Source: a virus (lineage: Duplodnaviria > Caudoviricetes). From it: a stretch of DNA of 43,310 nt. The translations under genes were made by a program, and so were the position numbers. The notes under the pieces are model-generated. The model ran no database searches and had not been told where the DNA came from. It was given only the letters and a program-made list of their open reading frames with translations. Below, piece after piece: positions 1-43,310 of the stretch (positions are counted from its first letter, which is position 1; each line of letters begins with the position of its first letter). The stretch covers positions 1-43,310 of the IMG/VR virus record IMGVR_UViG_3300049594_000171. One strand, given 5' to 3'.

Positions 1-178
1 AGAATACATTTTCGAGTCGCATTATTCACTTACCTCCGAGATTGAGCCTTGACCACGTTTAGAGTAACGTACCCTTTTTGAAAGCCTAAAGAAATTTCCT
101 GGACAATGAAAGTCATCTGGAATCATAGGCTCAATAATAGACTCTGCAGGCTTTTTACTTTCTTTGTGTTTAACTTTT

Positions 179-421
179 TTACTTATTTGGTTCATTTTGT
201 ACCTTTCGCCATTTAGCGCAGATAGATGAGAGCGTAAAAAGGATCTTGTTCTTTTTTACACAAAATTGATGACTCTTGATATATTTGCAATTACTACAGT
301 TACCACCTTCTTCGATGGCAGCTAGCTCTTTAGCTCTTTGTTTAACTCTTTCATCTGCAAACATACTCCTAGCAAATAGATGTTGTGCGAAGTTGTCATA
401 CGGAACCATTTGAAACCGCAT
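179..421 (-). CDS. small Cys-rich hypothetical protein
   Basis: 80-aa ORF, CxxC...C...C pattern, overlaps the upstream gene. Confidence 0.6.
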   Translation of the reverse strand: MRFQMVPYDNFAQHLFARSMFADERVKQRAKELAAIEEGGNCSNCKYIKSHQFCVKKNKILFTLSSICAKWRKVQNEPNK

Positions 422-1427
422 CCTTTGAAACCATATCCTTTGAAGCTGGACTATTTGAAACCGTATAGTCGAGACTCGTATTTGACATCAAGGACTCTTC
501 AGCCTTCGTAGCCTTCATACTCTGATCTGAAAGAAGGGTCAGATGATACTTATCACCTTTCTTACGAAGATTAAACTTTACATCTGGCCGATATCTGCCA
601 AGAATTGCTAACACAAAGCTGCGAACACCTGACAAGGTTTTCACATTCGTTTCACCTAAAGTTAATGCCAAGGTTTCTCCTACTTTGAGACTCATAATCT
701 TCTCTTGAGAGGCTTTAGCTTTTGGATTACAATACGAATCAGCCACTAGTGGACCTCTAAACACATTAGCCTCTCTGGGAGACTCTTTTCCATCAACAAT
801 TTTAACAACAATTTTAGAGTCCGCTCTCCTAGTCGTCCAGCACCTAAAACCGTTAACAGCTGGAAACTTTTGTCTAAGCTTGGAACAAACCTTAGATTGA
901 AGACTTGTAACCTCTGCGTAAGACTGCGGATTCCTGCAAGATGTTATGATGTAATAGCCAGGATCTGTTATCTTGTCCACCTGCTCTTTCACATTTTGTA
1001 TCTCCACCTCATCAACATTATTACGATCTCCTACTTTTCTTTCAACTCTTGGGACTTCTCTTATTTTAAAAGGATTTCCATAACAAACGTCAATAGTTGC
1101 AGATTGTCTTAGATTATCTGATTGATCGTTTTCTTCTTTCAGAGTACCAAGGTTTTCTGCAGGTTTCTCAGATGGTTTGACATCAGATGACTTTGGATCA
1201 GCAGGTTTAGTAGGTGGTTTAATAGCAGATGGCGGTTTAATAGATGGTGGTTCAGCAGGTTTAGTAGCAAAGGGCTTATTTAATGGCGGTGGCTTTATCT
1301 CCGAAACAGGTACAGGCGGTTTTGTATTCTTTTTTAATTTGTTATTTTTTAATTTATTCTTTTTAATTTTCTTATCTATTGCTTTAGTAGCCCATTCTAA
1401 CAAGAATTTAATGTCTTCTAATTTCAT
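396..1427 (-). CDS. hypothetical protein with Lys/Pro-rich N-terminus
   Basis: 343-aa ORF, GAGG RBS, KPP repeats followed by a globular region. Confidence 0.75.
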   Translation of the reverse strand: MKLEDIKFLLEWATKAIDKKIKKNKLKNNKLKKNTKPPVPVSEIKPPPLNKPFATKPAEPPSIKPPSAIKPPTKPADPKSSDVKPSEKPAENLGTLKEENDQSDNLRQSATIDVCYGNPFKIREVPRVERKVGDRNNVDEVEIQNVKEQVDKITDPGYYIITSCRNPQSYAEVTSLQSKVCSKLRQKFPAVNGFRCWTTRRADSKIVVKIVDGKESPREANVFRGPLVADSYCNPKAKASQEKIMSLKVGETLALTLGETNVKTLSGVRSFVLAILGRYRPDVKFNLRKKGDKYHLTLLSDQSMKATKAEESLMSNTSLDYTVSNSPASKDMVSKDAVSNGSV

Positions 1428-1708
1428 GACATCCTCTGTTAAATGCCCCTCAAACCGCGATTAGCAGTTCAAGGGGCAGGTCATCTTTCGACAACCGAGT
1501 TATCTTTCGATAACCAGATTACTTTGGCAAGTGTAATCAACTTGGATCTCATTAACGCTGAGCTTCGCCTTCGAAGGTATTAGCGTATACCTTAAACGGG
1601 TTCATAGAGAAAGGAAGAAACGCTATGAACACTTATCAATAGTCTTAGTCTATTATTCGCCGAAACGAGGAAACAGACAGGCCACTACTCTAGCCTATGG
1701 TTTTGATA

Positions 1709-2326
1709 TTATCCCTTAGCAGCTTCAGCAGCAGCTTTTGCAGCTTCAGCAGCAGCTTTTGCAGCCTCACGAGCAGCAGCTTGCTTAGCACGAGCTTCAG
1801 CCAGCTTCTCCAGAGTGTTAGCAGGCATCTGACGCTTCTCTACACCTGCTTCGTAGCATGCATTAATAGCTTCTTCATTAGCAACAATAAACTTTACGAG
1901 GTCAGCATTACCTTCAGTGAGAACCATAAGCTTCTCGCTCACTGCAGCAGCCTTCTCTTCCGGCTCAAGACGCTTAACCGTGGGCCAACGGAAGCTATTC
2001 TTGACAGCTTCAACGTTTTCGATGACAAATGCGAAAGCCTTGTCACCGTTAGCAACGATTGCATCGAGAGCTGCACCCAATTTCTTGTGTTCAGCCTTGG
2101 AGACGCGACGAATAGTACCGGTCTCCAGCGCCACACCAATCTCTTCCTGCTTCGCCATTAGCCAATCAGACAGCTCCTTGTTCTTGCCAGTCAGGGTCAT
2201 AAACGCTTCGTGCACCAGCGGAGCACGCAGATGCGTTTGAGCTTCTTTCTTAGTGGCAAATACTTTACCATCGGGAGTAACGAAACCGGATTGAATGGAG
2301 GCGGAGGTGGTATTGGTAGTAGTCAT
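1709..2326 (-). CDS. hypothetical protein with Ala/Lys-rich C-terminal tail
   Basis: 205-aa ORF downstream of both promoter-like motifs; AAREAAKAAAEAAKAAAEAAKG tail. Confidence 0.85.
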   Translation of the reverse strand: MTTTNTTSASIQSGFVTPDGKVFATKKEAQTHLRAPLVHEAFMTLTGKNKELSDWLMAKQEEIGVALETGTIRRVSKAEHKKLGAALDAIVANGDKAFAFVIENVEAVKNSFRWPTVKRLEPEEKAAAVSEKLMVLTEGNADLVKFIVANEEAINACYEAGVEKRQMPANTLEKLAEARAKQAAAREAAKAAAEAAKAAAEAAKG

Positions 2327-2372
2327 ATTACATTTTCCTTTTGAGATTAAATTATGCTCACATCATTATGAG

Positions 2373-2398
2373 CATATAAGATACCCGATAGACCGCTC
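2373..2398 (-). promoter_or_regulatory. putative phage promoter, motif A (CG-N9-GYATCTTATAT)
   Basis: One of four co-oriented intergenic copies (2373, 10365, 33885, 35420). Confidence 0.65.
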
Positions 2399-2462
2399 GG
2401 ATAATACGGATGTCGCATTTGATCTGCTGCGACATACAGCAGCCCTTCAAGATTTTCAATCT

Positions 2463-2477
2463 TTAATTTAACGGGTT
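2463..2477 (-). promoter_or_regulatory. motif B AACCCGTTAAATTAA
   Basis: Exact 15-mer also at 25866 (-) and 35541 (+), always intergenic and co-oriented with downstream genes. Confidence 0.55.
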
Positions 2478-2730
2478 CCAGGCTTAAACCCGTTACTGCC
2501 TATTTACGCGGTACTGCAAGGTTTCGCAAAAATCGACCAAGGACACCCACGGAGGGCGCGAGGTTTGGCCGCTGCGGGCCGTTTGGAGGGTAGCTGATAG
2601 CTCACCCATGCCGTCATTTTGGGTCGCGCCTTGGGGCGGTTTTGGGCCGACTTTCGCGTTCCCTTGCCGTTCATGGAACTCCGGGATGCCAGTTTCGCCG
2701 GATATTTACGATAACGTTAATTTTAGTACT

Positions 2731-2943
2731 TCATAGAAAGATCTCCTCAAAGTCATGTCCATAGTGGTCACGAATATTAGCAAGCGCTTGCTGCGCGTCG
2801 ACATTACCCTGTTCTGCGAGTTTCACAACAGTCGTGTATAACATCCTACTAACGTGATGATAAATCTCAGAGATTGACTCAAGATGTTCTATATGTTGTC
2901 TAGCACATCTCAGTGAATCAGCGGTTTCTTGATAAATGTTCAT
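2731..2943 (-). CDS. hypothetical protein
   Basis: 70-aa ORF in a tightly packed operon, GAGG RBS. Confidence 0.65.
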   Translation of the reverse strand: MNIYQETADSLRCARQHIEHLESISEIYHHVSRMLYTTVVKLAEQGNVDAQQALANIRDHYGHDFEEIFL

Positions 2944-2944
2944 T

Positions 2945-3244
2945 TCATCCTCTTGAGTTCATTAGATAAAACGCATAACTTTGCTCTTCTGATAATTTGG
3001 TTGCATGATCTAGAATGATAACTGGGCAACGCAAACCGCGACAACTATCACCGAGCCACGAAGGAGGCCTTACACGTATATCAGACCTGCCTAAAGAATG
3101 GCACAATCTCTTTGTGTAATTTATACTGTAAGAGCCACAGCAGATATAAACAGCGTTCAAAGGCGCTGCTAATAACTGCCTAGTAGTTCTTCCTGAGCCT
3201 CTCTTGCCCTCCAGCACTTTAACCTCCAACAGCTTAGACTCCAA
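2945..3244 (-). CDS. small P-loop-like protein
   Basis: GKRGSGRTT Walker A-like and IILDH Walker B-like motifs in 99 aa. Confidence 0.55.
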   Translation of the reverse strand: MESKLLEVKVLEGKRGSGRTTRQLLAAPLNAVYICCGSYSINYTKRLCHSLGRSDIRVRPPSWLGDSCRGLRCPVIILDHATKLSEEQSYAFYLMNSRG

Positions 3245-3452
3245 TAGGCAAAACCTTAGTCTTAGTCCTTACTTCATCAATCGCTGCATTCAAGCTCTGA
3301 AGGGCTTGTACGTAACGATCATCGGCAGCTTTCAGATTAGATTCAGCTTTCTCGTATTGTGTCTGAGCTGCTTTCAAACCCTTTGCTGCATTCTCAATCT
3401 CTTCTTGTGCCAAGCTAAGTGAATTCTGTTTTACTTCTTTAGATATTGCCAT
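3234..3452 (-). CDS. coiled-coil hypothetical protein
   Basis: 72-aa helical heptad-like ORF with RBS. Confidence 0.7.
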   Translation of the reverse strand: MAISKEVKQNSLSLAQEEIENAAKGLKAAQTQYEKAESNLKAADDRYVQALQSLNAAIDEVRTKTKVLPIGV

Positions 3453-3453
3453 T

Positions 3454-3789
3454 TTAGTCCTCTTGTACGATTATAGATTCAGCTGCATCACATCGAGTAA
3501 AGATATACTCGGTCTTATTTGTGTGTTTATTGTAAAGCCACAATCCTGCATAACCACCATTAAGTGCTATTAAGAGCTGTTCCTCTTTGAACTTTAATTC
3601 AGCTTCAAGTTGGTAGATCCTTTCTTCAGTAGTTTGTGTTGAAACACTTTTACTTAACACAAAAGATGAAGCCAGAAATAGCAAGATATACAACATAGTT
3701 AGTAGAATATAACGATAACTTATCTTCAAGCTTATTCGATTTGGCCAGAACATTCCATATCTTAAACGTAGTTGTGTGTAGGTTAACAT
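3454..3789 (-). CDS. membrane-anchored hypothetical protein
   Basis: Hydrophobic segment YILLTMLYILLFLASSFVL; GGAGG RBS. Confidence 0.7.
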   Translation of the reverse strand: MLTYTQLRLRYGMFWPNRISLKISYRYILLTMLYILLFLASSFVLSKSVSTQTTEERIYQLEAELKFKEEQLLIALNGGYAGLWLYNKHTNKTEYIFTRCDAAESIIVQED

Positions 3790-3805
3790 TATATCCTCCT
3801 AAATA

Positions 3806-4141
3806 TTAAAGGTACACGATATTCTTTCCTGCTCGGTAAGCGTGAACGATTAAATTTTTGAAATCGAGAAAGCGTTCTTCTACGTACCTGTCATCGATTC
3901 CAATGTCTACAATTACACCATAGTCATTCGGCATTCTGGTGAATTTTAGAAATGCACGATACTCTAAACGTTCTACAATCTCCTCATAGATTTCTTGCAT
4001 CCGCTCAACTGACCACTCCCCACAAGAATAGTGAGCATCAAAGTCTGGATCTAGATTTCTCAAGAACACGAATGCATTATGATTGCTCATGTTAATTTCT
4101 AGATCTCCTGGACAACCATCGAATGTAAATGTTATAGACAT
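3806..4141 (-). CDS. hypothetical protein
   Basis: 111-aa ORF in operon. Confidence 0.7.
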   Translation of the reverse strand: MSITFTFDGCPGDLEINMSNHNAFVFLRNLDPDFDAHYSCGEWSVERMQEIYEEIVERLEYRAFLKFTRMPNDYGVIVDIGIDDRYVEERFLDFKNLIVHAYRAGKNIVYL

Positions 4142-4144
4142 AAG

Positions 4145-4663
4145 TCACCCGTTTAGAAGCTTAACCATATGTAATGCTTGGCTTTTAGCATCATCTAGCG
4201 CGTTATGTTTGGTACCTTTTACCTCGTATGGAGTTTTAGGATACATTGCCTTAAAGGTTCTGAAACAACGATCATTCCAATACTCCCATGGAAGCTGCAG
4301 TCTATTTCTTTCGTAGGCCGACTTTAGAATTACGTTATCGAAACTGCATCCGTTTCCCCATACTTTCAGATCCTTTCGATTACACACTAACCCTGCAAAG
4401 ATTTGAAACTCCATTAGCGCAAGCATCTCAGAGACAGACTTCGTACCTTTCTTGAAGATATCTCTGGCTGCACTGCTTTGTTGCATCCACCATTTTACTG
4501 TGCTTGGACTGATTGAGCCTTTTGCCTTCTCAGGATCAATGATCAGATAAAATTCTTTACCTAGTCCGTCTTTTCCAAAGGAAACAGCTCCAATCGCAAC
4601 AATCATCGCATCATAACCATTACCTAGAGTTTCGATGTCGAGCATGCAATTTGTATGGTTCAT
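4145..4663 (-). CDS. DEDDh 3'-5' exo(ribo)nuclease, Rv2179c/DUF5051-like
   Basis: MLDIETLG, WGNGCSFD and HNALDDA motifs. Confidence 0.88.
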   Translation of the reverse strand: MNHTNCMLDIETLGNGYDAMIVAIGAVSFGKDGLGKEFYLIIDPEKAKGSISPSTVKWWMQQSSAARDIFKKGTKSVSEMLALMEFQIFAGLVCNRKDLKVWGNGCSFDNVILKSAYERNRLQLPWEYWNDRCFRTFKAMYPKTPYEVKGTKHNALDDAKSQALHMVKLLNG

Positions 4664-4891
4664 CTATTTATTCCTATTTTCAATTTTATTCAAAATATCC
4701 ACAGCAATATTATGCCAAGCAATAGCACTAATAAAACCATTGTCGTTCTCTGGTTCTGGTGGTTTCGTGTGAGAAATCTGTTCTGCATAATGACGAATAG
4801 CCTCTATAATAAATACTTGACACAAAGCGCCATGAGGTGAATAGTTCATGAGCCACTTTACAAACTCTATGTTAGTTTTCATTTTAGTCAC
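4664..4891 (-). CDS. hypothetical protein
   Basis: 75-aa ORF abutting the next gene. Confidence 0.6.
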   Translation of the reverse strand: MTKMKTNIEFVKWLMNYSPHGALCQVFIIEAIRHYAEQISHTKPPEPENDNGFISAIAWHNIAVDILNKIENRNK

Positions 4892-4904
4892 CTTGATGTT
4901 ACCC

Positions 4905-5114
4905 TCATCTAACGCTTCCGACCTTTAAGCCTAAAAGATCTAACATGCAGTTTGTACAGTAATGAACTTCTCTTACTATAACGTCGTTTTCAATATTATT
5001 TCCAATAAGACCACCGCCGTTTAAATATAATATATTACCCAGAATAGCGTATCCTGTTTTTGGATCTGTAATATGTTTTTCGCACCTGTCACATTTCCAA
5101 GACTCAACTTTCAT
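4905..5114 (-). CDS. small zinc-binding protein
   Basis: CDRC and HYCTNC motifs. Confidence 0.7.
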   Translation of the reverse strand: MKVESWKCDRCEKHITDPKTGYAILGNILYLNGGGLIGNNIENDVIVREVHYCTNCMLDLLGLKVGSVR

Positions 5115-5322
5115 CTTTAATTATCCTTTCACTATTCGTTTGTTTGGAACATTCATCTTCTCTGTACTCATGGTACATACAACTACAGCGGATAAGGTTA
5201 ATAGAGTGACAATATTTGTGCCTACAGGTAACACAAGATTGCTCAGGTCGTAATACAGATAGATCTGTTTCAACTAATGATGGAAATCTTTTTAAGATAT
5301 CCTCTATTATTTCGTTTTTCAT
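5104..5322 (-). CDS. small Cys-rich hypothetical protein
   Basis: CVTC...C...C, coupled overlaps with neighbours. Confidence 0.6.
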   Translation of the reverse strand: MKNEIIEDILKRFPSLVETDLSVLRPEQSCVTCRHKYCHSINLIRCSCMYHEYREDECSKQTNSERIIKDES

Positions 5323-5738
5323 TTATAATTAATCTCATTAATGATAATTGTTGACACAGTTCCTACTTTCCACATTCTATCTAAAACCTCTGCTCTGTGG
5401 ATGACTGCTCGTATTTCTTTTGAATTATCTGTCTTCGAATATTCTTCGACTACCTCGTACTTAGATTGCACAAGTGCACCATTTCTTTGTGTTCTTCTGA
5501 AATACTCAATCTTGCAAGTTTTAGTACCTTTACTACGCTTGAACTTACCATTGTTAAACGTTCCGTACTTGGCACATAAAATATTGACCACCCTTAACGG
5601 TCCATTTTCAGTCTTCCTTGTATACGGGATCTCCAAAGAAGAGACAACCAGAAGCTCACCTGTTTTGCTATCTCTTAAGATATCTCCAACGCGAGGCCAG
5701 CAGTTTGCTTTGCTCGGTATGAACATCCGATGTGTCAT
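5319..5738 (-). CDS. hypothetical protein
   Basis: 139-aa ORF with ATGA-type overlaps. Confidence 0.7.
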   Translation of the reverse strand: MTHRMFIPSKANCWPRVGDILRDSKTGELLVVSSLEIPYTRKTENGPLRVVNILCAKYGTFNNGKFKRSKGTKTCKIEYFRRTQRNGALVQSKYEVVEEYSKTDNSKEIRAVIHRAEVLDRMWKVGTVSTIIINEINYK

Positions 5739-5901
5739 TTTAGCTGTCCACAGATCCCTGCATACTCTCTCTGTGTTTGTACGTATTCATTCAACAAACG
5801 TACTAGATCGTCTTTAGAGAGCTCTTCCAGATCCTCGTGATTAATAATGGCATTCAGCTCCTCGAAGAACATGTATAAGTTAAATCCCATAATAAGTATC
5901 C

Positions 5902-6147
5902 TTATCTAAATGTATTGTTGTAGAGGATGCTTCTTGCAGCCTGTAAACTATTCCAAGCCTCTATACGAGCTGCAATCGCTTCACTGTGTAGTATTTTCAA
6001 GATTCTCGGACTTTCACCTTCGTGTTTAAGTAGTCTGTCTTTCAGAAGCTTTACGTAGGATCTAGCCACCCTATATCTTATAATAAGATTATAGACAATA
6101 GCCCTTGCGGGCTCATGTCTAAACCTCGAGAGATCAACTTCTGTCAT
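5902..6147 (-). CDS. hypothetical protein
   Basis: 81-aa ORF with AAGG RBS. Confidence 0.65.
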   Translation of the reverse strand: MTEVDLSRFRHEPARAIVYNLIIRYRVARSYVKLLKDRLLKHEGESPRILKILHSEAIAARIEAWNSLQAARSILYNNTFR

Positions 6148-6159
6148 TATCTTTCCTTG

Positions 6160-7125
6160 CTACTCGAATATATCGTCAATTAACTTAGCGAGATAGGTTG
6201 CATCTACTTTTCCCTGTACATCTCGAAGCTCTGCAATTAAGTGTAACATATACGTTGAATCGACGCCTAGGAGTTGCTCTTGTAGGACGTCCCTGTCATT
6301 CAAATCAATCTCAGATATTTGCCAAAGAATCTTCAGCATTTGACCTGCTGTAATCCTCCAGCCTCTCTCGATGAACTTACGAGTCCGAAACACAGAGGCT
6401 AGAGGATACAGACTACCGCGATAAATGAGTGTCTTCGACAACAATGCTTCCAAAGCTTCTGCAGGTAATGTTAGTGAGTCCTTCGCGTAGTCATAATAAC
6501 ACGTAGCGTGCACATAATCAAAATTCTTATGGATTTGCTCAGGCTCTCCATAGAATCGTGTTATCAATTGTAACTTATCAGAGAGTGTAACGGCATTCTG
6601 AGAAAGAAACACAGGACGATATTTGTCCTTCTTATCAGACTTAAGAGTTTCTGCGAGTGACGCTGTTTCTTCTAAAGAGAGACTTTCAATAAAAGAGCTT
6701 GCAGTTGATTCACTACATCCTTCAAAGTATTGATACTCTTCTTGTTGTGTACCGACGGCTCCTGCTGATTGAATCCAAATAGTGACACGTTCCTCTTCTT
6801 CACCCTTGATATTTTTCTTTGTCTCCAGCCTAACTTCCGGATTAATGCTCCTAGATACGCCATTCTTAGCGTCTGCTTCGTTGATAAATCGTTTACAATA
6901 GTGCTTTGCGACCAATACTGCACTGGCTTTGTTTCGGAAGTAGATGTCATAGTCATTAATTTTTTCTCCAAGTAACATTGAAGGGATACAACCACCTGTT
7001 ACAATGATATTTTCAGATATATCCGCACGCAAACCTTCGGGCAGTGTTTTGAGCCAATCCTCAATCTTGTTACGAATTAGCATCTTAATCGTAGAACGCT
7101 TCATACCTTTTTCAGCGAGACTCAT
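6160..7125 (-). CDS. Pol-beta superfamily nucleotidyltransferase-like protein
   Basis: TGGCIPS...NDYDIYF (GG...DxD) signature followed by an NFDY motif. Confidence 0.7.
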   Translation of the reverse strand: MSLAEKGMKRSTIKMLIRNKIEDWLKTLPEGLRADISENIIVTGGCIPSMLLGEKINDYDIYFRNKASAVLVAKHYCKRFINEADAKNGVSRSINPEVRLETKKNIKGEEEERVTIWIQSAGAVGTQQEEYQYFEGCSESTASSFIESLSLEETASLAETLKSDKKDKYRPVFLSQNAVTLSDKLQLITRFYGEPEQIHKNFDYVHATCYYDYAKDSLTLPAEALEALLSKTLIYRGSLYPLASVFRTRKFIERGWRITAGQMLKILWQISEIDLNDRDVLQEQLLGVDSTYMLHLIAELRDVQGKVDATYLAKLIDDIFE

Positions 7126-7297
7126 GTATCTTTACTCCGTTAATGTAACCTACTTTATCTTGAGTACGAACTTGTGCGTATGGCTTTATTTTGAAATTAA
7201 TACACATATGCGGTTTGCTAAAGAAATACAAGCAATGTTGTGCAGTTGATTTGTAATAGTGATATGTACAATTTAAACAATCAGGTCCGCCCATCAA
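7112..7297 (-). CDS. small Cys-rich protein
   Basis: CLNC...QHC...CINFK; GGAGG RBS. Confidence 0.6.
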   Translation of the reverse strand: MMGGPDCLNCTYHYYKSTAQHCLYFFSKPHMCINFKIKPYAQVRTQDKVGYINGVKIHESR

Positions 7298-7390
7298 ATC
7301 CTCCTTTTAAATACCTTGCATACTATAGGCTTTCTATAGTGTTGTAAGCAATGTTGATGCGTAGCTACTACGAATCGCAAGGCACATTCT

Positions 7391-8320
7391 TCACATATCG
7401 GTTTTGCTCCTCCACCCAACAAACCTGGGGAATCTTGGCTTGTCTTTAACACCGTGGGCGAAGAAGCGGAACTTCGCGATTTTTCCGAGGTACTCATTTG
7501 GGTTGTCCCATATACGTTGTCTTTCATCATGCTTAAGTGCACCTGGAGATAACTTAAGCTCTTGTCCATCATAGTCCACAATTAAGCGACCTAATGTGTC
7601 AGAGCCTATTAGACCAGCCTTAGCTGTGGATCTTTTTGCATAACCCTGCGCATCCGTTTCCAAGACATTCTCATTGCGCTGAGCTTCTTCCAAGCCTGTA
7701 ACAACTGCTTCAGCATCTTGAAAACGCTTTAGCTTGTAAATCAGACCTTCATTTACAGTTGCTCTCCCGTGTTTATATCGACCTTTAGGATCACGAAGCA
7801 TAATACCCTCATAACCCGCAGCTAGACAGAGACTTTCATACGCTAACAAGTCTTCCAGCGTATATACCAATTTATGTTCGATAATTGAAGTAGCTGCAAA
7901 TTTCGGTAGTGTAAGTTCCGTTTGATACTCCTTCAGGAGTCTTTCAGCGTGCATTAGGCGATAATCAAACGGCTCATTGCGAATACTTTCATCTGCACAA
8001 TCAAATACACGAAAATGCATTTTAAAATCTACAGGCTCTTTATCTATTGACATTATGTACGAGTATGTACGTAGATAGACATCGAAGTCAGTTTCATTTC
8101 CAATTATAATTTCTCCATCTAACTCTGAGAACAGGGAGAACGCTGTTTGTGCCCAGATAGACGGGATATCAAGATTAGTCCTACTTTTACACGAGCAATC
8201 TTTGATTGTTACACGAATACCATCTAACTTCGGAGACACAAGTAGTGGATACTTCAAACGACTCCAATATTCAGAATCTTTGAGCGGGTCATTATTTGGT
8301 GCGAGTAGTGGTTTAAACAT
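7391..8320 (-). CDS. ATP-dependent DNA ligase
   Basis: KLDG motif I, LDGE, VFD, EGIMLR, KLKRF and RFPRF. Confidence 0.95.
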   Translation of the reverse strand: MFKPLLAPNNDPLKDSEYWSRLKYPLLVSPKLDGIRVTIKDCSCKSRTNLDIPSIWAQTAFSLFSELDGEIIIGNETDFDVYLRTYSYIMSIDKEPVDFKMHFRVFDCADESIRNEPFDYRLMHAERLLKEYQTELTLPKFAATSIIEHKLVYTLEDLLAYESLCLAAGYEGIMLRDPKGRYKHGRATVNEGLIYKLKRFQDAEAVVTGLEEAQRNENVLETDAQGYAKRSTAKAGLIGSDTLGRLIVDYDGQELKLSPGALKHDERQRIWDNPNEYLGKIAKFRFFAHGVKDKPRFPRFVGWRSKTDM

Positions 8321-8331
8321 TAGAAAGTCCT

Positions 8332-8772
8332 TTAATCATTACACACAATTTCATATTTCTTAGTTGAAACCTTTTGGTATTCGATGTTTTCACCTATGAG
8401 TATCTTCTTACAAGTACCGGGTGAATCTTCATCGGGTGATACATAAAGCGTAACAGTGAGTTCTAATGAGTCTATGACCAATCCGAATACTCTGGAACCG
8501 CTTTCTTCATCATCGCGCGACTTAAATTCACCACCTAAAGTTGTTTCAAAAAATTCCAAAGCGGGTAAAATATCCTTCATAGAGTTTACTTTATAATAGA
8601 TACTTACGTATATATTATTCTTAGAATAAAGAGCAAGATGAGAACTGAGTTCATACTCTTTTGGTCTATTCTCGATTTGCAGTATAACCTGCTCATTCTT
8701 TCTTAATTGATAATTTAATTCGTCTATCTTTGTCTTATGGTAAGTTACACTATCTTTAAAATAATTTAGCAT
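8332..8772 (-). CDS. hypothetical protein
   Basis: 146-aa ORF in operon. Confidence 0.7.
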   Translation of the reverse strand: MLNYFKDSVTYHKTKIDELNYQLRKNEQVILQIENRPKEYELSSHLALYSKNNIYVSIYYKVNSMKDILPALEFFETTLGGEFKSRDDEESGSRVFGLVIDSLELTVTLYVSPDEDSPGTCKKILIGENIEYQKVSTKKYEIVCND

Positions 8773-9108
8773 TTAACGACCCTCGTTAATGAATTTCACA
8801 AGATTCAAAAATACTTCTTTTCTAGCTACTGCATTTAGTTTGTTAAAATAATCACTATCGAAGATTAGATAGAGTGATAATGGAATATTGACATCACAGG
8901 TTAATACCAAGTCTTCTACACCATTTCCGTCTGCTTTGATTACTTCAAACACAACTTCTTCTATTCTGGCAAAGTTTCGATCACACTCTTCTGCGTCTAA
9001 CAGCCTAATATTCTTTACGAAGTTATAATCAATTAATGCAATTTGCTTATTTCTGCAACGTGCAACCTTCTCTATATCTTCATGTGTTCCATGCATTGTG
9101 CCTACCAT
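8773..9108 (-). CDS. hypothetical protein
   Basis: 111-aa ORF, GGAG RBS. Confidence 0.7.
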   Translation of the reverse strand: MVGTMHGTHEDIEKVARCRNKQIALIDYNFVKNIRLLDAEECDRNFARIEEVVFEVIKADGNGVEDLVLTCDVNIPLSLYLIFDSDYFNKLNAVARKEVFLNLVKFINEGR

Positions 9109-9119
9109 TTCTTAATCTC

Positions 9120-9395
9120 CTAGATTGATTCACTGCAACCATAAGATTCATCAACACCAAAACCTGCTGATGCCAGTCCAGTCTCTAAATCACCGTCCAT
9201 TGAGTCATCAAAATCATCTCGAGGCTCTATAATATTATTTGGGAATGCATCGTATAAAATTGTTCGTAATTCACTGACATGATCAGCAAGATGTGATACT
9301 TCTGCAATATTACTGTCCTGAAACGACAGACCATCTAGAATACCGACAAGACCATCATACACGGATTGGATTGCAATTTCTTGAATTTGGTTCAT
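9120..9395 (-). CDS. acidic hypothetical protein
   Basis: 91-aa ORF with conserved-looking DGD...LASAGFG.DE.YG tail. Confidence 0.75.
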   Translation of the reverse strand: MNQIQEIAIQSVYDGLVGILDGLSFQDSNIAEVSHLADHVSELRTILYDAFPNNIIEPRDDFDDSMDGDLETGLASAGFGVDESYGCSESI

Positions 9396-9625
9396 TAGAG
9401 TGTCTCCTGTGATTTATCCTCAAGTACTTCCACTTCAGTTACTGGGCTAATTACCGTCCTGAAAGCTTTTACAACTTCTAACACAGTGTAGACTGTTCCT
9501 GGACTTTTCGCAGCTAATCTTGTAGCTTCTTTTTCAGCAGATTCTATTGTTTTATGTTGTACGTTGGTGGAGGAGGAATCGTGATGAACCATCCAATATT
9601 TTACAACTGACATTTTATCTCCCAT
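9395..9625 (-). CDS. hypothetical protein, paralog of 9625-9807
   Basis: Shared KYW, H.T...A...A, P....LE and ETL C-terminus. Confidence 0.75.
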   Translation of the reverse strand: MGDKMSVVKYWMVHHDSSSTNVQHKTIESAEKEATRLAAKSPGTVYTVLEVVKAFRTVISPVTEVEVLEDKSQETL

Positions 9626-9807
9626 TAGAGTGTCTCCATCACAACAGGGTCTTCAATAGATTTAAATACAGCCATCGCCTCAAGCAATACAACCTTTAAG
9701 AGAGGGTTCACTCCTACGATCTTACGAGCTTTAGCAACGGCTTCAGCTTCTGTATTGTGTACAACAAATTCACCTTCACACACTGTTACCCAATACTTAT
9801 CACACAT
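9625..9807 (-). CDS. hypothetical protein, paralog of 9395-9625
   Basis: Same motifs; TAATG coupling. Confidence 0.75.
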   Translation of the reverse strand: MCDKYWVTVCEGEFVVHNTEAEAVAKARKIVGVNPLLKVVLLEAMAVFKSIEDPVVMETL

Positions 9808-9812
9808 TATAA

Positions 9813-9998
9813 TTACCCCGCTAGTAGTTGAGTTGATTGTAGTTCTTTTACTTTAGCTTGCAATACATCAATTTGTTCTTGCTTCTGTTCACATAGCCGC
9901 TCTAATCTCGAGACTTGCTCTTTAGAATCTCTCAACTTATTTTGCAGATTCCATATCGTGGTTTCTGCTTTGTTCAACTCTTTGCTTAGTTTGGACAT
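9813..9998 (-). CDS. coiled-coil hypothetical protein
   Basis: 61-aa heptad-rich ORF. Confidence 0.65.
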   Translation of the reverse strand: MSKLSKELNKAETTIWNLQNKLRDSKEQVSRLERLCEQKQEQIDVLQAKVKELQSTQLLAG

Positions 9999-9999
9999 T

Positions 10000-10302
10000 T
10001 TATTTTAAACAACTTTGCAAGGTTAAGTTTTCCATCATATAACAGGGTAGTGAAGGCGAGTTGTAAACTGCATTAATCAGGTCTGGCATTGCAGATTCCG
10101 CGATTGCAGTCTTTAGTGAGTCTGTTTTAATAGTTATATGTTCTAAAGTGGCTTCTCCCGCATAGTGCCTTGGTATTCCCTTTTTCTGATTAATACACAT
10201 GACAACTACAACATCTGCAGTACTTTTACAAATTCTATAATCTGAAGCTGTTGCTGCTGATGCTAGAGTTGTAACCAAAATAGCAATTAAAAATTTGTTC
10301 AT
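10000..10302 (-). CDS. secreted hypothetical protein
   Basis: Signal peptide MNKFLIAILVTTLASAATA; four Cys; GGAG RBS. Confidence 0.75.
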   Translation of the reverse strand: MNKFLIAILVTTLASAATASDYRICKSTADVVVVMCINQKKGIPRHYAGEATLEHITIKTDSLKTAIAESAMPDLINAVYNSPSLPCYMMENLTLQSCLK

Positions 10303-10317
10303 GTTGGCTCCAATATT

Positions 10318-10350
10318 AAAAAGCCGTTACTACCTTTTGGTAATAACGGC
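10318..10350 (-). terminator. intrinsic terminator-like hairpin
   Basis: GCCGTTATTACC-AAAA-GGTAGTAACGGC followed by TTTTT. Confidence 0.7.
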
Positions 10351-10364
10351 TACCCTGCATTAGG

Positions 10365-10390
10365 GATATAAGATACTTTGCTTAGCGAAG
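10365..10390 (-). promoter_or_regulatory. putative phage promoter, motif A
   Basis: CTTCGCTAAGCAAAGTATCTTATATC. Confidence 0.6.
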
Positions 10391-10403
10391 ATCTAAAAAG
10401 CGC

Positions 10404-10580
10404 TTATGATGGTTTACACAAGAATAATGCTTGTTGTTCTGTGAAACCTTCAGCTATATAGGCATCAAACCGAACTTTAGCCTCTTTAGCCATTCGACTA
10501 TAAAGCTCAACCATGTATTCAAAGCGTTCATCAAAGTCCTTTAGACCTTGTGTTAACTCCAAAGCTTTTTGCTTATCCAT
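10404..10580 (-). CDS. small hypothetical protein (58 aa, not in ORF track)
   Basis: MDKQKALEL...EGFTEQQALFLCKPS, read manually. Confidence 0.6.
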   Translation of the reverse strand: MDKQKALELTQGLKDFDERFEYMVELYSRMAKEAKVRFDAYIAEGFTEQQALFLCKPS

Positions 10581-10734
10581 TAGAAGGAACTTCTCCAGCT
10601 TTGTCGATTACAGCCACTTGACTGTAGATCTCTTGCAAGAGAGGATAAGCATTCGATTTTGTAGGAAGATCATTTAGAACATTTACAATAAACTGAAGTT
10701 GTTCTTGAGAGAAGTTGATTTTGTAGTTTTGCAT
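10573..10734 (-). CDS. small hypothetical protein (53 aa, not in ORF track)
   Basis: AAGGAG RBS; MQNYKINFSQEQL... Confidence 0.6.
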   Translation of the reverse strand: MQNYKINFSQEQLQFIVNVLNDLPTKSNAYPLLQEIYSQVAVIDKAGEVPSNG

Positions 10735-10746
10735 TTAAAGCTCCTT

Positions 10747-12717
10747 TTATTTAACTGGACAATGACCGCTTGCGCATTCATCATTGGAGTCGAAATCTAC
10801 TGAGTCGATTGACTCAATAATTTTTGTGTTTTCTACCAATAGTTCATAAGATTGTTGATTGATCTCTTGGTAGGGCGCTTGCATGAAACCATGCTCTGAG
10901 TGCAGAAGGAAAGAGAGTGTCTTGTAGTTGTTTTTGTAGTGTTTCAGAAGATGCTCTTTAATTGCAGGCAATTCTTCTGGTTTATAATACACAGTACAAG
11001 ATACGCTATTATCGCTCCACTTTGATTGGATCTCTCTAACCATGTTCAGCTGGTCCAACGCTGTTGTATCTTTCGCTAATTTAGCAGTTTCAGGATAAGA
11101 GAATGGAAATGTTACAACAACTGTCCCATAATCTTCACTTCCATCGAAGTTCTTTACGAACTCTACAGGATAACCATGTGATTTACATACAGCGACTAAC
11201 TCATGGTTTGCAGCAATACGAATACGCCTGAACATGTATTGAGCATAACCTGGGTGGACACCTGGTGTTACCCCTGGGAGTAAAGATAGAGTATTATGAC
11301 TTACATAACTGTTTGCCAAGTATGTATTATCTTCAGGGACTTCAATGTCGAATGTCTCACATTCACCATCTGAGACAGCCTCTACTAGATCCACACCACA
11401 CTCATTATATTGAAGTTTATCTAGCTCATCCCAAGCTGTCTTAATATAACCCTTAATATATTTTTTATCAGCAAGCCTACCTTTTCTTTCTGAAATAGAA
11501 TATCGCATTCTGTTTCCATAAGAGGATTCCGTAGGTGGCATTTCTCGAACTTTTGCATCAATTCCAATAGCTCGCATCACAACAGGTAGCTGTTGAGCTA
11601 AAGTTTTACTAACAGTCGTAAACACCATTGTATCACCGTGTAAATGACCATCACCTGAGAAGTAACCTTCAATGAATGCTTTAACTACAGATGCAGGAGA
11701 CATACGCACAATTAACGGGATGTTGGCATCTTCAGCTTTTGGCTTAATTAGATTATTTGCAGTAAGCCAGCGTAGCATAGGTTGAGATGTAAAGTAGAGA
11801 TCAACATTTTTCGTACCGGGTCTTTCGTATATTTTTCCTTCGTAATCTAATTGGTCTAGTATAATATTTTTAAGATGATGTAGGTTTTCAAGTTTAGAAG
11901 AATTGTTACCGGCGATTCTAATTCCTTTCTTATGTGTAGAGCCGTCAGCAAAGTAACAACCTAAGAAGTAAGCCAAGTCTTCATTTAAAATATCAGGTTG
12001 TGTAATTGGAACAGAATTAGTATGATAATTTAGCTCGGCTTTTTCTAAGGTTTGGTAACTTCCACCGTTGTAGCCACCTACTCGGTATACAAGTTGATCG
12101 CCTTTTTTCAAAGTGTCAGCAGTCTTCCAGATATACCTACCTTCTTCGAGAACTCGGTACTGATGAGATGGTGTACACTCAATATCTATCCCGCTGTCCA
12201 GCTTTATTTTCTTTGTTTTCGCTAATCCATTCAAAAAGAATTTAGTAGCTTCAGTCTCTTTATTTTCTTGCGAGATTTGAATACCGAGCTCTTGCCAACG
12301 TTCACCAGAGGTATCGCCGAGTTCATTTAGATTTAAAATACCGACATCACTAACAACGAGTGTATCTCCTTTATTGCAACCACTGGGTTTACACGTAGTT
12401 AATTTAATAGACCTGTTAAATCCGTTTAGTTCAGAGTATCTCTTATCGAAATCACGAAGGTGTTTATAACAAGGGTCCAACCAAGAGAGTTGCTCTTTGG
12501 TTGCTTGCATGACGCCTGTGATACCGATACCCATCCGCATATTCTTGTGTACGACGGCATCTGTTTCAGGATGATGAGCGGGAAGTACCAAAGAGTGTTT
12601 ACATACGCGATAAAGGAGAGTAGCCACGTCGATAAACTCTTCTTGTGTTTTAATATTGGGTAAGAAGATTTCACTTAAACAGCATGTCTCATAAGGCTCA
12701 AGGCTTTGTTCAGCACA
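10747..12717 (-). CDS. nrdJ: class II (B12-dependent) ribonucleotide reductase, exon 2 (contains intein)
   Basis: Starts CAEQ, completing NP|CAE; KPSG|TLS; C-terminal CASGHCPVK. Confidence 0.92.
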   Translation of the reverse strand, partial: CAEQSLEPYETCCLSEIFLPNIKTQEEFIDVATLLYRVCKHSLVLPAHHPETDAVVHKNMRMGIGITGVMQATKEQLSWLDPCYKHLRDFDKRYSELNGFNRSIKLTTCKPSGCNKGDTLVVSDVGILNLNELGDTSGERWQELGIQISQENKETEATKFFLNGLAKTKKIKLDSGIDIECTPSHQYRVLEEGRYIWKTADTLKKGDQLVYRVGGYNGGSYQTLEKAELNYHTNSVPITQPDILNEDLAYFLGCYFADGSTHKKGIRIAGNNSSKLENLHHLKNIILDQLDYEGKIYERPGTKNVDLYFTSQPMLRWLTANNLIKPKAEDANIPLIVRMSPASVVKAFIEGYFSGDGHLHGDTMVFTTVSKTLAQQLPVVMRAIGIDAKVREMPPTESSYGNRMRYSISERKGRLADKKYIKGYIKTAWDELDKLQYNECGVDLVEAVSDGECETFDIEVPEDNTYLANSYVSHNTLSLLPGVTPGVHPGYAQYMFRRIRIAANHELVAVCKSHGYPVEFVKNFDGSEDYGTVVVTFPFSYPETAKLAKDTTALDQLNMVREIQSKWSDNSVSCTVYYKPEELPAIKEHLLKHYKNNYKTLSFLLHSEHGFMQAPYQEINQQSYELLVENTKIIESIDSVDFDSNDECASGHCPVK
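11293..12378 (-). mobile_element. intein with LAGLIDADG endonuclease in RNR (362 aa)
   Basis: KPSG|CNKGDT...YVSHN|TLSLL; TPSH block B; LGCYFADG and FIEGYFSGDG. Confidence 0.93.
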
Positions 12718-13536
12718 CTTTATTGTTAATCGGTCTAAACCGTGATCAATCATTTCTGTTGATCTCTATATGTCACCATATAGAACAGACTATATCATCA
12801 CCCAAATTAATGGGGTTCATCGTCCGAGTTTGTATTGAAAAGATGGAAGAATATACGGAGAAACGATTTCCTCAAAGAAATCTGAAAATCCGTTAGGAAT
12901 GGCCAAATCAAACTTATCGCCTTTACGATGAATATTGCTTTCTAAGCTAAATACCCTTTTTAGAGACTGCTTGATTAGCATTAAATCTCCATAACTTAGA
13001 TTATTCAAATGAAGTCGATACGAGGGCTTAGAACCTTTCCACCGTTTATCTACGTATCTACTGCCATCAGCCATGAATGCTATAGCTAAAAGTTCAGCAT
13101 CCATGAATGTAAGCATGTGCGGATCTACTACTTTATGACCCTTAATGTAGATTCTGCTATGAATTTTTGTAAAGATAGGGTGATTGTGACTTTGCAATCG
13201 AATTTGCTGTTGTCTCTTGTAACCATCTTTTTCATAAATAGCAGGTAATGACTTTTTATAGCCAACCGGTAATTCTTCCAGAGAAGATATGACATAATCA
13301 ATATAGTCCTCATTCTTTTGAAGCATATTGACAACTAAACATGCATTAACAGAGTTTCCAGGAAACATTAGATGTCCGTCAAACATTGCATGCGCATATA
13401 ATCTCTTATTCAAATCTTTACTCATAGTCGTTACTCCCTCCATAGCGGATTGGAACGGTATTGTCTCAAAAGAGAGTTTCACCGTGTTTAAATGAATTTT
13501 CTATATAAATTACTTTATATAGCCCCTATACAGTTA
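12718..13536 (-). mobile_element. group I intron in nrdJ (819 nt)
   Basis: Exon ends in U, intron starts TAA and ends in G; ACGACTA and GATATAGTC P7 strands; GNRA P9; splicing restores GFNP|CAEQ. Confidence 0.92.
12817..13425 (-). CDS. intron-encoded double-motif LAGLIDADG homing endonuclease
   Basis: AHAMFDGHL and IAFMADGS motifs; likely ATG at 13425 behind GGAG. Confidence 0.85.
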   Translation of the reverse strand: MSKDLNKRLYAHAMFDGHLMFPGNSVNACLVVNMLQKNEDYIDYVISSLEELPVGYKKSLPAIYEKDGYKRQQQIRLQSHNHPIFTKIHSRIYIKGHKVVDPHMLTFMDAELLAIAFMADGSRYVDKRWKGSKPSYRLHLNNLSYGDLMLIKQSLKRVFSLESNIHRKGDKFDLAIPNGFSDFFEEIVSPYILPSFQYKLGR

Positions 13537-14577
13537 AGGGTTAAAACCTTCTACTCCCGGATCTGGAAAATCTGTCTCACCGAGTCGCCCAACTTTTCTT
13601 GATAAACGCAAGTTAATGAGGCCGTACGGTTCGCCTTTTCCCAAATACCCATCCCAAAAGTATTCATGCAAGTCTCTAATGTCGTCACAGGCGACTGAGT
13701 TATTTGACATTGCGCGATACGAAGGGATATTTCCAAGATCCCATCTTTTTGCGAGTAGAAACTCAATATCATCAGGATCTCCTATAGCAATTTGTGCCGA
13801 CCGCCTTACATTTCCGGCAACAATAATAGCGCCAATAATGTTCATGATATCGAGAGCATCAATTGGTCTAATTTTTCTACCAGATCTTTTCATTAATACC
13901 TTAGAGATCTCACCAATACCCCACACGAGATCTTCAGGGCCACTTGCCACACCTCCAAAACCTTTGATAGGCGTACCCTTACCTCGCACTACTTGTGTGC
14001 TGTAAGAAAAAGTTCCTTTATCTTTCCGCTCACTTAGAAAGGCGGCTTTTAATGTTTTCGCTAAAAGCCTTACCCAACCTTCACGAGAATCTGGTACAAT
14101 AAAGTCAGCACCTCCGTCATTCACTCTAGTAGGTGCCTTGAACCATTCGCGTACAGCGGGAAGCTTATCAACATGCTTCTTTTGGATATTGTAGCCTACA
14201 CCTGCACCTAGCGCTAACAGATCCATCGTCCATGAGAACGGTACAATAGGGTGGTCTACAACAGTGAATGCACAATTTTGGAGAGAAGCCAACCCTAATC
14301 GATTTACCGTATCTGTACCTAGTTGCCACATGAATCTGCCAGCTACGGCGCCTTTAAGACCCAGTAGATAAGACTTAAGACGTTTAAGTTCATCATCGGA
14401 AAATCTACAGTCTAACTGAATCTGACACGCATCAAGAACTCGTTGAATAGTTTCTGGAAACTCTTCTGTCCGCTCTTTACCTTCAAGTTTCCTAGCATAA
14501 GTACGTTTATACGTAAGATACCCTACAGTAGACCAAGGTGTCTTAAGAACAGGCGTATCTTTCTTAATTTTCTTCAT
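13537..14577 (-). CDS. nrdJ: class II ribonucleotide reductase, exon 1
   Basis: KRTYAR, QNCAF, GVASGP, GNVRRSA and GFNP. Confidence 0.93.
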
Positions 14578-14587
14578 TCTAGCCTTT

Positions 14588-17206
14588 CTAACCTAACTTC
14601 TGAAACAACGAATCTAACGGCATTTCATCTAACTTGCAGAGTCTTCCTGTAGGATACACATAATAAGCACCCATTACGTCTCCAGTAAGACCTGTGTAAC
14701 GACTCTTTAAAACCCTTATCTTGATCTCATTTCTTTCAAGCTCTTCCTTAGCTGACATATTTCTAGCGAATGCCACAATATCGAAGCTAATTTGCTTAAT
14801 AGAACCAGACCCCTTCACGTCATCTAGGTTTGGTAATTCACCTTCCTCAAAAGCCTTACCACTCATTGTCTTTCTGAGGTGCGACACCAGACCTACCCAT
14901 ACATTGTGTTTCTTCACAAGTCTCAAGAGGTTATTCATCATCAGATCAATAGCCTCGTTACCTGTCTTACCTTCAGCACCTTCGGAGACAAGAATAGTGA
15001 TGTGGTCTATAATGAGATACTTACAACCAACAAGCGCCATATACTCAAGGTTGTCAATAATAGTACCATCTGCAGCACTACCCTGATGATCTAGAACCAA
15101 GATTCTGTCTTCACCAAACACCTTTTCAAAACCTACTGAGAGATCTTCTAGAGGTATTTCTTCACTAGCTGGGTTTCGACTAATAGCCATTCCAGCCAGT
15201 TTTCGAGTGGTTTCAGCAGGATGCTCTTCTAGCGAAATAATACCTATCCTGTCCGATGTAGTTTCTAGCAAGTTTAGAGTTATTTCTCGCATTATTGTGC
15301 TTTTACCGCTATTATGCGTAACAATAAAATTACCTAAAACATATCTGCCGTTGCCATCTAGAGTGAATCCATAGAAATCACCTACATCTAGTGGTCTTAT
15401 CTCTGTCTTAAAGCGTAGAGGGTTTTTAACTTGTAATCTGGCAGAGGCCTTCTTTCTTTCGATGGCCACAGGGATTCTTTCAAGACCATCTCCCGATATC
15501 CATACTCTCTGACATATCCCAAACTTGTTTTCCTTTTGTTCACTATGTGTAGCTTGAAAACCAAGTGAATTGGCTAATCGGATAACTTGTTTTGTAAACT
15601 CTATACTTTTTTGAGAGAATTCATAGCAATTGTGGGTTAATGTTCCGTCTGTATCTAATAGGCCCGCCAATAGTTCTAAGCGATTTTCGATACTAGCTGT
15701 CAAATATATCTCTGGAATATGCTTATTATCTATTAAGTTTAAGCCCTTTAGATTTTGTTGAAATTCATTTCCTAGGCCCCAAGAATAAGCTGTTTCATGC
15801 TTTTTCACAGGTACACCAAGTTCTAGTAGTTTAACAACTATCTCATCGCCTTCGTTAGACAGGCGAGCACCTGCAGAATAACCGTCGCCTAGCCACACGC
15901 CCAGCATATAAGGGTGCATGGGGAGAGGTGTATTGTTATTAAACTCAAGAGCGCCTGCTTTAAATGTCTTTGAGAGATGTTTTCTTTTGTCCGACCAATT
16001 GAGATACTCGGTAAGAGGGACATCTACAACCTGGTTCTCAGACAAGCCCCATCGTCCTTCAGTATCATTATTTACTACAGAAAGAATGTGAGAAGCATTG
16101 CATATAAACTTATCTTTCCCTCTGATACTGACCTCAAATAATTGTTCAGAACCTCTTTTCAACTCTAGGACAGTCCTTGGGGTGTTGTCATCCCCCATTA
16201 CAAGGTCGCCTACGACGATTTCTTCTACTCTTTTTATGGAGCCATTGTACATCAAGATCTCAGTACCTAATCCGTGGCAACCTGTACCAGAAGTAAATAA
16301 TGTTATCTCGCCGTGGCGCATACCTTTCAGCTTCTCGTTTAGACCGTCTAAACACTTAGGATACGGAATAGACTCTATATTATTGTACTCTGTCAACATC
16401 TGCCAGAGTTGGTCTTTACCAAGAATACCAACAGGTGAATAAGGAACAGCACCCCAAATACATTTGTTTAGAGCATCTCTGCCGTTCTTTATTAAAATGT
16501 CGTTTGCGTCTTTACAGTCTGGAGGGTGCTTTACTATTTTTACCTTATCATATCCTATAATCTTCGCAAGACTTGTAGCAGCTTTTTGACCGGCCTCGTC
16601 AGCATCCATGAATAGGATTACTTCATCAAAGCTTCTGAGCCAGTTCCTGTTCTCAATTATAGCCTTTGTTTCAGTGGCGCTAGGAATAGCCACAACAGGG
16701 TAGATTTTGTCATAGTGATCTTTAAAGGCTTGCGCCACACTTAATGCATCTATCTCACCTTCTGTGATTACAACTCTTTTACCACCCTCCGTAAACTTAT
16801 CTTGTCCGAATAGAGTATTTGGCTTAGTACCTAGCCATTTAAAATCTTTAGGTAAAGTTCGTTTCTTGAAACTTCCCTCGTATGGATAGTAATGCGCTTC
16901 TGCAGCTCCATCCTCATCAATTGCAGAACGAACTTTGTAGAATTCACATATCTCTTTCTTAATACCACGCTCGGGAATACCTCTCATTGGATATTCGAGA
17001 ACTTCATAGATAGTATCTTGAGATGTGTTTTTCTTAGATGATACAGAGTTTATTTTGATAGAAGACGCTGAAACGGTTGGAGTAGGAGGAAAATACTTTT
17101 TACAACTAAAACAAGTAGCACTCCCGTCCTCATAATAATTAAGGGCATCACTACTGCCACAATTAGGATCTAAACAAGGTTGATGAGCTTTAACTATCTT
17201 TCCCAT
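14588..17206 (-). CDS. T7 gp4-like primase-helicase (contains intein)
   Basis: N-terminal Zn finger, TOPRIM EGEID and DAD, GTG|SGKS Walker A, IIDH and VSHLRK. Confidence 0.95.
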   Translation of the reverse strand: MGKIVKAHQPCLDPNCGSSDALNYYEDGSATCFSCKKYFPPTPTVSASSIKINSVSSKKNTSQDTIYEVLEYPMRGIPERGIKKEICEFYKVRSAIDEDGAAEAHYYPYEGSFKKRTLPKDFKWLGTKPNTLFGQDKFTEGGKRVVITEGEIDALSVAQAFKDHYDKIYPVVAIPSATETKAIIENRNWLRSFDEVILFMDADEAGQKAATSLAKIIGYDKVKIVKHPPDCKDANDILIKNGRDALNKCIWGAVPYSPVGILGKDQLWQMLTEYNNIESIPYPKCLDGLNEKLKGMRHGEITLFTSGTGCHGLGTEILMYNGSIKRVEEIVVGDLVMGDDNTPRTVLELKRGSEQLFEVSIRGKDKFICNASHILSVVNNDTEGRWGLSENQVVDVPLTEYLNWSDKRKHLSKTFKAGALEFNNNTPLPMHPYMLGVWLGDGYSAGARLSNEGDEIVVKLLELGVPVKKHETAYSWGLGNEFQQNLKGLNLIDNKHIPEIYLTASIENRLELLAGLLDTDGTLTHNCYEFSQKSIEFTKQVIRLANSLGFQATHSEQKENKFGICQRVWISGDGLERIPVAIERKKASARLQVKNPLRFKTEIRPLDVGDFYGFTLDGNGRYVLGNFIVTHNSGKSTIMREITLNLLETTSDRIGIISLEEHPAETTRKLAGMAISRNPASEEIPLEDLSVGFEKVFGEDRILVLDHQGSAADGTIIDNLEYMALVGCKYLIIDHITILVSEGAEGKTGNEAIDLMMNNLLRLVKKHNVWVGLVSHLRKTMSGKAFEEGELPNLDDVKGSGSIKQISFDIVAFARNMSAKEELERNEIKIRVLKSRYTGLTGDVMGAYYVYPTGRLCKLDEMPLDSLFQKLG
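15311..16279 (-). mobile_element. intein with LAGLIDADG endonuclease in helicase P-loop (323 aa)
   Basis: TSGTG|CHGLGT...IVTHN|SGKST; LGVWLGDG and LAGLLDTDG. Confidence 0.94.
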
Positions 17207-17366
17207 TTGTGTTTACCTTCGCAGCCAGGTTCGTACACATTGCAGCTACTAACATTGCCACAATATAATCACTTGAAGTCCATACTTCTACTTGTGCTAT
17301 ATGAATACAAGCAAGGACAGTGAGTGCAACTACTCCGAGTGCAAATAATGCTTCTAGTACTTTCAT
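17190..17366 (-). CDS. small two-TM membrane protein (58 aa, not in ORF track)
   Basis: AAGGA RBS; MKVLEALFALGVVALTVLAC... Confidence 0.55.
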   Translation of the reverse strand: MKVLEALFALGVVALTVLACIHIAQVEVWTSSDYIVAMLVAAMCTNLAAKVNTNGKDS

Positions 17367-17939
17367 TTAATTCCTTTCAGGAAATCTATGACCACTAATG
17401 GCTAAGATTAATCTTTCTTTGTGTCTTTCAGTAAGTTCTTCAGAACATCTCCACGAGATTTTATTTACGAGTGTATTATACGAATTAACACTCTTCATTG
17501 GAGTTAATGCTGTACACAATGACCAAGTTTCTGCGAAAGATAATGTACCTTTTGTTTTGTATTGCTCAATAGCAATATACTCGAAGTACTCCTTTCCTTT
17601 CTGTTTAATACCTTCAGCCAAGGCGGTACAGGAAGAGATATACCAAGGCCAATTACTTTCTTGTCCTTTATTTATCTTTCCTGTACCTTTGAACTGCTTC
17701 TTTCCAATATAAAAGAAACCATTTTCCATATCTCTAATCACATAGATGAATCCAATGTGATCTTTGGGAGATAGATCTTCCGGAAATTGCCAATGTCCGT
17801 TTCCTTTATATGCAGCTCTATTAACACGTCCACCAGTGACACCTTCTAAGGAAACTCTTTTAATCTTTCCTATTTCTGGCTTAACGTCAACTTTGAACAC
17901 TTTCTCCGGTACCACTAACTTCTTCGGATCGATTTCCAT
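17367..17939 (-). CDS. GIY-YIG family endonuclease
   Basis: GFIY...YIGKK motif, conserved E and YN. Confidence 0.75.
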   Translation of the reverse strand: MEIDPKKLVVPEKVFKVDVKPEIGKIKRVSLEGVTGGRVNRAAYKGNGHWQFPEDLSPKDHIGFIYVIRDMENGFFYIGKKQFKGTGKINKGQESNWPWYISSCTALAEGIKQKGKEYFEYIAIEQYKTKGTLSFAETWSLCTALTPMKSVNSYNTLVNKISWRCSEELTERHKERLILAISGHRFPERN

Positions 17940-18747
17940 TCTTTTCTAAATCCAATAACTCTTTTACCAACGGCCAATGGTAACAACCGAAATAATCCGT
18001 AGGTGTCTTTTGGAGATGAATCATCTTACCATTGGATAAGAGATAATCATACCAAGCATCACCATAGGCCGTCATATACATCTCTATTACTTTTTCTTGG
18101 AACTCTTCATCCGTTTTACACAAAGCTAAAGCCTTTTGAGCTTTAACCTCTCCGACTTTAGGTATACCAGGAATGTTATCCGTTGGATCGCCTTTCAGAA
18201 GTTGCTCGTAATAGAATCTGTTCGCGTAGTGGTGATCAATATCCTGAATCACATCTTTGTGGATAAAGTAATGCTTACCCACAATACATTTTAAATCTTT
18301 GTCGATTGAGCAGACAATATAAGGTTCATTTACTTTCCTGCATTCTTCAGCCCAAATACGTAGTAGATCATCAGCCTCTCGACCATCTGCAGCAATTGCC
18401 ATACCTCTTTGAACAGCCAGCTCTCGTAGTGCTGGTACTGTTTCATTTGAAATTCCTCGCTTGTGGCGGTTCATTTTATATTCTGGGTAGAGAAGCGAGC
18501 GAAAATTATCTGGACCTTTTACAGCCATCAAATAGTCTGTAGCGAATACTCTCGCACAAATTTCTTCGACAATATGTTGGAAATTTTCCCAAGCTCCTTC
18601 TAAATAGGCTCTAGCTTCCTCTGGAGTGAATTCAATATCACCTTTCATGTTATTCAAATCCATCATCCAGTGACCGTTGGAGTCTTTCTTAAATCTACTT
18701 TCGCATGCATTGTAAGCCAAGACGTCTCCGTCAATTAGAGCCAGCAT
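17887..18747 (-). CDS. 5'-3' exonuclease (T7 gp6/FEN-like)
   Basis: IDGD, YKMNR, EADD, DKD and GDPTDNIPG. Confidence 0.93.
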   Translation of the reverse strand: MLALIDGDVLAYNACESRFKKDSNGHWMMDLNNMKGDIEFTPEEARAYLEGAWENFQHIVEEICARVFATDYLMAVKGPDNFRSLLYPEYKMNRHKRGISNETVPALRELAVQRGMAIAADGREADDLLRIWAEECRKVNEPYIVCSIDKDLKCIVGKHYFIHKDVIQDIDHHYANRFYYEQLLKGDPTDNIPGIPKVGEVKAQKALALCKTDEEFQEKVIEMYMTAYGDAWYDYLLSNGKMIHLQKTPTDYFGCYHWPLVKELLDLEKNGNRSEEVSGTGESVQS

Positions 18748-19045
18748 CTAACCTCCTGTAGATTCTACGAAAGTTTCGGATAGCCTTTATTAATATCAAT
18801 TCAGAGTCTAGCTCCTTCTCACAATCTTTTAACACATCATCCGTATCTCCATTGATATAATGAGCTTTCAGAAGACAAGCTTCGCAAGGGTGTAATCGTC
18901 TGAGTGTTTCGGAAATAAGTTCTAGCTGTTCTATTCCAAACTTAAATTCGGAACTTATCTCAACTGCAAGCTTCTTGCGACTTTTCAGAACACCCACTGC
19001 CTTCAGTGTTCGACCCTCTTTCTTGTAAATTGTCATCGGTATCAT
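18731..19045 (-). CDS. hypothetical protein
   Basis: 104-aa ORF in operon. Confidence 0.55.
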   Translation of the reverse strand: MIPMTIYKKEGRTLKAVGVLKSRKKLAVEISSEFKFGIEQLELISETLRRLHPCEACLLKAHYINGDTDDVLKDCEKELDSELILIKAIRNFRRIYRRLDAGSN

Positions 19046-19151
19046 TATTTGCCTTTCTAAAAATAGCGTCGTAATTTTCTCTGTATTTTTCGCTTTGTGT
19101 TTTTGACTTAATAAAGTCGCCGGTTATTTCATTCTTAGCTACTTTACTCAT
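18960..19151 (-). CDS. hypothetical protein
   Basis: AKNEITGD.IKSK...YRENYDAIF motif typical of small phage proteins. Confidence 0.6.
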   Translation of the reverse strand: MSKVAKNEITGDFIKSKTQSEKYRENYDAIFRKANNDTDDNLQERGSNTEGSGCSEKSQEACS

Positions 19152-19419
19152 TTTTCATTCCAAACAAACTCTTCAGATAACGCTTAAATCTCCAGTAGGC
19201 TAACTGGCCGAACCAGATTCGTTTTTGTTCCACAACAAAATCATCATATGTGTCCATTTGCTTCTTAAGCGCTGCTAAATAAATCTGACGAATCTTTTCA
19301 AAATCTTCTAGTTGTTTCTCATTCATCTTGCAGGTTCGCTCGTAACAGAACGGGCCTTCGTCCTTTTCAATCTGACAACAATGGTGAGGACAAGCTGTAT
19401 AGTAGCATTCAATAGTCAT
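19144..19419 (-). CDS. Cys-rich hypothetical protein
   Basis: 91-aa ORF with coupled overlaps. Confidence 0.65.
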   Translation of the reverse strand: MTIECYYTACPHHCCQIEKDEGPFCYERTCKMNEKQLEDFEKIRQIYLAALKKQMDTYDDFVVEQKRIWFGQLAYWRFKRYLKSLFGMKNE

Positions 19420-19904
19420 ATTAAAGTCTTTCCCAAGCTCTCTATCAATGTGTTTCTTTTCAGAATTGCAAGCTCTAAATCTTCAAAGTATCCGAAGTTA
19501 TAGTTTTTACCATTAATCCTAAATTGCAAATGCCATTTTCTGTGAGTCTTGTTCCAAGTAATATATTTATGACCTGAAGTATTACCTTTAAAAGACTGAT
19601 TACTTTGGTTCTCACTGTTATTTACAAGTCTAAGATTCTCTATATGATTATTTAGAGGATTTCGATCAATATGGTCTATTTGGAGATTATTTTCAATCTC
19701 TCCAAAGAACATCTCATAGATTACTCTATGTGTATAAAATTTTCGACCAGAGAACTCAATGGCCTTATATTTGTTTCTTACTGTACCTGCTTTCTCACCT
19801 ACCTTTATTCTGCGCGAATAGGCTACTTTCCAATAAAGTTCACCATCTCTGTATTCAAAGATAGTGTTCCACAACTGTTTATTGAATCCATCCGAATCTT
19901 CCAT
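19416..19904 (-). CDS. free-standing HNH endonuclease with AP2-like C-terminus
   Basis: HRVIY...IDHIDRNPLNNHIENL...N; likely start MEDSDG. Confidence 0.85.
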   Translation of the reverse strand: MEDSDGFNKQLWNTIFEYRDGELYWKVAYSRRIKVGEKAGTVRNKYKAIEFSGRKFYTHRVIYEMFFGEIENNLQIDHIDRNPLNNHIENLRLVNNSENQSNQSFKGNTSGHKYITWNKTHRKWHLQFRINGKNYNFGYFEDLELAILKRNTLIESLGKTLI

Positions 19905-20088
19905 CAAACATTTCTCCTTTAGGGCGCGTCCAAATTCTTCCTTTAGAAGATACCTCAATATACACCACTACATCTTCCAACGTGGCCTCTACTTTAGCAA
20001 AACAAAGTATACGATAAAAGTTTCCAGTTTTGTGATGCACTACAAGATCACCTGGATCAAAAGAGATGTGAAGAGGGCTGATCGTCAT
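19879..20088 (-). CDS. DUF1653-like small protein
   Basis: HHKTGNFY...EATLE..VVY...WTRP..MFDGRF. Confidence 0.75.
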   Translation of the reverse strand: MTISPLHISFDPGDLVVHHKTGNFYRILCFAKVEATLEDVVVYIEVSSKGRIWTRPKGEMFDGRFGWIQ

Positions 20089-20353
20089 CTTTGTTTAAGA
20101 TAGCGTTATGCATCATTATACCTAGAAGTGCTGCCCAGGCAATATCGAGCAGTTCTTCTACTCTTGCCTGATTATGTAAGCGCTTATGGATAGCTTCGCG
20201 ATATTCCATTATTTCTTGATCCAAGATACCCATGCACTCGAAATCTGAAGACAGATGATTCCATCCTTTTTGTGTCAGACGATAGTCTATCTTTTGCTCC
20301 AGACTATCTAATGCTTTTACGAGATCTGTTGTTGAAAATTTAGGTCTATTCAT
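20057..20353 (-). CDS. MazG-like NTP pyrophosphohydrolase-fold protein
   Basis: E..EY...EELLDIA helical acidic motif. Confidence 0.55.
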   Translation of the reverse strand: MNRPKFSTTDLVKALDSLEQKIDYRLTQKGWNHLSSDFECMGILDQEIMEYREAIHKRLHNQARVEELLDIAWAALLGIMMHNAILNKDDDQPSSHLF

Positions 20354-20374
20354 TGGTGATCCTTTTCGACAGCG

Positions 20375-22354
20375 TCAGTGGCATTCATACCATGTTTTTC
20401 CAATTTTTGATTCTCCATTCATTATGTTCACTCCAAAAAGTTTAGGGCCTTCTATGAAAGCCTTCTTTGCCAGCTCAGCAGCGCGTTGTGCATACTCATC
20501 AGGTACCATAAAATCTAACTCATCGTGCATCATTATTAAAGGCTGATATGGTATGTTTTCTTCTCTCAACCATTTAGTTAAAAGTAAACAAGCTCCTGAT
20601 ACAGTTGCCTTTTCCGCTGCCTGTAAAAGATACACTAATAGTTTATGGTAGCTGTTCACATAGATTCTTTGTTCAGCAAGACCTATGATATAGCCTGGAC
20701 CACTCTGACTGGTCTTTCCATAAATATTTTCCAGCGTCTTCATTAGAGCCTCGAACCCGGGTACCTTCTTCAGAAAACCGTTCTTTAGTTTCTTACCCTG
20801 CTTTTCATCTAATACACCTGTGATATATAACCATAGCTTTCCACCAGATGCGCCAAACAAAAATGCATAAAGGATTCTTTTAGCCGCAGCTCTCTTAGTT
20901 CTAGCGATCGCCTTTTCTTGAGTATCTTTCTCGTCTTTTAATTTTATACCTTTCTTTACAATAAAGCCTGTCCAATCAAATCCGATTGCTTTTAATACTT
21001 CATCGAGAGCGCCTGCATTATAGGTGTGAATATCTCCATTAATCAGCTGATGTGTAAACTCCTCATTCTTCAGGTAATGTGCAAGCCCACGCGCTTGATT
21101 AGAAGCAGAGTCAGCGCCGATAAAGCTCCACCCTGGTAATACTGTAAAGAGATCACGCATTTCCTTACCCCAAGCTGCCTCTACTGATGGTACATTAACA
21201 ATGATAGAATGTCTAGAGCGAAAACTAGGTGTACCAATCGTAAAACAATCACCGTGTACACGATCATTCTCATCACAGTTAGCTAGCCACCCTTTTAGAA
21301 TAGCATGCCTAGCGCTTGTAGATAAATAATCAGCATATAACTTTCCATCACCACCTAGAAACTCAAGGCTCTCTTCAGTGATCTTTGGCGACATCTGGAC
21401 CTTCTCATACCCTTTATCTGTCTCGACTGTCTTCCAGTTAAACTCGATAGGTTGCCAGCCGTGACGATATAGAAAGGTCTTCATGTCAGTGGTACTGCCA
21501 ATCTCTAAAGGTTTAAACTCAACTCTACAGAAAGGCCCACAAAGCGTACGATCTTCTTCATCCAGAATACCCTCTTCTGCGAGGATCATCGGTAGTCGTC
21601 CTATTGTGTCCTTTTGAAACCAACTGACTGTGTGATGTGTATACTCACCATTCTTTTTGAACTTAGGTGTTTTAACTTCTACTTCGCCCTTGTCTAAATC
21701 TACTGCTACAGCTTTCATTCCTAAGAGTGGTGTGAGTTTATCTGCAGTCGCTTGTAATTCATCACCCATCTTCTTATACAACTCTTCAGCTTCCTTTCGC
21801 TTAAAGGGCCAACCTTTAAAACCAGCTTGAGCACTCCAAGTACCTACTGCGTGTTCTGCATTAATGTAGTACTTAAGACGATCAGGTTCTCTGGCTCTTC
21901 CAAGCATACCTGTAAGCTCTTTCATGAGTTCTCTATACACCTCAACGTTTAGCTCAACGTCAGAGATACAACGAGTTCTCATCTCTTCACTATATTGTGT
22001 CCAATCTTCGTGCTCTTGTTTTGGTTTGTTTAGATGCTCACCCCAAGCTTCAAGACTGTGTCTTCCTCCAAATCTACTATAGTCTAGAATCAATGATAGA
22101 AGCATGGTGTCAAGAAATCTGGTGGAATGTGATGGTGTCCATCCAAACAGTTTCTCAAGCGCAGGTATGTCGAAGTTTAGAATGTTATGGCCGACAAGCA
22201 GCTCTGCTTTACTAAAGACTTCTTTCCAACCTAAATCACCTTGTAGCCAATATTGCATTGTTCTTGTTTCAATGTTATATGCTGCAACTATCCAGCATGT
22301 AGAGCATGCGTGGAGTAAACCATTTGTTTCGATATCGAATACATATTTAGACAT
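20375..22354 (-). CDS. family A DNA polymerase with 3'-5' exonuclease
   Basis: FDIETNG exonuclease motif, motif A GADS...AR.LAHY, motif B RAAAKRILY, motif C MHDE. Confidence 0.96.
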   Translation of the reverse strand: MSKYVFDIETNGLLHACSTCWIVAAYNIETRTMQYWLQGDLGWKEVFSKAELLVGHNILNFDIPALEKLFGWTPSHSTRFLDTMLLSLILDYSRFGGRHSLEAWGEHLNKPKQEHEDWTQYSEEMRTRCISDVELNVEVYRELMKELTGMLGRAREPDRLKYYINAEHAVGTWSAQAGFKGWPFKRKEAEELYKKMGDELQATADKLTPLLGMKAVAVDLDKGEVEVKTPKFKKNGEYTHHTVSWFQKDTIGRLPMILAEEGILDEEDRTLCGPFCRVEFKPLEIGSTTDMKTFLYRHGWQPIEFNWKTVETDKGYEKVQMSPKITEESLEFLGGDGKLYADYLSTSARHAILKGWLANCDENDRVHGDCFTIGTPSFRSRHSIIVNVPSVEAAWGKEMRDLFTVLPGWSFIGADSASNQARGLAHYLKNEEFTHQLINGDIHTYNAGALDEVLKAIGFDWTGFIVKKGIKLKDEKDTQEKAIARTKRAAAKRILYAFLFGASGGKLWLYITGVLDEKQGKKLKNGFLKKVPGFEALMKTLENIYGKTSQSGPGYIIGLAEQRIYVNSYHKLLVYLLQAAEKATVSGACLLLTKWLREENIPYQPLIMMHDELDFMVPDEYAQRAAELAKKAFIEGPKLFGVNIMNGESKIGKTWYECH

Positions 22355-22377
22355 CTAAATTTTCCACGAGAAGCCTT

Positions 22378-22704
22378 CTATGGATATAAAGAAGGTGAAA
22401 TACTCCAGTATGCTACCTTATATTTATCCACAACACTTGAAGTTTTTACAAGAATATTTGAATCAAATAGTTCTATTATTGCTAATCTGCAAGCTTCCTT
22501 TTTAAGCCCAACGCAATCAGCTACAGCTTGGTGTGTTAAACCTGGATTAGCTTTTAAGTGATCTACGATTAGATCATATTGTTGTGATCTTAACTCTCGA
22601 TTGTTTTCAGGAATTAGATTCTTAGCATTTTGTAGTAACGTTTCTAAGGTTGGTTTATAAAGTAGCATTTTTACGAATTCATTTGTAAATTTAGGTTTTA
22701 TCAT
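22378..22704 (-). CDS. winged-helix DNA-binding protein
   Basis: HLKANPGLTHQAVADCVGLKKEACRLAIIEL; start MIKPK behind GGAG. Confidence 0.65.
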   Translation of the reverse strand: MIKPKFTNEFVKMLLYKPTLETLLQNAKNLIPENNRELRSQQYDLIVDHLKANPGLTHQAVADCVGLKKEACRLAIIELFDSNILVKTSSVVDKYKVAYWSISPSLYP

Positions 22705-22919
22705 ATAAATCTCCAATTCTCGTGGTCTGCAAAGCTGTACTCTACACCATCGTCTGATATTACAGAGAATATAGGTACTTCTCCACAATCTCCATCTGAA
22801 AAGAAGTCACTTATATAGAGTTTTCCTAGAACAAATACACCTGACTCCATTTCTAATTCTACACGTTTATTAGCATCACACCAGTCTGGCCAAAATGTAT
22901 TCCATTCTTTGTCAGGCAT
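22701..22919 (-). CDS. hypothetical protein
   Basis: 72-aa ORF, AGGAG RBS. Confidence 0.7.
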   Translation of the reverse strand: MPDKEWNTFWPDWCDANKRVELEMESGVFVLGKLYISDFFSDGDCGEVPIFSVISDDGVEYSFADHENWRFI

Positions 22920-23579
22920 TTACTCTCCTTTTGTTTTACGCAGTTCATCTATTAATTCCGTCTGTCTTTTAATAAGGCTTATATTGACTTTATCCAATTC
23001 TCTTAGCTTATCTCTTTCCTCTATGAGTGAGCCTAAGATCGATTTCGCTACCAGTACATCCGGACAATCAGATGTAGGATCCTTTTCAGATTGACGGAGA
23101 TTTTCAAGTTGTGTAATTCGTTGGTGTAGCTCTTTATTCTCTTCCTTACAAAAGTACTCACCAACAACTTTTGACCACTCCATCAATTTGTTAATAGCAT
23201 CCTTTGGATTGTCATTTCTTTCAAATACACCTAGATGTGTTACTATCATTTGTTCGTCAATAGCAGTTTCGAGTTCGGTTACGCGTTGTTGTAAACTATC
23301 GAACTTCTTTGTCACTGAAGATAGTTTATCTAAATCAGCATTTCGTTCTAGTGCTTCGTGTAATTCATCTCCTTCTCCTGTTACTGCGTCGAGTGCTTCT
23401 TCTGCGATCTTCCACAGAGTGCCTGTTTGATGTGAATCGCGTATCGTTCTAAGAGCTATTCTCAACCGCTGCTCTCTGGCTTGGCTGGCTTCACCTATAA
23501 AGTACTTTGCATTTACTGCACTAGGGTGATTCGCTGCCTCCAGTATTTGTTTCAGTTTCAGTACTGTTAATTGAGTCAT
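22920..23579 (-). CDS. coiled-coil hypothetical protein
   Basis: 219 aa with repeated L.QR.T.LE heptads. Confidence 0.75.
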   Translation of the reverse strand: MTQLTVLKLKQILEAANHPSAVNAKYFIGEASQAREQRLRIALRTIRDSHQTGTLWKIAEEALDAVTGEGDELHEALERNADLDKLSSVTKKFDSLQQRVTELETAIDEQMIVTHLGVFERNDNPKDAINKLMEWSKVVGEYFCKEENKELHQRITQLENLRQSEKDPTSDCPDVLVAKSILGSLIEERDKLRELDKVNISLIKRQTELIDELRKTKGE

Positions 23580-23841
23580 TTCTGCTTTTTACCTTGTTTT
23601 CACCTTCGATCGCTTTCTTTTGAAATGCCATCAGATCAATCTTTAAACCTAGTCCTTCAAGTGTCTGATCTTCCAGTAAGACCGTATCATCTTCTGTCAA
23701 GATATAAGCTTTAAAACCGGTAGGTCTTTCTGCTAACCAGACACGTACACCTCTTAATCCTTTTAAGAATGCATAACGAGTGAGGTCATTTTGAAACCAG
23801 TATTTGACACCTATCTCATTTACGAAGTCTGGTTCAGTCAT
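23521..23841 (-). CDS. hypothetical protein
   Basis: 106 aa, GAGG RBS. Confidence 0.7.
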   Translation of the reverse strand: MTEPDFVNEIGVKYWFQNDLTRYAFLKGLRGVRVWLAERPTGFKAYILTEDDTVLLEDQTLEGLGLKIDLMAFQKKAIEGENKVKSRNDSINSTETETNTGGSESP

Positions 23842-23842
23842 T

Positions 23843-24169
23843 TCAAACCTCTGGAGGAAGCGGCGGTAATAAAATAGCGGGATATTCTTTAGCTAAACGA
23901 ACGACTCTGCTTCCATAATCTTCAAATCGTTCTTTAGCCTCTTCCAATGAAGCGAATAAGTTATCAGAAATCCAATAGCTATATTCTTCCTTAATAACAG
24001 CTGGCCAATGAGGAACTAGTTCAGGTTCTCTGATTCTATATTCGAAGGTAGCATCCCAATTGACGCCTAGCCATTTAAACCAATAGTCTTCTTCAGCAGC
24101 TCTAACTTCTACAATTTTACCCATTTCTAGTGCTTCGAAAAGATCCTGCGGTTTCACTTGTGTACTCAT
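23843..24169 (-). CDS. hypothetical protein
   Basis: 108 aa in operon. Confidence 0.7.
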   Translation of the reverse strand: MSTQVKPQDLFEALEMGKIVEVRAAEEDYWFKWLGVNWDATFEYRIREPELVPHWPAVIKEEYSYWISDNLFASLEEAKERFEDYGSRVVRLAKEYPAILLPPLPPEV

Positions 24170-24385
24170 TTAATTATCCTTTACAGTAGATATTCGTTTA
24201 AATCTCTCATCAACAGCTTGGATTAAATCATCCAATCTTAAACGTGCCAGATCTAAATGTGTTATACAAAGTTTATTTGAGAGTTCGTACTCCGCCCTAG
24301 CTAAACACAATCTAATTAACTCAATTTGTTCAGCATTGTGTTTCAATTCCCCTTTAACCATTCCCAGATCTAAGTTTTCATTCAT
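24170..24385 (-). CDS. hypothetical protein
   Basis: 71 aa in operon. Confidence 0.65.
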   Translation of the reverse strand: MNENLDLGMVKGELKHNAEQIELIRLCLARAEYELSNKLCITHLDLARLRLDDLIQAVDERFKRISTVKDN

Positions 24386-25148
24386 GATCTTTAACGAACT
24401 TATTATCAGTTACAGTCTTCCATTTAGAGCGATCATCAATTAAGACTCCATTATGCTCCGCGTCAAGAAGAATAGCACAGCCAGCCATAACATGACCAAG
24501 GTGGTGAACACCGCTATCAGGCGCGGAGCGTTCTCCACTATACCACGCAATGAGATGACGAAGTATAGCATCGTAGAAGACAGCACTAGAAACACTACTA
24601 TCACGCCAATTAAAAAGACCATATTTTTCTGCTCCATTGTTCATTGCGGCTCCGAGACCTACCAGAGCAATCGGAGGGATAGGTGAGAATACGTGCTTCC
24701 CTTTCGCAGCTATATTTTTAAGGTTTTCTTTTAAGTTACCTTTTTTGTGAATATCTGTTAGGTGAACATCTGTTGTGTGAATATCTGTCTCTTCTTCATC
24801 GAAAGGATCCCATTTTTTGTGCTCAGCTTGTGAAACCTCGTCTCCACTATGTAACGCCTTGTCTACAGTTTCCACATAATCGTACCCAGACTTGTGTTCA
24901 GGCTTATGTTCAGGTTTTGGTGCGTCACGCCATTGGTAATCCCTAGCAAGTTTCTCTTGCCACTCTTCAATAGCTTCAAAGTCTCCGAGACAGTAAGATA
25001 AGAAATTCCTCTGTGTTGGTTCGCTGATCTTATTATCAAAAACTTTAACACAATCGCCTGGTTCAAATTGATGAATAATCTCTGATAGATTTGTTGTAAT
25101 GTCTTTTCGCTTATCATTTGAATCGTATAGTTCGTAGGTGTATCGCAT
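24378..25148 (-). CDS. dATP/dGTP diphosphohydrolase-domain protein (DUF5664-like) with N-terminal extension
   Basis: GAEKYG.FNWR, RHL..W..GE...DSG.HHLGH and DDR. Confidence 0.85.
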   Translation of the reverse strand: MRYTYELYDSNDKRKDITTNLSEIIHQFEPGDCVKVFDNKISEPTQRNFLSYCLGDFEAIEEWQEKLARDYQWRDAPKPEHKPEHKSGYDYVETVDKALHSGDEVSQAEHKKWDPFDEEETDIHTTDVHLTDIHKKGNLKENLKNIAAKGKHVFSPIPPIALVGLGAAMNNGAEKYGLFNWRDSSVSSAVFYDAILRHLIAWYSGERSAPDSGVHHLGHVMAGCAILLDAEHNGVLIDDRSKWKTVTDNKFVKDHE

Positions 25149-25198
25149 TAGCTTGTTCCTTTAGGATATGAAACACTGATATGTGAATACTGATATGT

Positions 25199-25228
25199 TA
25201 AATGCCGCACCCTAAGGCACGGCATTTT
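25199..25228 (-). terminator. intrinsic terminator after SSB
   Basis: AAATGCCGTGCC-TTAG-GGTGCGGCATTT hairpin, G-U pairs favour the minus strand. Confidence 0.6.
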
Positions 25229-25242
25229 GATGAGAGTCTTAT

Positions 25243-25797
25243 TTAGAAATCTGACATTGGATCTGGAATACCTTCTTCAATAGGTAAAGGAATTGTTTGA
25301 CCTTCGACCTTTTGGAAGAACTGGCGTTCTTTCGGTTTAAACACAATATGTTTAACTACTTGTAAGCCAGACAACAGTGAAGCAATCTTTACCTCTGTTG
25401 TACCTGGTTTCGTATACTCATATTGATATACTTGAATATTACAAATTGACTCATTTCCAATTGTATCCGGGTCAATATGATCAAGCTTGTAGTCCAGAAC
25501 AGGTACAGGCTTGGAAGGCTCACCTTTCTTATTCTTAGAGTTCTTGCTTAGCGTCATTACCCACGTCTTCTGACCGTCTTCATCAAGCAAAGGCTCGCCT
25601 TCTTGATCACCCTCTTTGTGGATCATCAGCTTAGGTTTCATCCCAAACTGTTCCCATTCTTTCTTTTGGTTAGCATCATGCGTCCGAAGCTGTACTTCCC
25701 AACGCGGATTTTCCTTGTCAAAAGTAGCGTTAGGCCGATCCGGATTAAGGCGGCAATAATATACTTTGCAATTGCTGACGGTAATAGTTCGATTCAT
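25243..25797 (-). CDS. T7 gp2.5-like single-stranded DNA-binding protein
   Basis: IGN.S...L.GLQV core, acidic tail ending in F, gene context. Confidence 0.75.
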   Translation of the reverse strand: MNRTITVSNCKVYYCRLNPDRPNATFDKENPRWEVQLRTHDANQKKEWEQFGMKPKLMIHKEGDQEGEPLLDEDGQKTWVMTLSKNSKNKKGEPSKPVPVLDYKLDHIDPDTIGNESICNIQVYQYEYTKPGTTEVKIASLLSGLQVVKHIVFKPKERQFFQKVEGQTIPLPIEEGIPDPMSDF

Positions 25798-25865
25798 TTT
25801 TTGTCCTTGAGGTTCTACTGTATGTTTTCGATAAGTAACGTTTAAATATGACTCTCATCGAGTCA

Positions 25866-25880
25866 TTAATTTAACGGGTT
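25866..25880 (-). promoter_or_regulatory. motif B AACCCGTTAAATTAA
   Basis: Exact copy upstream of SSB. Confidence 0.55.
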
Positions 25881-25884
25881 TGTG

Positions 25885-26085
25885 TCAATCAGTCTCGTCG
25901 AAGATATAATCCCAATCTTCTTTGGTGCAACCTGAGATAATGAACTCGCGTTCACCGTCTGTCAGGTGTGACAAAACTCTTTGAATTATAGCACCATTCT
26001 CTAATTCCTTTAACTGAGCTTCAGTCACATCAAGCTCTAACACATTCAATTGGCCAGTTACAGGACTAATACGTTCTATTCGCAT
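25885..26085 (-). CDS. hypothetical phage protein
   Basis: IQ....HLT..EREFIISG...EDWD motif. Confidence 0.75.
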   Translation of the reverse strand: MRIERISPVTGQLNVLELDVTEAQLKELENGAIIQRVLSHLTDGEREFIISGCTKEDWDYIFDETD

Positions 26086-26104
26086 ATACGTTTCCTATCT
26101 ACAT

Positions 26105-26587
26105 TTATGCACTATCCTTGTCATACAAACTCGTTTCCATATCATGTAATGGCCGCCAAGCTTGCCGCGTAAGTTCTATTGAGTGTACTATATTAGCAGT
26201 CACTAAATTCTGAGGTATGTAGTAGGTATCTCCTCCGCTGTTGTTGGTTACATTAAAAATTCCAACAAAAGCTGGATTATCACATACGTATTCACACATA
26301 TCAAAGGCATCAGCTGCTTTCAAGATATTCATGTAGAATCCATCGGAATCAACATGTCGAGTCTTGATATTTTCCAAGTCTTTAAAAGTCTCTATAAGCC
26401 AGAAGTGACCTCCGTACAGATACTCATAGGATTCTTTATCTTCTGTGTCTAAACGTAAGTTCATCAATGTAGTAGGAATTGATGAGCCGCATATTACATA
26501 ACCAATCCTACAAAATAAAGCTTCAGGGACCTCACCTGCTTTGTAAAGCGCGATAGTCTCGTAGAAGTTAGCGCCTAGTTGTTTCAT
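26105..26587 (-). CDS. hypothetical protein, paralog of intron-3 ORF 28378-28848
   Basis: GG...ET..DLE.I and T.N.GG..Y.IP..L shared. Confidence 0.8.
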   Translation of the reverse strand: MKQLGANFYETIALYKAGEVPEALFCRIGYVICGSSIPTTLMNLRLDTEDKESYEYLYGGHFWLIETFKDLENIKTRHVDSDGFYMNILKAADAFDMCEYVCDNPAFVGIFNVTNNSGGDTYYIPQNLVTANIVHSIELTRQAWRPLHDMETSLYDKDSA

Positions 26588-26832
26588 TGTAGCACCACTT
26601 TCTTTTCAGGCTCTTGTTCAGCTGCATCTTGCTCAGTCATACCTTGTCCAGCTGCGTCTTCTACAAGCGCAATACAAATACCTAGTGCTAGACTGATCTT
26701 CACGTCAAATAACTGAAACATATGCTCTGGACGAACACCTCCCATTAGCTCTTGTCGTTTCATTTGTTCTGAGATCTTTTGAATATCTGATCTGATGTTA
26801 CTAAGTAGTTGTTGTGCTTTTTCTTTTTCCAT
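26584..26832 (-). CDS. hypothetical protein
   Basis: 82 aa, AAGGA RBS. Confidence 0.7.
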   Translation of the reverse strand: MEKEKAQQLLSNIRSDIQKISEQMKRQELMGGVRPEHMFQLFDVKISLALGICIALVEDAAGQGMTEQDAAEQEPEKKVVLQ

Positions 26833-26846
26833 TATTGGTTCCTTTT

Positions 26847-27503
26847 TTAACTGAATGCGTATTCACTCTCTAGAATCTGACTTACATCTAATTTACCGAT
26901 TTCAATATTACTCAAATCTCCTTTAATAGTTGACATCAATTGCTTAAGCGGATCGGTCTTGTACAGCTCCACAAAAGATTCTCTTACTATTCTATATAAT
27001 GTAGACATATCTCCTAGCAAACACCCATAGGAATCATGGATTGTGGTTATCTCAAAATCACACATATAAGCTGTAAGCATTAAATGTGCCGCGTCTAGAC
27101 TATGGATAGCATTGGGGCTAGCGCCTTGAGATTGTTTACGTTTGCTATGTTTCGGCAACTCCAAGTGACAAACGAATAACTGGATGTCATTGTCAAAGTA
27201 ACCCGTTCGTGTATTTCTTGGTCCTGTCGGCGGACCATACTGTATGTGTACCTTCTTTACTGTACCCTCTGTGTAATGTTGAACCACAGGAAAGTTAGTT
27301 ACTGGTACTGTCCACCTTAAGAATCTACCTTCTTCTTCTGCAACTTTACCAGCTTGCTCGAAAGAAGATAAGAGACGCATCGGACGTTTCATACTGAATT
27401 CACATGTATTGAAAATCTCGCGACCTAAGAATGCACCCCACTTATGCTCCATGGCGAGTAGAAGTTGAATGCCGTGTTTCTTACTGTCATCGATGACCTG
27501 TTC
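26847..27503 (-). CDS. T7-like RNA polymerase exon 5
   Basis: Starts EQVIDD; PNAIHSLDAAHL and motif C IHDSYG. Confidence 0.93.
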   Translation of the reverse strand, partial: EQVIDDSKKHGIQLLLAMEHKWGAFLGREIFNTCEFSMKRPMRLLSSFEQAGKVAEEEGRFLRWTVPVTNFPVVQHYTEGTVKKVHIQYGPPTGPRNTRTGYFDNDIQLFVCHLELPKHSKRKQSQGASPNAIHSLDAAHLMLTAYMCDFEITTIHDSYGCLLGDMSTLYRIVRESFVELYKTDPLKQLMSTIKGDLSNIEIGKLDVSQILESEYAFS

Positions 27504-27954
27504 CGTTGTGTTAAGCAAGGTCGTTAGGCTTGCCCATTCTTACGAATGCTGCATGTTACCATGCAGACCAGACTATATCTTCATTTGATTTACTCAAATG
27601 CACCCCGTTTCGAGTAGACTTCTACTCTACGCCCTAAGGCTAGTCGTTGAACCTTCTATCTGTAGAGTATTCTTTTTCAGAATAAGCTCACCAATTCGAA
27701 TAGGGCTTAAGCTATGGTGGTGAATACATACATTATACAAGAAACGAGGTTCTTGTCTTGCAGGTCGACCACCACAGATATCGCAACATTCTTCTGTGAG
27801 ATACCCAAACATTTCGAAGTTTTTAGTAATCAGTTCTAAGCACGGATTCTTCATAAATCCTCCAAAATATAATAAATACAGTATAGCTTGGCTGCTGATT
27901 GACCTTACAGAAGGTTTCCCAGCAATTAAAGGTGTTTTAAATGGGCAAATACTT
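27504..27954 (-). mobile_element. group I intron 4 of RNAP (451 nt)
   Basis: P1 AAUGGGU/GCCCAUU with U-G at the splice site; ACGACTA, AAGATATAGTC, GNRA P9, terminal G. Confidence 0.9.
27627..27854 (-). CDS. intron-4-encoded 75-aa Cys/His-rich protein
   Basis: GGAGG RBS; CCDICGG...CIHHH; reads into the P7 core. Confidence 0.6.
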   Translation of the reverse strand: MKNPCLELITKNFEMFGYLTEECCDICGGRPARQEPRFLYNVCIHHHSLSPIRIGELILKKNTLQIEGSTTSLRA

Positions 27955-27980
27955 ACCCATTCCATATGGTGTAGCTCCAT
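27955..27980 (-). CDS. RNAP micro-exon 4 (26 nt; (Y)GATPYGMG)
   Basis: AT GGA GCT ACA CCA TAT GGA ATG GGT; follows a terminal G and ends in U. Confidence 0.9.
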
Positions 27981-28031
27981 CGTTTTGTTCAACAGTGTTC
28001 GTTAGACACTGCCCGCGTGGTGGCGTAAGTT

Positions 28032-28400
28032 TTATTTCTTTCGTCTTATTGTGTCTTTGTCATCAGGGTCAGCTGTTAGCCATATGTTTGGCCAAGAGCT
28101 GCAATGAGGTAACATATCATCATTTGCGAAATACAAATTAACAGGCTTATACCAGTAGAAATTTTTCTCAACATTAAGTTCAAAAGGAGCTGATCGAAAT
28201 GTAGGAGAGAATTGTCTAAAATTAGTATCTCCAATTCTTCGTATCACTAATGGCTCTACAGACATCACATAATAGAGACGAAAACCCATTGACGTGCTTC
28301 TTGCAAATCCACCTACTTCATATCGTTCAGCCTTGGCAGATCTGACGTATCTTCCGCAGAAGTAAGGTAAATCTTTCTTAGTTAGTTTGTTTATTTGCAT
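28032..28400 (-). CDS. intron-3-encoded basic hypothetical protein (122 aa)
   Basis: Overlaps the upstream cargo ORF; no nuclease motif seen. Confidence 0.7.
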   Translation of the reverse strand: MQINKLTKKDLPYFCGRYVRSAKAERYEVGGFARSTSMGFRLYYVMSVEPLVIRRIGDTNFRQFSPTFRSAPFELNVEKNFYWYKPVNLYFANDDMLPHCSSWPNIWLTADPDDKDTIRRKK

Positions 28401-28848
28401 TTTTCCAATACCCGTCTGTCTCTAAGATATGCTGTTCAATCAGGGCGTCTGCCCATAACTTACGAGGAATAAAATAAGAAGTCCCACCTGCATTACTTGT
28501 ACACAATAACAACATTGCCCATTCTGAGGATGGATCATCTTTAAGGTATCTAGCAACGTCCCAGCTTTGAACACTTTCAGTGCACTTGCCAGTAATACCC
28601 TCAATCTCCTCAAGATCCTCAACCGTTTCACATACTGAAGGTTGACCGCCGAGTGTTAAATCAAAATAATCTGGACTGTCATAATGCTCAGGTTCTTCTG
28701 TTTTAAAATAGTCAAAACGTTCTTTAACACCGACAGCGGGAACGTCATCCCAACAAAGTGCTTCTAACAATTCTTCCGCAATTTCAACGGGAATCGTCTT
28801 ATTCTCTACAGCATCTTCCAATTGTTTCAAATTCTGAAATTCAATCAT
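28378..28848 (-). CDS. intron-3-encoded acidic hypothetical protein (156 aa)
   Basis: GAGG RBS before MIEFQNL; paralog of 26105-26587. Confidence 0.8.
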   Translation of the reverse strand: MIEFQNLKQLEDAVENKTIPVEIAEELLEALCWDDVPAVGVKERFDYFKTEEPEHYDSPDYFDLTLGGQPSVCETVEDLEEIEGITGKCTESVQSWDVARYLKDDPSSEWAMLLLCTSNAGGTSYFIPRKLWADALIEQHILETDGYWKNANKQTN

Positions 28849-28997
28849 TTTATCCTCTTTGTCATTAGCTATCACTATTATCTGCCACCACAGCAGCTGC
28901 ATATCACTATGCAGACCAGACTATATCATCATGCAACGGTTTCATTGTTGCAAGGAGAGCGCTTCCTACGGACTTCCGTAGTACTCTACTCAGACAC

Positions 28998-29156
28998 TTA
29001 TACCTCAACCTTCATAAATAGAAGGTACTTACGATAAGGGTAACGACGGCGCTGAGCGATTGTATAATCTTTAGCATCTTTAAATGTATTAAAATACGCA
29101 AAAATATTCTCACCCTCTACTTCCGTTATTACCATGTACTTTCGTAAGAAATTCAT
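28998..29156 (-). CDS. intron-3-encoded 52-aa ORF between the two P7 strands (not in ORF track)
   Basis: MNFLRKYMVITEVEGENIFAYFNTFKDAKDY...; fills the insertion absent from intron 2. Confidence 0.6.
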   Translation of the reverse strand: MNFLRKYMVITEVEGENIFAYFNTFKDAKDYTIAQRRRYPYRKYLLFMKVEV

Positions 29157-29274
29157 TTAGTGCCCTTTCGATAGTCGTTGCACCTTACTTTCGCTAAAGT
29201 CTTGGCTCAGGATTGTCTATTGTGTAATAAATAGGTGTCCCCTGAATTCACTCTCTTTTACTTCCGCCTTTATA

Positions 29275-29293
29275 ACGGAAGTGTCATAACATT
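29275..29293 (-). CDS. RNAP micro-exon 3 (19 nt; NVMTLP + first nt of Y)
   Basis: AAT GTT ATG ACA CTT CCG T; matches T7 motif B SVMTLAY. Confidence 0.9.
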
Positions 29294-30008
29294 CACGTTG
29301 TTAAGGATACTCGCGAGGTACCCCCTTTAAACATTGGCAAATTCACCGTATCTTTCTCTAGCTACTTCACAATATTTCTCATAAGCAGTTGTAGGATTGT
29401 TAAAGAAACCTAAAAACTTATTACGACCATCAATTTTTATTTGTGCAACCCATTTTTGTTTTTGTTTATGCCAACAAACACCTTTGTAACCACTCTTATT
29501 ATTGCTCTGGGCAACACGATTAAAGTGATTTTGTTGATGCGTACATAATCTCAGGTTTTCAATCCTATTATCATTGCGAATACGATTAATGTGATCAATT
29601 GAGAGTCCATCTGGTATAGGACCAAAGTGCATCTCCCAAATAATACGATGAATTCTTACAGACTTTCTATCGATATAAACACAACGATAACCATCGTTGG
29701 TCTCATATCCTACATCACCAGTCTTGCTGGAATCTTTCCAGAAAAGTTGGCCGTTGTCATAAATGAACAGATTATTATAATCCATGTCTTTTCTCCAAGT
29801 TTAAAGCTGCATATCACTATGCAGGTCAGACTATATCATCATACAGCGGTTCTGCTATACGGAGAGCGCTTCCACCAGGCTTCCGGTGTACTCCCTTACG
29901 GGATAGTCGTTGCACCTTACTTTTGCTTTCGCTAAAGTCTTGGCTCAGGATTGTCTATTAAATAGGTGTCCCCTGAATTCACTCTCTTTTATAAGCGCCA
30001 TGTTATTA
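29294..30008 (-). mobile_element. group I intron 2 of RNAP (715 nt)
   Basis: P1 UAAGCGU/GCGCUUA, P10 UAACAU/AUGUUA, P7 strands, terminal G. Confidence 0.92.
29327..29785 (-). CDS. intron-encoded HNH-AP2 homing endonuclease
   Basis: HRIIW...IDHINRIRNDNRIENL...N; SGYKGV AP2 domain. Confidence 0.9.
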   Translation of the reverse strand: MDYNNLFIYDNGQLFWKDSSKTGDVGYETNDGYRCVYIDRKSVRIHRIIWEMHFGPIPDGLSIDHINRIRNDNRIENLRLCTHQQNHFNRVAQSNNKSGYKGVCWHKQKQKWVAQIKIDGRNKFLGFFNNPTTAYEKYCEVARERYGEFANV

Positions 30009-30380
30009 ACGCTTAGCTATCTTCCTTCTTTCTTTCTGACTAGTTACACGATTCCAAAAGACAACTCCAGCATCGTCCATGATAGCCTCATTTGTCTCTT
30101 TGAATTTCTTTATCTCATCTATTAGTTCTTTGCGTCGCTCACTCGCTATCGGAGCCTCTTTGATCTGGTTCTTTAAGTCTATTATAGTGTCAATTGTTTT
30201 GTTTGCCCATTTGATTCGATCTTTAGGAATCCTGTCCTGTTTGATCGCTAGATTAGTCCAGACGTGTTCAGCGATATATGCGTACAAATCTCCAGGTAAT
30301 TCTGAAGGTACGAGATTTACATGTGGTGCAGTTATTTCATCACGTACGAGTGCGGACAGATGTTGCGCACCGTTATTAGA
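30009..30380 (-). CDS. T7-like RNA polymerase exon 2
   Basis: SNNGAQHLSAL...VNL...DLY...RKIAKR. Confidence 0.93.
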
Positions 30381-31158
30381 CATTTATCTTCAGAGATGTT
30401 CGTTAAGCACCTCTCGCTTGGCGGCAATCAGATATGCGTCCAACTCTTTCCCACACGTATTGAATAAATACATCCACAAGATACTCCGTATAGTTTCCCA
30501 ATAGCTGTATTTCCTAAACCTTCTTTGATAAGGTTTCTTATTTCTAGGATATCGCTGTTTTTTAATTTCACAGGACGTCCTGCGGTACGCGACTCACCTA
30601 TGGTGTGTAAGCCAGTTTTAAAAGCATGTCTATGATTGTCACCAATAGTTAACCACTCTAAATTTTCAACACAATTATTTGTTTTAATACCATCTTTATG
30701 ATTTACAGTTAACAGCTCTAAGGGGTTTGGTATAAATGCGATAGCAACAAGTCTATGTACCTTCTTTGTATAGCTCTCACTATGAAACCAAAGTGTAACC
30801 AATTCATATCCATCTTTATCTATTCGAGGTTTTATAACAGTAGCACGCTTATTACTGTACACTACACCTGTATCTGATATCAAATATTGTCCTGCGAATC
30901 CTTCTATTTCACGATAATTTACCATTCAAAAACTCCTTTTAACTTTCAAAGCTGCCGCCAAGCAGCTGCATATTACTATGCAGATGAGACTATATCTTCA
31001 CCCTTTGCAAGGTGTCTTGTGCTTCCACTGGACTTCCAGTGTACGCCTGTTAAGGCTAGTCGTTACACCTATAACCCTCTTTAAGATGGTTATTTGGCTC
31101 GGTATTGTCCCGTAGGAGTTCCACCGAATTCACAAGATTTAAAGACAGCTACTAATTA
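30381..31158 (-). mobile_element. group I intron 1 of RNAP (778 nt)
   Basis: Interrupts motif A DG|SNNG; starts TAA, ends G; P7 strands; 11-bp stem (30416-30426/30953-30963) encloses the ORF. Confidence 0.92.
30428..30925 (-). CDS. intron-encoded NUMOD4-HNH homing endonuclease (I-HmuI-like)
   Basis: Y.ISDTG.V.S, VHRLVA.AFIPN, VNHKDG.K.NN...NLEW...N..H, C-terminal HTH. Confidence 0.92.
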   Translation of the reverse strand: MVNYREIEGFAGQYLISDTGVVYSNKRATVIKPRIDKDGYELVTLWFHSESYTKKVHRLVAIAFIPNPLELLTVNHKDGIKTNNCVENLEWLTIGDNHRHAFKTGLHTIGESRTAGRPVKLKNSDILEIRNLIKEGLGNTAIGKLYGVSCGCIYSIRVGKSWTHI

Positions 31159-32343
31159 ACCGTCTACGAACACCTCAAGTTGCGACTCATAGTTGAAATT
31201 GTCGATATCCACATCTTTCAAATTCAACTGCCAGGTTCTTAGTTTAAACAATTCAATACAAGCAGCAATGAATTGCCAAGGCTTATCAGCTGTCATCCAC
31301 CCTTGATTTACTTTAGGGTTAGCAGCGTAACTAAGAATAATCTCCTCATTATCAAGAACCCATTCGAATCTGTCTTTAAGTGGAATTTTATCCGACTTCA
31401 ATCCATCATCTCTTCCACAATCTCCGGCCCAGTTATTAGCGATGCTAACACAAAGCCAGAAGAAACCATTCTTTCCTATCGGTTTTCTATCTTCACGGAG
31501 TAATAGACCTTTAGCGTAATCGCTACCTTGCTCGTGTAGAAATGCTGTGTTTGCATAGATTCTACCACGAAAGTCTGTCGTATATAAATGATAGAATGTC
31601 TTGTGTAGAAAACGCTTTGCTATGCTTCCGATAGTTTGTGCTTCTCTTTGTTTAGTTGCGCGAGCCTCAGCATTGTGCTGGCTCCAGATGTCATTAAAAG
31701 CTTGTGTCTTATTTCTTAATGCCCAAACAGATAGTTCATACACATTAAAATTTATCTGCCACCCTGTTTTCATTTTTCTATTTAATACGTTAAAAATGAT
31801 TGGATGTGTCTCAGGTAGGAGTGCATTAAGAACCTCTGAACTTTCTGTCTTAACGAGTGGAATGCCTGTTACATGATACGCGGTTTCCCATGGAGCGTAT
31901 GGCTCAGTAGATGGTAATTTTTCAGTTACATTGAATACGATAGAGTTGTAAAGCATCTCTAATACATCTTCTTTTAGTACAGTGAAGATGTATGTACCAT
32001 GACCTCCATTACCGCTACTCAATAGAACATGACCTATTCCACACTTCTCAAATGTGTATAGAATAAAAGCGCCTGTTCTAGCAGCCAAGGCGGAATTGCG
32101 TTTCTGTTTAGTCTTATTTCGAATAGTATGTCCGATAGCGCATATTACTTCTACCATTAAGGCAGGCTTCTTTTGTTTATTTCGTGAATGAAGAAATATA
32201 ACAGCAGTTGCTATGTCTATCATTGTTTCAATGGACATCTTTTCCGATGACACAATTGTTTTTAAAAAACTAACAGGATTCTGTGGTGCTAGCTCAGACA
32301 CCAACCTTTCTTTTAATGAATCAATTAGTATTTTTTTGTTCAT
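31159..32343 (-). CDS. T7-like RNA polymerase exon 1
   Basis: DFRGRIY, QGSD..KGLL, ADKPWQFIA; ends VFVDG. Confidence 0.93.
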
Positions 32344-32578
32344 CTGATACCCTTATTTGTGATACTTACTTAAAAAGCTTAACAGTTATAAAGATAGCTG
32401 TTATTAATGCTACTATTACTAGATACTTTGCTAATAGACCGAATGCTAGCAGTCCTAGAAAGAGTTTAAAAAAACCTGACATGTATTATTTTACCCAGAC
32501 GACAACTCTACGGGCATATACTTCCAGTTATCTTATGTCATACGAAACCTCCTAAAAAGAAAAAAATAAAGGAGAAGA

Positions 32579-32598
32579 AACCGCCCCGAAGGGCGGTT
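32579..32598 (-). terminator. intrinsic terminator
   Basis: AACCGCCC-TTCG-GGGCGGTT followed by a T-rich tract. Confidence 0.8.
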
Positions 32599-32617
32599 GT
32601 GTTCTCTAGGTGTTACT

Positions 32618-32902
32618 TTATTTTGCTGCCGGTGATTCTTTCGAGCATTCCGATTCTTTTTCCGATTTTTTATTAGCAAAGAGGAATAGCGTGGCGAACA
32701 TCAGAATGAACACCAGCGTCGCTAGTATAAAACTTTTACTCCCTGCTAGTGTGATCAGTGCACTGGCTAGAGATACCCCTACTACTGTCGGAAAGACTAT
32801 CAGCATTATAGTTGCAATGCTTCCAAATACGATGATTGGAAAGACTGTAAAGCTGATCACCATTGCCAATGCAAGCGCGAGGTAAGATACTAGTTTTCTC
32901 AT
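32618..32902 (-). CDS. small integral membrane protein
   Basis: AAGGAG RBS; long hydrophobic stretch. Confidence 0.75.
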   Translation of the reverse strand: MRKLVSYLALALAMVISFTVFPIIVFGSIATIMLIVFPTVVGVSLASALITLAGSKSFILATLVFILMFATLFLFANKKSEKESECSKESPAAK

Positions 32903-32917
32903 TTTTAAATCTCCTTT

Positions 32918-33031
32918 TTACTTGGTTGATGAAATTAGCTGAAGAGCCTCTTCGTACGTCGTAGCATATCCTACGATAAATCCACTATGATCCAGAACTG
33001 TGAATCCAACACTTGAACGAAATACAGACAT
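32918..33031 (-). CDS. 37-aa ORF (not in ORF track)
   Basis: AGGAG RBS; MSVFRSSVGF...ATTYEEALQL. Confidence 0.55.
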   Translation of the reverse strand: MSVFRSSVGFTVLDHSGFIVGYATTYEEALQLISSTK

Positions 33032-33362
33032 TATAGTCTCCTAAACATAAGGTTTGAAACATGAGAGGCTCTCAGTGCTCTCGGTACTGCTTAAATACTC
33101 TAATTGATTAAAGTATTTAAGGTTAGATCCTACGGTGTTTTGTAAGATCCTGCCCTACACTGAATAAGACTGGTTTGCGCGCTCAGTGCTCCGACGCTGC
33201 TGTTAAATAATTCTATCTAGATTACCATATATGCCAGTCGCATATTACTCTCATCTAGAAAGCCTTATTAATAAAACCATATAACTTACACCCGAAGGTT
33301 AAGGTCATATAGCCCAAGCCTACCTATAAGGTCAGTTGACTTGTGTCTCTGAAATAGCTATT

Positions 33363-33628
33363 GTGTTATAATATACTAAAAAATAAATGGGGACTTTACT
33401 TCTCGTTAGCACACATGGTAGATCCCCAGCCTCCATGCTAAAGTCTAACCTAACCTATTTAGTCCATAGGTGGACCTATTTAACCCATAGGTGGGGTGTT
33501 ATAATATACTAAAAAATAAATGGGGACTTTACTTCTCGTTAGCACACATGGTAGATCCCCAGCCTCCATGCTAAAGTCTAACCTAACCTATTTAGTCCAT
33601 AGGTGGACCTATTTAACCCATAGGTGGG
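33363..33628. repeat. 133-bp near-perfect tandem duplication
   Basis: Units start at 33363 and 33496; third diverged copy at about 33761-33874. Confidence 0.95.
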
Positions 33629-33885
33629 TGTTTCTGCTGCTATATAATTGCGACAGTCAGCAGTTATGGCTGAACAGTCTAGATGGGTCGTCATCATAAC
33701 ATGACGTCGCTGTTTCCTCTAAGCGGCCAGCGCAGGCCTTGTTACTAATTTATGATTTAATAGGGACTTTACTTCTCGTTAGCACATATACCGGATCCCT
33801 AGTTCGGTATACTAAAGTCTAACCTAACCTATTTAGTCCATAGGTGGACCTATTTAACCCATAGGTGGGGTGTTTGAGTCTCCTC
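33363..33885 (-). ncRNA. candidate structured ncRNA with three copies of a pseudoknotted module
   Basis: Compensatory changes between copies, no long ORF, motif A immediately upstream. Confidence 0.55.
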
Positions 33886-33910
33886 ATATAAGATACTGCG
33901 CTTTGCGCAG
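33885..33910 (-). promoter_or_regulatory. putative phage promoter, motif A
   Basis: CTGCGCAAAGCGCAGTATCTTATATG. Confidence 0.65.
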
Positions 33911-34045
33911 ATTCTACCATTATTTGCGCAGTAGCTTATATGATTTGGACTAGGATCCCATAGGTATATCTCCCTTAGGTTTGTCCAACCTTCTTTCGTT
34001 CACGCATCACTCAGGATTTCACCTTGAGTTTCGTCGGCATGTCAG

Positions 34046-34450
34046 CTAGGGATTGTTGCCCAGCTGAGATCCTATTTGGTTCCCGATCCACGTTTTTAGG
34101 TCTTCGTGATAGACCTTCGCGTCTATGACGCCTACAGCATCCATCTGTTTCTTTTGACGCCAGGCCAGATTAGCCTTTTGATTCCCAATTGCCAACTTGA
34201 AGATCTTCAATGCTTCCTTGTAAGAAGCAAAGGAACACTGGTTCATCCCGTCGTCATAGTTAAACTTACGGTCGACGCTCAACCTATCTTCGGACAGATA
34301 TACTCGATACACCCGATCTTCATCGACCGTAAGTATCAGTGTGTCTTCCCGCAAAGGACAAAAGAAACTGCGGAGTGTTACTTCTTTCATCTGAAGCTCC
34401 TGTTGTACATGAAGTATCGAGTACGCGCCCTCGATTAAGGCGACATTCAT
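34046..34450 (-). CDS. hypothetical early protein
   Basis: 134-aa ORF. Confidence 0.7.
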   Translation of the reverse strand: MNVALIEGAYSILHVQQELQMKEVTLRSFFCPLREDTLILTVDEDRVYRVYLSEDRLSVDRKFNYDDGMNQCSFASYKEALKIFKLAIGNQKANLAWRQKKQMDAVGVIDAKVYHEDLKTWIGNQIGSQLGNNP

Positions 34451-34475
34451 TTATACTACCTGTCGGTAGTTGGGA

Positions 34476-34766
34476 TTAGCGACCGCCAACCACTTTGATT
34501 TTAGAGATATCAAAGAGGCATTTCTTAGACCGCTTGCCATCGGGATTGTACTCACCTAGATAGCCGGTGACTTCAATCATTGCACCGATTGCCATTTTAC
34601 CGAAGATTTTGCAATCATCTTCGAAATCCCTTTGGCGAAGCAACATGTGTTCTTTCACCACAGATTGTGTTCCCACAACCTTAGGAGATTCTAGAACAAG
34701 TGAAACTTCACCACTCCGATATTCCACATCTCGGATTCGCCCTATAAGGGTAGTTTTTCTACACAT
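34476..34766 (-). CDS. small OB-fold (SSB-like) protein
   Basis: TLIGRI...G.MIEVTGYL pattern. Confidence 0.55.
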   Translation of the reverse strand: MCRKTTLIGRIRDVEYRSGEVSLVLESPKVVGTQSVVKEHMLLRQRDFEDDCKIFGKMAIGAMIEVTGYLGEYNPDGKRSKKCLFDISKIKVVGGR

Positions 34767-34853
34767 TTTATTTCCTTTCAGTAAGATTTCAGTAGGATTT
34801 CAGTAAAATTAAAAATCCACTCTCGGTTGTTCAATAACAACCGGCAGAGGACT

Positions 34854-35093
34854 CTAATATCCACCACAATAGTGACAGACATCAGACTCATACTTCCCTA
34901 CTGTCCAGAAACGTTCTGGACCATTAGGGCAAGTACACCTCGGAAGTGGTGGTGGAGGTGGAATGCGCTGCATAACACACTCTTCCCAGGAGGCGATATT
35001 TCCTCCACACCATCCGATGGCCTCGCAGCCTTCGCATTCTTTCATCATACGTACCCCCCCTTTCTCATGCGTACTCCCAGTGATGATGCACAA
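34854..35093 (-). CDS. small Cys-rich protein
   Basis: CEGC, C.C and CHYC; start uncertain. Confidence 0.5.
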   Translation of the reverse strand: MCIITGSTHEKGGVRMMKECEGCEAIGWCGGNIASWEECVMQRIPPPPPLPRCTCPNGPERFWTVGKYESDVCHYCGGY

Positions 35094-35379
35094 ATCCCCT
35101 TACTTCTCCTTCTTTTGCAGGAGCGGGAACAGATACCGGCATTGCTATCAGCGGTGCATCATCTCTAGCCGCTAACGCAACAGCTACGTGTGCCGGAAAC
35201 ACCCCGGCAACCAGGTCGTAGCCCTCACTCAGTTCCAGTATCTCGTTTGCTGCTTCTTCTCCAAAGGCTGAAAACGTGAAGTTGATCTGGGTGATCTCAA
35301 GCCCTTCTTCTTCGCCTGCTTGCAGGTTAAGGACTTGTTCCCGTGTCATCATATGACGGGATAACCATAAGACTTTCAT
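35065..35379 (-). CDS. hypothetical early protein, Csx15/Csx16-like motifs
   Basis: AAGGAG RBS; WLSRH.MT.EQ and DLVAGVFPAHVA. Confidence 0.6.
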   Translation of the reverse strand: MKVLWLSRHMMTREQVLNLQAGEEEGLEITQINFTFSAFGEEAANEILELSEGYDLVAGVFPAHVAVALAARDDAPLIAMPVSVPAPAKEGEVRGFVHHHWEYA

Positions 35380-35419
35380 TTCGTGCTCCTTTCGAGAGTA
35401 TTTGTTAGAATTGCTTCTT

Positions 35420-35445
35420 CATATAAGATGCTAATTATTGCGCTG
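35420..35445 (-). promoter_or_regulatory. putative phage promoter, motif A
   Basis: CAGCGCAATAATTAGCATCTTATATG. Confidence 0.65.
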
Positions 35446-35540
35446 TTTTTATTTCAACCCTTTCCCCTTATTTGGAATTACACTAATAAAACCACTATCC
35501 AAAAAATTTACCACAAATATACTACACCTCCATATCACCA

Positions 35541-35555
35541 AACCCGTTAAATTAA
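35541..35555 (+). promoter_or_regulatory. motif B AACCCGTTAAATTAA
   Basis: Exact copy facing the terminase operon. Confidence 0.55.
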
Positions 35556-35980
35556 AGAAATTTTACTCTAGTTAGTTTAGTCTTTTATAATATAAACAGA
35601 CAAGAGTCTCTTACTCATTCGAAACTCTATAGGAATAATATAGACGGTTAGCACCGTCGGTTAGATTTCCTAGCACACGTTTCCGGAGTGAAGTGAGCTA
35701 ACAGATGGTAAACTTAAAACTCTAAATAAAAAGATTTTTATTAAACGTTAGGTCTGTCATTCGACTTAAACCTTGTCTAGTGCCTACGGTTAGTTATAAT
35801 ATCTAAGTCGTAAAATCTGCTACCCATTCATTGCCTTCTATCACAATTAACTATTAGCTATCATCCAGCAGACTATTTCTCATTGTGTCTTTTGTTATTT
35901 TGTGTACTGGTAGTGTACACAAGAAAGAGTGTGTTGGAAAGTGTTGAGGTGATTGTTGTGTGTTTGTTGAGGGTGTGGAA

Positions 35981-36121
35981 AGGTTATAGTGGATATGGTT
36001 AGTCTGTTGTTATTTGAATAACTGTTATTTGTGTGATTATTGAATTTGTGCAGAGGTTATAGTGACCACGGTTAGTTTGTCGACTCTTGAATAACTGCTA
36101 TTTGTGTGATTATTGAATTTG
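35981..36121. repeat. imperfect 68-bp direct repeat, period 73
   Basis: 35981-36048 and 36054-36121. Confidence 0.85.
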
Positions 36122-36234
36122 CAGTAAATTGGGTTATTTTCTTTTTGTCTGCTGTAAAGGGATGTACACTAATAATTAGGATTATTATGTGTCCAATAAA
36201 GTTATAGTTTCAACGGTTAGGTTAAAATAAACAA

Positions 36235-36669
36235 ATGAACACTGAAGATTTCGGTACAGGAAATATCCAACCGAAGGTGGATCCTGCTTTTAATAGAGCA
36301 ACTAGAAGTGTAGCTTATAGTAAGAAAGCAATTAGTAAGTTAGCATCATTAGGATTTGATCCGTTAGAAGAAATGGTTAAGTGTCACAGGAATATAACGG
36401 AACAGATAGCTAGACAGAAATATTTTCAAAAGCTACAGGATGAAGGTCTTAAAGCTACTGGTGGTAAATTTAGTGGAATGATGTTAGCTACTTTACTTGC
36501 TGCTGAAGAAAAGTTATTAAATGATGTGTTACCTTATGCTTACTCCAAAGTACCAATTGATAACAGTGTAACTGATCCAGATCTTCCACCTCTAATTGTG
36601 AATTTGACCAAGAAGGGTGATGTGTATGAGATCAATCCTGTTGAGAAGATATTGTCTGAGGATTATTAA
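36235..36669 (+). CDS. putative terminase small subunit
   Basis: L..LGFDP.EEM...LPY.Y.K pattern; first gene of the operon upstream of TerL. Confidence 0.55.
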   Translation: MNTEDFGTGNIQPKVDPAFNRATRSVAYSKKAISKLASLGFDPLEEMVKCHRNITEQIARQKYFQKLQDEGLKATGGKFSGMMLATLLAAEEKLLNDVLPYAYSKVPIDNSVTDPDLPPLIVNLTKKGDVYEINPVEKILSEDY

Positions 36670-36685
36670 GATATGAGTAATTACT

Positions 36686-36958
36686 ATGCGTGATTTTGTA
36701 TTGACTAAAGATTTGTGGCCTGCCGTTAGGGATGTTTTCAAGTTACCGGAAGATTTATGTGTAAATAAGTTTACACTAGATATGAGTGGTAAAGATAACT
36801 TGCCTACGGTTAGTATTGAAGCCTACATAACTAAAGAACAGTCTGGTGATCTTGTCAGTGTTCTTCGGCATTATGCTTTGGTTGAAGTCTATAAACCAAA
36901 TCAAAAAGAACCAACATACGAAAACGCTTCATCTGAAGTAAACCTCTCTTTAAAATAA
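36686..36958 (+). CDS. hypothetical protein
   Basis: 90-aa ORF. Confidence 0.65.
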   Translation: MRDFVLTKDLWPAVRDVFKLPEDLCVNKFTLDMSGKDNLPTVSIEAYITKEQSGDLVSVLRHYALVEVYKPNQKEPTYENASSEVNLSLK

Positions 36959-36960
36959 AA

Positions 36961-37182
36961 ATGACTACTCTTATTCTCGCCGGCACTAAAGCTCAAGCAG
37001 CTTTATGTGCCATTAAGTATGATGTTGAAGATTATGTGTTTCCTCACAATATTGACTGTGTTCCTAACACCCTCGATGAAGTATGGGTAACAGGCACTTA
37101 CTATATGAACACATACAACCAAAGATTAATTAGTCAATTTCAGCAATCTGGAAAAGAGATTATCGTTAAAAGACTGGATTAA
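36961..37182 (+). CDS. hypothetical protein
   Basis: 73-aa ORF. Confidence 0.65.
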   Translation: MTTLILAGTKAQAALCAIKYDVEDYVFPHNIDCVPNTLDEVWVTGTYYMNTYNQRLISQFQQSGKEIIVKRLD

Positions 37183-37187
37183 AGGAA

Positions 37188-38540
37188 ATGTCCCAGATAC
37201 AATTACACCCTGGGCAATCAGAAGTATATACTGATTTATTTGTGGAAAATGCAATAAGATTCGCTGTTGTAGTGGCATCTCGTGGTTGGGGTAAATCTTA
37301 TTTCGCAGCAACATCAGCTGTGTCAGCTGTATGGGAGCTTATGAAGTTAAACCCGCGAATTCCTAACAAGAATGTGGTTATCATAGCTCCCACTTATTCA
37401 CAAGTAACAGATATTTACTATCCTCTGATTGCATACCAATTGGGTATGGAAAGATACGCTCTCAAATCATCAAGAAATCTAGGTAGATTTTGGTTTCCTA
37501 ATGATATTGAGCTGAAGTTATTAAGCTATGAAGCCATTGAGCGTCTTAGAGGTACAGGTGTTTATTTCTCTGTGTTAGATGAAGTATCTACCTGGGAAGG
37601 TGGTGTAGGTTTACAAGAAGCTTGGCAATCTATTATCGAGCCTTGTATTAGTACGCGATGGTCACCTAGACATGCTCAGATTTATAAATCGAAACCCGGT
37701 AGAGCTGTAACGATCTCTACTCCGAAGGGTTATACATTTCTTCACGATATGTTCAATTTTCATGAACATGATCCTATGTGGAAATCGTATCATTACGATT
37801 ATTCTACCTCTCCCTTCCTCGATCCTTCAGAAATAGAACGTGTTAAACACACAATAGACCCACTGAGATTTAATAGAGAATATAAAGCTCTATTTGAAGA
37901 ATCAGGTAATACTGTGTTCTATTGCTTTGACAGAAAGATACACGTAGATAAGAATATACCTGATTTTAGAAAGCCAACTGATAGTGACACCAGAGATGGT
38001 GAAGATGTACATGTGTTTATAGACTTCAACGTCAATATCCAAGCTAGCTCTATATGGGCACTAAGAGGTAATCAACTCTTTGCCATAGATGAACTTAAAG
38101 GTCATTCAGATACTGAACAATTAGCGATAGCCTTGAGTAATCGTTACAAGGGTCATCGCATATTTGCTTATCCAGATCCTGCCGGTAGAGCTAGAAAGAC
38201 TTCAGCTACAGTTGGTGTCACTGACTTTAGTATATTGGAGAAACATGGAATTACTACTCGCGCTCATTCTAAAGCTCCTCCTATTGTGGATAGCGTCAAT
38301 GCTGTTAATCGTATGTTAAAGACTGCTGCTGGTGATATCAATATGTACTTTCATCCGAGATGTCAGAATCTGATTGCCTCTATGGAAAGAACAGTATGGT
38401 TAGAGAGTAACCCTAATAGCGCTACTATTGATAAATCAGAAGGTGCTGAACACTACTCTGATGGCGTTAGATACGGTGTTGAGTATATGTTTCCTATTAC
38501 TGCAGGTACTAAGAAGACAGCTAGAGGATTTGGTTTTTAA
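37188..38540 (+). CDS. terL: terminase large subunit
   Basis: LHPGQ, SRGWGKS Walker A, VLDE Walker B, STPKG, IDFN and HYSDGVRY. Confidence 0.95.
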   Translation: MSQIQLHPGQSEVYTDLFVENAIRFAVVVASRGWGKSYFAATSAVSAVWELMKLNPRIPNKNVVIIAPTYSQVTDIYYPLIAYQLGMERYALKSSRNLGRFWFPNDIELKLLSYEAIERLRGTGVYFSVLDEVSTWEGGVGLQEAWQSIIEPCISTRWSPRHAQIYKSKPGRAVTISTPKGYTFLHDMFNFHEHDPMWKSYHYDYSTSPFLDPSEIERVKHTIDPLRFNREYKALFEESGNTVFYCFDRKIHVDKNIPDFRKPTDSDTRDGEDVHVFIDFNVNIQASSIWALRGNQLFAIDELKGHSDTEQLAIALSNRYKGHRIFAYPDPAGRARKTSATVGVTDFSILEKHGITTRAHSKAPPIVDSVNAVNRMLKTAAGDINMYFHPRCQNLIASMERTVWLESNPNSATIDKSEGAEHYSDGVRYGVEYMFPITAGTKKTARGFGF

Positions 38541-38543
38541 TAT

Positions 38544-38822
38544 TTGGTTTCTAATTTAGTGTTTTGTGTTTCAAGTTTTATGTTTCAAGTTTTGTGTTAC
38601 GGGACTTCTATGCAAGAAAAAGAATTTGATTTTACACATAGAGAAAACTTTGTTCAATTGCTTGCCAGACAAGGTATCAGTGTAGATGATTGTCCTGATC
38701 GTTTACAACTAATTGTGATCTGTAAAGCAATTGAGCGGTTAGAAGAAATGACGTTCTCACTGCAACATGATGTAAAGCAGTTAAAAGAAATGATGTTGGA
38801 GATGCGTTCTCCGACTTTCTAA
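38544..38822 (+). CDS. hypothetical protein
   Basis: ORF; true start probably at the internal MQEKE. Confidence 0.5.
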   Translation: MVSNLVFCVSSFMFQVLCYGTSMQEKEFDFTHRENFVQLLARQGISVDDCPDRLQLIVICKAIERLEEMTFSLQHDVKQLKEMMLEMRSPTF

Positions 38823-38852
38823 AAATGGCTTCCTAAAAAGGACTTAAATTAG

Positions 38853-39356
38853 ATGAAGAATCAACCTTCAAACTGGTTCATTGAACCTTTTAGTGGCTCT
38901 TATAGGGCCACAAACAGAGTAACAGGTCAGATTATTACAGGGGCGCTGTCCCTGATTAATTCCACTATTAGTGGCTTAGATATTCCTGAGACTCTCGTTA
39001 CGAATACTTTCGAACAAACAGCTGGTGGATTCGATCCGTCTATCGGTCGCACGCCGGTTGAGCTGTCAAATAACTACGATACCGCTGCTTTAGCTATCTC
39101 GACGAACCGTGTAGTCAAAGCTTCCCCTGGATATCTTCATAAGATTATCTTAGCGGCAGGTAAAGCTTATGACATGGAGATCCATGATAACGCTACTACT
39201 AATAGTGGATTAGTGTTTGATACTGGTGCAATCCCTGCAAGTAACGTTCCTATCGTTATTGAAATTAACGCGCTAATGACAGCAGGTATTACTATTCGTA
39301 ACACACACGCGTCGGTAGCTCACGTCGCAGGTGACGTTGTTATTCTGTACCGTTAA
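38853..39356 (+). CDS. putative virion structural protein
   Basis: VKASPGYLHKIIL...IHDNAT beta-rich domain. Confidence 0.6.
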   Translation: MKNQPSNWFIEPFSGSYRATNRVTGQIITGALSLINSTISGLDIPETLVTNTFEQTAGGFDPSIGRTPVELSNNYDTAALAISTNRVVKASPGYLHKIILAAGKAYDMEIHDNATTNSGLVFDTGAIPASNVPIVIEINALMTAGITIRNTHASVAHVAGDVVILYR

Positions 39357-39642
39357 GGATTCCGGTATGGCACAAGTTAAAATTAAAGATGTGAGTAAGA
39401 GATTTGTTACCGTGGATGTCACATGGGATGATGGTCTTGAGTTGAAGAACTACGTCATCTCTAATGTCCCCGTAGAATCAATGGCTGATGCTCAGAAGTA
39501 TCTATTTGAACACATCTCAGGTATTTACGCAGCAGAGAGAGCCAAGGCAGATGCGGAAATCTACGCTAATCCGGTTATCGATCCTCTGGTGCTACAGGCT
39601 GTTGGCTTGACGTTTGACAACAACGGTAATATTGTCTCTTAA
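39331..39642 (+). CDS. hypothetical protein
   Basis: Likely start MAQVK behind AAGGA. Confidence 0.65.
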   Translation: MTLLFCTVKDSGMAQVKIKDVSKRFVTVDVTWDDGLELKNYVISNVPVESMADAQKYLFEHISGIYAAERAKADAEIYANPVIDPLVLQAVGLTFDNNGNIVS

Positions 39643-39703
39643 CCATATTCTAACTTATATATATATTTTTAACACCATATTTTTTATTTGAAAGGACTCT
39701 TTC

Positions 39704-39913
39704 GTGAAAGAACTTGTCGGTCAAGTAGTTAGTCTCTGGAGAAATCCAAGACCTGGAGAAGAACATCTTAATCCTGACGGTGAAAGAGTCTTCTTCAATG
39801 ATAAATCTTTTGTGTCGATTCTCGATTATTCCGATGGCTTTATTAAAGTCGAGGATAATGGTTTTACGCGTTGGTTAAATGTGTCGCAGTTTCGCACTAT
39901 TGAGGTGGTTTAA
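39704..39913 (+). CDS. hypothetical protein
   Basis: GTG start with AAGGA RBS. Confidence 0.65.
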   Translation: MKELVGQVVSLWRNPRPGEEHLNPDGERVFFNDKSFVSILDYSDGFIKVEDNGFTRWLNVSQFRTIEVV

Positions 39914-39915
39914 TC

Positions 39916-42480
39916 ATGGCCCTCGATTATGGCTTAAAAGGCTCAATCGATATCGCGGACAGTCGTACCCGTGCGCTGACGCTACGGGCTGATGGTGAGC
40001 CTGTATTCAACCCTGCTGCTAATCGTTGGGCTGATGAACTGAAGGCAAGCGATGGCGCGTGGCGGTTCTTGCGCGGTGGTAGTGCGGCTGGCCGGGGTGT
40101 GGGCAACGTGTTTGACGCTGCGCTGGCGGATAACTTCACGGTGTTGTTGCTGGTGCGTGGTAAGAAGCCGAATTACACTGCTATTCTCAACAAGCTTTCT
40201 GCCGGGGCAAGTAAGGGTGTGGCAATTTATATGGCCCCCCAATCTGCAGGTGACGGTACTTATTTGCGCCTTGATCCTGTTGTCGGGTCAGGGACATACC
40301 GAGCAAACAGAAAGCAATCGAAAGACCTTAACTGGCACTGGTACGCAGTCTCTGTGTCAGGCGTCAATGCTTATTCATGGCTTGATGCCGGTGAAAGGAA
40401 ATCGGACACTAAACCAGCCGGCGACCTAGCAAACACTCACCCGGTTACTCTGGCTACTGGTGGCAACCAAGTCAACATCGCCGCCACCCTAATCTACTCT
40501 CGCGTCCTCACCGACGCCGAAGTCCAGTCCCTCATGTCCGGTCGCACGATGCCGAAAGAGGTATCAGGACTGATTGGGTATTACAAGTTCAACGAGGGCA
40601 GCGGTACGACCTGCACGGATCATTCTGGGCAGGGGAATCATCTGACTTATACCAGTCCGGTGTGGGAGACGTTTGATCCCGCATCCACGGCAAAGACCAA
40701 CTTCGCCAGCGGCCAGCCCTACACTCCCGCCGTCCTCAAGACTCAATCATGGTGGGATTGCCTGCCGCCGGCTATAGCTGACCCGGAGATGATGGGGTGC
40801 GCGCATATCGTGACCAGTGCGTTTAGCGTCTCCGGTAGTGCACTCATTGATGCTGCTGTTATGGGCAATTTCACTGTTTGCGGTTGGAGAAAAAGCAATA
40901 CCGGACGCGGAACACAGATGCTTTTCAGTGCGGGTAGCGCTAATGCGTACCCAGTCAGGTTAATGATTTCTGATGGGTTGGTTGGGCTGCGCTTTGGTAA
41001 TGGCTCTACTGAAACGGTCAATTTATTCTCCAGAGTTAATAAGTGGACTACTGAAAATCGATGGGTGTTTTGGGCTATTGCTGTCAGCGGAAGTAGCGCA
41101 ACACTGTATCTAAACGGCACACCGATTGAGACTATTTCCGTATCTGGTGTCCGCGCCGCAGGGATGCAATCATGGTTCTGGAACAACGGCGGGAGGCACA
41201 CCCTTCGTAGTTCGCGCCTATTCTCCCGCGCCCTCTCCGCATCCGAGGTCAACGAGCTATTTTTGACGGATAGGATCAGTAATCGCACGAAGGCTGAAGT
41301 GACGTATGGGCCTGAACTGGTGACGAATGGCGACTTCTCCAACGGGACGACGGGGTGGCAGCTTGTTGGCACTTCGATGGCAGTTGAGTCGGGCCGCTTG
41401 CGAGTCACTGGTGCGGCGAACACCGATCGCGCAGTCCAAAATGTGGCGCTTGTCGTTGGTAAGTCCTATAAACTGACTTATTCGATGTACGCCGGGACTG
41501 TCACGAACAACCCAAACATCGTCATGGACAACGGGCAGGGTAGTGGCGTTACGGGGCAGTTTGGGGAAAACCTGTCGGTTGTTTTCAATTGTACCGTTGC
41601 GAATAGTCAGGTGTGGCTGCGGGCCAATGCTGGTGAGGCCCTGTTCGACAACATCTCCGTCCGCGAAATCACCGGAGTAACCCCCGGCTTAGTAGGCGAA
41701 TGGCTATGCAACACCCCGCACAGCACGACGATCAGCGACACATCGGGTAACGGGCTGCACACGACTACGGGTAATCCTCGACTGCTGGATAGTCCGTATC
41801 AGGTGGCAAGGCGGAAGCGGTTTGGGAAGCAGTTGAAAGTGTCTGCTGGAGGTTACGCTAGAGTTCAGTCTGCTGATGTGAAAAATGCACTGAATAACAG
41901 TGCAGTGTTGACGGTATCGCAATGGGTTAAGCCTGTGCGTTTGCAAAATGCCGTGTCAATTATTAGTGGAATTCTTACGTCAGCGGCCAATACTGGAGTT
42001 GGGGTATCTAATGCATCAGGTGGCTTCATCTCTTTATATGCAAGAGAAAGTCAATCTGCTGGTGCTGTTTCGCTTGTTTCACCCAGAAGGTTCCAAGAGT
42101 TTATCGGTCAATGGATTCTCTTGTCCGGTGAAGTTGATTATGCAAACGACTTGGGAAAGATTTACCTGAATGGTCAGTTGATTGCACAGGGTGCGATGGC
42201 CTTCACTGATACAAAATACACAGATACGGGCAATCCGTATATTTACGCGGCTAGTAGTAACACCAGCGAAACCCACGCAATCGACTCCGCCCGCATCTAC
42301 AACCGCGCCCTAACCGCAGCCGAGCACTATCAGCTATTCCTCGATAACGCCCCGCGCAACGGACTCATAGCTGAGTACCTTTTTGACAATGACGTAAGCA
42401 ACTGTCAGGACACGTCGGGCAATGGGTTCCACGCCACTTGGAGCGGGATATCGGCGGCTAACTATGTGAGTGAACTATAA
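39916..42480 (+). CDS. LamG/concanavalin A-like multidomain virion protein with carbohydrate-binding insert
   Basis: Three W.....V...Y.(N/D)G...R(A/V)L(T/S)..E...GL......D.SG.G units; GPELVTNGDFS module. Confidence 0.85.
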   Translation: MALDYGLKGSIDIADSRTRALTLRADGEPVFNPAANRWADELKASDGAWRFLRGGSAAGRGVGNVFDAALADNFTVLLLVRGKKPNYTAILNKLSAGASKGVAIYMAPQSAGDGTYLRLDPVVGSGTYRANRKQSKDLNWHWYAVSVSGVNAYSWLDAGERKSDTKPAGDLANTHPVTLATGGNQVNIAATLIYSRVLTDAEVQSLMSGRTMPKEVSGLIGYYKFNEGSGTTCTDHSGQGNHLTYTSPVWETFDPASTAKTNFASGQPYTPAVLKTQSWWDCLPPAIADPEMMGCAHIVTSAFSVSGSALIDAAVMGNFTVCGWRKSNTGRGTQMLFSAGSANAYPVRLMISDGLVGLRFGNGSTETVNLFSRVNKWTTENRWVFWAIAVSGSSATLYLNGTPIETISVSGVRAAGMQSWFWNNGGRHTLRSSRLFSRALSASEVNELFLTDRISNRTKAEVTYGPELVTNGDFSNGTTGWQLVGTSMAVESGRLRVTGAANTDRAVQNVALVVGKSYKLTYSMYAGTVTNNPNIVMDNGQGSGVTGQFGENLSVVFNCTVANSQVWLRANAGEALFDNISVREITGVTPGLVGEWLCNTPHSTTISDTSGNGLHTTTGNPRLLDSPYQVARRKRFGKQLKVSAGGYARVQSADVKNALNNSAVLTVSQWVKPVRLQNAVSIISGILTSAANTGVGVSNASGGFISLYARESQSAGAVSLVSPRRFQEFIGQWILLSGEVDYANDLGKIYLNGQLIAQGAMAFTDTKYTDTGNPYIYAASSNTSETHAIDSARIYNRALTAAEHYQLFLDNAPRNGLIAEYLFDNDVSNCQDTSGNGFHATWSGISAANYVSEL

Positions 42481-42615
42481 TTAAACGGATTACACCACAT
42501 AGCTTATACCATATAGAATAAATCATACAGAATAATAATTGACACCTAGATAGTGTCTTCTCCAGCCTTTTCAGGCTCATTAGCCTTTAGGTAAACGCTT
42601 TATGAAAGACAAACT

Positions 42616-42993
42616 ATGAGCGTAGAGAGACGGGAAACAGAGGAGGGTAGTAAATGGACGGGTGAGGAAAGAAGATCAGGTATGCAACCAAAAATACCAC
42701 ATCATGTGACACTAGAGGATATCTGGATACTTCTTCAGACGCATATTCACGAAGAGAATCTTTATAACAAAAGACTCTCTAAAGCATTTCCTGTGAATAA
42801 GCATGGAGAACCAGACTTCGATGGACATGGTGATTACCACACCCGTCTCATTGATACAGCGGTAAGGATACAACAACGTAACGAAAGAATCTTCGAGAAG
42901 TTTCTCGCTGGTGGTATCTGGGCTACGCTTGTTGTAGTAGGTTCATTCGTCCTGAATGGTGCCTTAGATTGGCTTAAAATCAATCTAAAGTAA
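42616..42993 (+). CDS. membrane protein, possibly holin-related
   Basis: ERR motifs and a single C-terminal TM segment. Confidence 0.55.
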   Translation: MSVERRETEEGSKWTGEERRSGMQPKIPHHVTLEDIWILLQTHIHEENLYNKRLSKAFPVNKHGEPDFDGHGDYHTRLIDTAVRIQQRNERIFEKFLAGGIWATLVVVGSFVLNGALDWLKINLK

Positions 42994-43020
42994 CCTATCT
43001 GAAACAACAAAGGAACGAAT

Positions 43021-43310
43021 ATGTTATACAATGTTTGGAATGTATTTCGAAGGTGGGACTGGGGCGTAGCTGCTATTACTCTTGTGTTATTGTGTTTAGC
43101 TTTTGTGGCTTATCGTACATCAGCTGGTTATGAAGATCCAATAATTGATGACCAAGGCTATGCTATCGCCTACAGAAACAAAGAGAGTACTACCATAGAG
43201 TATGATAGAACATTCAGGGTGATGAGAGCTTTCGACGGTACAGTCTACCGTTCCATTGAATGTGATAGAAATCAAAGGTCATTTGATGTAGTTCCTGTGA
43301 TTCGTCAATT
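43021..43310 (+). CDS. partial ORF with N-terminal TM segment
   Basis: AAGGA RBS; open to the window edge. Confidence 0.55.
   Translation, partial: MLYNVWNVFRRWDWGVAAITLVLLCLAFVAYRTSAGYEDPIIDDQGYAIAYRNKESTTIEYDRTFRVMRAFDGTVYRSIECDRNQRSFDVVPVIRQ

Follow-up and report, generated by a model that had tools for sequence, protein, structure and literature searches.

Within the 43,310-nucleotide window of lake-phage DNA analysed here (Duplodnaviria; Caudoviricetes; IMG/VR record IMGVR_UViG_3300049594_000171), the minus strand carries an RNA polymerase (RNAP) gene in five exons, two of them micro-exons (Table 1). When joined, the exons give 2259 nt, or 752 amino acids plus a stop codon, with no internal stop, and PF00940 matches lie on exons 1, 2 and 5. 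T is the last base of every upstream exon and G the last base of every intron. The joined protein is 53–64% identical to 120 intronless homologues, and in all 120 the alignment has no insertion or deletion over residues 385–405 and 512–545, which include all four junctions. Alignment of homologue P0001 with T7 RNAP makes D394, K518 and Y526 the equivalents of T7 D537, K631 and Y639 and places motif C (IHDS) in the D690 region; equivalents of motifs A (D537), B (R627, K631, Y639, G640) and C (HD, D812) are all present and in that order. Motif B sits on the two micro-exons, which no ORF call recovers, and the Y639-equivalent codon is itself split (T/AT) between them. A preliminary description of this DNA, made from its letters and open reading frames, had proposed the in-frame five-exon join, the terminal U and G, the T7-like motifs with a split Tyr codon, and the invisibility of the micro-exons to ORF callers, and the alignments and ORF calls agree with it on each of these points. 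The comparisons support the view that the product is a T7-family single-subunit RNAP and that four group I introns would have to be removed from its mRNA. All five complete relatives tested also have a second long ORF, RNAP-like but divergent, so the intron-split enzyme is probably responsible for just a part of the phage programme, and the earlier statement that phage transcription hinges on four splicing events was too wide. A direct-repeat scan yielded no promoter set for the split RNAP.

Table 1. Exons, introns and associated ORFs of the split RNAP locus (window coordinates)
Feature	Coordinates (strand)	Length	Remarks
RNAP exon 1	31159..32343 (-)	1185 nt	aa 1-395; PF00940; ends 2 codons past motif A catalytic Asp (T7 D537 equivalent)
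Group I intron 1	30381..31158 (-)	778 nt	RF00028 83.2 bits; P1 7 bp, P10 5 bp; first codon an in-frame stop
NUMOD4-HNH endonuclease ORF	30428..30925 (-)	165 aa	P9.1 loop of intron 1; 61-65% identity to same-site intron HNHs
RNAP exon 2	30009..30380 (-)	372 nt	aa 396-519; ends at T7 K631/R632 equivalents
Group I intron 2	29294..30008 (-)	715 nt	RF00028 79.3 bits; P1 7 bp; P10 7 bp with exon 3
HNH endonuclease ORF	29327..29785 (-)	152 aa	P9.1 loop of intron 2; 60-63% identity to same-site HNHs
Micro-exon 3	29275..29293 (-)	19 nt	NVMTLP and base 1 of Y639-equivalent codon; also in relative L089
Group I intron 3	27981..29274 (-)	1294 nt	RF00028 58.5 bits; P1 8 bp; without HNH; three passenger ORFs
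Passenger ORF C	28998..29156 (-)	52 aa	P7.1 region of intron 3
Passenger ORF A	28378..28848 (-)	156 aa	In P9.1 loop of intron 3; family unnamed, ORF intact
Passenger ORF B	28032..28400 (-)	122 aa	P9.1 loop of intron 3
Micro-exon 4	27955..27980 (-)	26 nt	Remainder of Tyr codon and GATPYGMG
Group I intron 4	27504..27954 (-)	451 nt	RF00028 72.1 bits; P1 8 bp; without HNH; ~200-nt insertion in P6
75-aa ORF	27627..27854 (-)	75 aa	P6 insertion of intron 4, reaching into P7 5' strand
RNAP exon 5	26847..27503 (-)	657 nt	aa 535-752; carries motif C IHDS
Free-standing ORF A-family copy	26105..26587 (-)		Second gene downstream of RNAP; 27% identity locally to ORF A

All four inserts exceed the Rfam gathering cut-off of 50 bits as group I introns when their 5' cores are compared with RF00028 (E-values from 7.7e-20 to 1.9e-12), which bears out the group I fold proposed for them. 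Every one carries the ACGACUA and GAUAUAGUC motifs of the P7 strands and a GNRA-capped P9 (GUAA, GUGA, GUGA and GUAA in introns 1–4), as had been described, and P3 has seven of seven pairs in introns 1–3 and six of seven in intron 4. In P1 of all four introns the U at the exon end lies opposite a G. The 7-bp P1 helices with U-G that had been ascribed to introns 2–4 are correct in full for intron 2, whereas the P1 helices of introns 3 and 4 keep the U-G but measure 8 bp; a 7-bp P1 with U-G is present in intron 1 too. Helix length alone is not proof of a P1, since in the joined mRNA each guide also pairs at least 6 bases at 2–4 further U positions; at site 525, P1 co-varies with the exon among same-site relatives (CCG/GCGG, CCA/GUGG, UCG/GCGA). 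P10 is weak in introns 3 and 4, with 3 bp only, and likewise in their same-site relatives. Subgroup IA2 is defined by two hairpins, P7.1 and P7.2, that separate the P7 5' strand from the P3 3' strand, together with P9.1/P9.2; two hairpins fold in this interval in introns 1, 2 and 4, and in intron 3 a 52-codon ORF lies there. The cores of introns 2 and 3 are 79% identical, with P3 the same in both, and these two introns have identical blocks of 33–34 nt in common. All four introns are predicted to self-splice.

The ORFs in introns 1 and 2 are flanked by the P9.1 stems, and both have an HNH motif and match PF13392 (HNH_3) above the cut-off; that of intron 2 has in addition a weak AP2 match below the cut-off. 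The HNH proteins group by site across relatives, with 60–65% identity within a site and at most 44% to other HNHs. None of the four ORFs of introns 3 and 4 has an HNH motif or matches a Pfam or PHROG family at E 0.01. ORF C weakly resembles (31%, E 4e-5) the gene directly after RNAP in relative L048, ORF B found only its own sequence, and the 75-aa ORF of intron 4, for which no relative was found either, may not be a gene. ORF A has relatives in 49 loci, 33 of them no more than 350 nt from the RNAP stop, and the place just downstream of this RNAP type is where the family is normally encoded. The window has such a free-standing copy of its own, but ORF A clusters with copies from other phages (SH-aLRT 97) and not with that copy. 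ORF A was matched to neither a Pfam nor a PHROG family, had no counterpart in named phages and no usable Atlas match, and gave no locus for P0122. Its structure model is confident (pLDDT 95.6), with no BFVD match at E 0.001 and a best Z of 2.6 among 48,161 chains, a result that is not proof of a new fold. Intron 3 carries ordinary, non-endonuclease phage genes in the place usually taken by a mobility enzyme.

How are these introns distributed among relatives? Of 80 related loci, 21 are interrupted and 59 are without interruption (some of those truncated). Interruptions were found at aa 395 in four loci, aa 519 in five, aa 525+1 in ten and aa 534 in two, and relatives have two further intron sites, aa 252 (three loci) and aa 259 (one locus). 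All six sites fall in the 82nd–92nd percentile of local conservation, none in the top 5%. Counted by host cluster, 18 of 58 bear introns and 40 are intron-free, and intron content varies even among RNAPs that are 92–98% identical. The introns are scattered over the host tree, with changes/tips of 5/5, 6/6, 7/9 and 4/4 on a tree that has a weak backbone and omits six loci of partial coverage (L005, L021, L063, L081, L100 and L107). The presence of any intron at all requires 12 changes, where shuffled labels average 15.4 (2.6% of shuffles are as low), and because it is somewhat more clustered than the shuffled labels, some inheritance by descent is indicated. No other examined locus has all four introns together. 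L089, whose RNAP is 46% identical, has three introns and the same 19-nt exon, and L048 has a 45-nt exon. Three genes have motif-B introns in clusters, with exactly one HNH-bearing intron each (three of seven introns); of 17 single motif-B introns, 14 have an HNH. These counts are tiny and non-independent: L089 came from a targeted pattern search, L101 and L107 were added by a scan of their own, and L054, which the HNH pattern missed, was scored as HNH on a 53% match. At the gathering cut-off Rfam missed five of 11 relatives' loci (L002, L028, L079, L101 and L107) despite their P7/P9 motifs. A pattern scan for the 19-nt exon returned 14 loci, one of them real (L089), and scans for the 26-nt exon returned 4, 1 and at least 120 loci (the last over 41 of 64 parts), with no RNAP match among the matches listed. 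A blastn search of named phages with the intron 2 core gave 489 records, with no RNA polymerase annotation among the matches listed (40 of 489).

We consider it likely that these four introns, predicted to be self-splicing, accumulated in the T7-family RNAP gene by endonuclease-driven homing into conserved active-site codons and not for timing. The observations that bear on this directly are the exon boundaries, the intron folds, the recurrence of the four sites, and the site-matched HNHs in introns 1 and 2. On this explanation ribosomes would halt at the in-frame stops 0–5 codons inside each intron, and each ribozyme would select its own 5' site through its 7–8-bp P1. No order of splicing would be forced, because each micro-exon is long enough for the upstream P10 and the downstream P1 to fit side by side. 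During mixed infection the HNHs of introns 1 and 2 would nick intron-free alleles; since the intron 2 site is just 19 and 45 nt away from introns 3 and 4, they could be copied together with intron 2 as one ~2.5 kb block without need of an endonuclease of their own, and they probably hitch-hike with it. For T4, the excerpted text of PMC2790892 describes homing in trans, with co-conversion reaching up to 2 kb, and mobilisation of the nrdB intron by MobE; as proposed here, co-conversion from an active HNH close by lets an endonuclease-less intron spread there, but MobE is a free-standing gene and the putative helper in our locus is a neighbouring intron 19–45 nt away. The freed loops of introns 3 and 4 may then have acquired genes from related phages, which would move with the block. 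The chief mis-splicing risk would be an intron 2/intron 3 hybrid in which the 19-nt exon is dropped and the frame shifted.

A more elaborate version, possible but doubtful, makes the motif-B introns a mobile cassette of ~2.5 kb that is spread by the intron 2 HNH, has cargo bays, and forms a hybrid ribozyme that sets the RNAP level. Its cargo part would have endonuclease-free introns ferry captured, expressed genes between related phages inside RNAP active-site codons; its hybrid part would have the near-identical introns 2 and 3 divert a measurable share of the transcript to a frameshifted dead end.

Could the introns instead be kept as weapons, their endonucleases hitting co-infecting relatives while the motif-B cluster also shields its owner by occupying rivals' target sites? 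According to the sections of PMC11620839 available, the phiPA3 intron HNH gp210 acts against the phiKZ RNAP gene, and a similar idea is put forward for Bodo saltans virus in part of PMC5871332; HNHs targeting the same four sites do circulate among the relatives, and introns 3 and 4, although HNH-less, persist and still disrupt those sites. However, the phiPA3 effect needs a phage nucleus that blocks repair, of which this window has no sign, and same-site introns in unrelated hosts imply that homing does succeed. This idea, which we judge quite unlikely, overlaps with homing, and sequence cannot separate the two.

We give still less credence to domestication of the introns as a timer or sensor, in which four serial splicings would delay or gate the RNAP and micro-exon skipping would purposely give an inactive isoform. 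The preliminary description had suggested such a timer, and the occurrence of introns in only 21 of the 80 loci, scattered over the host tree, does not support it; nor do the 40 intron-free host clusters, the differing content of 92–98% identical RNAPs, or the confinement of the full set of four to this one examined locus. Some delay and loss would be unavoidable if all four steps must succeed, and T4 intron splicing is reported, in a reference cited by PMC3073962, to depend on translation and growth state. Twort orf142 and a Bastillevirinae terminase are also reported to show exon skipping, in the extracts of PMC10136302 and PMC11878797 at hand. Skipping both micro-exons here does preserve the frame (737 aa), as had been noted, but the inactive isoform expected from it finds no support, and base-pairing disfavours the skip: the intron 2 P3 strand makes 3 of 7 pairs with that of intron 4, its P10 with exon 5 would be 1 bp, and the cross P1 2–3 bp. 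Losing just one micro-exon puts the reading out of frame (stop after aa 553 or 525), and the likelier splicing error appears to be loss of the 19-nt exon alone.

That the gene is a relic or a mis-assembly, with another polymerase serving the phage, is hardly credible: relatives do hold a second RNAP-like ORF, and the identical blocks of introns 2 and 3 break contigs in public assemblies and no contig spans the entire locus, but the exons have no stop or frameshift and all catalytic motifs, contigs from runs other than the possible source X1 bridge the micro-exons with no or few differences (exon 3 in X3, X4 and X2; exon 4 in X2, X3 and X4), and the same sites and 19-nt exon recur in distant relatives.

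Tandem group I introns around a micro-exon have a precedent in Staphylococcus phage Twort, where orf142 has three group I introns and a 23-nt exon, retained or skipped, between two similar IA2 introns (PMC10136302, extracts). Our locus resembles it in the ~20-nt micro-exon between highly similar introns (2 and 3) and differs in having four introns, two consecutive micro-exons, a host gene cut in the catalytic motifs of an RNAP, two introns with HNH genes and one with passenger genes; skipping is reported there and only predicted here. In the accessible portions of the respective papers, introns are described in the multisubunit RNAP beta gene of Pseudomonas phage phiPA3 (with HNH gp210; PMC11620839), in the beta' genes of AR9/PBS1-type virion RNAPs (group I and II; PMC12350094) and in polr2a/polr2b of Bodo saltans virus (PMC5871332). 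As excerpted, these cases and ours have in common HNH-bearing group I introns at conserved viral RNAP residues, and endonuclease-less introns proposed to rely on a neighbour's enzyme. Those enzymes are of the multisubunit double-psi-barrel type, whereas ours is a single-subunit T7/Pol-A-fold enzyme with its own intron and HNH lineage at each site across relatives. Four inserts in one gene are no record, since the crAss-like Zeta phage, with its intron- and intein-rich genome, has a major capsid gene in five fragments; that is another gene in another phage group, and the pages of PMC7886860 available do not describe micro-exons in catalytic motifs.

The best named match of the RNAP is that of roseophage DSS3_VP1 (Naomviridae; 35% identity), whose gene is uninterrupted and whose gene order (RNAP, DNA polymerase, exonuclease, primase/helicase, ribonucleotide reductase) is similar. 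This comparison covers the RNAP and gene order only, and the window, a 43-kb fragment, is not assigned to the Naomviridae, a family with dU-substituted DNA according to the portion of PMC8323127 available. T7 RNAP aligns in motifs A, B and C but is longer (883 aa), and the present enzyme comes from the large uncultured group of 53–64% identical homologues.

Our literature search found no report of a group I intron in a single-subunit RNAP (the intron host-gene tables of PMC12350094 and PMC11878797 might list one), and the extracts of PMC8541194, PMC5746245 and PMC11845039 mention none. Group I intron invasion now extends to single-subunit T7-type polymerases, with six landing sites in motifs of this RNAP that are shared within a large uncultured, freshwater-type phage group. 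Because ORF callers miss the catalytic O-helix, such RNAPs are lost from annotation and from mining for T7-like enzymes. The locus does not indicate a new kind of regulation; it is a compact natural test bed for how neighbouring ribozymes avoid the skipping of 19–26-nt exons, whether a single endonuclease serves a whole cluster of introns, and whether useful genes are carried by introns that have no endonuclease.

Contigs of eight DNA runs contain no exact splice-site joint; contigs drop rare variants, so intron-free alleles may still exist. In run X7, one contig leads from exon 2 into the first part of intron 2 and then continues in the intron 3 core. Since a separate contig of the same run, with a variant intron 2 core, ends at the 33–34-nt identical block, we read the joint as an assembler path through that block, although a true deletion is possible.

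Joining the five exons of the RNA polymerase (RNAP) gene gives, as proposed in the preliminary description, an in-frame 752-aa protein with no internal stop, with exons ending in T and introns in G, and when group I models were run on the four inserts Rfam model RF00028 matched all of them above its gathering cut-off (58.5–83.2 bits). The introns, which may belong to subgroup IA2, form P1 helices of 7, 7, 8 and 8 bp, each placing a U-G pair at the splice site, and P10 helices of 5, 7, 3 and 3 bp (introns 1–4, respectively); because each guide also pairs at least 6 bases at 2–4 other places in the mRNA, P1 is supporting evidence and not proof. Alignment of the joined protein to intronless homologues (the best 120 of 229, 53–64% identical to it) found no indel over both junction regions in any of the 120, among which K518, R519, M522, T523, Y526, G527, G532, G534 and Q536 are invariant. 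Read through one homologue (P0001) aligned to T7 RNAP, intron 1 lies two codons past the equivalent of D537, intron 2 directly past those of K631-R632 and intron 4 past that of R647, and intron 3 does split the Y639-equivalent codon. Contigs from other sequencing runs bridge both micro-exons (exons 3 and 4, 19 and 26 nt), which argues against mis-assembly. The four-intron RNAP gene is real and well supported by its sequence, and its splicing, the homing of its introns and the expression of their cargo are predicted.

The general features of group I introns are described elsewhere (PMC3984707). Introns have been reported in the RNAPs of phage phiPA3 (PMC11620839), AR9/PBS1-type phages (PMC12350094) and Bodo saltans virus, the last including endonuclease-less offspring (PMC5871332); those RNAPs are multisubunit enzymes, whereas the present one is single-subunit. 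Small exons and exon skipping are reported from Twort and Bastillevirinae (PMC10136302; PMC11878797), and a gene in five pieces from crAss-like phages (PMC7886860). A literature search that took in few subscription papers turned up no account of a single-subunit phage RNAP gene split by group I introns, and none of phage group I introns that carry passenger genes. The gene is a dense instance of a known intron habit in a host gene for which no report was found, and the cargo of its introns and their possible sharing of one endonuclease make a testable addition to that habit.

In-frame stops lie 0, 0, 1 and 5 codons into introns 1–4, so ribosomes would halt within 0–5 codons of entering each; an early stop inside the intron is the usual arrangement (PMC3073962). 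Each guide pairs 7–8 bases with its own junction versus 2–3 with each of the other three. On exon 3, bases 2–8 pair in P10 of intron 2 and the last 8 in P1 of intron 3; these helices do not overlap and could coexist, so no splicing order appears to be forced. Among the 34 cores compared, that of intron 2 most resembles that of intron 3 and vice versa (79%, against at most 72% for same-site introns); the two introns also share an identical stretch of 34 nt and have the same P3 strands on both sides, which suggests gene conversion between these neighbours. A hybrid ribozyme made from the two would leave exon 3 out, and the resulting frameshift would bring a stop after aa 553. In Twort orf142, skipping affects a 23-nt exon flanked by two similar introns, and a joint ribozyme was proposed to explain it (PMC10136302); the arrangement here is alike, but skipping is only predicted. 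Skipping both micro-exons, earlier suggested to make an inactive isoform, would indeed keep the frame (737 aa, with the S633–R647 equivalents deleted), but the pairings do not favour it (P3 3/7, P10 1 bp, cross P1 2–3 bp).

Among 80 related viral loci, 21 are interrupted in the RNAP gene; the remaining 59 include truncated loci, and one of the 80 (L076) probably holds a cut-off intron. Introns occur at aa 395 in 4 loci, 519 in 5, 525+1 in 10, 534 in 2, 252 in 3 and 259 in 1, and a metagenome scan added two aa-534 loci among 8. Locus L089, found through a pattern for the 19-nt exon, has an RNAP 46% identical to that of the window and shares the 19-nt micro-exon, with its introns at 395, 519 and 525+1; in L048 introns at 519 and 534 flank a 45-nt exon. 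Tested on 11 loci, Rfam at gathering confirmed 10 introns in six of them and missed the remaining five loci. At site 525 guide and exon change in step, and all six sites fall in the 82nd–92nd percentile of conservation, in agreement with the general preference of group I introns for conserved sites (PMC2814812). Clustering at 90% identity left 58 host clusters (the window and roseophage DSS3_VP1 included), 18 of them with an intron. Site by site, the number of changes on the host tree equals or nearly equals the number of carriers. With all sites taken together, intron carriers show mild clustering (12 changes, where shuffles averaged 15.4 and 2.6% of them were this low); the tree was quickly made and its backbone is weak. 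Intron content differs even between RNAPs 92–98% identical. The guide of intron 3 also pairs 8 bases with the DFR/G site at aa 259. Another locus (L079:6199-7000) has an intron exactly there, with a core that falls among those of site-525 introns (support 0.91), and this intron likely reached the new site through guide complementarity.

The idea that serial splicing times the phage programme is not supported by this comparison, since most relatives run the same programme intron-free and intron combinations vary freely; among the relatives examined no other locus has all four introns together. Some splicing delay is a by-product, and nothing tested points to selection for delay. In each of the five complete relatives checked, PF00940 matches weakly at a second place, within very long frames or spanning them. 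DSS3_VP1 has a 1463-codon "head morphogenesis" gene. We infer a second polymerase in the window's phage and do not see it, because the window ends before that region. In the record of locus L020 (G001:C1, about 63792-66117) the second, divergent RNAP-like region has PF00940 matches in two separate frames (1103 and 460 aa) and may itself be interrupted.

HNH genes occupy the P9.1 loops of introns 1 and 2; each product shares 60–65% identity with the HNHs of introns at its own site and no more than 44% with other HNHs; a search of the ORFs of introns 3 and 4 found no HNH. An HNH is kept in 14 of 17 single motif-B introns, and exactly one HNH-bearing intron per cluster was found in all three genes with clustered motif-B introns (these counts are small and not independent). 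This distribution fits co-conversion; in T4 that process covers as much as 2 kb, and through it a defunct intron can become mobile (PMC2790892).

In place of an HNH, intron 3 has three ORFs (A, B and C). The 156-aa ORF A belongs to an unnamed family with members at 49 loci; at 33 of these, no more than 350 nt separate the gene from the RNAP stop. ORF A retains the family's invariant residues and has a confidently predicted fold. It groups with the copies of three other phages (L020, L023 and L031) and not with the window's own copy, so a related phage is the probable source of its capture. Family members (about 130–170 aa, GG...E..EDL..I...D...TNNAGG..Y.IP) directly follow RNAP in many relatives (e.g., L020:8806-9300); the predicted fold is confident, without a clear structural match, and they could be polymerase partners or host-takeover factors. 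A protein 63% identical to ORF A (P0122) and a one-residue variant of ORF C share the same longest-contig figure, 1642 bases, which suggests a second cargo-bearing allele. ORF C (52 aa, P7.1 region) is weakly like the gene directly after RNAP in L048. In one contig of another run (X7), with 43 letters on its short side, 5 letters replace the 875-nt P9.1 insert of intron 3. Site-534 introns of two relatives have non-HNH ORFs with no family match: L101:5209-6000 has one of 173 aa in P6, and L107:181-947 has two, a 142-aa ORF in P6 and a 60-aa ORF in the P7.1 region.

Exons 1 and 5 have DSS3_VP1 (Naomviridae) as best named match, and the joined RNAP is 35% identical to its homologue. The record, taken whole (43,310 bases, 40% G+C), is a fragment of a phage genome and encodes DNA polymerase, exonuclease, primase/helicase, ribonucleotide reductase and ligase on the minus strand and terminase on the plus strand. 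It is heavily invaded, with five introns, inteins and a free HNH; the fifth intron interrupts the ribonucleotide reductase gene at FNP/CAEQ. All 16 runs with at least 0.27 of the RNAP locus are labelled lake water metagenomes; the source may be among them, and several could stem from a single campaign. The 133-nt repeats may form an origin, terminal or promoter array.

Features of the window, with positions and strand
Feature	Position	Strand	Remarks
ORF A family, window's own copy	26587-26105	-	
Fifth group I intron	13536-12718	-	819 nt; Rfam match split in two, 31.8 and 22.5 bits (below gathering)
LAGLIDADG_2 ORF in fifth intron	13482-12817	-	precedes P7
Ribonucleotide reductase C-terminal part, ORF with intein (LAGLIDADG domain)	12753-10747	-	intein at about aa 141-487 of ORF
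Primase/helicase with intein (LAGLIDADG domain)	17206-14588	-	
Free HNH	19958-19416		
133-nt tandem repeat (two copies, 97% identical, plus partial third)	33354-33874		in long ORF-poor stretch upstream of early genes
dATP/dGTP diphosphohydrolase domain protein	24378-25148	-	
854-aa protein with laminin-G-like lectin domains	39916-42480	+	after terminase
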